A DNA stretch of 64,000 bases from Myxococcota bacterium. Lineage in GTDB: Bacteria; Myxococcota_A; SURF-8. A program made the position numbers and the translations under genes. The stretch lies in contig OZ223209.1 in assembly GCA_965140415.1 (NCBI GenBank), positions 5,472,001 to 5,536,000 on the forward strand. The letters are read 5' to 3'. This document shows positions 1-64,000 of this stretch, in pieces (positions within the stretch are counted from its first letter, which is position 1; each line of letters starts with the position of its first letter). Under the pieces are notes generated by a model that made no database searches, was not told the DNA's origin, and saw nothing but the letters and a program-made list of their open reading frames with translations.

Positions 1-43
1 TTAATTCGGGAACTCGCGCAATATTTGCAAATTGAGTCGCCAC
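1..43 (-). CDS. secY: Preprotein translocase SecY, N-terminal 14 codons only (runs off the window)
   Basis: GTG start abutting the rplO stop; translates as MATQFANIARVPEL, typical of the SecY N-terminus; canonical position after rplO. Confidence 0.85.
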   Translation of the reverse strand, partial: MATQFANIARVPEL

Positions 44-715
44 TTACCCAATCTCCTCTATTTTACCGCCAACCGCCAGGACCGCTTTACGGGCCGAGCG
101 AGACACGAAGGGCAAACGGATCGTTTTCGCGGACTTGATCGCACCGCGTTTAACCAGGCGCACCCGCTGCACGTCTTCGGCAACCAGACCCGCCTTTTTC
201 AGCACGTCCATATCGATGACGCTGTCGGCGAGTTTTTCGATCTTCGAAACTTCAACTTCGAAGGGACGCACGGTCGGTTCGATCAATTCAACGGTACCAC
301 CAGCCGCCTCGATTTTTTCTTTGGCGCTTTTGGTGATTTTTTCCACACGCACGGTAACCGCACGCGAGATTTCACCGTTGGACAGGATCTTGACGCCGTC
401 ATGAGCAGCCTTGACCATACCCAGATCCGCCAGCATTTCGGTGTCGATCACATCGCCTTCGATGTCGTTCAAGCTGGAAAGGCTGATCTCGGCCCACTGC
501 TTACGGAAAATGTTGGTAAAACCGAACTTCGGCAAGCGCCGCTGTAAAGGCATCTGGCCACCTTCGAATCCCGGACGAACGTATCCGCCGGAACGGGCCT
601 TCTGTCCCTTATGTCCCTTACCGGCTGTTTTACCGCTGCCGGAACCGTGGCCTCTACCAATCCGCTTGCGCGAACGATTCGCGCCTTTCGGTGCGGTGAT
701 GTCTTTGAGGTTCAT
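44..715 (-). CDS. rplO: 50S ribosomal protein uL15 with duplicated C-terminal domain (223 aa)
   Basis: RIGRGHGSGSGKTAGKGHKGQKARSG and FEGGQMPLQRRLPKFGF motifs; spc operon position. Confidence 0.97.
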   Translation of the reverse strand: MNLKDITAPKGANRSRKRIGRGHGSGSGKTAGKGHKGQKARSGGYVRPGFEGGQMPLQRRLPKFGFTNIFRKQWAEISLSSLNDIEGDVIDTEMLADLGMVKAAHDGVKILSNGEISRAVTVRVEKITKSAKEKIEAAGGTVELIEPTVRPFEVEVSKIEKLADSVIDMDVLKKAGLVAEDVQRVRLVKRGAIKSAKTIRLPFVSRSARKAVLAVGGKIEEIG

Positions 716-735
716 CGTCTACACCCTTCGTTTAT

Positions 736-963
736 TTAAGCCTGAGCGCGCTTTACACTGCGACGCGACGGCGTAAGTTCCTCTGTGGTTTCTTCCATCG
801 TGACCAGGTGCTTGACCTTGAACACCATGCCGCGGATGGCAGGCGTATCTTCGCGAATCACCGTGTGGCGGATTTTACGTAAACCCAAACCTTTGATGAT
901 TTTCCGTTGATTTTCAGGTCGCCCTACCAGGCTGCGTGTCATCGTGATTTTCAAGTTCGCCAT
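736..963 (-). CDS. rpmD: 50S ribosomal protein uL30 with short C-terminal extension
   Basis: [29 protein letters not shown]; lies between rpsE and rplO. Confidence 0.96.
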
Positions 964-978
964 GCCGCTTCTCCTTAC

Positions 979-1488
979 CTAACCCAACTGCTCGGGCGTT
1001 TTACCCAAACGCTTGGCGAAGGCTTCCATCGTCGTGAGGTTGTTCAACCCGTCCATCGTCGCACGTACCACATTATGCGGATTACGCGAGCCGATGATCT
1101 TGGACAGGATATTCGGAATACCTGCCGACTCGATGATGGCACGAACCGTACCGCCGGCGATGATTCCCGTACCTGGGGAGGCCGGTTTCAACACGACCCG
1201 GCTCGCTCCATAGCGACCGATGATCTCGTGCGGAATCGACTCTTTCACGATCGGAATCTTCACCATGTCGCGCTTGGCCCGCTCACCCGCTTTACGGATG
1301 GCTTCCGGAACTTCGTTAGCCTTACCTTTGCCAACGCCGACCGAACCGTTACCATCGCCGACCACTACGATCGCGCTAAAGGAAAAACGACGACCACCTT
1401 TGACAACTTTGGCAACTCGGTTGATATGGACGATGCGATCCTGAAATTCATCGTCTGTCGCATTTTGATTTTGTACCATGTTCGCCAC
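979..1488 (-). CDS. rpsE: 30S ribosomal protein uS5
   Basis: [16 protein letters not shown] motif; GTG start with AGGAGG RBS. Confidence 0.98.
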
Positions 1489-1506
1489 GGAATCCTCCTT
1501 CGGCGC

Positions 1507-1959
1507 CTAGAAGTTAAGACCCGCTTTGCGAGCGGCCTCGGCCAGGTTACGCACCCGCCCGTGATACTTGTATCCACTGCGGTCGAACACGACCTTTTCG
1601 ATCTGCTTCGCCTTGCAGCGCTCCGCCAGTACTTCACCCACTTTGCGGGCGATCAGCACGTTGCGGCTGGGAGGCGGCTCGACCTTCTTTTGTTTCTTAC
1701 CCTTGCCTTTGCCTTCGGCCTCTTCTGCCGGAGGTTCGGGAGCCGGAGCACTTTCCAAAGCTTGGATCTGCTCGCGCATCTCACCATCCAGTGATGAAGC
1801 CTGGGCCAGGGTAGCGCCCGTTTCATCATCGATGACCTGGGCGTAAATGTGCTTCAGGCTGCGAAAGACTGTCAAACGCGGACGCTCGACGGTGCCGACA
1901 ACCTTCTTGCGAATTCTACTCTTGCGGTTCAGCCGTTGGGCCGTTTTCTTCGTTGGCAT
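1507..1959 (-). CDS. rplR: 50S ribosomal protein uL18 with internal insertion
   Basis: [20 protein letters not shown] and [14 protein letters not shown] motifs. Confidence 0.97.
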
Positions 1960-1994
1960 GTTACAATTTCCTCGTCAATAAAGGAAACATTCAA

Positions 1995-2537
1995 TTACTT
2001 ACCGGCTGACTTGCCTGCCTTGCGGCGGACGGTCTCTTCCGTGTACTTGATGCCCTTGCCTTTATAAGGCTCGGGGGGACGCAGGCCACGGATGTTGGCC
2101 GCCGTCTGTCCGAGCAACTGCTTGTCAAAACCTTTTAGAACGATGTGGTTGGTCTTTGCATCCACTTCGCCACTGATGCCTTTAGGCAGTGGGAATGAAA
2201 TGGGATGCGAATAACCCAGCGCGAATTCAATGGCGTTGCCCTTCAATTCGGCCTTGTAACCTACACCGACAATGTCCAGCTCGCGTTTGAAGCCCTCGCT
2301 TACGCCCGTCACCATGTTGGCGAAGAGACTGCGGTAAAGCCCATGGTACGCTCCTGCCTGGCGATCATTGCCGACGCATTCGCAAAGGAGTTGATTATCC
2401 TCGATCTTAACCTGAACTTCCGGACGAAAATCCTGGGTCATCTCACCCAGCGGTCCTTTTACGGTGACGGTCATGCCGTCTACCTTGACTTGGACCTTGT
2501 CCGGAATCGGTATAGGTAGTTTACCAATTCGTGACAT
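1995..2537 (-). CDS. rplF: 50S ribosomal protein uL6
   Basis: MSRIGKLPI start, LGYSHP, RPPEPYKGKGIKY; start moved to ATG 2537. Confidence 0.98.
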   Translation of the reverse strand: MSRIGKLPIPIPDKVQVKVDGMTVTVKGPLGEMTQDFRPEVQVKIEDNQLLCECVGNDRQAGAYHGLYRSLFANMVTGVSEGFKRELDIVGVGYKAELKGNAIEFALGYSHPISFPLPKGISGEVDAKTNHIVLKGFDKQLLGQTAANIRGLRPPEPYKGKGIKYTEETVRRKAGKSAGK

Positions 2538-2561
2538 AGCGAACACCTATTTCGTTCGTTG

Positions 2562-2960
2562 TTACCAAATGGAGCAAATCAGCTCTCCGCCAATGTGCTT
2601 CTGCTTCGCCTCACGGTCCGTCATGACACCCTGCGAGGTGGAGATAATGGAAGTTCCCATTCCGTTGCGAACACTGGGAATTCCGTCGCACCTTACATAT
2701 TGCCTGAGTCCCGGCTTGCTCATGCGCTTGATTCCAAGGATCACCGGATCACGGTTCTCCAGATACCGAAGAGAAATCTCCAGCTCTTTGTGGACACCCT
2801 TTTCCGATACCTTGAATCCCTTGATGTACCCTTCTTCTTTCATGATGTTCAGGATACGAACCTTCATGTTGGAAGATGGGCAGCGCACTTTATCCAAACG
2901 CGCCTGGCAGGCGTTACGGATTCGTGTCAGCAGATCGGCGATTGGATCGGTCATGCTCAT
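2562..2960 (-). CDS. rpsH: 30S ribosomal protein uS8
   Basis: MTDPIADLLTRIRNA, SKPGLRQY, ISTSQGVMTD. Confidence 0.98.
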   Translation of the reverse strand: MSMTDPIADLLTRIRNACQARLDKVRCPSSNMKVRILNIMKEEGYIKGFKVSEKGVHKELEISLRYLENRDPVILGIKRMSKPGLRQYVRCDGIPSVRNGMGTSIISTSQGVMTDREAKQKHIGGELICSIW

Positions 2961-3012
2961 AGTTTCAATCCTCTTTCGTTATCGGCGGCGATTCACCCGC
3001 TTGTCGCCGAAA

Positions 3013-3198
3013 TTACCAGCTCGCCTTGGTCACGCCGGGCAGAAGCCCGAACGATGCGTTATTGCGTAAACAAATGCGGCACATCCCGAATTTACGATGG
3101 TAGCCACGCGGCCTGCCGCAAAGCGGACAGCGGTTATAGCGTCTCACCTTGAACTTCGGTTTTTTGACAGCCTTTACTCTTAAACACGTTTTTGCCAA
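3013..3198 (-). CDS. rpsN: 30S ribosomal protein uS14, zinc-binding (type Z)
   Basis: 61 aa, [10 protein letters not shown]...MCRICLR; TTG start. Confidence 0.97.
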
Positions 3199-3215
3199 TG
3201 TGGCCTCCCGATACG

Positions 3216-3755
3216 CTAGTGTCTGAACGGCATTCCGAAATGCTTCAGCAATGCCCGTGATTCTTCGTCGGTAATGGCTGTCGTGACGATGGTCACATTC
3301 AAGCCTTTGATCTTATCGATCTTATCGTAGTCGATCTCGGGGAAAATGATTTCCTCGCGGATACCCATGCTGTAATTGCCACGACCGTCGAAAGCCTTTT
3401 TGCTCACACCCTTGAAGTCGCGTACACGAGGCAGGGCGATGTTGACCAGTCGATCGAGGAATTCGTACATGCGAGCGCCGCGCAACGTGACTTTCGCACC
3501 GATCTTCATTCCTTCGCGCAGTTTAAACTGGGCAATCGACTTGCGTGCTTTCGTCACAACCGGGGCTTGGCCGGTAATCGTGCGCAGTTCATCGACAGCG
3601 GATTCCATAACCTTCGGGTTCTGAATGGCTTCACCCAGGCCCATGTTCACTACGATCTTTTCCAGACGTGGAATCTGGAGTTGATTCTTGTAGTTGAAAT
3701 CCTTCATCATCTTTGGGATGATCTGTTCTTTATACAGTTCTCTCAGACGCGCCAT
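3216..3755 (-). CDS. rplE: 50S ribosomal protein uL5
   Basis: [28 protein letters not shown]. Confidence 0.98.
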
Positions 3756-3770
3756 AATAGCAGTCTCCTT

Positions 3771-4094
3771 TTATTCGAACACCTCACCGGTGCGCTTGCA
3801 ACGGCGCATGACTTTGCCATTATCCAGCTTGTGCCGCAGCGCTCGGGTGGGTTTACCATCCTGCGGGCTGATCAGCATGACGTTGGAGGCGTCGATCGGC
3901 GCTTCTTTTTCAATGATGCCACCGGTGGGATACTTCTGATTGGGTTTCTGGTGACGTTTCACCATATTCACGCGCTCCACCAGCACTTTCCCCTTGTCGG
4001 AGTCTACCAAAAGCACCTTGCCCTTGGAGCCCTTTTCGCTTCCAGCGATCACGATCACCGTGTCACCTTTTTTTACGTGCAGCGATTTCGCCAT
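3771..4094 (-). CDS. rplX: 50S ribosomal protein uL24
   Basis: [19 protein letters not shown] motif, [15 protein letters not shown]. Confidence 0.98.
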
Positions 4095-4119
4095 TTCTTT
4101 CTCCTAGACCTCTGGCCGT

Positions 4120-4488
4120 CTACAACACTTCCGGGGCCAACGAGACGATTTTCATGAAACGTTGGGCTCGCAGTTCACGGGCCACCGGTCCGAAAATACG
4201 CGTTCCGATCGGTTCACGAGCCTGGTTGATCAATACCGCCGAGTTGTCGTCGAATTTGATATAGGTTCCGTTCGGGCGAGCGATTTCCTTGGCCGTGCGA
4301 ACGATGACCGCCTTGACGACCGACCCTTTTTTCACCTTGGAATTTGGGATCGCCTCTTTTACGCTGGCTACGATCACGTCGCCGACGTGCGCGTATTTAC
4401 GCTTTGAGCCGCCCAGCACCTTGATGCACATCACCCGCTTCGCACCGGAATTGTCCGCTACTTCGAGCACGCTTTGCATCTGAATCAT
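4120..4488 (-). CDS. rplN: 50S ribosomal protein uL14
   Basis: [28 protein letters not shown]. Confidence 0.99.
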
Positions 4489-4525
4489 GATCTTACTCCA
4501 CTTTGCAAGTGATATCTAAAAGCCG

Positions 4526-4783
4526 TTAGATGGCTTTCTTAACAATCTCTTTGACCCGCCAGCGCTTGGTTCGCGACAACGGACGACTCTCGCTAATGAT
4601 CACTTCATCGCCAATCGAGCACAGGTTCTTTTCGTCGTGAGCGCTGTACTTCTTGCTTTTGGAGATGTATTTCTTGAACAGGGGGTGCTTGAAACGGCGG
4701 TTGATTTTCACGACGACCGTTTTGTCCATCTTGTCGCTTACTACGACACCCTGCAATGTTTTCTTGTTTGCACTGTCGCTCAT
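4526..4783 (-). CDS. rpsQ: 30S ribosomal protein uS17
   Basis: [23 protein letters not shown]. Confidence 0.98.
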
Positions 4784-4992
4784 GACAGACCGCCTTCCTT
4801 CTGCTCATTCTGGCGTTCGTTGAGCACCGTCTTGACACGCGCCACATCGCGTTTGAGCAGCGACATGTGCTTGACGTTCTCCAACTGGCCAGTGGCCGCC
4901 TGGAACTTGAGGTTGAACATCGTTTCTTTTAGCTCTTTGAGCGTGGCAGCCAAATCGTCATTGGATTTGCTGCGCAGATCTATCATTTTCAT
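4780..4992 (-). CDS. rpmC: 50S ribosomal protein uL29
   Basis: [14 protein letters not shown]...[11 protein letters not shown]; lies between rplP and rpsQ. Confidence 0.97.
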
Positions 4993-5405
4993 TCTTCATC
5001 CTCCCGTATGACGAAGCGCGTCTGGATCGGCAGCTTATGCGCCGCACGACGGAAGGCCTCTTTTGCCATATCCTCGGGTACACCCATCATTTCATAAAGC
5101 ATCTGACCGGGCTTGATTACGCACACCCACTCTTCCGGACTACCCTTTCCTTTACCCATGCGGGTTTCGGCAGGTTTCTTTGTCAACGGCTTATCCGGGA
5201 ACATGCGGATCCAAATGCGTCCGCCACGGCGGATATAGCGGGTCATGGCAATACGAGCAGCCTCGATCTGACGCGAGTTGATAAACCCTCGCGTCGTAGC
5301 GCGAAGACCGAAATCGCCGAAGCTGACTTCGCTGCCGCGCTGGGCGATTCCACGATTACGCCCTTTTTGTACCTTCCGGTGTTTAACCTTTTTCGGTGCT
5401 AACAT
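4989..5405 (-). CDS. rplP: 50S ribosomal protein uL16
   Basis: [23 protein letters not shown]. Confidence 0.99.
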
Positions 5406-5455
5406 CTCAACGCCTCTTTATATTCGCCTGAGTTTCCAGTCCGTCGCCGCTCCGA

Positions 5456-6112
5456 TTAATAGAGCGCCCTGCGGATGGATTGTTTTTCCTCGAAGACCTC
5501 TCCCTTGAACACCCACACCTTCACGCCGATGACGCCGTAGGTGGTGCGTGCCTGGGTGTATCCGTAATCGATGTCGGCGCGCAGCGTGTGCAGCGGAACC
5601 CGGCCTTCGTGATAACGCTCGGTACGGGACATTTCCGCGCCGCCCAAACGACCGGCGAGGTTGACTTTGATTCCCTTGACACCGAACTTGATGGCCTGGC
5701 TGATCGATTTCTTCATCGCACGTCTGAAGGCGATACGCTTGATCAGCTGTAGCGCGATCGACTCGGCGATGAGCTGTGCATCGGTTTCGGGCTTACGAAC
5801 TTCGACGATATTCACGAAGACATTGGAGGCCGTCAGCTTGGAGATTTTCGCTTTTAGCTCGTCCACTCCGGCGCCGCCTTTACCGATTACGACACCCGGT
5901 CGAGCGGTGTGAATCGTGACCTTCAATTTGCCGGGCGCGCGCTCTAATTCGACTTTCGAAATACCAGCCGTATAGAGTTCCTTCTTGATGAAGCCGCGCA
6001 CCTTCATGTCTTCATGCAGCCATTCGGCGTAACTCTTCTGGGCAAACCACTTGCTATCCCAAGTGCGGTTTATCCCGACCCGAAGACCTATGGGGTTAAC
6101 TTTCTGACCCAA
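5456..6112 (-). CDS. rpsC: 30S ribosomal protein uS3
   Basis: [29 protein letters not shown] start. Confidence 0.99.
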
Positions 6113-6133
6113 AACTCACCTCCGCTTTATTCG

Positions 6134-6466
6134 TTAAGCTTCTTCGAGCACGATGGTGACGTGGCTCGTACGCTTGTTGATCCGCGTGGCCCGACCCATC
6201 GCGCGTGGCATGAAGCGACGCAGCGTGGGCCCTTCATCCACCATGATACGCTTGACAAAAAGAGTGTCGATATCGAGATCACCTTTTTCATCCGCGCTCG
6301 CCACCGCCGACTGCAACAGCTTCGCCACCGGTTGCGCGGCTCGACGCTGGCAGAAATTCAGCGTATTGATCGCGTCTTCAACCTGCTTGCCTCGAACGAG
6401 ATCGGCAACCAGACGCACCTTTCTGGGTGCGACGCGCAAATATTTTAATTTCGCTTGGACTCCCAT
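6134..6466 (-). CDS. rplV: 50S ribosomal protein uL22
   Basis: PRKVRLVADLVRG, PRAMGRATRINKRTSH. Confidence 0.98.
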   Translation of the reverse strand: MGVQAKLKYLRVAPRKVRLVADLVRGKQVEDAINTLNFCQRRAAQPVAKLLQSAVASADEKGDLDIDTLFVKRIMVDEGPTLRRFMPRAMGRATRINKRTSHVTIVLEEA

Positions 6467-6480
6467 TTTAGGCTCCTTAA

Positions 6481-6756
6481 CTAGCGCTTCGATTTCTTGT
6501 CGCCGGCGTGACCTTTGAAGGTACGCGTGATGGCGAACTCACCGAACTTATGCCCGACCATGTTTTCGGTCACAAACACCGGGATAAATTTCTTGCCATT
6601 GTGCACGGCGAAGGTCAAGCCAATGCATTCAGGCAGGATCGTCGACCGGCGCGACCAGGTCTTGATGACTTTGCGGCTGCCGCTGTTCTGGGCGTCCAGC
6701 ACTTTTTTCACCAAATGGTCGTCTACAAAGGGTCCTTTTTTAATCGAACGAGGCAC
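6481..6756 (-). CDS. rpsS: 30S ribosomal protein uS19
   Basis: [28 protein letters not shown]. Confidence 0.99.
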
Positions 6757-6784
6757 GGTTTCCTCTCCTCTTCACGGCTTTCAG

Positions 6785-7618
6785 TTATTTACGCCCTTTA
6801 TGGCGACGGCGCACGATCAAGTAATCGCTGCGATGATTCTTACGAGTCTTCTTACCCTTGGTCGGCACACCCCAGGGAGTAACCGGATGACGACCACCGG
6901 AGGTACGGCCTTCACCACCACCATGCGGATGGTCAACCGGGTTCATGACGACACCACGTACACTCGGGCGACGTCCCAGCCAGCGTTTACGACCGGCCTT
7001 ACCGAGTTTCACGTTTTCCTGCTCCTGGTTACCGACCGTACCGATGGTAGCGCGGCACTCCATGAGCACTTTGCGAACTTCACCGGAAGGCAGACGCAAC
7101 TGAGCGTAACGGCCTTCTTTGGCGAGCAGCTGCGCACCGGTTCCACCAGCGCGGCAGATCTGGCCGCCCTTGCCGATCTTCAGTTCGATGTTGTGCAACA
7201 CCGTACCAAGAGGAATGTCCTTGATCGCCAAGCAGTTGCCGGGCAGGATATCCGCTTCGGGACCGGAAACGACAGTATCGCCGACTTTCAAGCCATTGGG
7301 CGCGATGATGTAACGTTTTTCACCATCGAGGTAATGCAGCAAGGCAATACGGGAAGTGCGGTTCGGATCGTATTCGATCGTCGCAACGCGCGCCGGCACA
7401 CCGTATTTATCGCGCTTGAAATCGATTACGCGGTAATGACGACGATGCCCACCACCACGGTGACGCACGGTAATGCGTCCGTAGTTGTTGCGTCCGCCCG
7501 ATTTGGACAAACGACGCAGCAGCGGTTTGTACGGCTTGTCTGTAGTGATCTCCTTGAAATCGGAGACGGTCATTCCGCGCCGACCCGGAGATGTTGGTTT
7601 ATATTTTTTATTGGCCAT
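6785..7618 (-). CDS. rplB: 50S ribosomal protein uL2
   Basis: [21 protein letters not shown]. Confidence 0.99.
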
Positions 7619-7649
7619 CGATCCACTCCTTTAGTTCGACCGGCAGCGC

Positions 7650-7943
7650 CTAAACGCCTTCATACATTTCGATGGTGTCACCTTCGCGCAGCGAAATGAT
7701 CGCTTTCTTCCAACCCGTCGAGCGGCCCGTAAACCGACCGAGACGCTTCCACTTGCCGGGAAGCAGGATGGTGCGCACGTTGGTCACTTTGACATCAAAC
7801 AGTTTTTGAATGGCGTGCTTGATCTCTACCTTGTTGGCGTCCTTTCTCACTTCGAAGAAGTACTGGTTCGCCTCCTCCTGGATGCGAGTTCCCTTTTCCG
7901 TGAGCAGTGGCCGCACGATGATGTCTTGCGGATCTTTTTTCAT
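7650..7943 (-). CDS. rplW: 50S ribosomal protein uL23
   Basis: PLLTEK, ANKVEIK, WKKAIISL. Confidence 0.98.
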   Translation of the reverse strand: MKKDPQDIIVRPLLTEKGTRIQEEANQYFFEVRKDANKVEIKHAIQKLFDVKVTNVRTILLPGKWKRLGRFTGRSTGWKKAIISLREGDTIEMYEGV

Positions 7944-8563
7944 GACTTCAACGCTCCTTCCACCGTCTCGATCGCCGACTTGGTCATGACCAGGGTGTCA
8001 TGGTTTAGAATGTCGTATACGTTCAATCCCGCCGTAGGCAGCACGTTGACACCATGAATGTTACGCGCCGACAAGGTCAGGTTGGTGTTGCCATCGTCTA
8101 CGATCAAGGCTTTTCCGTTGGCACCCAGTCGATTGAGGGTAGCTACGAGATTTTTCGTCTTGATCTCGGACAATTCGAAGTTGTCAACCACGACCAGCTT
8201 GGCTTCGCCATTACGCAGACTCAACGCGGAGCGCAGCGCGCCCTTGCGAACCTTCCGCGGCACGCGGTAGGCATAACTGCGAGGATGCGGACCGAAAACC
8301 GTTCCACCGCCACGCAACGTAGGCGATTTACGGCTACCCTTACGAGCCCGGCCAGTTCCCTTCTGACGGAACATCTTTGCCGTAGTACCGGCAATCAAAC
8401 CGCGAGTCTTGGTGCTGTGGGTTCCCGCACGGCGGTTCGCCAGTTGCATCTTGACCACTTCGTAAAAGAGGTTCTGGTTGACTTCGGCGGCGAACACACT
8501 GTCGTCCACCTCAATCTGCCCTACCTCGTTGTAATTAAGGTCGTAAACCTTCAGGACCGCCAT
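7940..8563 (-). CDS. rplD: 50S ribosomal protein uL4
   Basis: RAGTHSTKTR, QKGTGRAR, GGGTVFGPHPR. Confidence 0.98.
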   Translation of the reverse strand: MAVLKVYDLNYNEVGQIEVDDSVFAAEVNQNLFYEVVKMQLANRRAGTHSTKTRGLIAGTTAKMFRQKGTGRARKGSRKSPTLRGGGTVFGPHPRSYAYRVPRKVRKGALRSALSLRNGEAKLVVVDNFELSEIKTKNLVATLNRLGANGKALIVDDGNTNLTLSARNIHGVNVLPTAGLNVYDILNHDTLVMTKSAIETVEGALKS

Positions 8564-8589
8564 GATCCACTCCTTCGCACGATCGGCTG

Positions 8590-9273
8590 CTAGCCTTCTT
8601 GCTTTTGAATGTACACAATACCATTGCTGGCGCCGGGAATGGAGCCGCGCAGGAACATCAGGTTGTTCTCTTCGTCTACCGAAAACAAGAAGATGTTCTT
8701 GATCGTGACTTTTGCATTGCCGAGCTGACCCGGCATTTTCTTATTCTTCAGTACTCGGGCCGGCCAGGCGCACATACCGATCGAGCCGGGGATACGGTGG
8801 CTGCGGCTACCGTGAGTCTTGCGACCGCCATGGAATCCGTGACGCTTAACGACGCCCTGGAAACCGCGACCTTTGGAAGTGCCCGTCACCTTTAAGATGT
8901 CGCCGTGACCGAAGTCCGCCATGGAGATTTCCTGGCCCACTTCAAAATCATCGATACGATCGGTGCGGAATTCCTTTAAATAACGGAAGGCACCCTTTCC
9001 GGCTTTTTCGAAGTGACCGACCATCGGCTTCGGTACGCTGTTTTTCTTGCGCGTACCCTTCATTTTGCCCTGCTTTTCCTGCACTGTGGATTTCCACTGG
9101 ATCGCCTTGGAGCTGAATCCGAGTTGCAGTGCATTGTAGCCGTCTTTTTCCATGGTCTTCTTCTGAAGCACCACGCAGGGGCCGGCTTCCACTACTGTCA
9201 GCGCATGACGGGTTCCGTCTTCCGTGAAGACTTGCGTCATACCGACTTTCTTTCCAATTATTCCGAAAGACAT
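8590..9273 (-). CDS. rplC: 50S ribosomal protein uL3 with basic insertion
   Basis: GKKVGMTQVF, SKGRGFQGVVKRH, HRIPGSIG. Confidence 0.98.
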   Translation of the reverse strand: MSFGIIGKKVGMTQVFTEDGTRHALTVVEAGPCVVLQKKTMEKDGYNALQLGFSSKAIQWKSTVQEKQGKMKGTRKKNSVPKPMVGHFEKAGKGAFRYLKEFRTDRIDDFEVGQEISMADFGHGDILKVTGTSKGRGFQGVVKRHGFHGGRKTHGSRSHRIPGSIGMCAWPARVLKNKKMPGQLGNAKVTIKNIFLFSVDEENNLMFLRGSIPGASNGIVYIQKQEG

Positions 9274-9355
9274 AGCATCCTCACACTCGCGCCATCAACT
9301 TCGGCGCCAGAGGTTCTTCTTCAACACATCCAGTTGCAACTACCGCTACCGAATG

Positions 9356-9664
9356 TCAGGTCTTGATTTCTACATCCACGCCAGCCGACAGATCCAATTT
9401 CATCAGTTCATCCAGAGTCTGCTGATTCGGCTCCAGAATATCGACCAACCGGTTATGGGTGCGAATCTCGAACTGTTCCCGCGACTTCTTGTTGACGTGC
9501 GGCGAACGCAAGACCGTGTACCTGTTGATAACCGTCGGCAGGGGAATGGGGCCTGCCACCCTGGCGCCAGTGCGGCGCACGGTTTCTACGATCTCTACCG
9601 TGGATTGATCCAACAGTTTGTAATCGTAGGCTTTAAGCCGTATGCGGATCTTCTGCTGAGCCAC
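9356..9664 (-). CDS. rpsJ: 30S ribosomal protein uS10
   Basis: [29 protein letters not shown]. Confidence 0.99.
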
Positions 9665-9681
9665 TTGGTACCCCTTTCGGC

Positions 9682-10872
9682 CTACTCAATAACTTCGGCG
9701 ACGACGCCAGCGCCAACGGTACGACCGCCTTCGCGGATCGCAAAGCGCAGCTCTTTTTCCATCGCCACAGGCGTAATCAGTTCCACTTCCATCGAAATAT
9801 TGTCACCAGGCATCACCATCTCGACGCCTTCAGGCAACGTCACCGCTCCAGTCACATCCGTCGTACGGAAATAGAACTGAGGACGATAACCCTTGAAGAA
9901 CGGAGTATGACGTCCGCCTTCTTCCTTATTCAGAACGTACACTTCCGCTTTGAATTTCGTATGCGGTTTGATCGAACCCGGCGCCGCCAGAACCTGGCCA
10001 CGCTCGATTTCGTCTTTCTTCACACCACGCAGCAAGCAGCCAACGTTGTCGCCCGCACGACCTTCATCCAGAATCTTGCGGAACATTTCAACGCCCGTAA
10101 CAACCGTCTTGCGGGTTTCTTTGAAGCCCACAATCTCGATCTCGTTGCCCGTATTCACGATGCCGCGTTCCACACGACCCGTCGCAACCGTTCCACGACC
10201 GGAAATCGAGAACACATCCTCGACCGGCATCAGGAAGGGCTTGTCCGTTACGCGCTCGGGCTGCGGAATGTAGCTGTCCACTTCTTCCATCAGCTTCAAT
10301 ACCGACTGCTCGCCCTGCTCGTCTTCGTCGCCGTTCAAGGCTTTCAGCGCGCTACCAGGAATGATCGGAATGTCGTCGCCCGGGAATTCGTAGCTGCTCA
10401 GCAGCTCACGCAGTTCCAGCTCGACCAGTTCCAGCAGTTCCGGATCGTCCAGCATATCCACCTTATTTAAGAACACCACCATCGCGGGGACACCAACCTG
10501 ACGAGCCAGCAGCACGTGCTCGCGAGTCTGCGGCATCGGACCGTCGTTGGCCGCCACGACCAGGATCGCGCCGTCCATCTGCGCCGCACCCGTGATCATG
10601 TTCTTGATATAGTCAGCATGGCCCGGGCAGTCCACGTGCGCGTAGTGACGATTCGCGGTTTCGTATTCGATATGCGCCGTCGCGATCGTAATGCCACGTT
10701 CTTTTTCTTCCGGGGCCTTGTCGATCTCGTCAAACGCCGTGAATTCCGCTCCGCCGGCCTTGGCCAAAACCTTGGTGATCGCCGCGGTCAGCGTCGTTTT
10801 ACCATGATCGATGTGACCGATCGTCCCAACATTGCAGTGGGGCTTGTTACGCTCAAACTTTGCTTTTGCCAT
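9682..10872 (-). CDS. tuf: Elongation factor Tu (str-operon copy)
   Basis: [17 protein letters not shown]; 396 aa. Confidence 0.99.
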
Positions 10873-10973
10873 GCCTGCCTCCTTGTCGTTCTCCCATCTG
10901 ACCCTTTTGGTAGTGGAAGAAAGCGTTTACAGTCTTTGCTCTATTCTGTCTCTTTCAAATCACGAATGATTCG

Positions 10974-13070
10974 CTAATAGTATCCAAACGTCCGGTTCGT
11001 CATTTCCTGTTGCAATTTGCTTGGAACCGGAGAATATCTCTTGAATTCCATCGAGTAGGTCGCTCGTCCCTGCGACTGACTTCTTAAATCCGTCGCGTAT
11101 CCGAACATGCTGCGCAAAGGAACCAGACCCTCAACCACCTGCAATCCGGGTCGCATCGACGTTCCGGCAATTTCTCCATTTCTGGAGTTCAGATCCGAGA
11201 TCACATCGCCAACGAACTCATCCGGTGTGACGATCTCGATGGACATCACCGGCTCCATCAAAATTGGTGCCGCCTTGTCCAACGCTTCCCGAACCGCAAA
11301 GTTTGCCGCTGCCTGGAAAGCCAGTTCCGTCGATTCCTCATCGCGCGTTATCGCTTCTTCCAGAACCACGTGAACGTCTACCACCTGATATCCAAGGATC
11401 GGACCGGAATTCATTACATCCCTTGCTCCGCGTCTAACCGCTTCCAGAAATTCCTTGCTGAAACTTCTGCTTGTCGGAACCACGCTGTCGAATGTAAATC
11501 CGCTTCCCGATTCGCCCGGCTCGACCCGAAGCACCACCTTGGCATACTGACTTTTGCCGGCCATCTGCTTATCGTAGATATGCTCGACTGTCGCCGTTTG
11601 GGTGACGGTCTCTCGATACGCCACCTGTGGTCGCCCGATATTCGCCTCCACCTTGAATTCGCGTCGCAAACGATCCACGATAATATCCAGGTGAAGTTCT
11701 CCCATACCTTTAATAATGGTCTGACCGGTTTCCTGATCCTCTTCAACCTGGAAGGTCGGGTCTTCCAACGCCAACCGTCCCATCGCCTGAGTTAACTTGA
11801 CCTCATCCTCGGTGGATTTCGGCTCGATGGCGATGGAGATCACAGGCTGCGGAAACTCAATGGATTCCAGCAGAATTGCAGCGTTTTTCTGGCAGAGCGT
11901 ATCGCCTGTGGCCGTACTTTTCAGTCCAACCGCCGCCACGATATCACCCGCATTGATAGCTGCAATTTCTTCGCGTTTATTGGCATGCATTTTAAGCAGC
12001 TTGGTCACCCGCTCCTTTTTATCGGTACGGGGATTGTAGACCATGGCTCCACTTTCCAGTTTCCCGGAATACACTCGCAAAAACGTAAGGTGCCCAACAA
12101 AAGGATCCGTCCACAACTTGAAGGCCAACGCGGCAAACGGCTCGTTTACATCGGCTTTGCGCTCAAGAACCTTATCGGTTCGAACGGGATCGACACCCTT
12201 GACCGGCGGAATATCCAACGGAGAAGGCAGGTAATCCACAACGGCTCGCAAAAGCGGTTGAACGCCTTTGTTTCTAAACGCCGAACCACAAAATATCGGA
12301 GAGATCTTGCTATCGATGGTCGCCTGCCGAATTGCCTGTCGAATCTCCTGCTCGCTCAGCTCCTGACCATCCAGGTAGCGTTCCAACAGGTCTTCGTCCT
12401 GCTCGGCAGCCGTCTCAACCAATTGCATGCGATACATCTCGGCATCTTCCATAAGTTCCTCGGGAATGTCACTTTCGACTTCCTCGGAACCCAGTTTTTC
12501 CTGCGGATAGAAGTAAGCTTTCATGCTTACCAGATCCACGACGCCTTGAAACTCGCTCTCCAGCCCGATCGGGATCTGCATCACAACCGGATTGGCATGC
12601 AACCGGGATTTCATCATCTCCACGGCTCGAAAGAAATCTGCGCCTACTCGATCTAATTTGTTAATGAACGCGATGCGCGGCACTTTATATCGATCAGCTT
12701 GCCGCCATACTGTTTCGGACTGCGGTTCCACACCCCCAACGCCGCAAAATACAACCACGGCACCGTCTAAAACCCGCAAACTCCGCTCAACTTCAACGGT
12801 GAAGTCCACATGACCCGGCGTATCGATGATGTTAATTCGATGGTCTTGCCAGTAGCAGGTCGTGGCCGCGCTGGTAATCGTAATTCCGCGCTCCTGTTCC
12901 TGCTCCATCCAGTCCATAACGGCATTGCCGTCGTGAACTTCTCCCATACGATGAGAGACGCCGGTGTAATAAAGAATCCGCTCGGTCGTGGTGGTCTTGC
13001 CTGCATCAATATGCGCGGCGATACCGATATTACGTATCAGCCTTAAATCAGCTTTGTCAGCCACAACCAA
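10974..13070 (-). CDS. fusA: Elongation factor G family protein with divergent domain IV (probable spdEFG2/recycling type)
   Basis: [23 protein letters not shown]; str operon position; start TTG 13070 or GTG 13064. Confidence 0.95.
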
Positions 13071-13157
13071 TCCTCGTTGCGATTCCTACACCAAGTGGAC
13101 AACATCTATTCAACTGTCAAACAGTCCAAATGACTGTCGCAAAAACAACTAAAACTC

Positions 13158-13628
13158 TTACCAGCGATAATGCGCAAACGCCTTGTTGGCTTCCGCCATA
13201 CGGTGCACATCTTCCCGCTTCTTGAAGGAAGCGCCGCGACCGTTGTAAGCATCGAGCAGTTCATTTGCAAGACGCTCTTTCATGGTGTTCTCGCTGCGGC
13301 CCTTCGCATAACCGACCAGCCAACGCAGAGCCAGCGAAAGCTGACGATGCGGAGCCACTTCGGTCGGAACCTGGTATGTCGCACCACCGACGCGGCGAGA
13401 CTTGACCTCGACCAACGGCTTGATGCCATCAACGGCTTTGCGCAGCACCTTGACCGGATCCTCTTTGGAACGCTCCTGAATGATATCCATCGCATCATAA
13501 AGAATGGATTCCGCTGTGCTCTTCTTCCCACCCATCATGAGGCTATTGATGAACCTCGCCACGAGAGTATCGTGAAACTTGGGATCGGGAATGATTTTTC
13601 GTTTTGCTACCGGGCCTTTTCTAGGCAT
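13158..13628 (-). CDS. rpsG: 30S ribosomal protein uS7
   Basis: [30 protein letters not shown]. Confidence 0.99.
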
Positions 13629-13666
13629 ATCAACCTCTTATGCAAACGTTCTGGAAACCACACTCG

Positions 13667-14038
13667 CTACTTGGGTCGCTTCGCACCATACTTACTGCGA
13701 CCTTTGCGACGCGCAGAAACACCGACCGTATCCAGCGTACCGCGAATGACGTGATAACGAACACCGGGCAAATCCTTAACACGGCCACCGCGAATCAACA
13801 CAACACTATGTTCCTGCAAGTTATGACCTTCGCCAGGAATATAGGTGGTGACTTCGTAACCGGAAGTCAAACGGACACGGGCGACTTTGCGAAGCGCCGA
13901 GTTGGGCTTCTTGGGAGTGACCGTATACACACGCGTGCAAACACCGCGACGCTGCGGGCAACTCTTGAGAGCGGGAGAAGTGGTCTTCTTTTTAATCTTC
14001 TTCCGTCCTTTTCGAATTAACTGATTGATCGTTGGCAT
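13667..14038 (-). CDS. rpsL: 30S ribosomal protein uS12
   Basis: [23 protein letters not shown]. Confidence 0.99.
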
Positions 14039-14128
14039 TCAAACCCTCTTTTCACGGTCCCTGAAATCCACAATTCATTAATATTGCTCGTACTTTACAG
14101 CACTCACTCCACTTCGCAGAGCCTTCGC

Positions 14129-14156
14129 ATTATATGGACGAGGCCGTAAGTGTCAA
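14129..14156 (-). promoter_or_regulatory. Sigma70 promoter of the str operon
   Basis: TTGACA-N16-TATAAT on the minus strand ~90 nt upstream of rpsL, followed by a GC-rich discriminator. Confidence 0.85.
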
Positions 14157-14390
14157 GCAATTAATCAGTTTTTTTTCAAATCTTTGAATGGGGCACAGAA
14201 GAAGGGTAGATCTGAACCGGTTTGGAGCAGATCATATGAGAGGTAGGCGTCCCTAAATAGCTCACCGCTGGAACGAACTAAATCTCATTACCCACTTATA
14301 CCATTCAAAGACGGTACAGTATGGGCAACCAGTATCGCGCTTACTTATACTATAAGAAAAGTGCGATCCGGGCGCCGCGTTACAGCGGCT

Positions 14391-17300
14391 CTACCCGGCG
14401 TCAGTCACCGGCGCATCATCGCCCCCTTCGGGAGTTTCAGATGCAGGTGCTTCCGATGTCGCCTCTTCGCCCTCGCTACCAGCTTCCGCCGAGTATTCAG
14501 GGCGATCTAACGCAATGTCAGTCTGCCGGTATTTGTTCAAACCCGTACCGGCAGGAATCAAGCGGCCCATGATCACGTTCTCTTTCAGGCCCTTGAGGTA
14601 GTCCACCTTGCCTGCAATTGCCGCTTCTGTCAAGACTTTTGTTGTTTCCTGGAACGAAGCAGCGGAAATAAAGCTGTCCGTCACCAAAGAAGCCTTGGTA
14701 ATACCAAGCAATAACGGCTCACCAACGGCTGGATTCCCGCCCTTGGCCTGGATGCGCCGATTCTCGCGCAGGAAGGTGAATTTATCCACCTGCTCATCGA
14801 GCAGGAAGTCGGTGTCGCCCACGTTCTTGATGCGAATCTTGCGCAGCATCTGGCGGACGATGACTTCAATGTGCTTATCGTTGATCTTGACGCCCTGTAA
14901 GCGATACACCTGCTGCACTTCGTTGACCAGGTATTTGGCCAGTTCCTTTTCACCCAAAACACGCAGAATATCGTGCGGGTTACTGGAACCGTCCATCAAG
15001 GCCTCACCAGCCATGACCATGTCGCCTTCGTGCACGGAGATGAACTTACCACGCGGAATCAGATATTCGCGAGCCTCACCGATCTCCGGTGTAACCACGA
15101 CTTTACGCTTACCCTTGGTGTCCTTGCCAAAACTCACGGTACCGTCGATTTCCGTAATGACAGCGTGATCTTTTGGCTTGCGAGCTTCAAACAATTCCGC
15201 GACACGCGGCAGACCACCGGTAATATCCTTGGTTTTGGTCGTTTCACGCGGAATCTTGGCCAACACATAACCCGGCTTGACCTCTTCGCCTTCCATGACA
15301 CCGATATTCGCGCCAACAGGCATCAGGTAACGAGCGGGCTGTTTGGACGGTTCGAGCTTGAGCGTACGACCGTTTTCGTCTTTGATCGAAATGCGCGGAC
15401 GCAGATTGGGATCGCGCGATTCGACCACGACTTTACGGGAAAGACCGGTCACTTCATCGACCTGCTCGCGAATGGTGATACCTTCCGCGATGTCGCCGAA
15501 TTTGACCTTACCAGCAAGTTCCGTGATGATCGGCATCGAGTAGGGATCCCACTCGGCGATGGTCTGACCCGGCTTGACGCGATCGCCTTCCTTAACCATC
15601 ATAGTGGCACCGTAAATCAGGCTGTAGCGTTCACGCTCACGCCCGGATTCGTCGACCACCACCACGGCTCCATTACGATTCATCACAACGATGATACCGT
15701 CATCGCGGCTGACATACTGCATGCCGTCGAAACGAATGACACCTTCGTAGCGGACATCAATGGAGCTTTGCTCGACGCGTCTGGAGGCCGTACCACCGAT
15801 ATGGAAGGTACGCATAGTCAGCTGCGTTCCCGGCTCACCGATGGACTGTGCCGCAATGATACCGACCGCCTCACCGATGTTGACACGCTGCCCGCGCGAC
15901 AGATCGCGCCCGTAACACAACGCACACACACCGTGCTCGGTCTGGCAAGTCAACACCGAACGGATGCGGACACGCTCGATACCGGCATCTTCGATGCGCC
16001 GTACGAGTTCTTCGTCGATTTCTTCACCGGCCTTGACCAGCACTTCCTCGGTATAGGGATCGCGAATATCGGAGAGAGCCGTACGACCCAGGATACGTTC
16101 ACCCAGAGTCTGGATGATTTCGCCACCTTCCGTCAACGCCTGAATTTCAATACCGTCGATGGTGCCGCAGTCCGTTTCACTGATGGTGCTGTCCTGCGAG
16201 ACATCGACCAGACGACGAGTCAGATAACCTGAGTTCGCGGTTTTCAGAGCCGTATCGGCCAGACCTTTACGAGCACCGTGAGTGGAGATGAAGTACTGTA
16301 GAACGTTCAAGCCTTCACGGAAGTTCGCGGTAATGGGCGATTCGATGATTTCACCGGAAGGCTTGGCCATCAAACCACGCATACCGGCCAGCTGACGGAT
16401 CTGCTGGGCGGAACCACGAGCACCGGAATCGGCCATGATGTAAATGGAGTTACGGCTGGGGATTTTGACCTTTTGTCCGTCCGGACCTTCGATCTCCTCT
16501 TCAGCCAGGTTCTTCATCATTTCGCCGGCGACATCGTCGGTGGCCTGCGTCCAGATATCGATAACCTTGTTGTAACGCTCACCGTCAGAGATGTAACCGT
16601 CGTCATACTGTTCCTGGATTTCCTGCACCTTGTTGTTGGCTTCGCCCAGGATGCGTTGCTTGGCCTCCGGAATGACCATATCTTCCAGGCCGATGGAAAT
16701 ACCGGCCTGTCCGGCCAGACGATAACCCAAACTGCGCAGCCGGTCGGCCAGCAGAACCGTGGTTTTTCCGCCGCTGAGACGGAAGCACAGATCGATCAGA
16801 TCACCAAGCGATTTCTTGTCCAATACACGGTTGATGTTTTCAAAAGGAATTACATCCGGCACGATGCGCGACAGCACGATACGTCCCGGAGTGGTGTCGA
16901 TCAATTCCCCGCCCTCTTCGAAACGCACCTTGATGCGGGCCTGCATATCGACAGCCTGACCATCGAGGGCACTGATGACTTCCGCCTTGTTGGAGAAGAT
17001 CATCCCCGTTCCCTTGGCGAAGGGCATCTCACGGGTGAGATAGTAAATACCTAAAACGATATCCTGCGAAGGCAGAATGATCGGCTTACCATGCGCGAGC
17101 GAGAGGATGTTGTTAGTAGACATCATCAACACGCGCGCTTCCAACTGCGCTTCGATGGACAGCGGAATGTGAACGGCCATCTGGTCACCGTCGAAGTCGG
17201 CGTTGAAGGCGGTACATACCAGCGGATGAAGCTGAATGGCCTTACCTTCGATCAACTTCGGTTCGAACGCCTGGATACCCAAACGGTGCAAAGTAGGCGC

Positions 17301-18578
17301 ACGGTTGAGCATAACAGGATGCTCGCGGATGACATCTTCCAGGATGTCCCACACTTCGTTCTTTTCTTTCTCCACCATTTTCTTGGCGCTCTTGATGGTA
17401 GAGACCATGCCCTTTTGGATCAGCCGGTTGTAAATGAACGGCTTGAACAGTTCGAGCGCGATTTTCTTGGGCAGACCGCACTGATGCAGTTTCAGTTCCG
17501 GACCGATGACGATAACGGAACGGCCCGAATAATCGACGCGCTTTCCAAGCAGATTCTGCCGGAAGCGTCCCTGCTTACCTTTGAGCATGTCGGACAGAGA
17601 TTTCAACGGACGCTTGTTGGGTCCGGTAATGATCTTGCCGCGCCGACCGTTGTCGAACAGGGCATCCACCGCTTCCTGCAACATGCGTTTTTCGTTGCGG
17701 ATGATGATTTCCGGCGCATTCAGTTCCTGCAAACGCTTTAAGCGGTTGTTACGGTTGATCACGCGTCGGTATAGATCGTTCAAATCGCTGGTGGCGAAAC
17801 GTCCGCCATCCAACGGAACCAACGGGCGCAGATCCGGCGGCAGCACCGGGATACGGGTCAGCATCATCCATTCGGGCTTGTTGCCGCTCTCTTTGAGCGC
17901 AGTAACAATCTTCAGCCGCTTGGCAACTTTCTTGCGCTTCGCCTCGGAAGTAGAGGTTTTCATTTCGGCGCGAAGCTGATCGGCCATCGCCACGACGTCC
18001 AACTCTTCCAACAGCGCCTTGATGGCTTCCGCGCCCATCCCGGCGTCGAAGCTGTAATCGCCGAAGGTTTCCAGGGCTTTGTAGAATTCATCCTCGGAAA
18101 GCACCTGCCCCTTGGTCAACCCGGTTTCGCGCGGGTTGATTACGATATAGGCTTCGCAATACAGCACGCGCTCCAGATCCTTCATCGTCAGATCCAGTAC
18201 GTTACCGATACGAGAAGGCAAGGACTTCAAGAACCAGATGTGCGCCACCGGTGTCGCCAGGTCGATATGTCCCAGCCGCTCGCGGCGAACCTTGGACTGA
18301 ATGACCTCGACGCCGCACTTATCGCAGACCACGCCGCGATGCTTCATGCGCTTGTATTTTCCGCACAGACATTCGTAGTCCTTGACCGGTCCGAAGATCT
18401 TGGCGCAGAAAAGACCGTCCCGCTCCGGTTTGAAGGTGCGGTAGTTGATCGTTTCCGGTTTCTTCACTTCGCCGTTGGACCACTCCAGAATTTTTTCTGG
18501 CGACGCCATCGAAATACGAATTGCGCCGAAATTGACTGGGTCTGTCGGTTTTTCGAAAAAGCTGAGTATATCTCTCAC
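14391..18578 (-). CDS. rpoC: RNA polymerase beta' subunit
   Basis: [12 protein letters not shown] catalytic motif, N-terminal Zn finger, 1395 aa. Confidence 0.99.
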
Positions 18579-18653
18579 AACTCTACTCCTTGGATCGAGT
18601 GGAAGTTGAGTTCTGGCATTTGCTTATGCCGCCAAGTACACCGGAACACCCGG

Positions 18654-21600
18654 TTACTTGTTGTCCTCCAACAACTCAATATTCAGGCTCAGACTTTGCA
18701 GTTCCTTAATCAAGACGTTAAAGGACTCGGGCAGGCCCGGATCGATGTCGTGCTCACCCTTGACGATCGCTTCGTACATTCGGGTGCGGCCCACCACATC
18801 ATCGGACTTGACCGTTAGAAATTCCTGCAACGAATGCGCAGCACCGTAGGCCTCCATGGCCCAGACTTCCATTTCACCGAGACGCTGTCCACCGAATTGC
18901 GCCTTACCGCCCAAAGGCTGCTGCGTAACCAGTGAATACGGTCCGATGGAACGGGCATGAATCTTGTCATCGACCAAGTGATGCAACTTGAGCATGTACA
19001 TCACGCCCACGGTGACATCCTGGAAGAAGGGATCGCCGCTGCGCCCATCGTACAGCAGGGTCTGGCCGGAGCTGTCGTAACCGCTCTCCACGAGCAATTC
19101 GTGAATTTCCTGCTCCGGTGCGCCGTCGAATACCGGCGTGGCGATATGCATTCCATTTTGCACACGGCGCACGAAATCGAGAACGACTTCGTCGCTGGCG
19201 TTTTCCAGTTCTTCGTTAAGCACAGGCGACTTATACAATCGTTTCAACTCGCTGCGAATCTTGTCCGCACCGTAGTTCTCATCGATGTAGCGATTGAGCA
19301 TTTCGCCCAAGCCTTTGGCCGCCAGACCCAGATGGGTTTCCAGAATCTGCCCCACGTTCATACGCGAGGGAACGCCCAACGGATTGAGCACGACGTCCAC
19401 CGGACGGCCATCAGGCATATAGGGCATATCTTCCATCGGAAGAATACGCGAAACAACACCCTTGTTTCCGTGGCGACCCGCCATTTTATCACCGACGCAC
19501 AGCTTGCGCTTCATGGCAACATAGACTTTCACCATCTTGATAATGCCGGGCGCCAGTTCGTCACCGCGCTTCAGGCGGTTGATCTTGTCGGTAAAGTATT
19601 CCTTGATCTTGGCGACTTCTTCAATGGTGTTCTGGATGATCTTCTCGATGCGCTGTTCCAGTTCCGGCTCGTTCTGAAGCTGGATCTGTCCCAGATATTT
19701 GCGGGCAATGCCTTCCACCATCGAGTCTTCGATCTTGACGCCCTTCTCCAGCAGCACTTTGCCGTTGTCCGCCACCAGGTTGGCCTTCGGCTTTTTGCCG
19801 ACCAGCAACTGACGGATCATGGAGTAGGACGCTTCCTGAATGATACGGACCTGATCGTTCTGATCTTTGAGTAAGCGGTTGCTTTCCTGCTCTTCGATTT
19901 CCAGCGAGCGGGCGTCTTTTTCCACACCCTTACGCGAGAAGACGCGAGCGTCGATCACGATACCACTAACACCCGGCGGAACCCGCAGCGACGTATCGCG
20001 CACGTCTCCGGCCTTTTCACCGAAGATCGCCCGCAGCAGTTTTTCTTCCGGAGAAAGCTGCGTTTCGCCCTTCGGTGTGATTTTGCCGACCAGAATATCG
20101 CCCGGCTTCACTTCCGCGCCTACGCGCACGATGCCGGATTCATCCAGATCTTTAAGTGCCTCATCGCCGACATTCGGAATGTCGCGCGTGATTTCTTCCT
20201 TACCCAGCTTGGTATCGCGGGCGACGGTTTCGAATTCCTCGATGTGAATCGAGGTGAACACGTCATCGACCAGCATACGCTCGGAAAGCAGAATCGAATC
20301 TTCGAAGTTGTACCCGCCCCAAGGCATGAAGGCCACGACCACGTTCTGGCCCAAGGCCAGTTCACCGGTTTCCGTGGCGGGACCGTCGGCCAGGATGTCG
20401 TCTTTCTTGACGACATCGCCTTTCTTGACGATCGGCAGCTGGTTGATACAAGTATTCTGGTTGGAACGCTGGTATTTGACCAGATTGTAAATATCGACCT
20501 GGGTGGTCGTATTATCAATGGTCGTGCCCTCGTCCATGTCAGCCTGAACCACGATGCGGGTCGCATCGACGGACTTGACCACGCCGGCGCGGCGAGCCAC
20601 GCAGCAAACACCCGAATCACGGGCCACGACATCCTCAATGCCGGTGCCCACCAGCGGCGACTTGGGAATCAACAGCGGCACCGCCTGGCGCTGCATGTTC
20701 GATCCCATCAGGGCGCGGTTGGCATCATCGTTTTCGAGGAAGGGAATCAGCGAGGCTGCTACCGAAACCAACTGGTTCGGCGAAACGTCCATCAGGCTGA
20801 CGTCCGTGGCGCGTTTGAGAACAACGTCCATTTCCTCGCGGCAACCGACGTATTCGTTGATGAACTCGCCCTTTTTGCTCAGTGGCGCATTAGCCTGAGC
20901 AATCACGTGCTCGGCTTCTTCCAGCGCACTGTAGAACTTTACTTCATTAATGACCTTGCCGTCTTTGGCGGTACGGTACGGCGTTTCGATAAAGCCGTAA
21001 TCGTTAACCCGCGCATAGGTAGACAAGGAAGCGATCAGACCGATGTTCGGACCTTCAGGCGTTTCAATCGGACAGATGCGGCCATAGTGAGTGGCGTGAA
21101 CGTCGCGCACTTCGAAACCGGCGCGCTCGCGTGTCAGACCACCCGGTCCCAGAGCCGACAGGCGCCGTTTATGGGTCACTTCAGACAGCGGATTGGTCTG
21201 ATCCATGAACTGGGAAAGCTGGCTGCTGCCGAAGAATTCCTTTACGACCGCCGAGACCGGCTTGCTGTTTACCAGATCGTGCGGCATCAAGGTGTCGATT
21301 TCCTGTAGCGTCATACGCTCTTTGATCGCACGTTCCATACGCACCAGACCGATGCGGTACTGGTTTTCCAGCAGCTCGCCCACCGCACGCACGCGGCGAT
21401 TGCCCAGATGGTCGATGTCGTCGATCATGCCGCGACCGTCACGCAGGTCGATCAGGTGGCGCACCGTCTCCATAATATCGGACGGCGTCAGCACCGCTTT
21501 ATCCAACGGCTCGTTGGCGCGGAACTTGTAATTCATCTTCAAGCGACCGACCTTGGAGAGATCGTAGCGCTCGGGATTGAAAAAGAGATTGTCGAACAAA

Positions 21601-22769
21601 CGCTGGGCGCTCTCTTCGGTCGGCGGATCGCCGGGGCGCATGCGCTTGTAAATTTCCATAATCGCTTCTTGCGGTGAAGAGATCTTGTCGATTTGCAGCG
21701 TTTTCTGAATATAATTGCCGACGTTGACATTATCGAAGAAGATGCAGGTAAATTCCTTGATCTTGCGAGCGCGGATTTCTTCCAGCTTCTCTTCGGTGAT
21801 TTCCTGGTTGACTTCCACCACCACTTCGCCGGTCTTGGCATCCATGATATCCACGGCAGCGACCATGCCCACGATTTCCTCATGGTTGATCGGCACGGCT
21901 TCCATCCCCGCCTGCTTCATACGGCGGACAGAGGCGCGCGTGAATTTCTTGCCCTTTTTGACCATCACTTCATTATTGGGACCGCGAACTTCGCGTTCGG
22001 TACGCTGGCCGATCAGCAATTCCAGTTGGAGCTTGCGCACGGCACGCTGCGGCTCGATTGTGATTTCTTGCTTATCATAGAAATACGCGAGCAGTTCTTC
22101 GGTGGAATATCCCAACGCGCGCAACAGCACCGTGGCCGGCAGTTTGCGGCGACGATCGATTCGCACGTACACGATATCTTTCGGATCGAATTCAAAATCC
22201 AGCCAACTTCCGCGGTAAGGTATGATGCGTGCGGAATAGAGCACCTTGCCGGAACTGTGAGTCTTGCCTTTATCGTGATCGTAGAATGCCCCCGGAGAAC
22301 GGTGCAACTGGGAGACGACAACGCGCTCGGTGCCGTTGACGATGAACGTGCCGTTGACGGTCATCAGCGGAATCTCACCGAAGTAAACTTCCTGTTCCTT
22401 CACGTTGCGAATGGAAAGCGCGCCGGACTCCTCGTCCTTATCCCAAACGACCAGGCGAATGAGCACCTTCATCGGAGCGGCAAAGGTCATGCCACGCTGC
22501 CGGCATTCGTCCACATCGTATTTGGGTTTTTCAAGCATGTAGCTTACGAATTCCAACGAAGATGTCTCGTTGAAATCCTTGATCGGGAAAATGCTGTTGA
22601 ACACAGCCTGCAATCCGACCGGACGCCGCTGATCAGGCGGCTTGGCCATCTGTAAAAAATCCTCGTATGATTTCTTTTGGATTTCGATCAGTTTGGGCAG
22701 ATCAATAATCCGTTTGATCGCCGAGAAATCCTTGCGTACGCGGAAATTCTTCTGGGAAATGGAGGCCAT
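18654..22769 (-). CDS. rpoB: RNA polymerase beta subunit
   Basis: [42 protein letters not shown]. Confidence 0.99.
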
Positions 22770-22892
22770 ACTTTTTTTTCCCTTCGTTCGACGAAGACCG
22801 GCTGCTCACTTCTACTTGGCGCCGCATCGATCAGAGATAGTGAACAGATACCTATTTATATGCCGAATTCCTACAAATACAAATATCCGGAA

Positions 22893-22937
22893 CTCACAGT
22901 TCCCCCTTGGCGTCTTTTAACGCCGGGGAAACTGCGA
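22893..22937 (-). terminator. Long GC-rich hairpin between rplL and rpoB (putative attenuator/terminator)
   Basis: Minus strand CAGTTTCCCC-GGCGT..ACGCC-AAGGGGGAACTG; same position as the known rplL-rpoB attenuator; U-tract weak. Confidence 0.5.
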
Positions 22938-22980
22938 GGAACCGGAAAGGACCACACAGAAAACCGTAAGTCCTACTCAA

Positions 22981-23358
22981 CTATTTCAACTCGATAGTAG
23001 CACCAGCCTCTACGAGTTGCTTCTTGGCTTCTTCGGCGTCATCTTTGTTGATGCCTTCTTTGACGGTCGCGGGGATGCCTTCGACCAGGTCTTTGGCTTC
23101 CTTCAGGCCCAGACCGGTCAGCGCACGCACGACCTTGATGACCTGGATTTTCTTGTCGCCGAAGCTGGTCATCACGACATCAAAGTCCGTCTTTTCTTCT
23201 TCCGCGGCAGCGGCTTCGCCCGGAGCGGCGGCAGCGACTGCGACCGGAGCGGCAGCGGACACGCCCCATTCCTCTTCCAATTCCTTGATCAGACCGGCCA
23301 AGTCCACGACCGTCATGTTGCTCAAGAATTCTTTCACTTCCTCTTTGGTAACCGCCAT
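22981..23358 (-). CDS. rplL: 50S ribosomal protein bL12 (L7/L12)
   Basis: [13 protein letters not shown] hinge, [24 protein letters not shown]. Confidence 0.99.
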
Positions 23359-23416
23359 GACACTATCCTTTCAGAATATGTAAATTTCAGTGTTTTCTTG
23401 TTTCCGCCGAATTGAA

Positions 23417-23941
23417 TCAGGCGGCATCTTCCAAACTGCGTTTTCGTGCGTCGAGCACGTTGACCATACCACCAGGTACGGCGTTAAGCAGCCGCACAAA
23501 ACCACCCGGTACCGCATTGAGCAGTCCCAGGAACTGCGCACGCAGTTCGTCGCGTCCCGGCATCTTCGACAGCGTAACCACACCATCCGGAGACAGCATC
23601 TGTCCGTCCAGCGCGCCCACGAGAACTTCCAATTTTTTGAATTCTTCCGTGGCTTTTACCAGAACTTTCGCCGGAGCGGTCTGATCTTCTTCGCTATAGG
23701 CAATCGCCACCGGGCCTTTCAGGTGATCGACCAGAAACTTCATGTTTCCATCGCCGAGCGCACGTCTGGCCAAGGTGTTCTTTACAACCTGAATGCCTAC
23801 GTTGGATGCCCTGCACTTGGCGCGCAGTTCATTCATCTGGTTCGACGTCAAGCCGGAGTAATCCGCAAGAATCACTACCGTTGCTTTGCCGAAAATTCCT
23901 TCCCAACGTTCAACGACTTCTTTTTTTTCGGGTAACCTCAT
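23417..23941 (-). CDS. rplJ: 50S ribosomal protein uL10
   Basis: DYSGLT...ELR, VVKNTLARRAL; lies between rplA and rplL. Confidence 0.97.
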   Translation of the reverse strand: MRLPEKKEVVERWEGIFGKATVVILADYSGLTSNQMNELRAKCRASNVGIQVVKNTLARRALGDGNMKFLVDHLKGPVAIAYSEEDQTAPAKVLVKATEEFKKLEVLVGALDGQMLSPDGVVTLSKMPGRDELRAQFLGLLNAVPGGFVRLLNAVPGGMVNVLDARKRSLEDAA

Positions 23942-24017
23942 CGCATGAACCCCCTTTCACTGGATTTTTGAGGATTGCCGAAACCAGCAGCAACCCCGTC
24001 AAAGAAAGAGGGAAAGA

Positions 24018-24082
24018 TCGGTTCCCTCGTCTGCGCAGGCCTTACGTTTACGGGCAAATGCCCACCCGCGGTCTTTGACCAT
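24018..24082 (-). promoter_or_regulatory. L10 leader (autogenous L10-L12 binding RNA element)
   Basis: Minus strand AAGACCGCGGG...TAA..CCTGCGCAGACG matches the rplJ-leader core, upstream of rplJ. Confidence 0.8.
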
Positions 24083-24126
24083 AAAGCGCGGCACCATTGC
24101 CGCGACCGACCTCAATAAAAAAACGT

Positions 24127-24831
24127 CTATCTCAAGTAATCGACGACGTTCGACACATCCACACGAACTCCCGGTCCCATTGTTGTCGAAACCGCCAGGC
24201 CCTTCAAATAGGTACCTTTTGTAGAGGACGGCTTCAACTTCATGATAACCGACATCAGTTCCAGGAAGTTTTCTTTCAGTTTGTCTTTTTCGAAGGACCG
24301 GCGACCGATAGGAGCATGAATAATGCCGGCTTTTTCAACGCGGAATTCGATTCGGCCTTTTTTCAATTCACCAACCGTGCGGGCGATTTCCTGAGTCACG
24401 GTGCCGACTTTGGGGTTCGGCATCAAACCGCGTGGTCCCAACAGGCGACCGATTTTACCCACAACGCCCATCATATCAGGGGCGGCCACGACTTTATCAA
24501 ACTCGAACCAGCCGCCTTTGATTTTTTCCACCAAATCATCGCCACCGACGAAATCGGCACCGGCTTCTTTGGCTTCCGTTTCTTTTTCACCTTTGCAGAA
24601 CGCCAACACGCGCACGGTTTTCCCCGTACCATGCGGCAGCAGAACCGCACCGCGAACCATCTGATCGGCATACTTCGGATTGACGCCCAATTTGATCGCC
24701 ACATCCACCGACTCATCGAACTTCGCAAATGTCAACTCGTCGATTTTCGCCAACGCTTCATCGAGCGAATATTTCGTTAGCGAATCAACGTTTTCTCGTA
24801 CGGCACGATATTTCTTGCCACGCTTAGCCAT
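24127..24831 (-). CDS. rplA: 50S ribosomal protein uL1
   Basis: [37 protein letters not shown]. Confidence 0.99.
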
Positions 24832-24844
24832 GTTGCACTCCTTC

Positions 24845-24879
24845 GCGGTTCAAGCGGTCAGTTTTTCATGACCTCCCGC
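24845..24879 (-). promoter_or_regulatory. Putative uL1-binding mRNA site between rplK and rplA
   Basis: Minus strand GCGGGAG-GTCA..TGAC-CGCTTGAACCGC directly before the rplA RBS; resembles the L1 operator that mimics the 23S L1 site. Confidence 0.65.
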
Positions 24880-24900
24880 ATACAGGTGTAAATAGTATGA

Positions 24901-25326
24901 TTATTCGACGACCGTGATGCCCATCGAGCGGGCGGTGCCCTCTACGATTTTCATAGCGGCGTCGATATCGAACGCATTCAGATCTTCCATTTTCAGTTCG
25001 GCGATCTCCTGAACCTGCGCACGCTTGACCTTGCCGACTTTGCGCTTGTTCGGTTCACCGGAACCCTTGGCCAACTTCGCGGCTTTCAACAGCAAACGCG
25101 ATGCCGGGGGGGTCTTGGTAATGAAAGAAAACGTACGATCACCGTACACGGTAATCTGCACGGGAATGATCATACCGGCCTGCTTCTGGGTGCGAGCATT
25201 GTATTGCTTGCAGAAATCCATGATGTTCACACCATGCTGACCAAGAGCCGGACCGACGGGCGGAGAAGGATTTGCTTTGCCCGCTTCGATTTGCAATTTA
25301 ATTTTGCCGATAACTTTCTTTGCCAT
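24901..25326 (-). CDS. rplK: 50S ribosomal protein uL11
   Basis: [31 protein letters not shown]. Confidence 0.99.
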
Positions 25327-25338
25327 GGGAAACCTCGT

Positions 25339-25884
25339 CTATTCCTTCTCTACCTGAGAGAAATCCAACTCAATCGGCGTGGCGCGTCCAAAAATGGAAA
25401 CAGACACAACCACCCGGCCTTTTTCCGCTTTCACCTCTTCCACGGTACCGGTGAAATTGCTGAACGGTCCGTTCATTACACGCACCGACTCGCCCTCGTC
25501 GAACATGACCTTGGGCTTCGGTTTGGACACACCGTCTTCGATCTGCTTCTTCAAACGCATGATCTCCGCTTCCGGAACCGGAGGCGGATTGGTAGAATTA
25601 CCAACAAATCCCGTGATCTTAGGCGTATCCTTGATGCAATGCCACGTGGTTTCGGTCAGCATCATTTCGACCAGCATGTAGCTGGGGAAAAATTTTCTTA
25701 CAGCCGTGCGCTTCTGATTCTTGACCGTTTCAACCACCGTTTCGGTCGGAATCAAAATTTCGCCGAAGTACTCTTCCAATCCGGTATTGCGGATATTCTC
25801 TTCCAGCGAAGCTTTGGCTTTGTTCTCATACCCTGAATAAGTATGAACGAAGTACCATTTCATTTTAATCTCGGTGTCACTCAT
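25339..25884 (-). CDS. nusG: Transcription termination/antitermination factor NusG
   Basis: WYFVHTYSGYENK, KFFPSY, GPFSNFTG, IFGRATPIEL. Confidence 0.98.
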   Translation of the reverse strand: MSDTEIKMKWYFVHTYSGYENKAKASLEENIRNTGLEEYFGEILIPTETVVETVKNQKRTAVRKFFPSYMLVEMMLTETTWHCIKDTPKITGFVGNSTNPPPVPEAEIMRLKKQIEDGVSKPKPKVMFDEGESVRVMNGPFSNFTGTVEEVKAEKGRVVVSVSIFGRATPIELDFSQVEKE

Positions 25885-25929
25885 ACACCGTTACCTCCGC
25901 GCGAAGCTCGCGCTTCTATTCGAAGCCAG

Positions 25930-26304
25930 CTAGGAATAGATGAAGTTGGTAAACGTCGAAAAGATGTAATCGAAGAGACCGAGAATGAACGCAACGATGA
26001 GCACCAGAACGATTACCACAAGGGTTGCTGCTCGGGTATCCACAAGATTCGGCCACGTAACTTTCCGAATTTCCTTGATAACTTCAAGACCGAACTCACT
26101 GGCGCGCTGGTGTTTCATCAACACGATAAAAGCGATCAGGCCTGTAACAAGCCCCACCAAATCGGCCAAGGGAATATAGTTCGCCAGCGGATCCGCCAGG
26201 TCCATGATCCCCATTACGCTTTCAACGATCTTGGCCATCAGGTATACCCCGATGAGCGCCAGAGCGCCAAAGCTCAACATGATCCACCGCTGGTTAGAGG
26301 ACAT
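25930..26304 (-). CDS. secE: Preprotein translocase SecE, long three-TM form
   Basis: EIRKVTWP motif, three hydrophobic segments, lies between tRNA-Trp and nusG; ATG 26304 chosen for its GAGGTG RBS. Confidence 0.93.
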   Translation of the reverse strand: MSSNQRWIMLSFGALALIGVYLMAKIVESVMGIMDLADPLANYIPLADLVGLVTGLIAFIVLMKHQRASEFGLEVIKEIRKVTWPNLVDTRAATLVVIVLVLIVAFILGLFDYIFSTFTNFIYS

Positions 26305-26337
26305 TCGGAGCACCTCGCCTATTGAACATCAAAAAAG

Positions 26338-26414
26338 TGGCAGGCCAGGAGGGACTCGAACCCCCAGCATCCGGATTTGGAGTCCGGCGCTCTACCAATT
26401 AGAGCTACTGGCCT
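26338..26414 (-). tRNA. tRNA-Trp (CCA)
   Basis: Cloverleaf, anticodon arm CCGGA-CTCCAAA-TCCGG, encoded CCA end. Confidence 0.97.
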
Positions 26415-26431
26415 TCTCTTAATAAAACCTG

Positions 26432-26590
26432 TTACTTCTTCTCAGTGAACTTCTTGTGCTTCCGACATTCCGGACAGTACTTGTTGAAAGACAGTTTCTG
26501 AGGTGTCGTTTTCTTGTTCTTCTTGGTGTGATAACGATAAGAGCAGTCTTCACACTGAAGAATCACATTGCTTTTACTATTCGCGGCCAT
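26432..26590 (-). CDS. rpmG: 50S ribosomal protein bL33, zinc-binding form
   Basis: CEDC...KKNKKTTPQKL...KYCPECRKH; GGAGG RBS before ATG 26590. Confidence 0.95.
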   Translation of the reverse strand: MAANSKSNVILQCEDCSYRYHTKKNKKTTPQKLSFNKYCPECRKHKKFTEKK

Positions 26591-26657
26591 TACATGCCTC
26601 CGGTAATTCGAACGCCGGTCCCGCACATGGAACCGGCGAAACGAACCCTACTCGTTG

Positions 26658-27848
26658 CTACTCAATAACTTCGGCGACGACGCCAGCGCCAACGGTACGA
26701 CCGCCTTCGCGGATCGCAAAGCGCAGCTCTTTTTCCATCGCCACAGGCGTAATCAGTTCCACTTCCATCGAAATATTGTCACCAGGCATCACCATCTCGA
26801 CGCCTTCAGGCAACGTCACCGCTCCAGTCACATCCGTCGTACGGAAATAGAACTGAGGACGATAACCCTTGAAGAACGGAGTATGACGTCCGCCTTCTTC
26901 CTTATTCAGAACGTACACTTCCGCTTTGAATTTCGTATGCGGTTTGATCGAACCCGGCGCCGCCAGAACCTGGCCACGCTCGATTTCGTCTTTCTTCACA
27001 CCACGCAGCAAGCAGCCAACGTTGTCGCCCGCACGACCTTCATCCAGAATCTTGCGGAACATTTCAACGCCCGTAACAACCGTCTTGCGGGTTTCTTTGA
27101 AGCCCACAATCTCGATCTCGTTGCCCGTATTCACGATGCCGCGTTCCACACGACCCGTCGCAACCGTTCCACGACCGGAAATCGAGAACACATCCTCGAC
27201 CGGCATCAGGAAGGGCTTGTCCGTTACGCGCTCGGGCTGCGGAATGTAGCTGTCCACTTCTTCCATCAGCTTCAACACCGACTGCTCGCCCTGCTCGTCT
27301 TCGTCGCCGTTCAAGGCTTTCAGCGCGCTACCAGGAATGATCGGAATGTCGTCGCCCGGGAATTCGTAGCTGCTCAGCAGCTCACGCAGTTCCAGCTCGA
27401 CCAGTTCCAGCAGTTCCGGATCGTCCAGCATATCCACCTTATTTAAGAACACCACCATCGCGGGCACGCCAACCTGACGAGCCAGCAGCACGTGCTCGCG
27501 AGTCTGCGGCATCGGGCCGTCATTGGCCGCCACGACCAGGATCGCGCCGTCCATCTGCGCCGCACCCGTGATCATGTTCTTGATATAGTCAGCATGGCCC
27601 GGGCAGTCCACGTGCGCGTAGTGACGATTCGCGGTTTCGTATTCGATATGCGCCGTCGCGATCGTGATGCCACGTTCTTTTTCTTCCGGGGCCTTGTCGA
27701 TCTCGTCAAACGCCGTGAATTCCGCTCCGCCGGCCTTGGCCAAAACCTTGGTGATCGCCGCGGTCAGCGTCGTTTTACCATGATCGATGTGACCGATCGT
27801 CCCAACATTGCAGTGGGGCTTGTTACGCTCAAACTTTGCTTTTGCCAT
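26658..27848 (-). CDS. tuf: Elongation factor Tu (tRNA-operon copy)
   Basis: Protein identical to the 9682-10872 copy; true start ATG 27848 (MAKAKF) with AAGGAGG RBS. Confidence 0.99.
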
Positions 27849-27939
27849 GCCTGCCTCCTTGTCGAAAGCTAGTCCTTCTATACTTCGATCATCCGGAACG
27901 CCGATAGGAGGCAAACCGGAACCGACGAAAAACAACGAA

Positions 27940-28015
<76 letters not shown>

Positions 28016-28017
28016 AC

Positions 28018-28093
28018 TGGAGCGGGAAACGGGACTCGAACCCGCGACCCATAGCTTGGAAGGCTATTGCTCTACCAACTGAGCTATTCCCGC
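28018..28093 (-). tRNA. tRNA-Gly (TCC)
   Basis: Anticodon arm ATAGC-CTTCCAA-GCTAT, CCA end. Confidence 0.97.
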
Positions 28094-28116
28094 AAGCGAG
28101 TCCGTACATAAAAAAA

Positions 28117-28202
<86 letters not shown>

Positions 28203-28225
28203 AGTATATATCCTCAACAGTCTAA

Positions 28226-28301
28226 TGGAGCTGGCGATGGGACTTGAACCCGCAACCTGCTGATTACAAATCAGCTGCTCTGCCAATTGAGCTACGCCAG
28301 C
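28226..28301 (-). tRNA. tRNA-Thr (TGT)
   Basis: Anticodon arm GCTGA-TTTGTAA-TCAGC, CCA end. Confidence 0.97.
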
Positions 28302-28404
28302 GAAGCTTTGACTATCGCTATGTACTTAAAATCAAAGAACTTACCGGATTATTGCAACCGGTTGGATTTTGCACACATACCACTCCATGGGTATGGACCG
28401 AAGA

Positions 28405-28433
28405 CTTATAAGCGGTTCGTTCGGTTTTGTCAA
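28405..28433 (-). promoter_or_regulatory. Sigma70 promoter of the tRNA-tuf operon
   Basis: TTGACA-N17-TATAAG with upstream T-tract, ~100 nt before tRNA-Thr. Confidence 0.7.
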
Positions 28434-28668
28434 GAAAAATATTGGGAGATGATCTCTATTTTTTTCTCGACTCGTCATGACGACCGCGTCTGCATCATTC
28501 GGCAGATGACCGGGATCCTGATTCCTACCTATTAGATAGAGCGGAAAAAACGCCTCCGCTCGTCGGTATAATTACAGGATCCACCCTCGCCCAAGGCGAA
28601 GCGGACTGCTTTATAAGTAAAAAAAAATCAGAAAACAAGATTTTTTTGAAAAAAATGCCATTCTTTAC

Positions 28669-28696
28669 TTGCAATTAATTTTCTACACCTTACTTT
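28669..28696 (+). promoter_or_regulatory. Putative sigma70 promoter of groESL
   Basis: TTGCAA-N16-TACTTT preceded by A/T tracts (UP-element-like). Confidence 0.5.
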
Positions 28697-28853
28697 GATG
28701 AGCGCTCGGTCACAATCGAGAGATTCGAAAGCTTGCCCGAGTCTAATGATAATAAGATTCGTTCGATGGTATATTTTACTTGGGGTAACCCATAACTTAT
28801 TGCAGTTCCATAGGAAATTAGGAACTTAGGAGAGGTCAAGAAAGGAGAACGTC

Positions 28854-29141
28854 ATGAATTTACGTCCGTTGAATGATCGCGTGATCGTGAAGCGCATGGA
28901 CGAGGAAGAGCGCAGCGCCGGTGGCATCATCATCCCCGACTCCGCCAAAGAAAAGCCGATTCAGGGAAAAATCATGGCCGTGGGCAATGGTCGTCTCAAA
29001 GAAGACGGCAGCCGCGTCCCGATGGAATTGAAAGAAGGCGATGTGGTCTTGTACGGCAAATATGCCGGTACCGAAGTCAAGCACAACGACGAAGAATTCC
29101 TGATCCTGCGCGAAGATGACATTCTCGCCGTGATCGTGTAA
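28854..29141 (+). CDS. groES: Co-chaperonin GroES
   Basis: [30 protein letters not shown]. Confidence 0.99.
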
Positions 29142-29162
29142 CCAAACCGCAACCCGGTTTAA

Positions 29163-30845
<1,683 letters not shown>

Positions 30846-30880
30846 GCTCCCACCTGCCGATTTCGGCCCCTAGATACACG

Positions 30881-30922
30881 ACTCCCCCGCAGCTTTATCG
30901 TTGCGGGGGAGTTTTGGTTTTA
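30881..30922 (+). terminator. Rho-independent terminator after groEL
   Basis: ACTCCCCCGCAGC-loop-GTTGCGGGGGAGT followed by TTTGGTTTT. Confidence 0.85.
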
Positions 30923-31025
30923 TGGGAAGTAGCATGACAAGCCCCCCCCCTCTTCTAATTCCTCTTGGCTCTTGGGGCACCTATGCTAAGATACCCCATC
31001 GACGATCTCAGGCCAAAGGACGATC

Positions 31026-33239
31026 ATGCTGCGACATCATGTAACCTTCTATCTGCTGTTGACCTTGATGCTTCTGGGTTGCTCGGAGAACAGCTCTACT
31101 AATGACGGCGACATCGACTCGGATTCGGAATCGGATCTCACCATCCCGGACGGCGATCAAGACAGCGAGTGGACGGAAATCGAAAACGAATCCGGCTTCG
31201 ATCCGACAGCCCTGGTCGATCCGTTTATCGGCACGGCGGGAGACTGCGGGCAGTTGTCTCCAGCGGCCAACTATCCTTTCGGCATGGTGCGACTTGGCCC
31301 GGATACCCTGATTCGCAGCCATTCCGGCTACAACTATCTTATGGATTTGACTTCGGGTTTTTCCCATACGCGCATCGACGGCGTAGGTTGCAGCGGCGTG
31401 GGCGGCGACGTCCGCATCCTGCCCGGCCTGGGAGATCAGGCCAACGGCTCCTTGCAAATGGACAAGGAAACGGAAGTCGCCCTACCCGGTTATTATGCCG
31501 TGGAACTCTTGCAACAAGAACAACGCATCCAGGCGGAAATGACGGTCAGTGCTCACGCCGGACTGCATCGCTACCATTTTCCAAGCAGTAACACATCGAA
31601 TTTATTCATCAATTTCAACGATCCCATCACGGCGCGCATCGATGGCGCTTGGAACTTCGATGAAAGCGCAAACGAAATTTCCGGCTGGGTGGCGGCTAAG
31701 AACGTCTGTAACGAGGGGCAATACACCCTGTATTTCAGCATGAGTTTCAATCGCGCCGCTGCATCCTACGAACGGCAGGCAAGCTCCCGAGGCGGAGATA
31801 ATCTGTTACTGCGTTTCGCAGCCAGTGACGAGCCGCTGCTTGTGAAGATCGGCTTTTCCAGCGTCGATGAAACCTCCGCAGCCAACGACCGCGACCTGGA
31901 AATTCCGGGCTGGGACTTCGACATCCTTCGCAAGCAGAGCAGGCAGGCCTGGCAGCAGGAACTGGCTCGCTTCGAAATCGACGGAACAGGTGAGAATCAC
32001 ACGCTATTTTACACCATGTTCTATCGCAGCCTATTGACTCCGGCGAACATCACTACGCATGCAGGCAGCTATCGCGGCACCGACGGTCAAACGCATCAGG
32101 CCGATGGTTACAGCCATTACCACGGCTGGTCGCTGTGGGATACCTATCGCAACAAATTCGCCTTGATATCCTTGCAGAATCCGGTGCGCAGCGGGGAAAT
32201 CATGCAGTCGTTGGTCGATGTCTACCAACAAGGCAAAGCGGCTTGGTCCACCGAACACGAACCCTACCCAAATGTCCGCACCGAGCACGCAGCATCGCTG
32301 TTATTGGATGCATCCCGCAAGCACATCGAAGGTTTTTCGCTGGCCGATGCCTACGAAGCGATCCTCGCCGAAGCGGAAACGCTGCCGCTGGACAGCCCCG
32401 ACAAGCACCTGGAAAGTTCCTTCGACCGCTGGGTAATCGCCCAGATCGCAAAAGAGTTGAATGATACCCCGCGCTACGAAGAGTTCTCTGCGCTTGCCAA
32501 AGAGTATGAGAACGTCTGGCGCGATACCTTCCAAACGCTTGGAGACGATGCGGACGTCATGCACGCACGCGGGCTGTATGAAGGCACACTCTGGCAGTAT
32601 CGCTGGGCGGTGGTCCACGATATCCGGGGAATGATCGAACTGGATGGCGGCTCGGCTGCGTTTTTACAGAATCTCACCCAATTTTTCGAGCAGGAATTGT
32701 ACAATCACGGTAACGAGCCGGACATTCACACGCCGTTTTTATTCCATTACGTCGGCGCGCCGTGGAAATCGCAGCACCTCGTTTATTCGTTGATGGCCGA
32801 GGAAGTGAACCAATGGTACGGCACGCACGAAAAATGGAGCGAGCCGTTTCACGGGCGTATTTACCGCGCCCAGCCCGAGGGCCTGATTCCCGAAATGGAC
32901 GACGACGACGGCACGATGGCGGCCTGGTTCGTACTTGCGGCCATTGGCCTGTACCCGGTGACGATCGGCCAGCCGATCTATACGCTGACCACGCCGCTAT
33001 TTGAAAAGATCGTCCTGCACCCGGACGAAAACACCGCCTTCACCATCCTCGCTCCCGGCGTGTCCCCGGAGCGGCGCTACATCCAGTCTGCGACATTGAA
33101 CGGCGAAGCGCTTACCCGCGCCTGGCTGCATCACGATGACATCCGCAACGGAGGCGAGTTGCGCCTGGAGTTGGGAACGACTCCCAACAAGCAATGGGGC
33201 AGCGCCGCAACGGATGCACCACCCTCGGCGTTCGAGTAG
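31026..33239 (+). CDS. Glycoside hydrolase family 92 (alpha-mannosidase-like) lipoprotein
   Basis: Lipobox LLGC; VDPFIGT, PFGMV, WSLWDTYR, YEGTLWQY, HGNEP, DDDGTMAAW motifs. Confidence 0.9.
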   Translation: MLRHHVTFYLLLTLMLLGCSENSSTNDGDIDSDSESDLTIPDGDQDSEWTEIENESGFDPTALVDPFIGTAGDCGQLSPAANYPFGMVRLGPDTLIRSHSGYNYLMDLTSGFSHTRIDGVGCSGVGGDVRILPGLGDQANGSLQMDKETEVALPGYYAVELLQQEQRIQAEMTVSAHAGLHRYHFPSSNTSNLFINFNDPITARIDGAWNFDESANEISGWVAAKNVCNEGQYTLYFSMSFNRAAASYERQASSRGGDNLLLRFAASDEPLLVKIGFSSVDETSAANDRDLEIPGWDFDILRKQSRQAWQQELARFEIDGTGENHTLFYTMFYRSLLTPANITTHAGSYRGTDGQTHQADGYSHYHGWSLWDTYRNKFALISLQNPVRSGEIMQSLVDVYQQGKAAWSTEHEPYPNVRTEHAASLLLDASRKHIEGFSLADAYEAILAEAETLPLDSPDKHLESSFDRWVIAQIAKELNDTPRYEEFSALAKEYENVWRDTFQTLGDDADVMHARGLYEGTLWQYRWAVVHDIRGMIELDGGSAAFLQNLTQFFEQELYNHGNEPDIHTPFLFHYVGAPWKSQHLVYSLMAEEVNQWYGTHEKWSEPFHGRIYRAQPEGLIPEMDDDDGTMAAWFVLAAIGLYPVTIGQPIYTLTTPLFEKIVLHPDENTAFTILAPGVSPERRYIQSATLNGEALTRAWLHHDDIRNGGELRLELGTTPNKQWGSAATDAPPSAFE

Positions 33240-33253
33240 AGATATCCCCTAAA

Positions 33254-34579
33254 CTACCCGCCCGGCAGTTCATGTTCGACGCGGGTGAAGAGGTCTTCGA
33301 TGGTTTCTCGCTCCACGGAAGATTCGTATATCCCGGCGCTTAATGTCAGGCTGCCGCGATAGCCGGAGAGACCGAAAAAGCTGAAAGGCGGTACGGCGGG
33401 CGGCACGATCACCTCCGCCCGCGACACCGGCGCATCCCCGAAATTCAGGCGCGCTTCGTCGATAGGCCCCAGGTTCGTCAATCCGATTGGCTGGTTGCCG
33501 TTGCGTGCGCCGTAGAGAAACAACATGTTGGCAATCCAGCGCTTGAGGAAATACGGATAGGGCGCGACCATCACGAACATCCCCATCAGATACGACAAGC
33601 CGAAATAGTCCTGCTTGGCTTCCCGGGTCGAGCGCGTAATGCCCGCCAGCGTCTGCGCGAAGTCCCTTCCGGGATCGCCCTCCAATAAAGCCAGCATGAA
33701 GCCGCTCAGGTTGCACAACGCCTCGGCGCGACGCCCCGGCAAATAGCGGCGACAGTCGACCGTGCCCAATACGCGCAGGGCCGAGTCGCCGTCCCAGCCG
33801 CGTTGCCCAATCACCGCTCGCAATAAGGCGGTCACCAGCAGATCGTTCAAGGTGGCTTCGTGCGGCCTGGCCCACTCGGTCAATCGACTCACGCGACGCT
33901 CGGAAAGCCGCCGCAGCGTAAAGAGCGGACGTCCCTGCTTTTCCGGGCCTACCGGATAGCCGAGACTTTTAAAGGGCGAGAGGCTGCGCTTCTCGTCGTA
34001 CAGGAAGCGGCGCAGGATACCGAGCTTCTGAAAGAAAGAGAAACGATTGAAGAGCTGTCGCATGCTGCGACGCCCCCGGTTGACTTGCGGAATATAGGCG
34101 GCGTTTTGTCCCAACTCGCGGTAGATCTCCGCCAGCAGGTAGGCGAAAGCCTTGGTGCCTCCGGCATCGACGACCTGGTGATTGATCTTGAAGTTGAGCC
34201 GGTCACCCTTCTGCCCCGGAAGAATCTGCGCCCGAACCTGCGGGCCGATGTCGCCGCGCATTTCCTCGGAGAGAAAACGGCGCGTGTGGCGCTCGTCGAT
34301 GGTCTCAGCCTCTTCGACGACTTCCAACGGGGCGAATGTATCCAACTCCGCGTCGGAAACCCGTCGCCAGTAAGGCACGATCCAGCGCGGCACATAGCGG
34401 CAACCCAGCACCGGTTCGGCATCCAGCGTCAATCGCAACGCGCGTTGCAGCCGCTCGCGGTCCAGTTCGCCTTCCAGATCCATGCTCATCTGGATCTGCG
34501 GTTCCCAGACGGAAGACATCGACCAGTTGGCGTTGTCCAGAAAGCACGCGCGCAGGCGGCGGGGAATTTCGGTCGTCAT
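33254..34579 (-). CDS. Stand-alone condensation-domain / CoA-dependent acyltransferase protein
   Basis: HxxxDG-type motif NHQVVDAGG, ATLNDLL, VDCRRYL, TNLG. Confidence 0.75.
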   Translation of the reverse strand: MTTEIPRRLRACFLDNANWSMSSVWEPQIQMSMDLEGELDRERLQRALRLTLDAEPVLGCRYVPRWIVPYWRRVSDAELDTFAPLEVVEEAETIDERHTRRFLSEEMRGDIGPQVRAQILPGQKGDRLNFKINHQVVDAGGTKAFAYLLAEIYRELGQNAAYIPQVNRGRRSMRQLFNRFSFFQKLGILRRFLYDEKRSLSPFKSLGYPVGPEKQGRPLFTLRRLSERRVSRLTEWARPHEATLNDLLVTALLRAVIGQRGWDGDSALRVLGTVDCRRYLPGRRAEALCNLSGFMLALLEGDPGRDFAQTLAGITRSTREAKQDYFGLSYLMGMFVMVAPYPYFLKRWIANMLFLYGARNGNQPIGLTNLGPIDEARLNFGDAPVSRAEVIVPPAVPPFSFFGLSGYRGSLTLSAGIYESSVERETIEDLFTRVEHELPGG

Positions 34580-34688
34580 GCTGCTTCTCCGACTAGCAAA
34601 ATGTGTAGATTGTTTACTGTAGCAAATCGCGGGAACTTGTCAACGAAGGGAACGAATCCGCCACGGCGATTCAATTCTGCCTTCCCAT

Positions 34689-34828
34689 GTTGGAGCAGCG
34701 GTTCCTGCCCTGCTTCAATTGTTTGTCCCGTTGGAGCAGGGCTCCCGTCCTGCTCCAAGTGTTTGTCTTCATGGTAGGAAAAGGAGCCCCAACCGAAAAA
34801 TCAAGGTTCAAGACAGTAGCCTTGAACC
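34689..34828. repeat. REP-like hairpin cluster (two GTTGGAGCAG..CTGCTYCAA hairpins plus a GGTTCAAG..CTTGAACC hairpin)
   Basis: 34730-34778 matches the reverse complement of ~46093-46141. Confidence 0.75.
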
Positions 34829-34916
34829 ATCTCTTGGTAACCGCGCCCGTCGTAAGTGTCAAGGTCCATAAACAACTACCGCACTCGATCCATACAAAGG
34901 TGTTAAGCGAAAGACC

Positions 34917-34944
34917 TTGACTGCCGTGCCCACTGGGTTACAAT
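34917..34944 (+). promoter_or_regulatory. Putative sigma70 promoter of the protease/lipoprotein cluster
   Basis: TTGACT-N16-TACAAT. Confidence 0.6.
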
Positions 34945-35041
34945 CGGAGCATACTTGGATCGTGTCCGAAAGGCCCGAAAACAAAGGTCAAGGCGGGTAG
35001 TTACCTGCTTATCGGAAGGATTCGGTAGAAGGGAGGACGCC

Positions 35042-36082
35042 ATGCGGCGGTTGCAAGTCGGGCTATTAGCCGGACTTTTCATTTTATTGACTGCTCGCCT
35101 GCTGTTCGCGCAGCAATCGGATTTCGTCGCGCTATACGAGCGCTCCGCCGAATCCGTGGTATATGTAGTCGCCTATTTCGACGACACCCGTGGGCAGAGC
35201 GGCACCGGCTTCATTATCAACGAAACCGGCGAAATTTTAACGAACCGTCACGTCATCGTCGATGAAAAGACACGCAAAATCGCCCGCCGGGTATTGGTGT
35301 ATTACAAACCGACATTCATCAGCGGTCGCAGCCAGGAGGATTTGACCCGCCGTACGGATGCAACGGTCGTTCAGCAAAGCAAAAAGCTGGATCTGGCGAT
35401 CCTGAAACCCGAGCAGCTCGTCAAAACAGTCAAGGCGCTGCCCTTTGCGCCACCGGAAGAAATCAAAGTCGGCTTGGATGCGGCGGCTATTGGACATCCT
35501 TTGGGCGGCTCGCTCTGGTCGTTAACGACCGGACGTATTTCGGGGCGGCTGCGCGATTACAACTCGGTGCGCGGCTTGACCATGTTGCAAATGGAAACCT
35601 CCATCAATCCGGGCAATTCCGGTGGACCGCTGCTGGATCTGCAAGGGCGCGTTCTGGGTGTCAACACGATGACCGTGCGCGGTAAAGACAATGAGTTTGC
35701 CATCCAGGACATCAACTTCGCCGTCGAAGCCAAAGTCACAACCGACTGGCTGAGCTCGGTAAAAATTGCCTGGAAAAAAGGGGCGGTCACGCAAACGGCT
35801 ATCAAAACCGAACCTGCTGCGGCAAAAACCGAAACGGCGAAAACCAAGGCTCCGGCCAAACCGGAACAAGCCGCAGCGCCATCGATTTCCGGAAAAGTCT
35901 ACCCGGCTTCGGAAATGCAGAAACTGATGCAGCAGCTAGACGAATTCAGCGGGAAAAAGCCGTCTTTCAAAACGAAGAAACAGCCGCAAAAGACAACGAA
36001 TGAAACAGCTAAAGAAAAAACGATGGAAGAGGAAATGAAAGAATTCGTAGACGAGCAGAAAAAAGAACTGGATCAACCCTGA
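35042..36082 (+). CDS. Secreted trypsin-like serine protease (S1C/HtrA-like, no PDZ domain)
   Basis: Signal peptide; LTNRHV, DLAIL, INPGNSGGPLL triad motifs; ATG 35042 after GGGAGG. Confidence 0.9.
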   Translation: MRRLQVGLLAGLFILLTARLLFAQQSDFVALYERSAESVVYVVAYFDDTRGQSGTGFIINETGEILTNRHVIVDEKTRKIARRVLVYYKPTFISGRSQEDLTRRTDATVVQQSKKLDLAILKPEQLVKTVKALPFAPPEEIKVGLDAAAIGHPLGGSLWSLTTGRISGRLRDYNSVRGLTMLQMETSINPGNSGGPLLDLQGRVLGVNTMTVRGKDNEFAIQDINFAVEAKVTTDWLSSVKIAWKKGAVTQTAIKTEPAAAKTETAKTKAPAKPEQAAAPSISGKVYPASEMQKLMQQLDEFSGKKPSFKTKKQPQKTTNETAKEKTMEEEMKEFVDEQKKELDQP

Positions 36083-36151
36083 TCGATTGATAAAAAGACT
36101 ACAGGTATCGGCTACAATGCCGGAGTTTGATTTCACTGGAGAGGATAGAAG

Positions 36152-36727
36152 ATGAATCGTACAAGTAAGGTGCTGGGTTTTGGATTGATTGCCGGACTGA
36201 TCGGCGGATTGCTTTTATTGGGTTGCGCACAACGCGAAGTGCGGCCACCGGCTCCGGCTGAGATGCCGGATTGGTGCACGATGACCTCCGGATTGGCAAC
36301 GGATGTCGATCGCGGGAAAGTGGTCGTCGGCGTGGGTTCCGTCAGCGGCATTAAAAGCCCAACCATGGCGCGCACCAACTCGGATGGCGCGGCACGCACC
36401 GAAATCGCCAAGCTGTTCAACACCTACGCGGAGAATATGCTGTCTGATTACAAAGACTTCACCGACGAGCAGGGCAACCGCACCACGGATGAGGAACTGA
36501 CCCAGGCCACGGCGATCTTCTCGAAAATGAACGTACGCCGGGCGCCCATCGAGGATCGCTACGTCGATGAGGAAACCAACACCTGGTATTCGATGGCGGT
36601 GCTGCCTTTCGATCAGTTTCTAACGCTTGTGCAAAGCAACGGAGAACTGAGCGACCGGCTGAAAGCTTTCTTTAGCAGCGAAGGCACCAAGGTTTGCAAG
36701 GAATTGCAGGCCCACGAACCGAAATAA
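36152..36727 (+). CDS. LPP20-like lipoprotein
   Basis: Lipobox LLGC, PDW, VGVGS..ARTNSDGAARTEIAK pattern. Confidence 0.7.
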   Translation: MNRTSKVLGFGLIAGLIGGLLLLGCAQREVRPPAPAEMPDWCTMTSGLATDVDRGKVVVGVGSVSGIKSPTMARTNSDGAARTEIAKLFNTYAENMLSDYKDFTDEQGNRTTDEELTQATAIFSKMNVRRAPIEDRYVDEETNTWYSMAVLPFDQFLTLVQSNGELSDRLKAFFSSEGTKVCKELQAHEPK

Positions 36728-36762
36728 GGCGAATCGAGAACATTCCAATCGTGGAGGTAGTG

Positions 36763-37380
36763 ATGCAACGATCCTGGAATTACATCCTGATGATCACCCT
36801 GTTGGCGATGCTGCTGGCCGTCGGTTGCGCCAGCGGGAAACGCGTCTCGCGCGTGGCAGCGGATAAGCAGGTGGACCTTTCCGGACGCTGGAACGATACC
36901 GACTCGCAGCAAGTCGGCACGGCCATCGTGACCGATTGTCTGAGCCAACCTTGGCTGGAAGTCTACAAATCCGAGCATAACGGCAAACGGCCCGTGGTGA
37001 TCGTCGGCACGGTCGTCAATAAAAGCCATGAGCACATCAACGTGGAAACCTTCATCAAGGATATCGAACGCGCCCTGATCAACTCGCAGAAAGTGCGTTT
37101 CGTTTCTTCGCGCAGCGAACGTGGCGAAATCCGCCAGGAACGCAGCGATCAGCACCAGGGCTACACCGACGAAAGCACCCGCGCGGGCGTGGGGCAGGAA
37201 GTCGGCGCAGACTTCATGCTCAAAGGCTCGCTAAACAGCATTCCCGATGAAATCGACAGCCACAAGGTGATGTACTATCAGACCGATTTGGAACTGCACA
37301 ACCTCACCACCAACGAAGTCGTCTGGATCGGCCAGCACAAAATCAAGAAGATCATCGACCGCGACAGCGTGCGGTGGTGA
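36763..37380 (+). CDS. Penicillin-binding protein activator LpoB-like lipoprotein
   Basis: Lipobox AVGC; DLSGRWNDTD, NKSHEHIN, GADFMLKG, YYQTDLEL..TNEVVW pattern. Confidence 0.8.
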   Translation: MQRSWNYILMITLLAMLLAVGCASGKRVSRVAADKQVDLSGRWNDTDSQQVGTAIVTDCLSQPWLEVYKSEHNGKRPVVIVGTVVNKSHEHINVETFIKDIERALINSQKVRFVSSRSERGEIRQERSDQHQGYTDESTRAGVGQEVGADFMLKGSLNSIPDEIDSHKVMYYQTDLELHNLTTNEVVWIGQHKIKKIIDRDSVRW

Positions 37381-37393
37381 CCTTAAGTTGTCC

Positions 37394-37694
37394 GTCGGAC
37401 AAAAAAATTGTTCGACCTACTCTGAGGCTGTTCATCGAGCAATCGAGGTGTGCCATGGTCTCACGGAATGGAAATTCCGGGAGGCCGTGTGTAACTTATT
37501 GAAGACACACAGTAACCGTAGGTCGGGCAGATTCTGCCCGACACAGATTGCTATTCATCATTAGCAATGTCTTTTTGTAGAATAGTAGGATGGGCATTTG
37601 TCATGCCCATCTTCAGAGTTATAACTCAGCGATGGAGCAGGATTTCATCCTGCTCCAAAACGTTACGCGCGGGGTACAATCCCGCTCGATCTTA
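37394..37694. repeat. Composite BIME-like array: GTAG-footed REP hairpins (37394-37420 minus, 37518-37542 plus, 37585-37611 plus), an 81-bp element and a 64-bp double hairpin
   Basis: Units recur at 57136-57216, 58551-58577, 41454-41478 and 61059-61122. Confidence 0.85.
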
Positions 37695-37713
37695 TTGACA
37701 GGAAGGAAACATC

Positions 37714-39210
37714 GTGTTTCGGAATCCGGCACATGCGCTGGCAACCGTCTTTTACGCCGGTTGTCTGGCCCTGCTGCTAGCTTCGTGCGCAACACACGCC
37801 GAATTGCGACGCGGCATGGTCGATCAGGTGCGAGCGGGAGAATACGAACGCGCACAAGGCCAACAGGAAAAGCTCGTAAAGGATTCCTCCAAAAAAGATC
37901 GCGTCATGGACCTGATGGATCGCGGCATGCTGCTGCATCTGCGTGGTGATTATGCAGCAAGCAATCGCGCATTGACGGCGGCGGCAGACGAAATCGACCG
38001 ATTGTTCGGGGTGTCGGTTTCCGATGAATTGGCGGCATTGGCCTGGAATGAAGCCTCGCGAGCGTTTGTCGGTGAGGAATTCGAGCGCATCATGGTGCAC
38101 TTAATCATGGCATTTAACTACTTGCACCTTAACAAGTTAGAAGACGCCGCCGTCGAGGCGCGTATCATCAACCAGAAATTACAGGTTTACACGGATCGAC
38201 TGGCTAAAAACAATGTCAAAACCGCCTACAAACAAGATCCATTCGCCCAGTTTCTTGCCGGGCTGATTCACGAAGCTTTCGGCGATTTGAACGCGGCTTT
38301 TCGCAGCTATGAAGACGCGTATCAGGGATATCTGACGTTGAAAAATGTAACCAACGTGACTCCGCCGAATTCGCTGACCGCGTCGTTATTACGCAGCGCG
38401 CGCTCGCTTGGATATGCCGAAGCAATCGAAAAATATGAACCATTATTCAGTAATCAGCCTTTATCCGAGCCGCAAGCATGGCAAAACAAGGGACGTTTGG
38501 TGGTCATCGCCGGGCTAGGTGAAGTAGCGCACAAGCGTTCGAAAAAATGGCGCATTCCCGATATTCAGGGCGATATCGTGGCGGTGACCTACCCGGAGTT
38601 CGAGCGCGGCAGCTTCTTCGCGAAAAAGGCGGAAGTGACCGTTTCCGGCGTCAGAACCGACATGACGCGCGCGCAGGACTTGAGTACACTGGCAATTCGC
38701 GAGTTAGACAGCAAAAACGCCCAGGTCAAAGGACGCGCCGTCGCCAAGGCGCTGGCCTCCTACGCGGTGAAAAAAGCGGCGAAAATCGCCTATTACAAGT
38801 CGGACAACCAAGCCGTCAAGGCCGTGTCTTTATTGGCGAATATCGCCATGAACGTCAAGGATTTCGTGGAGGAAGCAGACACCCGCAGCTGGATGACGCT
38901 ACCGGATCATTACCGCATTGCGGTGATTCCGGTTAAGCCGGGTTTACACAAGGTTACCGTCCACATCGAAGGCCATGGTGGACTGGTAGATACCCAGTCA
39001 TTTCAACTAGATATCCCATCCGGTGAAACGCGTTTTCTGGTCGTTCGCGGGCGCGAAGGGGCCAATCCGGACGATCCGGCGCAACCACTGCCGGAAACCG
39101 CCTCCAAAGGCAGGCGGGTCAGCAGTAGGTTGCGGCAGCCGGCAGCAGCATACCGGACAGAATATGACCTGCCTTGGGAAGCGAGGTATACATGCATAAG
39201 TTGCGAATAA
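37714..39210 (+). CDS. COG3014-like helical-repeat (TPR-like) lipoprotein
   Basis: Lipobox LASC; MDRGMLLHLRGDYAASNRAL, GEEFERIM, EDAAVEAR, EADTRSWMTLP. Confidence 0.75.
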   Translation: MFRNPAHALATVFYAGCLALLLASCATHAELRRGMVDQVRAGEYERAQGQQEKLVKDSSKKDRVMDLMDRGMLLHLRGDYAASNRALTAAADEIDRLFGVSVSDELAALAWNEASRAFVGEEFERIMVHLIMAFNYLHLNKLEDAAVEARIINQKLQVYTDRLAKNNVKTAYKQDPFAQFLAGLIHEAFGDLNAAFRSYEDAYQGYLTLKNVTNVTPPNSLTASLLRSARSLGYAEAIEKYEPLFSNQPLSEPQAWQNKGRLVVIAGLGEVAHKRSKKWRIPDIQGDIVAVTYPEFERGSFFAKKAEVTVSGVRTDMTRAQDLSTLAIRELDSKNAQVKGRAVAKALASYAVKKAAKIAYYKSDNQAVKAVSLLANIAMNVKDFVEEADTRSWMTLPDHYRIAVIPVKPGLHKVTVHIEGHGGLVDTQSFQLDIPSGETRFLVVRGREGANPDDPAQPLPETASKGRRVSSRLRQPAAAYRTEYDLPWEARYTCISCE

Positions 39211-40190
39211 CTCTGCTGTTATTTACCATGCTGGTCTGTTTCAGTTGCGCCCACGCACCCGAACGCCCGGAGTGGATCAGCGGTAAAATTCCGGCGAAAT
39301 ATCCCGATGCACGCTTCCTCAGTGCCACCGGGCAGGCGGGCGATGCGCAAACCGCCAAAGATCGAGCCCGACTGGAAATCGCCAAACAGATCCGAGTAAC
39401 GGTATCCCAGGATTATTCGGTCAATCGCCAGGAAAGTAGCTGGCTGGATCATACCAACATTCAGGATATCACCCGCACCAGCGTAAACGAGACACTGCAA
39501 GGCGTTGAAATCCGTGAACTTTTCGAAGATACCAACACCGGACAGGTGCATGCCCTGGCGGTCTTGGAACGCAAAGCAGCGGCGGTGCGACTTCAAAAAG
39601 AAGTGGTGGAACTGGATGGCGAATTGAAAACGCGCATGCGCATCGCCGGACAAGCAAACGACGCGCTGAAAAAACTTGGTCCGCTGCTTCAAGCGCGAGA
39701 TTTGATGCAACAACGAAACGTAAAAAACGATCAACTGGCGGTGATCAATATCAGCGGGCGAGGCGTTGACGCAGATACAAATCTGACTGAAATCGATGCG
39801 GAGCTGGATCGAACGCTGGCAGCGATCAAGGTCGTCGTTCAAGTCAACGGCGCGGATAGCGCTCGCATCACCCAGGCGATTGTACGCAGTTTGAACAATG
39901 GCCACTTGAACGTGCAGCAAAATGAAAGCGGTGCAAGCCTGGCCATACGCGGCGAAATTCGCGAAATTGCCACCGACAAAGCCAACCAGACCGAGTTCGT
40001 TTTCGCAAAAATGCGGGCGACGATCCACCTGGTCAATATGCAGGACGGTGCGACTTTCGCAACGATCGAACACGAACTGCGCGACGGAGCCAAGTCCTAT
40101 GCCGATGCGCGGAGAAAGGTGCTCGATCGCTTAAGCGAAGCCATCGTGTCCGATTTCAATACGCGCCTTTACCAATATCTAAGCCTGTAG
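39192..40190 (+). CDS. LPP20-like lipoprotein
   Basis: Lipobox CFSC; PEWI, YPDARFLSATG, AKDRARLEIAKQI. Confidence 0.7.
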   Translation: MHKLRITLLLFTMLVCFSCAHAPERPEWISGKIPAKYPDARFLSATGQAGDAQTAKDRARLEIAKQIRVTVSQDYSVNRQESSWLDHTNIQDITRTSVNETLQGVEIRELFEDTNTGQVHALAVLERKAAAVRLQKEVVELDGELKTRMRIAGQANDALKKLGPLLQARDLMQQRNVKNDQLAVINISGRGVDADTNLTEIDAELDRTLAAIKVVVQVNGADSARITQAIVRSLNNGHLNVQQNESGASLAIRGEIREIATDKANQTEFVFAKMRATIHLVNMQDGATFATIEHELRDGAKSYADARRKVLDRLSEAIVSDFNTRLYQYLSL

Positions 40191-40208
40191 CAGCACGGTT
40201 CAAGCATT

Positions 40209-41297
40209 ATGGTCCAACGACGTCACGACAACTTTCACTGGCCTCTTTTTCTAAGCGCCTTGGCGATTCTGGCAATCGGGCTGGTGAATCTGTTCAGCGC
40301 CACACACACGAGCCATCCCGGATATTTCTTTTCTCAATTGATCTGGGCCGTGGTGGCGATTCTGGCGGGAACGGTGATCTACGCCGTCGATTATCGCATT
40401 CACGAACGACTGGCCACCTTCCTGTTTATCGCAGGCGTCGTTTTATTGGTGCTGGTATTTCTCAACCGCCCTATCGGCGGCAGTCGACGTTGGGTGATTC
40501 TGGGACCGGCGCGCCTGCAACCTTCCGAATTGATGAAGGTGCTGCTTGCACTGATGCTGGCGAAATACTTCCACAACCGCCCGACCCCCGAACAGGGATA
40601 CACCATTTTCAACCTGCGCATGTTCTGGGTGATTCTGTTCGCCCCGGTATTGCTGGTCTTATTGGAACCGGATCTGGGTACGGCATTAATGCTGGGCTTT
40701 ATCGGTTTCACCATCCTGATGTTCGTCAAACTGCGCCCACGTACAATCCTGATCTTGCTGTTGATCGCCACCATTTCCATTCCAATCGCCTGGAATTTCG
40801 TTTTGAAGCCCTACCAGAAACAGCGCATCATGACTCTCTTCGATCCCGATTCCGACCCGCGCGGCACTGGCTATCACCGAAGACAGTCAATCATCGCGGT
40901 GGGTAGCGGACAGATGACCGGCAAGGGATTTCAAAACGGAACGCAAACGCAACTGCGCTTTCTACCCGAACAGCACACGGACTTCATTTTCTCCGTGTGG
41001 GCGGAGGAACAGGGCTTTGTAGGAAGTGCAGGATTACTGATACTCTACCTGATCATGATTATGTCAGGCATCCACATAGCCAGCAAGGCGCGGGAGAAAT
41101 TCGGGGCGATTCTCGCCGTGGGTGTGACCAGCATCATATTCTGGCAGGTGCTGGTGAACATCGGCATGGTGATCGGCGTACTGCCGGTGGTGGGTGTCAC
41201 GCTTCCCCTGATGAGCTACGGCGGAACATCCCTGGTCGTGAGCCTGATCTGCATCGGCGTATTGTTGAATATCTACGCGCGCAGGCGGCTGTTCTGA
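40209..41297 (+). CDS. rodA: Rod shape-determining SEDS glycosyltransferase RodA
   Basis: GSRRW, QPSELMK, EPDLGT, LKPYQKQRI, FLPEQHTDFIF, LPLMSYGG. Confidence 0.95.
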   Translation: MVQRRHDNFHWPLFLSALAILAIGLVNLFSATHTSHPGYFFSQLIWAVVAILAGTVIYAVDYRIHERLATFLFIAGVVLLVLVFLNRPIGGSRRWVILGPARLQPSELMKVLLALMLAKYFHNRPTPEQGYTIFNLRMFWVILFAPVLLVLLEPDLGTALMLGFIGFTILMFVKLRPRTILILLLIATISIPIAWNFVLKPYQKQRIMTLFDPDSDPRGTGYHRRQSIIAVGSGQMTGKGFQNGTQTQLRFLPEQHTDFIFSVWAEEQGFVGSAGLLILYLIMIMSGIHIASKAREKFGAILAVGVTSIIFWQVLVNIGMVIGVLPVVGVTLPLMSYGGTSLVVSLICIGVLLNIYARRRLF

Positions 41298-41334
41298 AGT
41301 GTTTTTGTCTACGAAACTTTTACGAATTGATTGA

Positions 41335-41480
41335 GTGGCATGGGCTAACCGCAGGTTGCCCATGTGCTGGAACAAGAACACGGGCAAGCTCTGTTTCACT
41401 CCGCTTGGCCACGTGCCACCCTTTTTCTGGGCCACCCGTCCTACTACTGAAAAGATGGGCATGACAAATGCCCATCCTTG
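41335..41480. repeat. REP-like hairpin cluster between convergent genes
   Basis: Inverted GTGG-footed doublet (41335-41367 plus, 41379-41420 minus), truncated GTAG REP, and GATGGGCAT..ATGCCCATC identical to 37589-37611. Confidence 0.8.
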
Positions 41481-41506
41481 TCTGTGTCTACTCCAATAGA
41501 TAATAC

Positions 41507-41818
41507 CTACGGTGCGGTGGTGAACTGCGAGGTCTGGACTTCCTCATCCGGGTTCATGGGATCAAAGATGCAGGATTGCACCTGATCCTCGAAATCGTCC
41601 ATGCATTCCTTGGCGATAATGCAATCCACGAACTCGCGCGAAAAGTTTTTCTTGGTGCATTGCGAATGGCAGAAATCCCACTCGACATCACTGACGGTCG
41701 AATCGCAGGCGCTGTAGGCATCGCATAAATCGCGGCATTGAAAGGGATCGTCCTCTATACCGCAGGCATAACAACCCGCCAGGCAAAGAACGAATACTGC
41801 GATTTTTTGAATGCACAT
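41507..41818 (-). CDS. Small Cys-rich secreted lipoprotein, unknown function
   Basis: GGGAGG RBS, hydrophobic signal with lipobox-like Cys, CxxxC repeats. Confidence 0.7.
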   Translation of the reverse strand: MCIQKIAVFVLCLAGCYACGIEDDPFQCRDLCDAYSACDSTVSDVEWDFCHSQCTKKNFSREFVDCIIAKECMDDFEDQVQSCIFDPMNPDEEVQTSQFTTAP

Positions 41819-42015
41819 GGTCCGCCTCCCGCAACGGTCATTCCGTGGACGACCCCTTGATAACACGCCAAAGCGCCAATCCCAACAGAATCACCGCGCC
41901 GCCACTGACCAGAGAGCGAGACAGCAAGGGCACTTGCCATTCACCGATTTCCAGAATCAGCCCGCCCACTAACGCTGCATAGGCCGAATATCGAAGCAGC
42001 AGCACCATTATTGGA

Positions 42016-43095
42016 TCAGAAACCTTCCGTCTTCATACCGAAGTCGGGGGTATAGTATTTCGAAAGCCCCAGTTCATCACGCATACGGGCGAGCCAGTCG
42101 CGCCGGATGGCGTAGGGCTGGAACATCGACTTGAATCCGTTCATGATAATCTTCTTCAGATCCAACATGCCGAATCCGAACGCCTGATTGGCCAGCAACA
42201 ACTCGTCGGTCACGGTGGTATTGGTGATCAAACGATTATCGGTGTTCAAGGTAACGCGCAAGCCCTTGCGGTAGTACATCGGCAGCGGATGCGCCTCGAT
42301 GGAAGGCACGGCCTTGGTTTGCACGTTCGATTTCAAGCAGACTTCCAGCGGAATGCGGTGATCGTTGACGTAGTTCATCAAGTCGCCGTTTTCGAACAGG
42401 CGCGTGCCGTGCCCGATCCGGTTAGCCTTGTTGTAATGAATGGCCTGGTGAATCGACTCCGCCCCGGCGGCTTCCCCGGCATGAACGGTAACGTTAATAT
42501 TGTTGTTCACGATCAGATAGGTGGATTTCAGGTGATCTTTGGGCGGATAGTTGTACTCGGCACCGGCCAGATCGAACCCCACCACACCGTCGTTTTTATA
42601 GCTCACCGCAAGCTGGGCCAGCTTGTAACTGATTTCATTACTCATATTGCGAATGCCGCAGATAATGACGGTACTCTCCACACCGAATTCTTCTTTACCC
42701 TGACGCAAGCCTTCCAGAACGGAATGGACCACGGTTTCCAGCGGCAGACCCTCACGCGTATGCAGTACCGGCGAGAAGCGAACTTCCATATAGCGTACAT
42801 TCTCCGCTGCCGCATCTTCGACCAGTTCGTAGGCCGCCCGGCGCAGTTTGCCGTCTCCCTGCAACACACGCAGGGTGATGTCGAAGGCTTCCAGGTATTC
42901 TTCCAAGGACTTGCAGTCCTGCCCGACGTGCATGGCCTGGGCCAGCCCCTCTTCGTCTTCGGCGGGCAACTCGATGCCGTCCTGCTGCGCCAGATCCAGA
43001 ATGGTGCCTAAGCGCATGGAGCCATCCAAATGGACGTGCAGATCGATCTTGGGCAATGCCAGGATCTCGTCTCGGGTGAGTTTCTCGAATTTCAT
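42016..43095 (-). CDS. add: Adenosine deaminase
   Basis: DLHVHLDGS, EVRFSP, GFDLAG, TVHAGE, RIGHG, NTDN. Confidence 0.93.
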   Translation of the reverse strand: MKFEKLTRDEILALPKIDLHVHLDGSMRLGTILDLAQQDGIELPAEDEEGLAQAMHVGQDCKSLEEYLEAFDITLRVLQGDGKLRRAAYELVEDAAAENVRYMEVRFSPVLHTREGLPLETVVHSVLEGLRQGKEEFGVESTVIICGIRNMSNEISYKLAQLAVSYKNDGVVGFDLAGAEYNYPPKDHLKSTYLIVNNNINVTVHAGEAAGAESIHQAIHYNKANRIGHGTRLFENGDLMNYVNDHRIPLEVCLKSNVQTKAVPSIEAHPLPMYYRKGLRVTLNTDNRLITNTTVTDELLLANQAFGFGMLDLKKIIMNGFKSMFQPYAIRRDWLARMRDELGLSKYYTPDFGMKTEGF

Positions 43096-43238
43096 ATGGC
43101 TTCTCACTTTTCTAAAAGTTGAATACATAACGACAGCCGCTACAGGCGACCATCGGGTTATTCACAACTAGTGTATCATATTTCGCAAGAAAGAAAAGCG
43201 GGAGTGAAAGATGCCATAAACAATGAAATGAAAACCCC

Positions 43239-45260
43239 TCAATGCAGCCGGGCGCTGTCGCTGTCCTGAAAGAGATCCTGCTTTTTCAGGTCCAGGATCA
43301 TATCGCGCAGCTTGGCGGCGCGTTCGAAATCCAGTTTCTTGGCGGCAGCGAGCATGTCGCGCTCCAACTTGCGGATTTCCTTCTTGCGCTGCGCCGCACC
43401 CATGCGCTTGGGCGCTTTTTCCTTGGGCACATCGCGCTGCACCAGATAATCCCGCTCGCCATAGATTCCATTTTGCTGGATGGCCTTGACGATGGTCTTG
43501 GGCGTAATGCCGTGCTCCCGATTGTAGGCCAGTTGCTTTTCGCGGCGTCGCTCGGTTTCCTCCATGGCACGTTTCATCGATTGGGTGATCTGATCCGCAT
43601 ATAGAATCACCTGCCCGTGCACGTTGCGCGCAGCACGACCCATGGTCTGGATCAGCGAGCGCGTCGAGCGCAGGAAACCTTCCTTGTCCGCATCCAGAAT
43701 GGCGACCAACGAAACTTCCGGGATATCCAGGCCCTCGCGCAGCAGGTTGATTCCCACCAGAATGTCAAACTCGCCCAGGCGCAGATCGCGGATAATCTGC
43801 ATGCGGGTGAGCGTGTCGATGTCCGAATGCATGTAGCGCACTTTAAGGCCCAGGTCCGAGTAATAATCGGTCAGTTCCTCGGCCATGCGTTTGGTGAGCG
43901 TCGTTACCAGCACGCGTTCTTTGCGCTCGACGCGCTGACGGATTTCCTCCAGCAGATCGTCTACCTGCTCGGAAGCGGGCTTGATAAGCACTTCCGGATC
44001 CACCAGGCCGGTGGGGCGAATGACCTGTTCCACGAACACACCCTGAGATTTCTCCAGTTCGAAATCGCCGGGAGTGGCGGAGACGTAAACCATCTGATTC
44101 GTGCGCTCGCCGAATTCCTCGAAAGTCAGAGGGCGGTTATCCTGCGCCGAAGGCAGGCGGAAACCGAACTCTACCAGCGTGTCTTTTCGCGACTTGTTGC
44201 CGCGATACATACCACCGACCTGCGGCAGGGTGACGTGGGATTCATCGACGAAGAGCAACCACTCCTTGGGGAAGAAGTCCAGCAGGCAGGGGGGCGGATC
44301 GCCGGGATTGCAACCGGTTAAATGGCGCGTATAGTTTTCGATGCCGTTGCAATAACCGACCTGCTCGATCATTTCGATGTCGAACATGGTGCGCTGCTCG
44401 ATCCGTTGCGCCTCCAGTAACTTGCCGTTTTTATTCAAGTATTGCAGGTGCTCGCGCAATTCATCCTGGATGGAGCGAACGGCGCGCTCGCGCACCTGTT
44501 CGGTGACGACGTAGTGGCTGGCCGGATAGATGGCAATCTTGGGCAGCCGTTGAATGACCTTGCCGCGTAACGGGTCGATTTCGCTGATGGACGTGACTTC
44601 ATCGCCCCAGAATTCGATGCGCACGGCGCGTTCGTTTTCATAAGCGGGCAGCACCTCGAGCACGTCGCCGCGCACGCGAAAAACACCGCGATGAAAATCC
44701 GTGTCGTTGCGTTCATATTGGATGTCGATCAGTTTGCGGATGACCTTGTCGCGCTCGATGCGGTCGCCCTCCTGCAAAAAAATCAGCAGACCCTGATAGG
44801 CTTCGGGCGATCCCAGACCGTAAATGCAGGACACGCTGGAAACGATCAACACATCATTGCGCTCCAAAAGCGACCGAGTCGCACTAAGGCGCATCTTGTC
44901 GATCTCGTCGTTGATCATCGACTCTTTATCGATGTAGGTGTCGGTGCTGGGGATATAGGCTTCCGGCTGGTAGTAGTCGTAATAACTAACGAAATACTCC
45001 ACCGCGTTATTCGGGAACAGTTCCTTGAATTCGTTGTAGAGCTGCCCGGCCAGGGTTTTGTTGTGCGCCAGAACCAGCGTAGGCCGGTTGATGGCCGCCA
45101 CGACATTGGCCATGGTAAAGGTCTTGCCGCTGCCGGTGACACCCAGCAATACCTGGTGCCGGTCGCCGCGCTGCACGCCCGCCACCAACTCCTCGATGGC
45201 CTGCGGCTGATCGCCGGTCGGTTGATAATCGGAATTCAATTCAAAGCGTTGTCGTATCAT
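43239..45260 (-). CDS. uvrB: Excinuclease ABC subunit B
   Basis: [26 protein letters not shown]-terminal UVR domain [11 protein letters not shown]. Confidence 0.99.
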
Positions 45261-45290
45261 GGGGGTACATCCTTGCTTTACAAAACGGAG

Positions 45291-46049
45291 CTAGCGAGCG
45301 CCGCGCCGGTTGATCAGCCCCGCCGCCACCGCTGCGCCGAAACCGTTATCGATGTTGACGACGGTGACGCCCGGCGCACAGGAAGTCAGCATGCCCAAGA
45401 GCGCCGCCAGACCGCCAAAGCTGGCTCCATAACCGATGCTGGTGGGCACCGCAACGACCGGGCAGGCCACGACGCCGCCGATAATCGAAGCCAGTGCGCC
45501 TTCCATTCCGGCGGCAACCACGATTGCGCGCGCATCACGCAACAAAGTGAGCTTGTCGAACAGGCGATGAACGCCTGCCACGCCGACATCGTAGACACGC
45601 TCCACACGCTCGCCCATCATCTCCAGCGTAATGGCGGCTTCCTCCGCCACAGGCAGATCGCTGGTTCCGGCGGTCACAACCGCCACCAGTCCGCGTCCGC
45701 GCCCTGAGCGCTTGCGTGCAAACTTGTAGACGGTGCGCGAAAGCGGATCATGCGTGCTTCCGGCGACCGCCTGCGCCACGGCTTGACCTTTCTCGGCATC
45801 CACGCGCGTGACGAGTAACGGCATCTCGCGCTTTAAGATGTTGTTTGAAATGTCGATAATCTGCTCGGCACTCTTGCCCTCGCCGTAAACCACCTCAGGC
45901 ACTCCGGTGCGCAATAGCCGGTGATGATCCACCGTAGCGTGTTCGGTTGCTTCATAGGGTAGCCGACTGAGCTGCTCCATGGCATCCGTGGTGTTCAGCT
46001 TGCCATTGGCGACCTGTTGCAAAAGCTGTTTCAGTCGTTTCGGGTCCAT
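45291..46049 (-). CDS. larB: Nickel pincer cofactor biosynthesis protein LarB (AIR carboxylase-like)
   Basis: [47 protein letters not shown]. Confidence 0.93.
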
Positions 46050-46075
46050 CGGTCTCCTACAGGGCTAAAATGGAT

Positions 46076-46141
46076 GTCGGGCGATTGCTCGCCCGACCAC
46101 GAAGACAAAAGTCAGGAGCAGGACAGGAACCCTGCTCCAAC
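46076..46141 (-). repeat. REP-like double hairpin between lon and larB
   Basis: GTCGGGCGA-GCAA-TCGCCCGAC and GGAGCAGG..CCTGCTCC; homologous to 34730-34778. Confidence 0.8.
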
Positions 46142-46216
46142 GTGAACGCGATGTCATTTTGTAACGGCGGGCTTACGCCTCGCCGCTACGGAAATCAAGA
46201 AATCAAAAATAAGCGC

Positions 46217-48577
46217 TCAGTTTGCGGCGTCTTCCTGTGCAATCGTCACCGCCAGCACGTCGTCGATGCGCGAGGCGAAGACGGCATTGAACTGGCGACG
46301 CAGATGCGGAGGAATTTCCACCATATCCTTCTCATTACGAGAGGGAATGACGATGGTTTTAATTCCGGCGCGCAGCGCGGCAAGCACTTTCATCTTCAAT
46401 CCACCGATGGGCAGCACTTTTCCGGTCAGCGTGATTTCACCGGTCATGGCGACGTCGTGGCGTACCTTGCGTCCGGTAAGCACCGAGAATAAGGTCGTGG
46501 CCATCGTCACGCCTGCGCTGGGACCATCTTTGGGAATCGCTCCCGCCGGAACGTGGATGTGTACCTGGAATTCATCGAAAGCCGCTTCCGGGATGCCGTA
46601 TTCCTCCGATTTGCTGCGCAGATAACTCCAAGCCGCCTGGGCCGATTCCTTCATCACATCACCCAGTTGCCCGGTCAGAATCAGTTGCCCCTTGCCGCGC
46701 ATGCTGCGGGCTTCGATGTACAGAATATCGCCGCCCACCGGAGTCCAGGCCAAACCGGCGGCCACGCCGATCTGATCCTGTTTTTCCTCTTCCGTTTCCA
46801 GATAAACGGGCGGTCCCAGGTATTTTTCCGCCAGTTTCGCCGTGATCACGCGGGAAGTCCGCTTGCCTTCGGCCAGTTCAAGCGCCACTTTGCGGCACAC
46901 CGCACCAATTTTCCGCTCCAGGTTACGCAGACCCGATTCCCGTGTGTAATTGATCACGATAAATTCGACGGCTTTGTCGTTGAAGCGAATCTGTTCCGGC
47001 GTCATGCCGTTTTCTTCGATCTGCTTTGGAAGCAGGAAACGCTTGGCAATATGCAGTTTTTCATCGGAACTGTAACCGGATAACTGAATGACTTCCATAC
47101 GATCGCGCAACGCCGGCGGGATGGTATCCAGCACGTTGGCGGTGGCGATGAACATCACCTCGGTCAGATCGAAAGCCAGGTTGATGTAATGATCCACGAA
47201 GCTGTGATTCTGCTCCGGGTCCAGCACTTCCAACAGCGCCGAGCTGGGATCGCCACGGAAGTCGGAGCCGAGCTTGTCGATTTCGTCCATCATGAACACC
47301 GGGTTTCGCGTCCCCGCCTGCTTCAATCCCTGAATGATCTTGCCCGGCATCGCGCCGACATAAGTCCGCCGATGACCGCGCATTTCCGCTTCGTCACGCA
47401 CGCCGCCCAAGGAAATCCGCACGAATTCACGATTCAGACAGCGCGCAATCGATTTACCCAGCGAGGTTTTGCCGACACCCGGAGGACCGACGAAGCACAG
47501 GATCGGTCCTTTGTGAGTGCCTTTCAGTTTGCGCACGCCCAAAAATTCCAGAATGCGTTCCTTGATCTTTTCCAGATCGTAGTGGTCTTCATCCAGAATT
47601 TTACGGGCGAGCGGAATGTCCAGGGTATCTTCGCTCAATTTCTGCCAGGGAATTTCCACCAGCCAGTCGAGGTAGGTGCGGATCACCGCCGCCTCGGCGC
47701 TTTCGGCATTCATCATTTCCAGGCGCTCGATCTGCTTGGTGGCTTCCTTGATGCCTTCCTCGGTCATGCCGATCTGCTGGATTTTCTGGCGCAGTTCGTC
47801 CATTTCCTGCTGGCGGGAATCGCTTTCGCCCAATTCCGCCTTGATCTGGCGCAACTGCTCGCGCAGGAAGTAGTCGCGCTGCGATTTGCTCATTTCCTCA
47901 CGCGCCTGATTCTGAATCTTGGCCTGCATCGTCAATACTTTGGTTTCCTTGTCCAAAATCGTATTGACGCGGTGCAGCCGCTCGATAGGATCTAAAATCT
48001 CAAGGATTTCCTGGGATTCCTTGACATCGGTGATCAGATTGCTGACGACCAGATCCGCCAGGCGACCGGGATGCGTGATCGAGCCAATCATCAACAGGAT
48101 GTCGGGAGAGATCTGCTTACCCAGATTGATGACCTTTTCCATGCCTTCCTTGACGGTGCGCATGATGGCTTCGATCTGCACGGACTGTTCCTCATCGGGG
48201 TCGTAGTCTTCCAGACCTTCCACACCGACCTCGATAAAGGGACGTTCCTCCCACACGGTCTTGATCGTCGCCCGCTGCAAGCCCTGAACCAGGATCTTGA
48301 TCCGGCCATCGACCAGTTTACGCATCCGCATGATCATGCCGACGACACCCAACTGGTACAAGTCGCCGCTATTGGGTTCCTCTTCCAAGGAATCCTGCTG
48401 GGCGACCAGAAAGACCAGGCGATCCTTGGAAAGCGAATGGTCCACCGCACTGACCGTCATGGGACGATTCACGAAAAGTGGAACGATCATATATGGATAC
48501 ACCACGAGGTCTTTGATGGGAAGTACGGGAAGTCGCTCCGGTATTTCCACTTTCTCGCGTTCGAGTTCTTCCGTCAT
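46217..48577 (-). CDS. lon: ATP-dependent protease La (Lon)
   Basis: LON N domain, GPPGVGKT Walker A, PKDGPSAG catalytic Ser. Confidence 0.99.
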
Positions 48578-48645
48578 TTTTCATCCTCTATCAGTGGCTT
48601 GGTTTACCCAAATAGGCGATATATTGTTGCTACATATTCAATCGG

Positions 48646-49095
48646 TCAATCGATCGGGATTCTTTTGCGTTTTCCGCGCCGATCGGAAATCTTTGGAAGC
48701 ACGACTTCCAAAACGCCGTCTTTCATCGACGCCTTGGCATTTTGCGTATCCACCGGCTTGGGAATACCGATGTCGCGCTTGAATTTGCCGAATTCGCGTT
48801 CGAGATTGACGAAGGAGACTTTGTCGCCACCGTAACCGGGTTGCTTTTTCCCTTCGATCATCAGCAGATCGCGGGTGATGAACACATCCAGGTCACCCTT
48901 CCCCATGCCGGGAACTTCCGCCCGCACATGAAAGGCATCGTCGCATTCGTACACATCCACACTTAATTCCAGACTGTTACAGCGCGGGGAAAAACGATCG
49001 GTGGGTTTGCCGACGACATCGGAAAGGAGCTGGTTCAGCTCTTCCTGAATCGTAAGCAACCGCGCTTTCGAATAGTCTTTCTTGATATTGGCCAT
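48646..49095 (-). CDS. Hsp20/alpha-crystallin small heat shock protein
   Basis: VDVYE..AEVPG, EREFGKFKR, ASMKDGVLEVVLPK. Confidence 0.93.
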   Translation of the reverse strand: MANIKKDYSKARLLTIQEELNQLLSDVVGKPTDRFSPRCNSLELSVDVYECDDAFHVRAEVPGMGKGDLDVFITRDLLMIEGKKQPGYGGDKVSFVNLEREFGKFKRDIGIPKPVDTQNAKASMKDGVLEVVLPKISDRRGKRKRIPID

Positions 49096-49140
49096 ACAGC
49101 CCTCCTTGCCTTGTTCACCCCACGGATGCAGAATGAGGCG

Positions 49141-49169
49141 ATTGTACCTTTTCGGCTCGCGTTTCGCAA
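49141..49169 (-). promoter_or_regulatory. Putative sigma70 promoter of hsp20-lon
   Basis: TTGCGA-N17-TACAAT. Confidence 0.6.
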
Positions 49170-49190
49170 TGCCCTACAAGGCTTCTTTGC

Positions 49191-51338
49191 TTAAGATCCG
49201 TTTTTTACTCGCTGAAAGTGAATCAGCAGCCCGATCAGCAACCCGAACATGATCAAGGAACCATACGGCGCGAAGGCTCCCATCCAACCGTGCGCCACAT
49301 CCAGGTGGATTTTCTGCCAGGCCAACAGCGCCAGCAGAATTCCAATGAGCGCTTCTCCTGCGATCAAGCCGGAGGACAGCAGAATGCCGTTTTCGCGCAC
49401 CGACTCGCGCTTTTCCTTTTTGCTGAAATGCATCATCAATCCGCGCACCACGCCACCGGCGATGATCGGCGTGGATAACGACAGCGGCAGATACAAGCCC
49501 ACCGCAAAGGGCAACGACGGAATCCCGAGCAATTCCACCACAATCGCCGCAAACGCTCCGATAAAGATCAGCATCCACGGCAAATTGGCGCTCATCACGC
49601 CATCGATGACCATGGCCATCAAGGTGGCCTGCGGCGCTTTCAGGCGCTTGTCTTTGCTGCTGCTTTCCGCTTCTCCCTGCTGCAAATAGTAATTGAGCTT
49701 GTCGTTTAAACTCATCGATTCATAGCGGGCGGCATCCAGCCCCATGCGTTCGTTGTTCTGACTCGCCAGATCGCGTTCCTGCTCCTGCCAGATCCGCGTG
49801 ACTTTTGCGCTGTCGGCAAATACGCCCTCGCCCTGGATCATGGCCTGCGCCTGCTGGTGATTCAGCCCTTCCGGCGTCGGTCCGATGCCGTAGCCTTTGT
49901 TCAACACGAACAGCGTCAACCCGATAAACAGGGCCGCTACGACCACGCCGATAAATTCTCCGATCTGCTGCCTCCAGGGCGTCGCCCCGACCAGAAAACC
50001 GGTTTTCAGATCCTGCGAAGTATCGCCCGCGATGCAGATACCGATACAAACGATCCCCCCGGCGGTGATGGCCGCGATTTTTCCGGCCTCACCCGAATAT
50101 CCCGCCCAGGCCAGAATGCTGGTAACAGCCAACAGGGTGGCGATCGTCATACCGCTGGCGGGATTGCTGGAGGAGCCGATCAAGCCGACGATGCGGCTAC
50201 TGACGGTCACGAAAAAGAAACTGAACAGGACAATCAGGAAGGTCGCCAAAAAACCGACCGGAATGAAGGGGATGATCCAGATCAACAGACCAACCGCCAA
50301 AGCACCAGCCAATACGAACCAGCCGGGCAGATCGCGCTGGGTGCGCAAGACGTCACCTTTTTTAGCGCTGACGCCGAACTTGGCCAGCCCGATTTTAAAG
50401 GAACGAATAATCGTGGGCAGGGCTTTGATGAGGCTCAGCATACCGCCGCAGGCCACCGCACCCGCGCCGATGTAGCGGATGTAATAATTCCAGATTTCGC
50501 CGGGAGCCATAAAGCCGATCAGCGTTTTACGCGCGGGGAAGATCGGATCGACGGATTGTCCCCCGAAGACCGCGATGGCCGGAATCAACACCAGCCAGCC
50601 CATTACACCACCGGCGAGCATGATTCCCGCAATGCGAGGACCGATGATGTAACCGACACCCAATAGCGCCGGGAGATTGTCCAGCCCGATTTCTACGGAG
50701 GGTAATTTCTTGCTTGTAAAGCTGGGGCTTTCAGGCCACAAACCCAGACCCTTCATCAGGAAGGTGTAAATCGCGCCGAGACCCAGGCCAACAAATACCT
50801 TGCGCGCCTTCAAGCCGCCTTCCTGACCGGCGGCCAGCACTTCGGCGCAGGCGGTGCCTTCCGGATACGGCAGTTTCTCGTGTTCTTCGACGATCAGGTG
50901 CTTGCGCAGCGGAATCATGAAGAGCACACCCAACAGACCGCCAAGCAGCGAAAGCGTGAAAATGAAAAAGAGGGAGGGATCGTGACCCCAGATGATCAGT
51001 GCCGGTAAGGTAAAGACCACCCCGGCGGCCAGCGATTCTCCCGCCGAGCCGATGGTCTGCACCATGTTGTTTTCCAGAATCGTACCGCGCTTAAAAATGC
51101 CGCGCAGAATCGCCATGGAAATCACTGCCACGGGAATCGAAGCACTGACGGTCAGCCCGACATTCAATGCCAGGTAGACATTGGCCGCACCGAAAATGAC
51201 TCCCAATACGGCTCCCAACAGAACCGCTTTGATCGTGAATTCCGCGACATGCTGATCGGCAGGAATGATCGGAGTGAAACCGGATGCTTCCGCTTGTTCT
51301 GCGGATCGGTCGGATTGCCGGGAAGGATTCGCGTCCAT
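49191..51338 (-). CDS. OPT family oligopeptide transporter
   Basis: GLTVSASIP, ENNMVQT, LPYPEGTACAEVL, SQDLKTGFLVGATP, APQATLM. Confidence 0.93.
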   Translation of the reverse strand: MDANPSRQSDRSAEQAEASGFTPIIPADQHVAEFTIKAVLLGAVLGVIFGAANVYLALNVGLTVSASIPVAVISMAILRGIFKRGTILENNMVQTIGSAGESLAAGVVFTLPALIIWGHDPSLFFIFTLSLLGGLLGVLFMIPLRKHLIVEEHEKLPYPEGTACAEVLAAGQEGGLKARKVFVGLGLGAIYTFLMKGLGLWPESPSFTSKKLPSVEIGLDNLPALLGVGYIIGPRIAGIMLAGGVMGWLVLIPAIAVFGGQSVDPIFPARKTLIGFMAPGEIWNYYIRYIGAGAVACGGMLSLIKALPTIIRSFKIGLAKFGVSAKKGDVLRTQRDLPGWFVLAGALAVGLLIWIIPFIPVGFLATFLIVLFSFFFVTVSSRIVGLIGSSSNPASGMTIATLLAVTSILAWAGYSGEAGKIAAITAGGIVCIGICIAGDTSQDLKTGFLVGATPWRQQIGEFIGVVVAALFIGLTLFVLNKGYGIGPTPEGLNHQQAQAMIQGEGVFADSAKVTRIWQEQERDLASQNNERMGLDAARYESMSLNDKLNYYLQQGEAESSSKDKRLKAPQATLMAMVIDGVMSANLPWMLIFIGAFAAIVVELLGIPSLPFAVGLYLPLSLSTPIIAGGVVRGLMMHFSKKEKRESVRENGILLSSGLIAGEALIGILLALLAWQKIHLDVAHGWMGAFAPYGSLIMFGLLIGLLIHFQRVKNGS

Positions 51339-51391
51339 ACTCGCCCTCTCGCTGTTTCGTTCGTGGATTGACGATACTAGTTCGAGGCCCT

Positions 51392-51420
51392 ACGATACTT
51401 GAGCCGCGCCGGGGTGTCAA
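51392..51420 (-). promoter_or_regulatory. Putative sigma70 promoter of the OPT gene
   Basis: TTGACA-N17-TATCGT. Confidence 0.65.
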
Positions 51421-51480
51421 TTCTTAGCTGAGAGGAAATGACTTGAATTTCGAAATGATTATGAAACCGGTATGATCCCG

Positions 51481-51523
51481 AAAAAAGAAAACAGAAAAAC
51501 CCCCGAAGTCACCCTTCGGGGGT
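51481..51523 (-). terminator. Rho-independent terminator after rpmB
   Basis: ACCCCCGAAG-loop-CTTCGGGGGT followed by a long T run on the minus strand. Confidence 0.9.
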
Positions 51524-51553
51524 AGATATGCAGCGGATCGTTGGCACGCAGAA

Positions 51554-51778
51554 TTATTCGGCGGCTTTCGGCTGGAAAGTCTGAGCCGGAACCTTGGTTA
51601 CGCGGCCACTGCGGATGCAACGAGTGCACACGCTCATGCGCTTGACCGTGCCTTTTTCGTCCAGCGTGCGGATCTTCTGAATATTGGCCTTAAACTGGCG
51701 ACGCGTTTTGTTGTTCGCGTGGCTGACGTTATTGCCGGAAATCATACCCTTGCCACAAATTTCACATCGTCTCGACAT
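51554..51778 (-). CDS. rpmB: 50S ribosomal protein bL28
   Basis: [32 protein letters not shown]. Confidence 0.97.
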
Positions 51779-51822
51779 GATTCACCTCCAAGTTCTCGCT
51801 CATTCGCGAATGCGGACGCCGG

Positions 51823-51851
51823 TATGTACCATACCCACCCTTTGCATGCAA
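51823..51851 (-). promoter_or_regulatory. Putative promoter of rpmB
   Basis: TTGCAT-N17-TACATA with TGn extension. Confidence 0.5.
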
Positions 51852-51877
51852 GGTTTTTTTTGCAAACAGTAAAGGGA

Positions 51878-53338
51878 TCATGGTTTTTTCAATTCGTCCT
51901 TTTTCGGCTTCTTTTTACTGATCTCTCTCGCAATAGCCCAACCCGTAATGAAATCACCTTCCAGACCGAGTTCGGGCAAGACTTCCGCTCCGGCCAAGTA
52001 GCTGTTTTTCATCGGTAAAGTATAGGGCATCCCCCCGAAAAAGTCCTGCTGGTCATTGCAATTGTAGAGCAGACGACGCCCGGCCAGGCGCGTGAGATCG
52101 TTTAGCTCCTGTAACTTCGGAACCTGTTCGAAGTAGATTTTCTTGATATTTCCTTCCAGGAACGGAATCAGCGCTTTTATGCGCTCGATCGTTTCTTGTT
52201 GGAGATTCTGTACGCGCTCCGGGACAAAATCCTCAATCTTTACAGACTGATAGACATCCAGCCGTTCGATATCGGAATCCATGGGAATTTCCGGGTCGCG
52301 GGTGAAAAGCAACGGTTCGCCGTGCTGCGCGTCAAGTTGGAACAGAACGTGTTCCATGCCTTCCGGAATCACGTTGCGATCGAGCACCAGACTCAGTTTG
52401 ACCAGAGTATGGCTGGGCTGGATGCGCTGCAATTGCTCCTCGGCGAATTTCCGGCTTTTTTTGGAGGGTAGCACGTTAGGCAGCAGAAACGAATCCATGG
52501 CGAAAATCAGCGATTCGCCCCCGTAGGTGTTCTTTACATCATGCAGGTAGGTGGACGACTGCCTGTTTTCGACTTCCTGTAAGGCGGTCTGTTGCAGAAT
52601 GCGGCCATTATGCTTGTCCAGCCGCTCGATGAGCAACTCTTCCAGGCTTTGATCGCCGGTCGGATACACCAGGTTTCCAAAGAAAGACAGTGAGGCTCTC
52701 TGCAACAGCATGGGGTTGTGACCATCGGACAGATCGCTGGTAAAGCCACCCAGCGAAGTCATGATGCGCGCCAGCAGATTGCTCGACCACTGCTCCTCTA
52801 AACGCGGCTGAATGCCCGCCTGATCCAGGTTGTGGGTCAACTCTTTCTGACGGGCGGAATACTCCCAGCGTTGCTTGATGCCAGCCGGATGCACCGGCAA
52901 TCCGGGTGCGAGAAAGGCATCAAGCTGGGCGTTTAATTTATCCAATGAAATCAGCAAGTCTCCGATTTCATGGGGATTGGCTTCCTCGCCGAATTCGCGC
53001 TCCAGTTCGACCGCCAGCTTGACCCGATCGTTGGGTAACGAGGCGCGATGGCCGGGAATGACGTACTGAAAGAGTGGATTGATTCCTTTGAAATTGGAAC
53101 GGATCGTATGCCCGAGGTTCAGTTCCCGAAGCACTGCCTTGGGAATGGGCAGATCGAAAATGTCCGGTAGAAACAGGCGGCTGCGTCGTGATGCATCGCC
53201 GACAACCTGTTCCTGATCGGGACCGGAAACATTGCGAATCCAAAGCACCGAATACTTGCGCGCCGCCAGCAGAGTGGCCGCAATCAGCCCCGCCAGATTC
53301 TCCCCCAACAGGATCACGTCGAAATACTTCGCCCGCAT
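51878..53338 (-). CDS. Phytoene-desaturase-like FAD/NAD(P)-binding protein, divergent
   Basis: N-terminal FDVILLGENLAGLIAATLLA Rossmann-like motif; C-terminal NSYLAGAEVLPELGLEG. Confidence 0.6.
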   Translation of the reverse strand: MRAKYFDVILLGENLAGLIAATLLAARKYSVLWIRNVSGPDQEQVVGDASRRSRLFLPDIFDLPIPKAVLRELNLGHTIRSNFKGINPLFQYVIPGHRASLPNDRVKLAVELEREFGEEANPHEIGDLLISLDKLNAQLDAFLAPGLPVHPAGIKQRWEYSARQKELTHNLDQAGIQPRLEEQWSSNLLARIMTSLGGFTSDLSDGHNPMLLQRASLSFFGNLVYPTGDQSLEELLIERLDKHNGRILQQTALQEVENRQSSTYLHDVKNTYGGESLIFAMDSFLLPNVLPSKKSRKFAEEQLQRIQPSHTLVKLSLVLDRNVIPEGMEHVLFQLDAQHGEPLLFTRDPEIPMDSDIERLDVYQSVKIEDFVPERVQNLQQETIERIKALIPFLEGNIKKIYFEQVPKLQELNDLTRLAGRRLLYNCNDQQDFFGGMPYTLPMKNSYLAGAEVLPELGLEGDFITGWAIAREISKKKPKKDELKKP

Positions 53339-53425
53339 CGCCCTGCTATCCTCTCGTTACCAAACCACATATGAAAATCGGGAAGGGGTTGCCTTCCCGA
53401 TTGAAACAACAGAACTTACAACCAC

Positions 53426-56191
53426 TTACGCTCTTCTTCGCCAGAAGATGATTCCCGCCAGCAGGCTCAGCAACAACAAACCACCGGTCGCCATGTTGCC
53501 CGCAGCGCTGTGACAACCACCGCCGTCTTCCTCCGGCTCATCACCGTCGACCACCGGGAAATCGCCGTCGATAGGTGTGAAGCCATCGCCATCGGTGGGA
53601 TTGACGGTATCGCCATCCGTGCTGCTGCCGGAGTCGATGCAGATCTTCTCGAAATCATCGCAGATGAAGTTCTGACCCATGCTGGCCCAGCAATCTTCAT
53701 CCGTTTCGCAACCGACCACTTCGTCCACGAAGGTAAACAGGCTGCCGGTGATCGGAGCGCCGAAAACCGTGGCCCCACCCGCATCGACATTGGCATTGTC
53801 CATGACATTGATGCGGAATTTCTTCTCTACCGCGACATTATCGAAGGCCGCCACCGCCAGCAGGTTGACTTCTTCGTTCGCCGCCAGCGCAATGTTCAAG
53901 TTGCTGAATGTCACATTGCCGTTGTCCTCGCTGAAGGACTTGGACTCGCCCAGTTGCGACTCGCCGTTATCCAGCGCGCCGTTGCCGTTGGCATCGCGAT
54001 ACAGGCTGATCTGATCGACTTCACTGGGATCGTACAAGGTGCCTTCCGCCACGAAGGTAATGCCATTGATGGAAACGGCTTCATCGTAGGCGCGCAGCAA
54101 CAACTGCATGACGGGCGCATTGATCGTTTTCGGCAAAAACGCCGCTGCCGGATTGTGATAACCCATTTCAATGCTCACATCGGTATCGGCGCTGGGCAGG
54201 TACAGCAGGGAGCAATCGAAGGGCAGACCGTACTTGAAGCCGCGAATGCTCACACCCTCTTCGGTCAACTCCAATTGTCCGATCATCCCCGGAGTCGCAT
54301 CTTCATCCACGTCGACGGTCAGAATCAGGCTGTGCTTTTCGTCCTTGGCAACAGTCGGTAACGCGCTGAAATCATCGAACGCCAAACCGCCGCCAACCCA
54401 GGAGGTCTTCTGCCCGATCTGGGTGTCGCCGCTGTCGACCACGCCATCGTTGTTGTTATCCAGATACAAGGCCGCCATCGAGACGACCCCGGCATCCGCC
54501 GTTTCCTTGGGCGTGAATTTCAACGAGCTGATCTGCACCGGGCCTTCCAGGGCTTGCAGGCTTACATGCGCGGCAACGACATCGGTTTGACCCGCCGTTA
54601 CAAAGCGGCTTTCCGGATGGTTGCCGCCCTTGTTGAAATAGAGCTTGCCTTCGTAGGATTCCAGCCGAACGGTATGCTGGATCGGAACACCGCCGTTGGT
54701 GAAATAGATATCGCCATTGCCGCTGATGATCTGCGCGGTGTTTTCGACGATGGTTTCCTTGGAAACACCTTGCTCCAGCGAATTCAACCGAACGCCGATT
54801 TCCACGGTGCGTCGATACGGCTCGCCAGGCGGGATGTTGTCGGCAACGGCGATGCCGGTCAGGCTGGGCGGCTGGTTTTCAACCGGGTCGGGAACGTGGC
54901 GGCGCTCGCCGCTGGGCTCGACGACATAGGTGCTATTGGCAATATACGTCACGACCGAAGGCAGCGGATCTTTAACGATAACGTTGGTGGCGACATCTTC
55001 GCCGTTATTCTGAACGTAGATGTAATACGTGAAATCCTGTCCCGGATACAAGGCCTGGCCACTCGCCACCGAAGCGCCTTTTTCCGGCTCGTCGGGAATG
55101 TCGAAGTCGGGCAGGCGCGTATCGATCGAAAGGATGATGTAGTTACTGAATGCCTGATCCTGCCCCAGGGAAAAGAGAATGGTAGCGTCCGTGTCGCCCG
55201 GACTGAGCAGATCGGAAACATAGAAAGTATCCAGATCGATGGAGTACTGATTGGTGCGGCAGGCTTCGCCGTCGGCCAGGTTGGTGTTGACCGTGCCGTT
55301 ATAGGCGTTGTCCAGCGGATTGCAGGAATCGGTAAGCTGCACGCCGTTGAACTTGATTTCTTCGTTGTAGGTGCCGGTGACACCGGTGCCGGAGATGCTG
55401 TCGTCGCCTTCACCCAAAAAGAAGGTGACTTTGGCTTCCGGGTTGAAGGGCACATCGAAACCGGAGGGCGTCAGCGTGACGACTTCGTCGTGGATGGCAC
55501 GGAAATCGGTGTAATAGTAAATACGCTTGGCCTGTCCACCCGGATTGGAGTAGATGATCACCAAACTCCAGCCACCCAGCGCCACCGTGCGGCCTTTGTA
55601 AGGCTCATCCGCCCAGCCGGAGAAATCCGAAATCGTGTAATCGCCATTCAGGCTCTTGTCTTCCGTCACGTAATGGGTACGCAGAATATTGGTCACATCC
55701 GCCCGGATCGTATAGTAATGGAAGGTCTGATCCTGCCCCGCAAGGTCGGTACCTTCGTAGATCTCTTCGTAAATCGGATCTTCATCAGGAACGGTTACCG
55801 GGTATTTGTCGCCTTGGGGTGGCTGCAAATGCACTTCGCGGTCGGCGGCCTGTAGACCGTGCTGCAAGGAACCCATCCAGACCAGCATGGCTTTCAGAAT
55901 ATGAACGCCTTCCGGAATTCCCGCTAGCACAGCAGTTGATGTGCCGTTGACGATATCTCCCTGGCCGTCTCCCGGAGGGAAACAACCGAATGCGGACACC
56001 GTGCAGGTATCGTCTAAAAAGGAGCCGCCGGTCGCGGCGTAATCGATGGTACCTTCCCACTTATCCGTCGGTTCCAGCGCCAGTGCGCTGTTGATTCCGA
56101 CAAGTAGGAAAACGATCAGAAAACTCAAGGCCCCGCCTGTTACGCGAATGCTGCGATACTTCGAATACATGCTCTTCCTCCGGGTTCTCAT
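53426..56191 (-). CDS. Large surface protein with DUF11-type repeat and MYXO-CTERM-like sorting signal
   Basis: Signal peptide; PGQDFTYYIYVQNNG..ATNVIVKDPLP..YIANST; C-terminal GGGC + TM + RRR. Confidence 0.8.
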   Translation of the reverse strand: MRTRRKSMYSKYRSIRVTGGALSFLIVFLLVGINSALALEPTDKWEGTIDYAATGGSFLDDTCTVSAFGCFPPGDGQGDIVNGTSTAVLAGIPEGVHILKAMLVWMGSLQHGLQAADREVHLQPPQGDKYPVTVPDEDPIYEEIYEGTDLAGQDQTFHYYTIRADVTNILRTHYVTEDKSLNGDYTISDFSGWADEPYKGRTVALGGWSLVIIYSNPGGQAKRIYYYTDFRAIHDEVVTLTPSGFDVPFNPEAKVTFFLGEGDDSISGTGVTGTYNEEIKFNGVQLTDSCNPLDNAYNGTVNTNLADGEACRTNQYSIDLDTFYVSDLLSPGDTDATILFSLGQDQAFSNYIILSIDTRLPDFDIPDEPEKGASVASGQALYPGQDFTYYIYVQNNGEDVATNVIVKDPLPSVVTYIANSTYVVEPSGERRHVPDPVENQPPSLTGIAVADNIPPGEPYRRTVEIGVRLNSLEQGVSKETIVENTAQIISGNGDIYFTNGGVPIQHTVRLESYEGKLYFNKGGNHPESRFVTAGQTDVVAAHVSLQALEGPVQISSLKFTPKETADAGVVSMAALYLDNNNDGVVDSGDTQIGQKTSWVGGGLAFDDFSALPTVAKDEKHSLILTVDVDEDATPGMIGQLELTEEGVSIRGFKYGLPFDCSLLYLPSADTDVSIEMGYHNPAAAFLPKTINAPVMQLLLRAYDEAVSINGITFVAEGTLYDPSEVDQISLYRDANGNGALDNGESQLGESKSFSEDNGNVTFSNLNIALAANEEVNLLAVAAFDNVAVEKKFRINVMDNANVDAGGATVFGAPITGSLFTFVDEVVGCETDEDCWASMGQNFICDDFEKICIDSGSSTDGDTVNPTDGDGFTPIDGDFPVVDGDEPEEDGGGCHSAAGNMATGGLLLLSLLAGIIFWRRRA

Positions 56192-56344
56192 TACGCCTGA
56201 CGGCAGTAGGACGCCCTATTATTAAGGATAGGGACAAACAAAGTCAAGCCTTTATCCGGCAATGAAAAGCCAAGCAAACGGTTGACATCGTAACCGATTT
56301 CGTCTACATCTATTCAATATAGATGGTGACGGGGAGAGACCGGA

Positions 56345-57115
56345 ATGGCGGAACGAAATCAATTGAAAACCAAGGTGGAATTGACCTTGAACAGCCAGCA
56401 TGTCTGGCTGGCGTTTATCGGTGCGCTCATCGCAATGGCGCTGGTGTTTTCCTTGGGTGTGATGGTCGGAAAACGACTTAACGGCGTAGCGGGAGTGACT
56501 CCTGCCGACGACGCGCTGGCGGCAGTGCAGCAGCAGGAAGATCAATACCAGAAACTGGCAGAGGTAATCCAGGTCCAGCAACCGGAAAAAGCGGACGCAA
56601 AGGCCAAGGAAGACACTGCCGAACAGGATAAAAAGGCGCAGGAAGAAGCCGCAAAACTGGCAAAACTGCAACAGGAAAAAGAGGCCGCCAAGAAAGCAGA
56701 GCAGCAACGTCGGGAAAAAGAAGAAGCTCGCTTGAAAGAGCTAAAGAAAAAAGAACGGGAAAAACAGGCCGCAGAGGAACGCAAAGCCAAACAGCTTGCC
56801 CAGCAGGCCGCGAAAGAAAAGGAAAAGACAGAAGATAATTCAGCGGCATCAGCCACACAGACCCCGGCTCCGCAGGGAAAATACTACACCTTGCAGATTG
56901 CATCCTTCCCAAGTCGCGACAAAGCGGATTCCTATGTCTCGCGTTTCAAAGCCGTCGGCAATCGCAAGCCATTCATTACCCCGGCGGAAGTTCCCGGCAA
57001 AGGCACCTGGTATCGGGTGAAAATCGGGAAATTCGAAACGAAGGAACAGGCACTGGCCTTCCAATCCATCTTTGAAGCCCGCACCAAGACGCAATCCATC
57101 CTGGCACTTGAGTAG
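56345..57115 (+). CDS. SPOR-domain cell division protein (FtsN/DedD-like)
   Basis: N-terminal TM, charged coiled linker, YTLQIASF...WYRVKIGKF. Confidence 0.88.
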   Translation: MAERNQLKTKVELTLNSQHVWLAFIGALIAMALVFSLGVMVGKRLNGVAGVTPADDALAAVQQQEDQYQKLAEVIQVQQPEKADAKAKEDTAEQDKKAQEEAAKLAKLQQEKEAAKKAEQQRREKEEARLKELKKKEREKQAAEERKAKQLAQQAAKEKEKTEDNSAASATQTPAPQGKYYTLQIASFPSRDKADSYVSRFKAVGNRKPFITPAEVPGKGTWYRVKIGKFETKEQALAFQSIFEARTKTQSILALE

Positions 57116-57135
57116 AACCGATATCATTCATTTCC

Positions 57136-57216
57136 GTTCATCTAGCAATCGAGATGTGCCATGGTCTCACGGAATGGAAATTCCGGGAGGCCGTGCGTAA
57201 CCTATTGAATACACAC
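57136..57216 (+). repeat. Second copy of the 81-bp hairpin element
   Basis: 76/81 identical to 37430-37510 (by-eye alignment). Confidence 0.9.
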
Positions 57217-57328
57217 CGCCTTCCACGATCTTTGATCGCGTAAGACTATGGCGCAACGTCTTCGAATCAGTTGCTAAAAATAAATAACAACTCTTCTAGT
57301 CTCTTAAATCACACAAGAATTCGCATAG

Positions 57329-57367
57329 AGAAAAGGTGGGGAATGACCGCTCCGAAGAGCGGTCATT
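57329..57367 (-). terminator. Hairpin/terminator downstream of the 57385-57900 gene
   Basis: AATGACCGCT-C(TTCG)G-AGCGGTCATT, UUCG tetraloop on the minus strand, T run shortly after. Confidence 0.65.
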
Positions 57368-57384
57368 GGGTAAAGAGTGTCAGT

Positions 57385-57900
57385 TTAGTGCTGGAAGGAA
57401 AGATAGAAACTGCGAAACCAGGGCAGTAGCTGTTCTCGGTCAAAGTAGGCGATGCCTTCGCTGACCTTCTTACCGCTACGCTTCTGGTATATGTTTCCAT
57501 AGAGGGTGGTGAGAGACTTCCAGGGAGCGCGTAGGGAGAGTGTCTTGTGGCCGTCGTACTGATACGTCAGCCGGTCGCCGCCCCGGAAGGTAAATGTATA
57601 GCGTACGCCGCGCTCGCCGCGTAAATTCAATGTCAATTCGCCGCTCAATTTGGCTTGCTTGCTTAGCCCATCGGCCTGAACCGTTCCACTTAGACCCAGC
57701 ACGATCCGCCCCTGACGCAGATCGATCCACTGCCGACCCGGCAGCGCCTCTGCGCGCAAGTGACAGGAAAAAGCTTGTTCCTGCGATGTTTTCTTTCCCT
57801 TGATCAGGCGGTGCGACCCGCTAAGCGTTTCGGTAAACCCATACCCGAACAGCGGGGTTGCCAGTCGTTCTCTGATAGGCTGCAAGGATAGTGCAGACAT
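57385..57900 (-). CDS. Hypothetical protein (beta-rich; FTETLSG...Y.G.K...TTLYG pattern recalls domains associated with cholesterol-oxidase-like GMC proteins)
   Basis: GGGAG RBS, own promoter and terminator; family resemblance from memory only. Confidence 0.65.
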   Translation of the reverse strand: MSALSLQPIRERLATPLFGYGFTETLSGSHRLIKGKKTSQEQAFSCHLRAEALPGRQWIDLRQGRIVLGLSGTVQADGLSKQAKLSGELTLNLRGERGVRYTFTFRGGDRLTYQYDGHKTLSLRAPWKSLTTLYGNIYQKRSGKKVSEGIAYFDREQLLPWFRSFYLSFQH

Positions 57901-57934
57901 AATCGACTCCCGTTTCGTTCGTCATATGCAGCGC

Positions 57935-57963
57935 ATCATAATCCTTTTAACGCGACGTGTCAA
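57935..57963 (-). promoter_or_regulatory. Sigma70 promoter of the 57385-57900 gene
   Basis: TTGACA-N17-TATGAT. Confidence 0.75.
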
Positions 57964-58081
57964 GTCAAAGTCAACTTTTTCTGGAACTATTTATCGGAAA
58001 CGGACTTAGGTTTGGACTCCAGACAATTCGAGGCTATGCAAAAGATGATGAAAACTGGAAAGGGCGTTGATCCGCCACGCT

Positions 58082-58204
58082 GTTGCCCGCGTGAGAGGGA
58101 ATGGGGAAAGGTACATAAGCAAGGCCTATTTTCCGATGGAATGGCCAGAAACCATCGAAATTCCAAACGATCCCTTGGAAAGGAGCCGCTCCCACGCGGG
58201 CAAC
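58082..58204 (-). ncRNA. Putative structured non-coding RNA, family unknown
   Basis: 16-bp closing stem plus internal hairpins; three G-U pairs on the minus strand would be A-C mismatches on the plus strand. Confidence 0.5.
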
Positions 58205-58550
58205 CAAGGCGCGGGAATCTACTAACTACCGCAAAGGTCGCGCCAATTTCCGAACATGCGACACCTGCCTCTTAACAGCCTGATAACAATATGGAAACAT
58301 GTATTCTGGCAGTTGCCTGCGCAAAGCGTCACTATATGGTTTGCTTTCCAACAGGACAATATTGTCATACTTTTAGCGCTTTTTACCAGGGTCTCATGCT
58401 GCACCATGTTGTGACACGCTACAAAATGCCACCTGATGAGCTTCCATGGATCGACAGGTTACGATACGTTGCTTTGAGTATGGGGAAGATTGTGCTTGAA
58501 TTCAAGACAGGCCGAGTTGCGCCCGGAGCCAAGACAGCAGGTTCGTGATT

Positions 58551-58577
58551 GTCGGTCAGAAAATCTGACCGACCTAC
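58551..58577 (-). repeat. GTAG-footed REP hairpin downstream of the ImmA/IrrE gene
   Basis: GTAG-GTCGGTCAGA-TTT-TCTGACCGAC; variant of 37518-37542. Confidence 0.8.
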
Positions 58578-58605
58578 ATCTTACTCCAAATCGAAAAACT
58601 CACTT

Positions 58606-59163
58606 TCAACCATAGGCCTTGCGCATATGGTGAAGCTGCAACATGGCCCGGCTCATACAAGGGCGGCTGACGTTAAAGGCACTGGCCAGTTTCAGCGTCA
58701 GCTTCTCCAGACTTTCCCGGTCCTGATCGCGATAGGAAATCGTGGGTGCATGGCCATCCAATAGCCAGATGGGCACCAGCAGTGAAGATGCGAAGATGTC
58801 GGCCTCCCGTTCCAATAGCACCTGATCGAGGGGGCGTGGCGTCTCCGAAGAATCGCACATTCCAAGATGATGCAGCAGGTAATGACCGTATTCATGACAG
58901 ATCGAGAAGCGTTGGCGCGGAATCGACTCGTGATCGTTGAAGTAGATGATTGCCGTAGCTTCCGATTCCTTCTCGGAAACGGGATCGCTGATCTTCAACG
59001 CACTGGACACACGTCCCAACGCTGCCGAACGAATCTGCAATTCCGGGTGATTTGCTTTCAGAATATCCGTCGATATGGGTGGCTTTGCGATTTCAACCTT
59101 TCGAAGCAAGCGATTGGCCAACTGGGTAATGGCCATTACGCGCTTAAGATTTGCCTGCACCAT
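58606..59163 (-). CDS. ImmA/IrrE family metallo-endopeptidase
   Basis: RQRFSICHEYGH (HExxH), EREADIFASSLLVP, LASAFNVS; ATG 59163 after GGAGAGGAG. Confidence 0.9.
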   Translation of the reverse strand: MVQANLKRVMAITQLANRLLRKVEIAKPPISTDILKANHPELQIRSAALGRVSSALKISDPVSEKESEATAIIYFNDHESIPRQRFSICHEYGHYLLHHLGMCDSSETPRPLDQVLLEREADIFASSLLVPIWLLDGHAPTISYRDQDRESLEKLTLKLASAFNVSRPCMSRAMLQLHHMRKAYG

Positions 59164-59545
59164 GGTACTCCTCTCCAATAATAAGATCGATTGCGGCGCG
59201 TACTTTTTCATCCCGCTCGATGGCTTGAATGACTTTCATTGCGTACTGCATCTGCTCGGAAGTCAGGGAGTGACCTTCCCTGAAATACACCGCAGCTTGC
59301 GGTGGATCGTCGTAAAAAGGACGTGCTTCGCCGGTTGCTTTTTCTTTCTGCCGCTGCCTGATCATCTCGCGCTTGTCCATACGCAGCACATCGCAGATGC
59401 GTAGCAGCTTGTTCTCCGACGGCAGGGAACGCCCTCGTTCCAAATGGGCCACATATCCTTCTGTGCAGTTGATACGCGCAGCCAGTTGCGCCTGGGTGAT
59501 GTTGGCACGCTTGCGCGCCTTACGGATGGCCTGTCCGGTCGTCAT
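59144..59545 (-). CDS. XRE/Cro-C1 family HTH repressor
   Basis: IRKARKRANITQAQLAARINCTEGYVAHLERGRSLPS; overlaps the peptidase start by 20 nt. Confidence 0.92.
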   Translation of the reverse strand: MTTGQAIRKARKRANITQAQLAARINCTEGYVAHLERGRSLPSENKLLRICDVLRMDKREMIRQRQKEKATGEARPFYDDPPQAAVYFREGHSLTSEQMQYAMKVIQAIERDEKVRAAIDLIIGEEYHGAGKS

Positions 59546-59584
59546 GTTTGTTTGTCCCTCCCGTCTACAACTATACTAAATATT

Positions 59585-59613
59585 ATAGTAGCTCACACCG
59601 TAGCCTGCTGCAA
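59585..59613 (-). promoter_or_regulatory. Putative promoter of xre-immA
   Basis: TTGCAG-N17-TACTAT, overlapped by the ACTATA-N8-TATAGT palindrome at 59570-59589. Confidence 0.55.
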
Positions 59614-59893
59614 GGGGATTCCGAATTCTCAACCCATTAATCAAGTAGTTCCAGTATGTTAATCAATTCTTCCACGAAACGAATAGTTTTTTAAGCCACT
59701 AAGACATACTCTGTCTCATACTATACATAATAATAAGTATATGTCAAGCGGGACATGACAAGCACGAAGAGGAAAATTCCATATGATTATCAATGAGTTC
59801 AATTGCAGTAACAAACATGAATCAGGACAAGAACTGTACAAAGATGTCAAGTTTCCAAGGGACAAACCAAACCAAGGCCAACAGGAGGAAAAA

Positions 59894-60373
59894 ATGATGT
59901 GTCTGCAAGAAGAACACAGAACAAGCACACAATCGACTTCATTTGAGGAGGCACAGCAACAGGCAAGCAACGACTTCGACGCCTTCGTCATTGAAATGGA
60001 TGAGCGATTGCAACAAGACCGCACGGTGACACTCGATGCCATCGAATACCTCGGGTGTGGTTCGACACCGATTCCCGAATGGGACTCCTTCGATTGCAGC
60101 GACCGCAAATCCTGCCTGCAAACGCCGCAAGGAATCTGCATCGCCTGCGGCGAGGAGACATGCCTTCCACTACTGTGCCGAACCTGCCTGGAGCACATCG
60201 AGGAAATGACCGAACAGTTGGAGTGCCCCTGGTTCATCTCTCCCGATCTCTGTGCCGCACGGGTAGAAGCACAGCAGGGAGAGATGACGCACACCGGCTG
60301 CGGGGGAGATTTGGCGGTCTGCGAAGCACGCAACTGGTTGTACGTCCGGAATGATCAAGAGGAGCAAAACTGA
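59894..60373 (+). CDS. Cys-rich, acidic hypothetical protein (putative Zn finger)
   Basis: AGGAGG RBS before ATG 59894; CIAC..CRTC plus further Cys; TGATG coupling to the next gene. Confidence 0.7.
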   Translation: MMCLQEEHRTSTQSTSFEEAQQQASNDFDAFVIEMDERLQQDRTVTLDAIEYLGCGSTPIPEWDSFDCSDRKSCLQTPQGICIACGEETCLPLLCRTCLEHIEEMTEQLECPWFISPDLCAARVEAQQGEMTHTGCGGDLAVCEARNWLYVRNDQEEQN

Positions 60374-60723
60374 TGCCGCCGTTTGACTCCGTATTGCAGG
60401 CGGTGAAATGGTATCGCCTGGTAAAGCAACAAGGGCTGCCGTCGCAGCAGCGTGGGTATCGAGTAAGACCGCGCGTATCGGCAACGTTGAAACTAAATCT
60501 GGATGTGCTTTGGGGAGAACCGGCTGCGATCTGGAATCGCCTGGATCACGTCATCCAATCGTTACGGGAAGAGGAGAGAATCCTTTTATTGACGAACCGT
60601 CCCGAGGCAGTGGGGTTGAAAACTCCCAATCAGATGTACAAGCGGCAGCACGCCTTGCGGGCACAATTACAACCGGTTTTCGAACACGCAGGACTGATCG
60701 AGTTGGAAGGACTGGACCGTTAA
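60373..60723 (+). CDS. Hypothetical protein, possibly a sigma-region-4/phage late-activator-like regulator
   Basis: GAGGAG RBS, translational coupling; LDHVIQSLREEERILLL...ALRAQLQPVFEHAGLI pattern. Confidence 0.65.
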   Translation: MPPFDSVLQAVKWYRLVKQQGLPSQQRGYRVRPRVSATLKLNLDVLWGEPAAIWNRLDHVIQSLREEERILLLTNRPEAVGLKTPNQMYKRQHALRAQLQPVFEHAGLIELEGLDR

Positions 60724-60739
60724 CACAGGAGATCGACAC

Positions 60740-61015
60740 ATGAACGCAACTGAACGCGAAAAAATCTGGGGCTGGTACAATATCGCCATGTATTTCGAAG
60801 TGCATGAAAACACGGCAAAACGCTGGGGTCGCGAAGAAGAAGCCTTTCGGCGTTTGATCCGGCGCTGGCGCAGACGGGTTTTCGCCTACGAAGACGAATT
60901 GAAACGCTGGCAGCGCCAAATGGAAAGCGGTTTTGAAGAAAACGCCATGGCAAGCGGAGAATACGCTTCCATTGCTCATCAAAGGCAATACCCGCAACAG
61001 GGAGCGCAGCTGTAA
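60740..61015 (+). CDS. Small excisionase/MerR-like HTH protein
   Basis: AGGAG RBS; IWGWYNIAMYFEVHENTAKRW...VFAYEDELKRW pattern typical of Xis-like winged HTH. Confidence 0.7.
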   Translation: MNATEREKIWGWYNIAMYFEVHENTAKRWGREEEAFRRLIRRWRRRVFAYEDELKRWQRQMESGFEENAMASGEYASIAHQRQYPQQGAQL

Positions 61016-61150
61016 GGCGCCCCGGGAAGTTGGAAACGAAAGCGGCTGGATGCCCTAAGATGTATCGGGATTGTGTCCTGATACAAAATGTTACGAGCGG
61101 GATACAATCCCGCTCGATCTTAGGCAGGGAGCGCAACTGTAAAACGCCCC
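60998..61150. repeat. Composite repeat: 26-bp direct repeats flanking a 64-bp double hairpin
   Basis: CAGGGAGCGCARCTGTAARRCGCCCC at 60998 and 61125; 61059-61122 homologous to 37631-37694. Confidence 0.8.
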
Positions 61151-61161
61151 TGAATTCGTGA

Positions 61162-63840
61162 TTACTGCTTGGGGTCGTCGTTGTAGAAACGATAGCTCAC
61201 CACCACGTCGTCCCCTTCCTCGGGTCGCGCGGTGCCGTAGAACACGATGGTTTCCTGTATGGCGTCGTACATGAAGCCATTGGTCTGGCTGCGACTGATG
61301 ATCTGGCCTTCGACCATAACCTGAATCGTGGAACTGATCGGGTGATGGTTCAATTCGTAGAACGAAGCCGTACCCGCCGCCGCATACAGAATTTCTTCCA
61401 TCGTGGCGGTCAGATCCGGCGCACAGATCGAACCGAAAGAACCGCCGGTGTGATAGGCGATCTCGATGTAGGCCGAGCCCGGCTCACCCGCTCCGGGACC
61501 GCTATCCGCCGTACCGCCGCCGCAACCGTCGGGAGTATCTCCCACGATGGCAAAGCAGGTGGTGCCTTCATCGCCGTAATACGCCTTGTAGTTGGTCAGC
61601 GTATCGGCTTCGCAGGTCGCGTTGGCGCAGTCTTCATATTGCTGGTCTTCTTCATCGGAGAGGAACAGCACGATCACCGAGGCATCCTCGCGCCAGCGCT
61701 CGTTTTCCGGCAGGGTCGGATCTTTGGCGCGTTCGATGGCTTTCATTCCTGCACCCAATCCGTATTCGGTGCTGCCGCAGGGCGGGTCTTGTACGTCGCT
61801 CTGGAAATCGGTCATGTTCCGCGTGAATTTGTGATCGCCCAACAAACCGGAATTGGTTGCCGGATACAGCACGGAACACAACCATGGGGTTATTAGCTGG
61901 ATCTCAGGCGGACAGAAGTCCACACAATCGGTGGAGGTCACCGCCACGCGGAAATCGATGCCTGCCGATCCCATGATCGTCCCAAACAGTTCCGCCGCAT
62001 TGGCAACGGCCTGCTGGTCTTCGCTCATCGAACCAGAATCATCGACCACCCACAAAAAGTCCACCAGTCCCACTTCCGCGCCCTGATGCGGATCGCAGCC
62101 ATTGAAGGTGTCTCGTTGCGACTTCGCCAGCGCACTGCCGTCGGTCAGATCGAGCGCGCGATAGCGGGCCTCTGTATTGTTGCTGTTGTCATAACGATCT
62201 TTGGCGACCACAGTGGCGATTACAATCGTCACCGCCGAGCCGGTTCCGGTGCGGATCAGGGTTTCGCTGACCAACTCGAAGGTTTCCGACGCTTCGGAAG
62301 GTCCAGGCGGCAGGTTGCCGATAGCGGAGGTAGCACGACCGGAGAGCGCCGCCAGCCAGTCGTTGCGCAAAGCCCCGACGGTCTGACTGGTTGTCGTAAT
62401 CGAGTAATGGCTGGTCATGGCCGGAAACTCGTCGTAGCTCGTAAAGGTACGCCCGCGATGGTTCAGGTTGCCATCGGAAGGCAGGTTCGCCATCAGTTGG
62501 TTGTCCGCCGCAACCTGGTTGGTAACATCAGTGGTGCTGCGGTCACGCGCCAGGATGAATCCGGCGATATTGTTACTGGCATCGGAAAAAGCCGCCGCAT
62601 ACAGAATCGTTCCCCCTGCCGGGTTCAGTTCCAAATCGGTATAGGTGAAGGCGGGCAACAGTGCCAGAGTATAGTCGGCGGCTGCATGATCCCACAGGCT
62701 GACGCTGGTCAGCTGTTCTTCCTGACAAATCAAGTTGACGCTTTCCTGATCGTCGGGGATACCATCGCCGTCGGTATCCGGATTGGTCGGGTCGGTTTCG
62801 CCGCGATCCGGTTCGAAAATACCGTTGTGATTGGAATCTTCGACGCCGTCGGGCAGGTTGTCATTGTCGGTATCTTCCAGCAATGGGTCACTGGGACTGT
62901 TGAAGTACTGGCCATACTGGCCATACACTTCATCGCCATCACCCACCTGATCGTTGTCTGTGTCGCGGTTTAGCGGATCGGTCTCGCCGGGATCGCGTTG
63001 GCCGTTGTGGTTGGCGTCTTCCACGCCGTCGCTCAACTTGTCGAAATCGCTGTCCAGGTTCAACGGATCGGTTTCGCCCGGATCCCACTGGCCATTGTGA
63101 TTGGCGTCTTCGGTGCCGTCTTTCAAGCCATCGTTATCGGTGTCTTCGTTGAACAGATCGGTTTCACCCATATCGTGCTGGCCGTTGTGATTGGAATCCT
63201 CGATGTAATCGGGCAGGCCGTCGTTGTCGCTATCCAGCGCCGGTCCCGTATCCTCATCGGCCTGTTCGGCATCACCGTCCGGGACATCGCCATCGATGGG
63301 CTGATCGCCATCAACAGATTGATCGTCGTCCGCCGGTGGCCAATCGTCGCCATCGGGATATTCATTGCCGAAATCGATATCCGCTTCGTTGCGCGAATGA
63401 CAACGACTGTCGCCACCGCAATATTGCCCCGTTCCACAATCCGAATTGGAGGTGCAGAAGTTCTCGATTTCCTGACAGTATCCACCTTCAACGATGCATT
63501 CCGATCCCAAGGGGCAGTCATCGTCGTTCTGACAGAAGTCGTCGACCGGGTTATCGCCATCGACAACAGGTGTTTTCTGCTCGCAGGTGTGATTGGTGAG
63601 GTTGCACTGCTGGTCGATCTGGCAATCGGTATCGACTTTACACTGCACCGTGATGCACTGCCCCAAACTGTTGCAGATCATTTTGTCGCCGCAATCGGTG
63701 TCATTGCTACAGGAATCACCGACCTGCCCGGAATCGCCATCGCCACCGGAACAGGCAAATAGCAACAGAACCGCCATCAGACAAGCGACAAAGTGAAAAT
63801 TCGTATGGAATGAAAATCGACGTTGCGTAGTATGCATCAC
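61162..63840 (-). CDS. CglD-like lipoprotein (Cys-rich repeats, Ca-binding TSP3-like repeats, vWA domain)
   Basis: Lipobox LFAC; 30-aa DTDNDGLxDGxEDANHNG..DPGETDP repeats; MIDAS DFLWVVDDSGSM; architecture of myxobacterial gliding lipoprotein CglD. Confidence 0.75.
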   Translation of the reverse strand: MMHTTQRRFSFHTNFHFVACLMAVLLLFACSGGDGDSGQVGDSCSNDTDCGDKMICNSLGQCITVQCKVDTDCQIDQQCNLTNHTCEQKTPVVDGDNPVDDFCQNDDDCPLGSECIVEGGYCQEIENFCTSNSDCGTGQYCGGDSRCHSRNEADIDFGNEYPDGDDWPPADDDQSVDGDQPIDGDVPDGDAEQADEDTGPALDSDNDGLPDYIEDSNHNGQHDMGETDLFNEDTDNDGLKDGTEDANHNGQWDPGETDPLNLDSDFDKLSDGVEDANHNGQRDPGETDPLNRDTDNDQVGDGDEVYGQYGQYFNSPSDPLLEDTDNDNLPDGVEDSNHNGIFEPDRGETDPTNPDTDGDGIPDDQESVNLICQEEQLTSVSLWDHAAADYTLALLPAFTYTDLELNPAGGTILYAAAFSDASNNIAGFILARDRSTTDVTNQVAADNQLMANLPSDGNLNHRGRTFTSYDEFPAMTSHYSITTTSQTVGALRNDWLAALSGRATSAIGNLPPGPSEASETFELVSETLIRTGTGSAVTIVIATVVAKDRYDNSNNTEARYRALDLTDGSALAKSQRDTFNGCDPHQGAEVGLVDFLWVVDDSGSMSEDQQAVANAAELFGTIMGSAGIDFRVAVTSTDCVDFCPPEIQLITPWLCSVLYPATNSGLLGDHKFTRNMTDFQSDVQDPPCGSTEYGLGAGMKAIERAKDPTLPENERWREDASVIVLFLSDEEDQQYEDCANATCEADTLTNYKAYYGDEGTTCFAIVGDTPDGCGGGTADSGPGAGEPGSAYIEIAYHTGGSFGSICAPDLTATMEEILYAAAGTASFYELNHHPISSTIQVMVEGQIISRSQTNGFMYDAIQETIVFYGTARPEEGDDVVVSYRFYNDDPKQ

Positions 63841-64000
63841 ACACCTCTTTACTTCCGAATCGTTTCAAGATCGGAGATGAAAACGGGTTTCATCTCGATC
63901 ACCACCCGGCTTTCACCGGGACAACAGGCCGGAATAACGAGGCGCGATGCGCTTCGCGATTATTTTCCAGCCATATCCAAACAGCAGCGGAAACCGATGT

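Follow-up and report, generated by a model that had tools for sequence, protein, structure and literature searches.

An immA-xre pair divergent from a small Xis-like gene is the layout found in ICEBs1 and in phage immunity regions. Gene transfer agents (GTAs), with the regulators devoted to them, are known chiefly from Alphaproteobacteria and a small number of other lineages, and among the papers listed by a full-text search on GTAs and Myxococcota none, judged by title and abstract, has a Myxococcota GTA as its topic. CapP is outlined in bioRxiv 10.1101/2022.04.27.489752 as a protein of three domains, namely a peptidase, an HTH-like linker and, at the C-terminus, a GAF domain, and the cleavage site of CapH is placed there at Phe82|Arg83. 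AlpA, which is de-repressed through cleavage of AlpR, loads at a site between the −35 and −10 and gets past a terminator situated just upstream of the operons it targets, of which one is unlinked (from the sections of PMC7969949 on this regulator). GafZ works like AlpA and is under the repression of RogA, which gates the two-protein activator/antiterminator GafYZ, with a Rhodobacter counterpart fused as GafA; GafYZ drive an unlinked head-tail cluster that has no regulators of its own, and feed back on their own operon (from the portion of PMC11150451 on this circuit).

The window, by which we mean the whole stretch of 64,000 nucleotides that was analysed, comes from a Myxococcota genome of about 6 Mb (G000) and contains a five-gene cassette. 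The letters A, B and C stand for orfA, orfB and orfC, and B-C for the orfB plus orfC pair.

58606..59163, minus strand: short M78/ImmA-type Zn metalloprotease, 185 aa from the ATG at 59163; Pfam PF06114, 2.1e-16
59144..59545, minus strand: XRE-family repressor, 133 aa, N-terminal HTH and conserved C-terminal domain; HTH_31 1.3e-13, HTH_3 1.2e-12
59546..59782, no strand: divergent control region, AT-rich, holding two operator-like sites
59570-59589: operator-like site 1, an ACTATAC..TATAGT palindrome
59720-59738: operator-like site 2, a 19-mer kept in all three genera
59783..60373, plus strand: orfA, 196 aa, N-terminus variable, 8 invariant Cys in the C-terminal domain
60373..60723, plus strand: orfB, 116 aa, of an orphan family and forming the conserved core with orfC
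60740..61015, plus strand: orfC, 91 aa, small excisionase/MerR-like (HTH_17-like) predicted DNA-binding protein

A sequence-only reading of this DNA had seen an xre-immA pair on the minus strand divergent from three intact plus-strand genes, and the arrangement is confirmed by the open reading frames and by synteny of all five genes in two further genera of its family (G001 and G004). The divergent region, put at about 350 nt in that reading, measures 237 nt and has a GC content of 0.40-0.46, with a TTGACA-16-TATAGT match on the minus strand at 59747-59720; a repeat analysis of it turns up a direct repeat as well as the palindrome. The 19-mer is shared by the three intergenic regions, those of loci L007 and L008 included, despite the divergence of the proteins; when sought genome-wide in G000 both operator motifs are unique to the switch, with no second site and none at the head-tail cluster described below.

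In each of the three genomes the frames of XRE and M78 either overlap or directly adjoin. Both HTH matches of the repressor are above the Pfam cut-off, its residues 1-113 match PADLOC capH (2e-9), and alignment of the three orthologues shows an invariant Phe88-Arg89 in the C-terminal domain. For the protease the longest ORF is 58606-59211 on the minus strand, and the orthologue alignment makes the ATG at 59163 the most likely true start. The three M78 orthologues are of 181-195 aa, the HEYGH motif and a downstream Glu are invariant (H90, E91, H94 and E120 in all of them), and a cysteine-switch Cys occurs in one of the three. The match to PADLOC capP (2.7e-22) covers only profile positions 3-157 of 242, and so a GAF/ssDNA-sensing domain is missing from this protease, which is the sole M78 match in the genome.

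Downstream of the control region the orfB ATG overlaps the orfA stop codon by 1 nt. Earlier assignments of the three products fared unevenly. The Zn-finger-like description of A has its sole support in the eight invariant Cys, spaced as CxxC-x9-CxxC ... C-x8-C ... C-x6-C in the three aligned orthologues; no library gave a family match. B, described as sigma-region-4-like, is helical by composition and gains no support for that description from any library. Distant homologues of C match HTH_17 at 7e-4, 0.006 and 0.037, which leans towards its Xis-like label, although all of these are sub-threshold and C itself has no Pfam match at E<=0.1. None of A, B and C belongs to a Pfam, PHROG, PADLOC or NCBIfam family, and homology to GafY/Z, Q, ArpU/RinA or Xis, which had been put forward as worth looking for, did not appear above threshold in the family libraries. 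A PDB sequence search with the A, B and C profiles gave weak, unrelated matches only, with no AlpA chain among them. Relatives were absent from viral-contig profile scans with B (a 4-row alignment as query) and with C, tblastn of all three against 50,697 phage records gave no match, and a profile search of genome contigs with B returned only the two already known MAG loci. The orfA family numbers only 3 proteins among 5.8 billion and orfC 7 in the 5.8-billion-protein set. With the B profile 43 matches were obtained from 1.84 billion proteins, 13 of them full-length, single-stretch representatives that were kept; the other 30, long multi-stretch repeat proteins matching profile positions ~6-30 only, were dropped as spurious. 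A metagenome scan with C gave 4 loci: a genuine piece of an A-B-C locus (L011), two fortuitous matches within a phage terminase gene (L012 and L013) and an ordinary HTH_17-like protein (L014). In the ESM Atlas, taken as a source of leads only, B is closest to small phage hypothetical proteins (score 0.93), Q/DUF1133 is among its named leads, and the C-terminus of A scores only 0.77. Given their synteny all five are real genes, and the output genes A, B and C belong to new families, three very rare and conserved orphan ones.

Between G000 and the two other genera identity is 60-62% for XRE, 51-53% for M78, 30-37% for A, 36-41% for B and 64-69% for C, the best conserved output gene. Set against housekeeping proC at 66% and a cassette neighbour at 56%, the divergence of G000 from G001 is not out of the ordinary for XRE (62%), M78 (53%) or C (69%). 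The cassette is a conserved, free-standing unit: three genera carry it complete, its flanks are others in every one of them, and no prophage surrounds it at any of the three loci; integrase and virion genes are missing from its surroundings at all three, as had been claimed for the first. It had also been held that absence from sister genomes, or embedding in full prophages there, would make the module a simple remnant, and neither is the case in G001 or G004. Integrase PF00589 has 14 matches in G000, the nearest about 115 kb from the switch, and in G004 and G001 none was found within ~8-10 kb to the left or right of the cassette. No tRNA lies nearer than ~30 kb to the switch in G000, no att-like repeat was found at it, and an Rfam search of positions 56000-62000 of the window gave no match. 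The flanking genes in the window encode a CglD-like lipoprotein, a MYXO-CTERM protein and a SPOR protein. Intact ORFs, catalytic residues and operators that have been kept, and a B-C pair found across three families are unexpected for unselected DNA, and the cassette is very probably a genuine repressor/protease switch under selection, whose payload is B-C.

In a survey of 401 Myxococcota genomes B is present in 6, all of one order, and is adjacent to a C-like gene in every one of them, the two being fused in frame in one of the six, G008. In two sister-family genomes (G006 and G009) B-C diverge from a CI-like HTH+S24 repressor instead of XRE/M78, and the S24 domain there reads DDAM around the expected catalytic Ser, the Ala presumably standing at the nucleophile position. 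In view of this Ala and of the missing GAF domain of the protease, the damage induction proposed in the sequence-only reading stays a candidate. In G006, G009 and G008 no A accompanies B-C. As far as these genome comparisons go, B-C is the conserved core of the switch.

The sequence-only reading had suggested looking for an unlinked head-tail cluster that has no regulators; this was successful, and the cluster is in the same genome about 1 Mb from the switch.

G000:C1:535491-554249: head-tail cluster running from terS/terminase to tail genes, 18.7 kb

The cluster encodes TerL (phrog_2, 1e-32), a scaffold, a major head protein (phrog_212, 6e-69) and tail proteins; known here from its genes alone, it is shorter than a phage genome and consists of head-tail genes only, with no integrase, replication genes, repressor or other regulators. 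It was located through a weak Terminase_6N match alone, and the HK97-capsid (PF05065), sheath (PF04984), portal (PF04860) and TerL (PF03354) families are absent from the genome. Around it in G000 are an IS, proC, an acylphosphatase gene, a gene for a Zn-ribbon/GYF protein and other cellular genes. The cluster is collinear in G001, G004 and G006 and is in pieces in G009; its flanks differ in G000 and G006, and an upstream plsC-like flank is common to G001 and G004. Capsid identity across genera and families is 69-82% as against 66% for proC, and is at most 38% to IMG/VR contigs (33 loci). Counted as present at an identity of at least 66%, the capsid occurs in 6 of the 401 genomes, as does B-C, and 5 genomes, all of one order, carry both. 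G008 has B-C and no capsid match, and G003, an assembly 86% complete in 540 contigs, has the capsid and no B-C that was found. Because both features are confined to one order, their co-occurrence is confounded by shared ancestry.

Directly before the terS RBS in G000, G001 and G004 is a conserved block of ~45 nt together with a strong hairpin and a U-run; in G000 this leader, with block and terminator, is at C1:554171-554290. A terminator scan finds the leader hairpin in G000 and in both G004 copies and misses that of G001, which is visible by RNAfold only, and G006 has no evident leader terminator. The upstream plsC-like gene is co-directional with the cluster in G001 and G004, and the hairpin of these two genomes could alternatively be the terminator/insulator of that gene. 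The block has no sigma-70 promoter score in a promoter scan. An nhmmer profile built from four block sequences (G000, G001 and the two of G004) and run against the whole 6-Mb genome gave three sites at E<1e-3, namely the training site, a second cluster copy (E=4e-4) and a site at the switch, and the next match was at E=0.086. The switch site is listed here with a repeat that lies close to it.

58468..58522, plus strand: block copy at the switch, nhmmer E=1.2e-4, 24.6 bits, 84 bp beyond the M78 stop
58547..58578, no strand: REP-like hairpin repeat between the block copy and the M78 stop, a ~30-nt palindromic unit

This hairpin belongs to a dispersed repeat of some 40 copies in the genome by blastn, in agreement with the REP hairpins earlier noted in the flanks. 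The switch site is the only significant block copy away from the cluster in G000, and it points to M78/XRE in the antisense direction and to orfA-B-C in the sense direction, 1.26 kb downstream; at its E value and so close to the cassette a chance origin is hard to ascribe to it. In G001 and G004 the block is confined to the cluster, with none near the switch or elsewhere, and no words common to the switch and cluster control regions are consistent across genomes.

Taken together, these observations lend circumstantial support, from sequence comparison, to the earlier idea that the outputs act in trans. The reading we prefer, although over its whole length it has somewhat less than an even chance of being right, is that the locus is a free-standing genetic switch of the ImmR/ImmA type with B-C acting in trans on the cluster. 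The XRE repressor would bind the two operator-like sites of the 237-nt region and silence orfA-B-C, and probably its own expression too. The co-transcribed M78 protease would cleave and so inactivate XRE, with the cut probably in the C-terminal domain and Phe88-Arg89 as the candidate. Derepression would allow the payload to be expressed, with B and the HTH_17-like C perhaps working as one two-part DNA-binding factor and the Cys-rich A as a putative lineage-specific accessory. B-C would then most likely act on the unlinked head-tail cluster by loading at the block upstream of its first gene, such that RNA polymerase reads through the leader terminator. In G000 the third block copy, the one beside the switch, could give positive feedback, as transcripts started there would cross the repressor operon in antisense and continue into orfA-B-C. 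We infer that there is cleavage and an inducing signal, that B-C bind the block, and that antitermination and the production of particles occur.

A switch that is real and selected may have a payload controlling something other than the cluster, which we consider unlikely though well short of negligible. Candidate targets would be a lineage-specific stress/DNA-damage regulon, a trait of the cell surface or of development, or a defence locus; the shared block would in that case be either a promoter of an unrelated type or a similarity due to chance. G008 keeps its fused B-C without the cluster and beside an Eco57I-like restriction-modification gene, the switches of G001 and G004 lack a block copy, and the gene convergent on orfC encodes a Cys-rich surface protein both in the window (CglD-like) and in L011 (MYXO-CTERM-like, from the C-terminus read). 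CapH/CapP-like pairs, too, gate diverse immune operons in the account of bioRxiv 10.1101/2022.04.27.489752. However, A, B, C and a 171-aa neighbour have no PADLOC match, and LexA is encoded in G000, so that the XRE/M78 pair is not needed as a general SOS regulator; the block is not readily put down to chance, and five of the six B-C genomes carry the cluster. One may also think of the five genes as a self-contained defence, abortive-infection or toxin-antitoxin-like cassette, with A, B or C as an effector freed on repressor cleavage. Among library entries CBASS-associated capP/capH match the regulator pair best, a restriction-modification gene adjoins B-C in G008, and M78 has a weak match to a spr1629-type repressor/antitoxin model (3.5e-8, far below the cut-off). 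We regard such a cassette as very improbable, since an effector-like domain is not seen in the small Cys-rich A, the helical B or the HTH protein C, PADLOC is silent on all three, and the family is extremely rare, without relatives in the phage or viral collections searched, and nothing suggests that it has spread horizontally as defence islands typically do.

A closer relation between the two loci is assumed if the cassette is the surviving immunity/early region of a prophage that also left the cluster, parted from it by rearrangement and now a self-regulating relic with no present trans function, C being a former excisionase. Its layout mirrors the immunity regions of ICEBs1 and phages, the G004 cassette is bounded by IS630- and IS4/5-type transposases, the IS of G000 is in the upstream region of the cluster, and proC neighbours the cluster in G000 but the switch in G001; the lead from B to small phage proteins would fit as well. 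Yet five short ORFs have stayed intact at 30-69% identity in three genera, catalytic residues and operators included, B-C persists across three families through a fusion and a swap of repressor type, and there is no remaining integrase or att-like repeat for an excisionase to serve. The relic is therefore judged improbable, and the reading with B-C acting in trans on the cluster is the one carried forward.

In its fullest form that reading would describe, within one order of uncultured Myxococcota, a domesticated GTA-like head-tail element gated remotely by an ImmR/ImmA-type switch (CI-type in the sister family) via a previously unknown two-part processive antiterminator, B plus C, fused in one lineage, loading at the block, reading through the terminator and in G000 feeding back on the switch. 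Stated so completely it is possible but on balance to be doubted. If the trans link holds, an independent domestication of a phage in Myxococcota would have been found, with a control circuit made of a repressor/protease gate and a new antiterminator family, and with a natural case of two repressor types each governing one and the same output module (B-C). Should the trans link not hold, there are still three orphan families on a well-understood gate, which are easy to test.

As in ImmR/ImmA of ICEBs1 and the XRE plus M78 pairs of phages, an XRE HTH repressor is here followed by a short, single-domain HExxH M78 protein, and the pair diverges from an operon with a small Xis-like HTH gene. Unlike in those elements, integrase, att site, conjugation and virion genes are absent within ~100 kb, the unit is chromosomal and conserved across genera, and the output genes are of new families. 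CapH/CapP and DdrO/IrrE give the best profile matches of the pair, and the invariant Phe-Arg of XRE is reminiscent of the CapH site as outlined above; in contrast to CapP/IrrE, which have a GAF sensor domain, M78 is here of ~185 aa without one, no known immune operon is attached by PADLOC as it would be with CapH/CapP, and LexA is also present. In common with AlpR/AlpA, as portrayed in PMC7969949 (compare PMC9371919), a repressor whose cleavage is here predicted diverges from a small HTH regulator. The likeness would extend to the unlinked cluster if this is indeed the target, with its predicted intrinsic terminator (G000, G004 and, by RNAfold, G001) and its conserved element a short way upstream of the first gene. 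Being HTH+S24, the repressors of G006 and G009 are like AlpR itself. C differs from AlpA in matching neither the AlpA Pfam family nor any solved chain and in always being accompanied by B, where AlpA has no partner, and the candidate target is a head-tail cluster, presumably reached by antitermination, and not lysis genes. The parallels to RogA/GafYZ, found without homology in the family libraries, are the B-C fusion of G008, the regulator-less cluster and the copy of the block at the switch.

The five open reading frames of an XRE/ImmA-type switch are present in the window as the sequence-only reading had them, and its observation of an orphan repressor-protease switch is confirmed. The source genome (G000) comprises 5.98 Mb on one contig, the window being G000:C1:5472001-5536000, and the cassette, at window 58606-61015, consists of:

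XRE repressor, minus strand: HTH_31 at 1.3e-13 and HTH_3 at 1.2e-12 in Pfam; best PADLOC model capH, 2e-9
M78 peptidase, minus strand: PF06114 at 2.1e-16 in Pfam; best PADLOC model capP, 2.7e-22
orfA, plus strand: protein A, 196 aa
orfB, plus strand: protein B, 116 aa
orfC, plus strand: protein C, 91 aa, excisionase/HTH_17-like

Alignment with orthologues places the protease start at ATG 59163, for a product of 185 aa; in the window this ATG overlaps the xre 3' end by 20 nt, and at two orthologous loci it directly follows the xre stop. The orfA stop and orfB start overlap by one base, and orfC begins 16 nt past orfB with AGGAG ahead of it. The divergent region, earlier put at ~350 nt, measures 237 nt (GC 0.40-0.46). 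Searches of Pfam, PHROG, PADLOC and NCBIfam assigned A, B and C to no family. By genome-wide family search the M78 gene is single in G000, which also encodes LexA, and the nearest of 14 integrase matches in this genome lies ~115 kb from the cassette.

A and B are present in three of 41 related genomes. The two besides G000 are G004 and G001, which belong to its family and to other genera and keep the whole five-gene cassette in synteny. Identity among these orthologues is 60-62% for XRE, 51-53% for M78, 30-37% for A, 36-41% for B and 64-69% for C, the yardstick between G000 and G001 being 66% for proC and 56% for its neighbour. The alignments keep HEYGH and a downstream Glu in the protease, an F88-R89 pair where the repressor C-terminal domain begins and eight Cys in A. 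The five genes are real and make up a unit. Its surroundings are dissimilar in all three genomes, and no integrase or virion gene was found within ~8-10 kb either side of the three loci. In the window its neighbours code for a CglD-like lipoprotein and for MYXO-CTERM and SPOR proteins, in G001 for a class II ribonucleotide reductase, a T2SSE ATPase and an Exo_endo_phos protein, and the G004 cassette has transposases of IS630 and IS4/5 type at both ends. The large secreted proteins on either side in the window (53426-56191 and 61162-63840, both minus strand) are a MYXO-CTERM-anchored DUF11 protein and the CglD-like lipoprotein, which is Cys-rich. On a metagenome fragment with A-B-C a Cys-rich ORF (L011:863-1516, minus strand) is likewise convergent on orfC, its C-terminus MYXO-CTERM-like by eye. 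A 171-aa ORF at window 57385-57900 (minus strand) lacks a family, and no homologue of it accompanies the other cassettes.

With a profile of 14 B proteins the B family is found in six of 401 Myxococcota genomes, all of one order, and full-length members number just 13 among 1.84 billion representative proteins. In the three further genomes with B (G006, G008, G009) a C-like gene again follows it, and in G008 the two form a single 186-aa ORF whose C-terminal part matches HTH_17 at E=7e-4. At the G006 and G009 loci, which have neither A nor an M78 gene, B-C is divergent from a 290-aa HTH and Peptidase_S24 repressor. That one output module stands with two repressor types, and is fused in one genome, is an argument for B and C acting jointly and for their being what the switch delivers. 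Self-cleavage of the S24 repressors (L022:10283-11164 in G009, L023:10460-11332 in G006) seems doubtful, since DDAM stands at the expected GxSM motif, its Ala at what we take to be the position of the nucleophilic Ser. At the G008 locus (L021:9458-13793) two ORFs precede the fusion on the same strand, one of 216 aa that is unrelated and one for an Eco57I/MmeI-like restriction-modification enzyme of 1017 aa. The N-terminal helix of B (..VLQALKWYR..) draws multi-stretch matches in long repeat proteins (P0020-P0051), which were read as Sel1/TPR-like motif noise and not as relatives.

Within the control region the 19-mer ACTATACWTAATAATAAGT (window 59720-59738) recurs, in reversed orientation, in the G004 and G001 intergenic regions, and a second site, ACTATAC..TATAGT, adjoins the xre start. 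Because neither operator-like motif occurs again across G000, the repressor appears to act just locally. The protease reads as ImmA-like rather than CapP-like: excerpted accounts give CapP and IrrE a C-terminal GAF domain and have CapP activated by ssDNA, whereas the match here stops at position 157 of 242 in the capP profile, the M78 orthologues being 181-195 aa and one of three having the cysteine-switch Cys.

The unlinked head-tail cluster without regulators that the earlier reading had envisaged was found at G000:C1:535491-554249 (L024, L035), ~1 Mb from the switch. Family searches for HK97 capsid, sheath, portal and TerL_ATPase gave no match in G000, and the cluster was located via a weak Terminase_6N match. 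It runs on a single strand throughout its 18.7 kb and contains:

terS-like gene
TerL, phrog_2 at 1e-32
479-aa ORF of portal size
scaffold
major head protein, phrog_212 at 6e-69 and Pfam GP7
major tail protein
minor tail protein
further ORFs

Next to it lie, at one end, an IS transposase, proC and an acylphosphatase and, at the opposite end, a Zn-ribbon/GYF protein and a protein of 3742 aa. A Pfam scan of 36 ORFs of cluster and flanks, many cluster ORFs being without a family, found no integrase or recognisable regulator. Gene order is collinear in G001 and G004, which share a plsC-like gene upstream, and largely so in G006. Capsid identity to G000 is 82% in G001, 79% in G004, 72% in G006 and 69% in G003, and among the 401 genomes only six, these four with G000 and G009, reach at least 66% (G172 46%, G007 29%), the closest of 33 IMG/VR loci having 38%. 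In G009 (L044, G009:C73) the capsid is in three pieces, and capsid and TerL are split into 3-4 in-frame pieces; the copy is either in decay or misassembled. The pattern is that of a clade-restricted, conserved, regulator-less head-tail element, a candidate gene-transfer-agent (GTA)-like element of a Myxococcota order. A second phage-related locus (L025, G000:C1:1149000-1168999) encodes a TerL-like protein (phrog_2 3.7e-25), a primase-like protein of 1116 aa and a large serine recombinase (phrog_95, 1.7e-124); it may be a satellite or a small integrative element.

A conserved non-coding block containing GGnGnAGnnTGTGnTTnnATTnnAnnCAAGC precedes the first cluster gene in G000, G001 and G004, and ~25-30 nt past it a strong GC hairpin follows, with a U-run, and stops 10-25 nt short of the terS RBS; among the three genomes the hairpin varies in sequence and keeps its structure. 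This leader of block and terminator is in two tandem copies in G004 (L038:10480-10790). A terminator scan reported the hairpin in G000 and both G004 copies and missed that of G001, probably because the stem, as folded by RNAfold, runs into the U-run. A profile of the four cluster copies, searched over all of G000, gave three matches at E<1e-3 (the following match has E=0.086):

cluster training site
1.7 kb upstream of the cluster copy, beyond an IS: E=4e-4
window 58468-58522, rightward, 84 bp beyond the M78 stop: E=1.2e-4

The IS between the first two, within G000:C1:554221-555979, is of DDE_Tnp_1/DUF4372 type, and the ~700 bp at window 57900-58606, without a convincing ORF, contain the third and a REP-like hairpin. 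A transcript started at the window copy would run antisense to M78-xre and, on continuing, would read orfA-B-C in the sense direction. In G001 and G004 the block occurs at the cluster and neither at the switch nor elsewhere, which counts against generality.

For its fit with the AlpR/AlpA and RogA/GafYZ precedents we tentatively favour a reading, held at something short of even confidence, in which loss of the repressor would allow B-C to be produced, B-C would load at the block and read through the head-tail cluster's leader terminator, and the window copy would give feedback. Among the 401 genomes five have both B-C and the capsid and 394 neither, a distribution among kin and not an independent statistic; the capsid without B-C occurs in one (G003, 86% complete in 540 contigs), and B-C without a capsid match in one, G008. 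Against the favoured reading, a promoter scan gave no consensus sigma-70 promoter in the block, and the leader hairpin in G001 and G004 may simply terminate the plsC-like gene. Control of something other than the cluster, with which G008 would accord, is unlikely yet deserves some weight. A self-regulating relic of the ancestral prophage's immunity region, against which stand the five genes kept intact across genera, is rather improbable. A defence or TA-like cassette, in line with the capH and capP models though A, B and C match no PADLOC model, is very improbable.

The proposal of a domesticated switch with outputs in trans is partly supported, and the candidate target cluster and the shared cis element give it a more concrete form. 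In the excerpt of PMC7969949, cleavage of AlpR de-represses the small HTH protein AlpA. The binding site of AlpA lies between −35 and −10; once loaded on RNA polymerase, AlpA overrides the intrinsic terminators that directly precede two operons, of which one is unlinked. Neither Pfam nor PDB sequence searches placed C in the AlpA family. We class the locus as an ImmR/ImmA-gated switch whose payload is of new families and which may control a Myxococcota GTA-like element. The anatomy of switch and cluster fits AlpR/AlpA and also RogA/GafYZ. In the latter, as excerpted from PMC11150451, a GTA cluster has an activator/antiterminator made of two proteins, which a repressor holds in check; in Rhodobacter the pair is a single fused protein, GafA, and the factor activates its own operon too.
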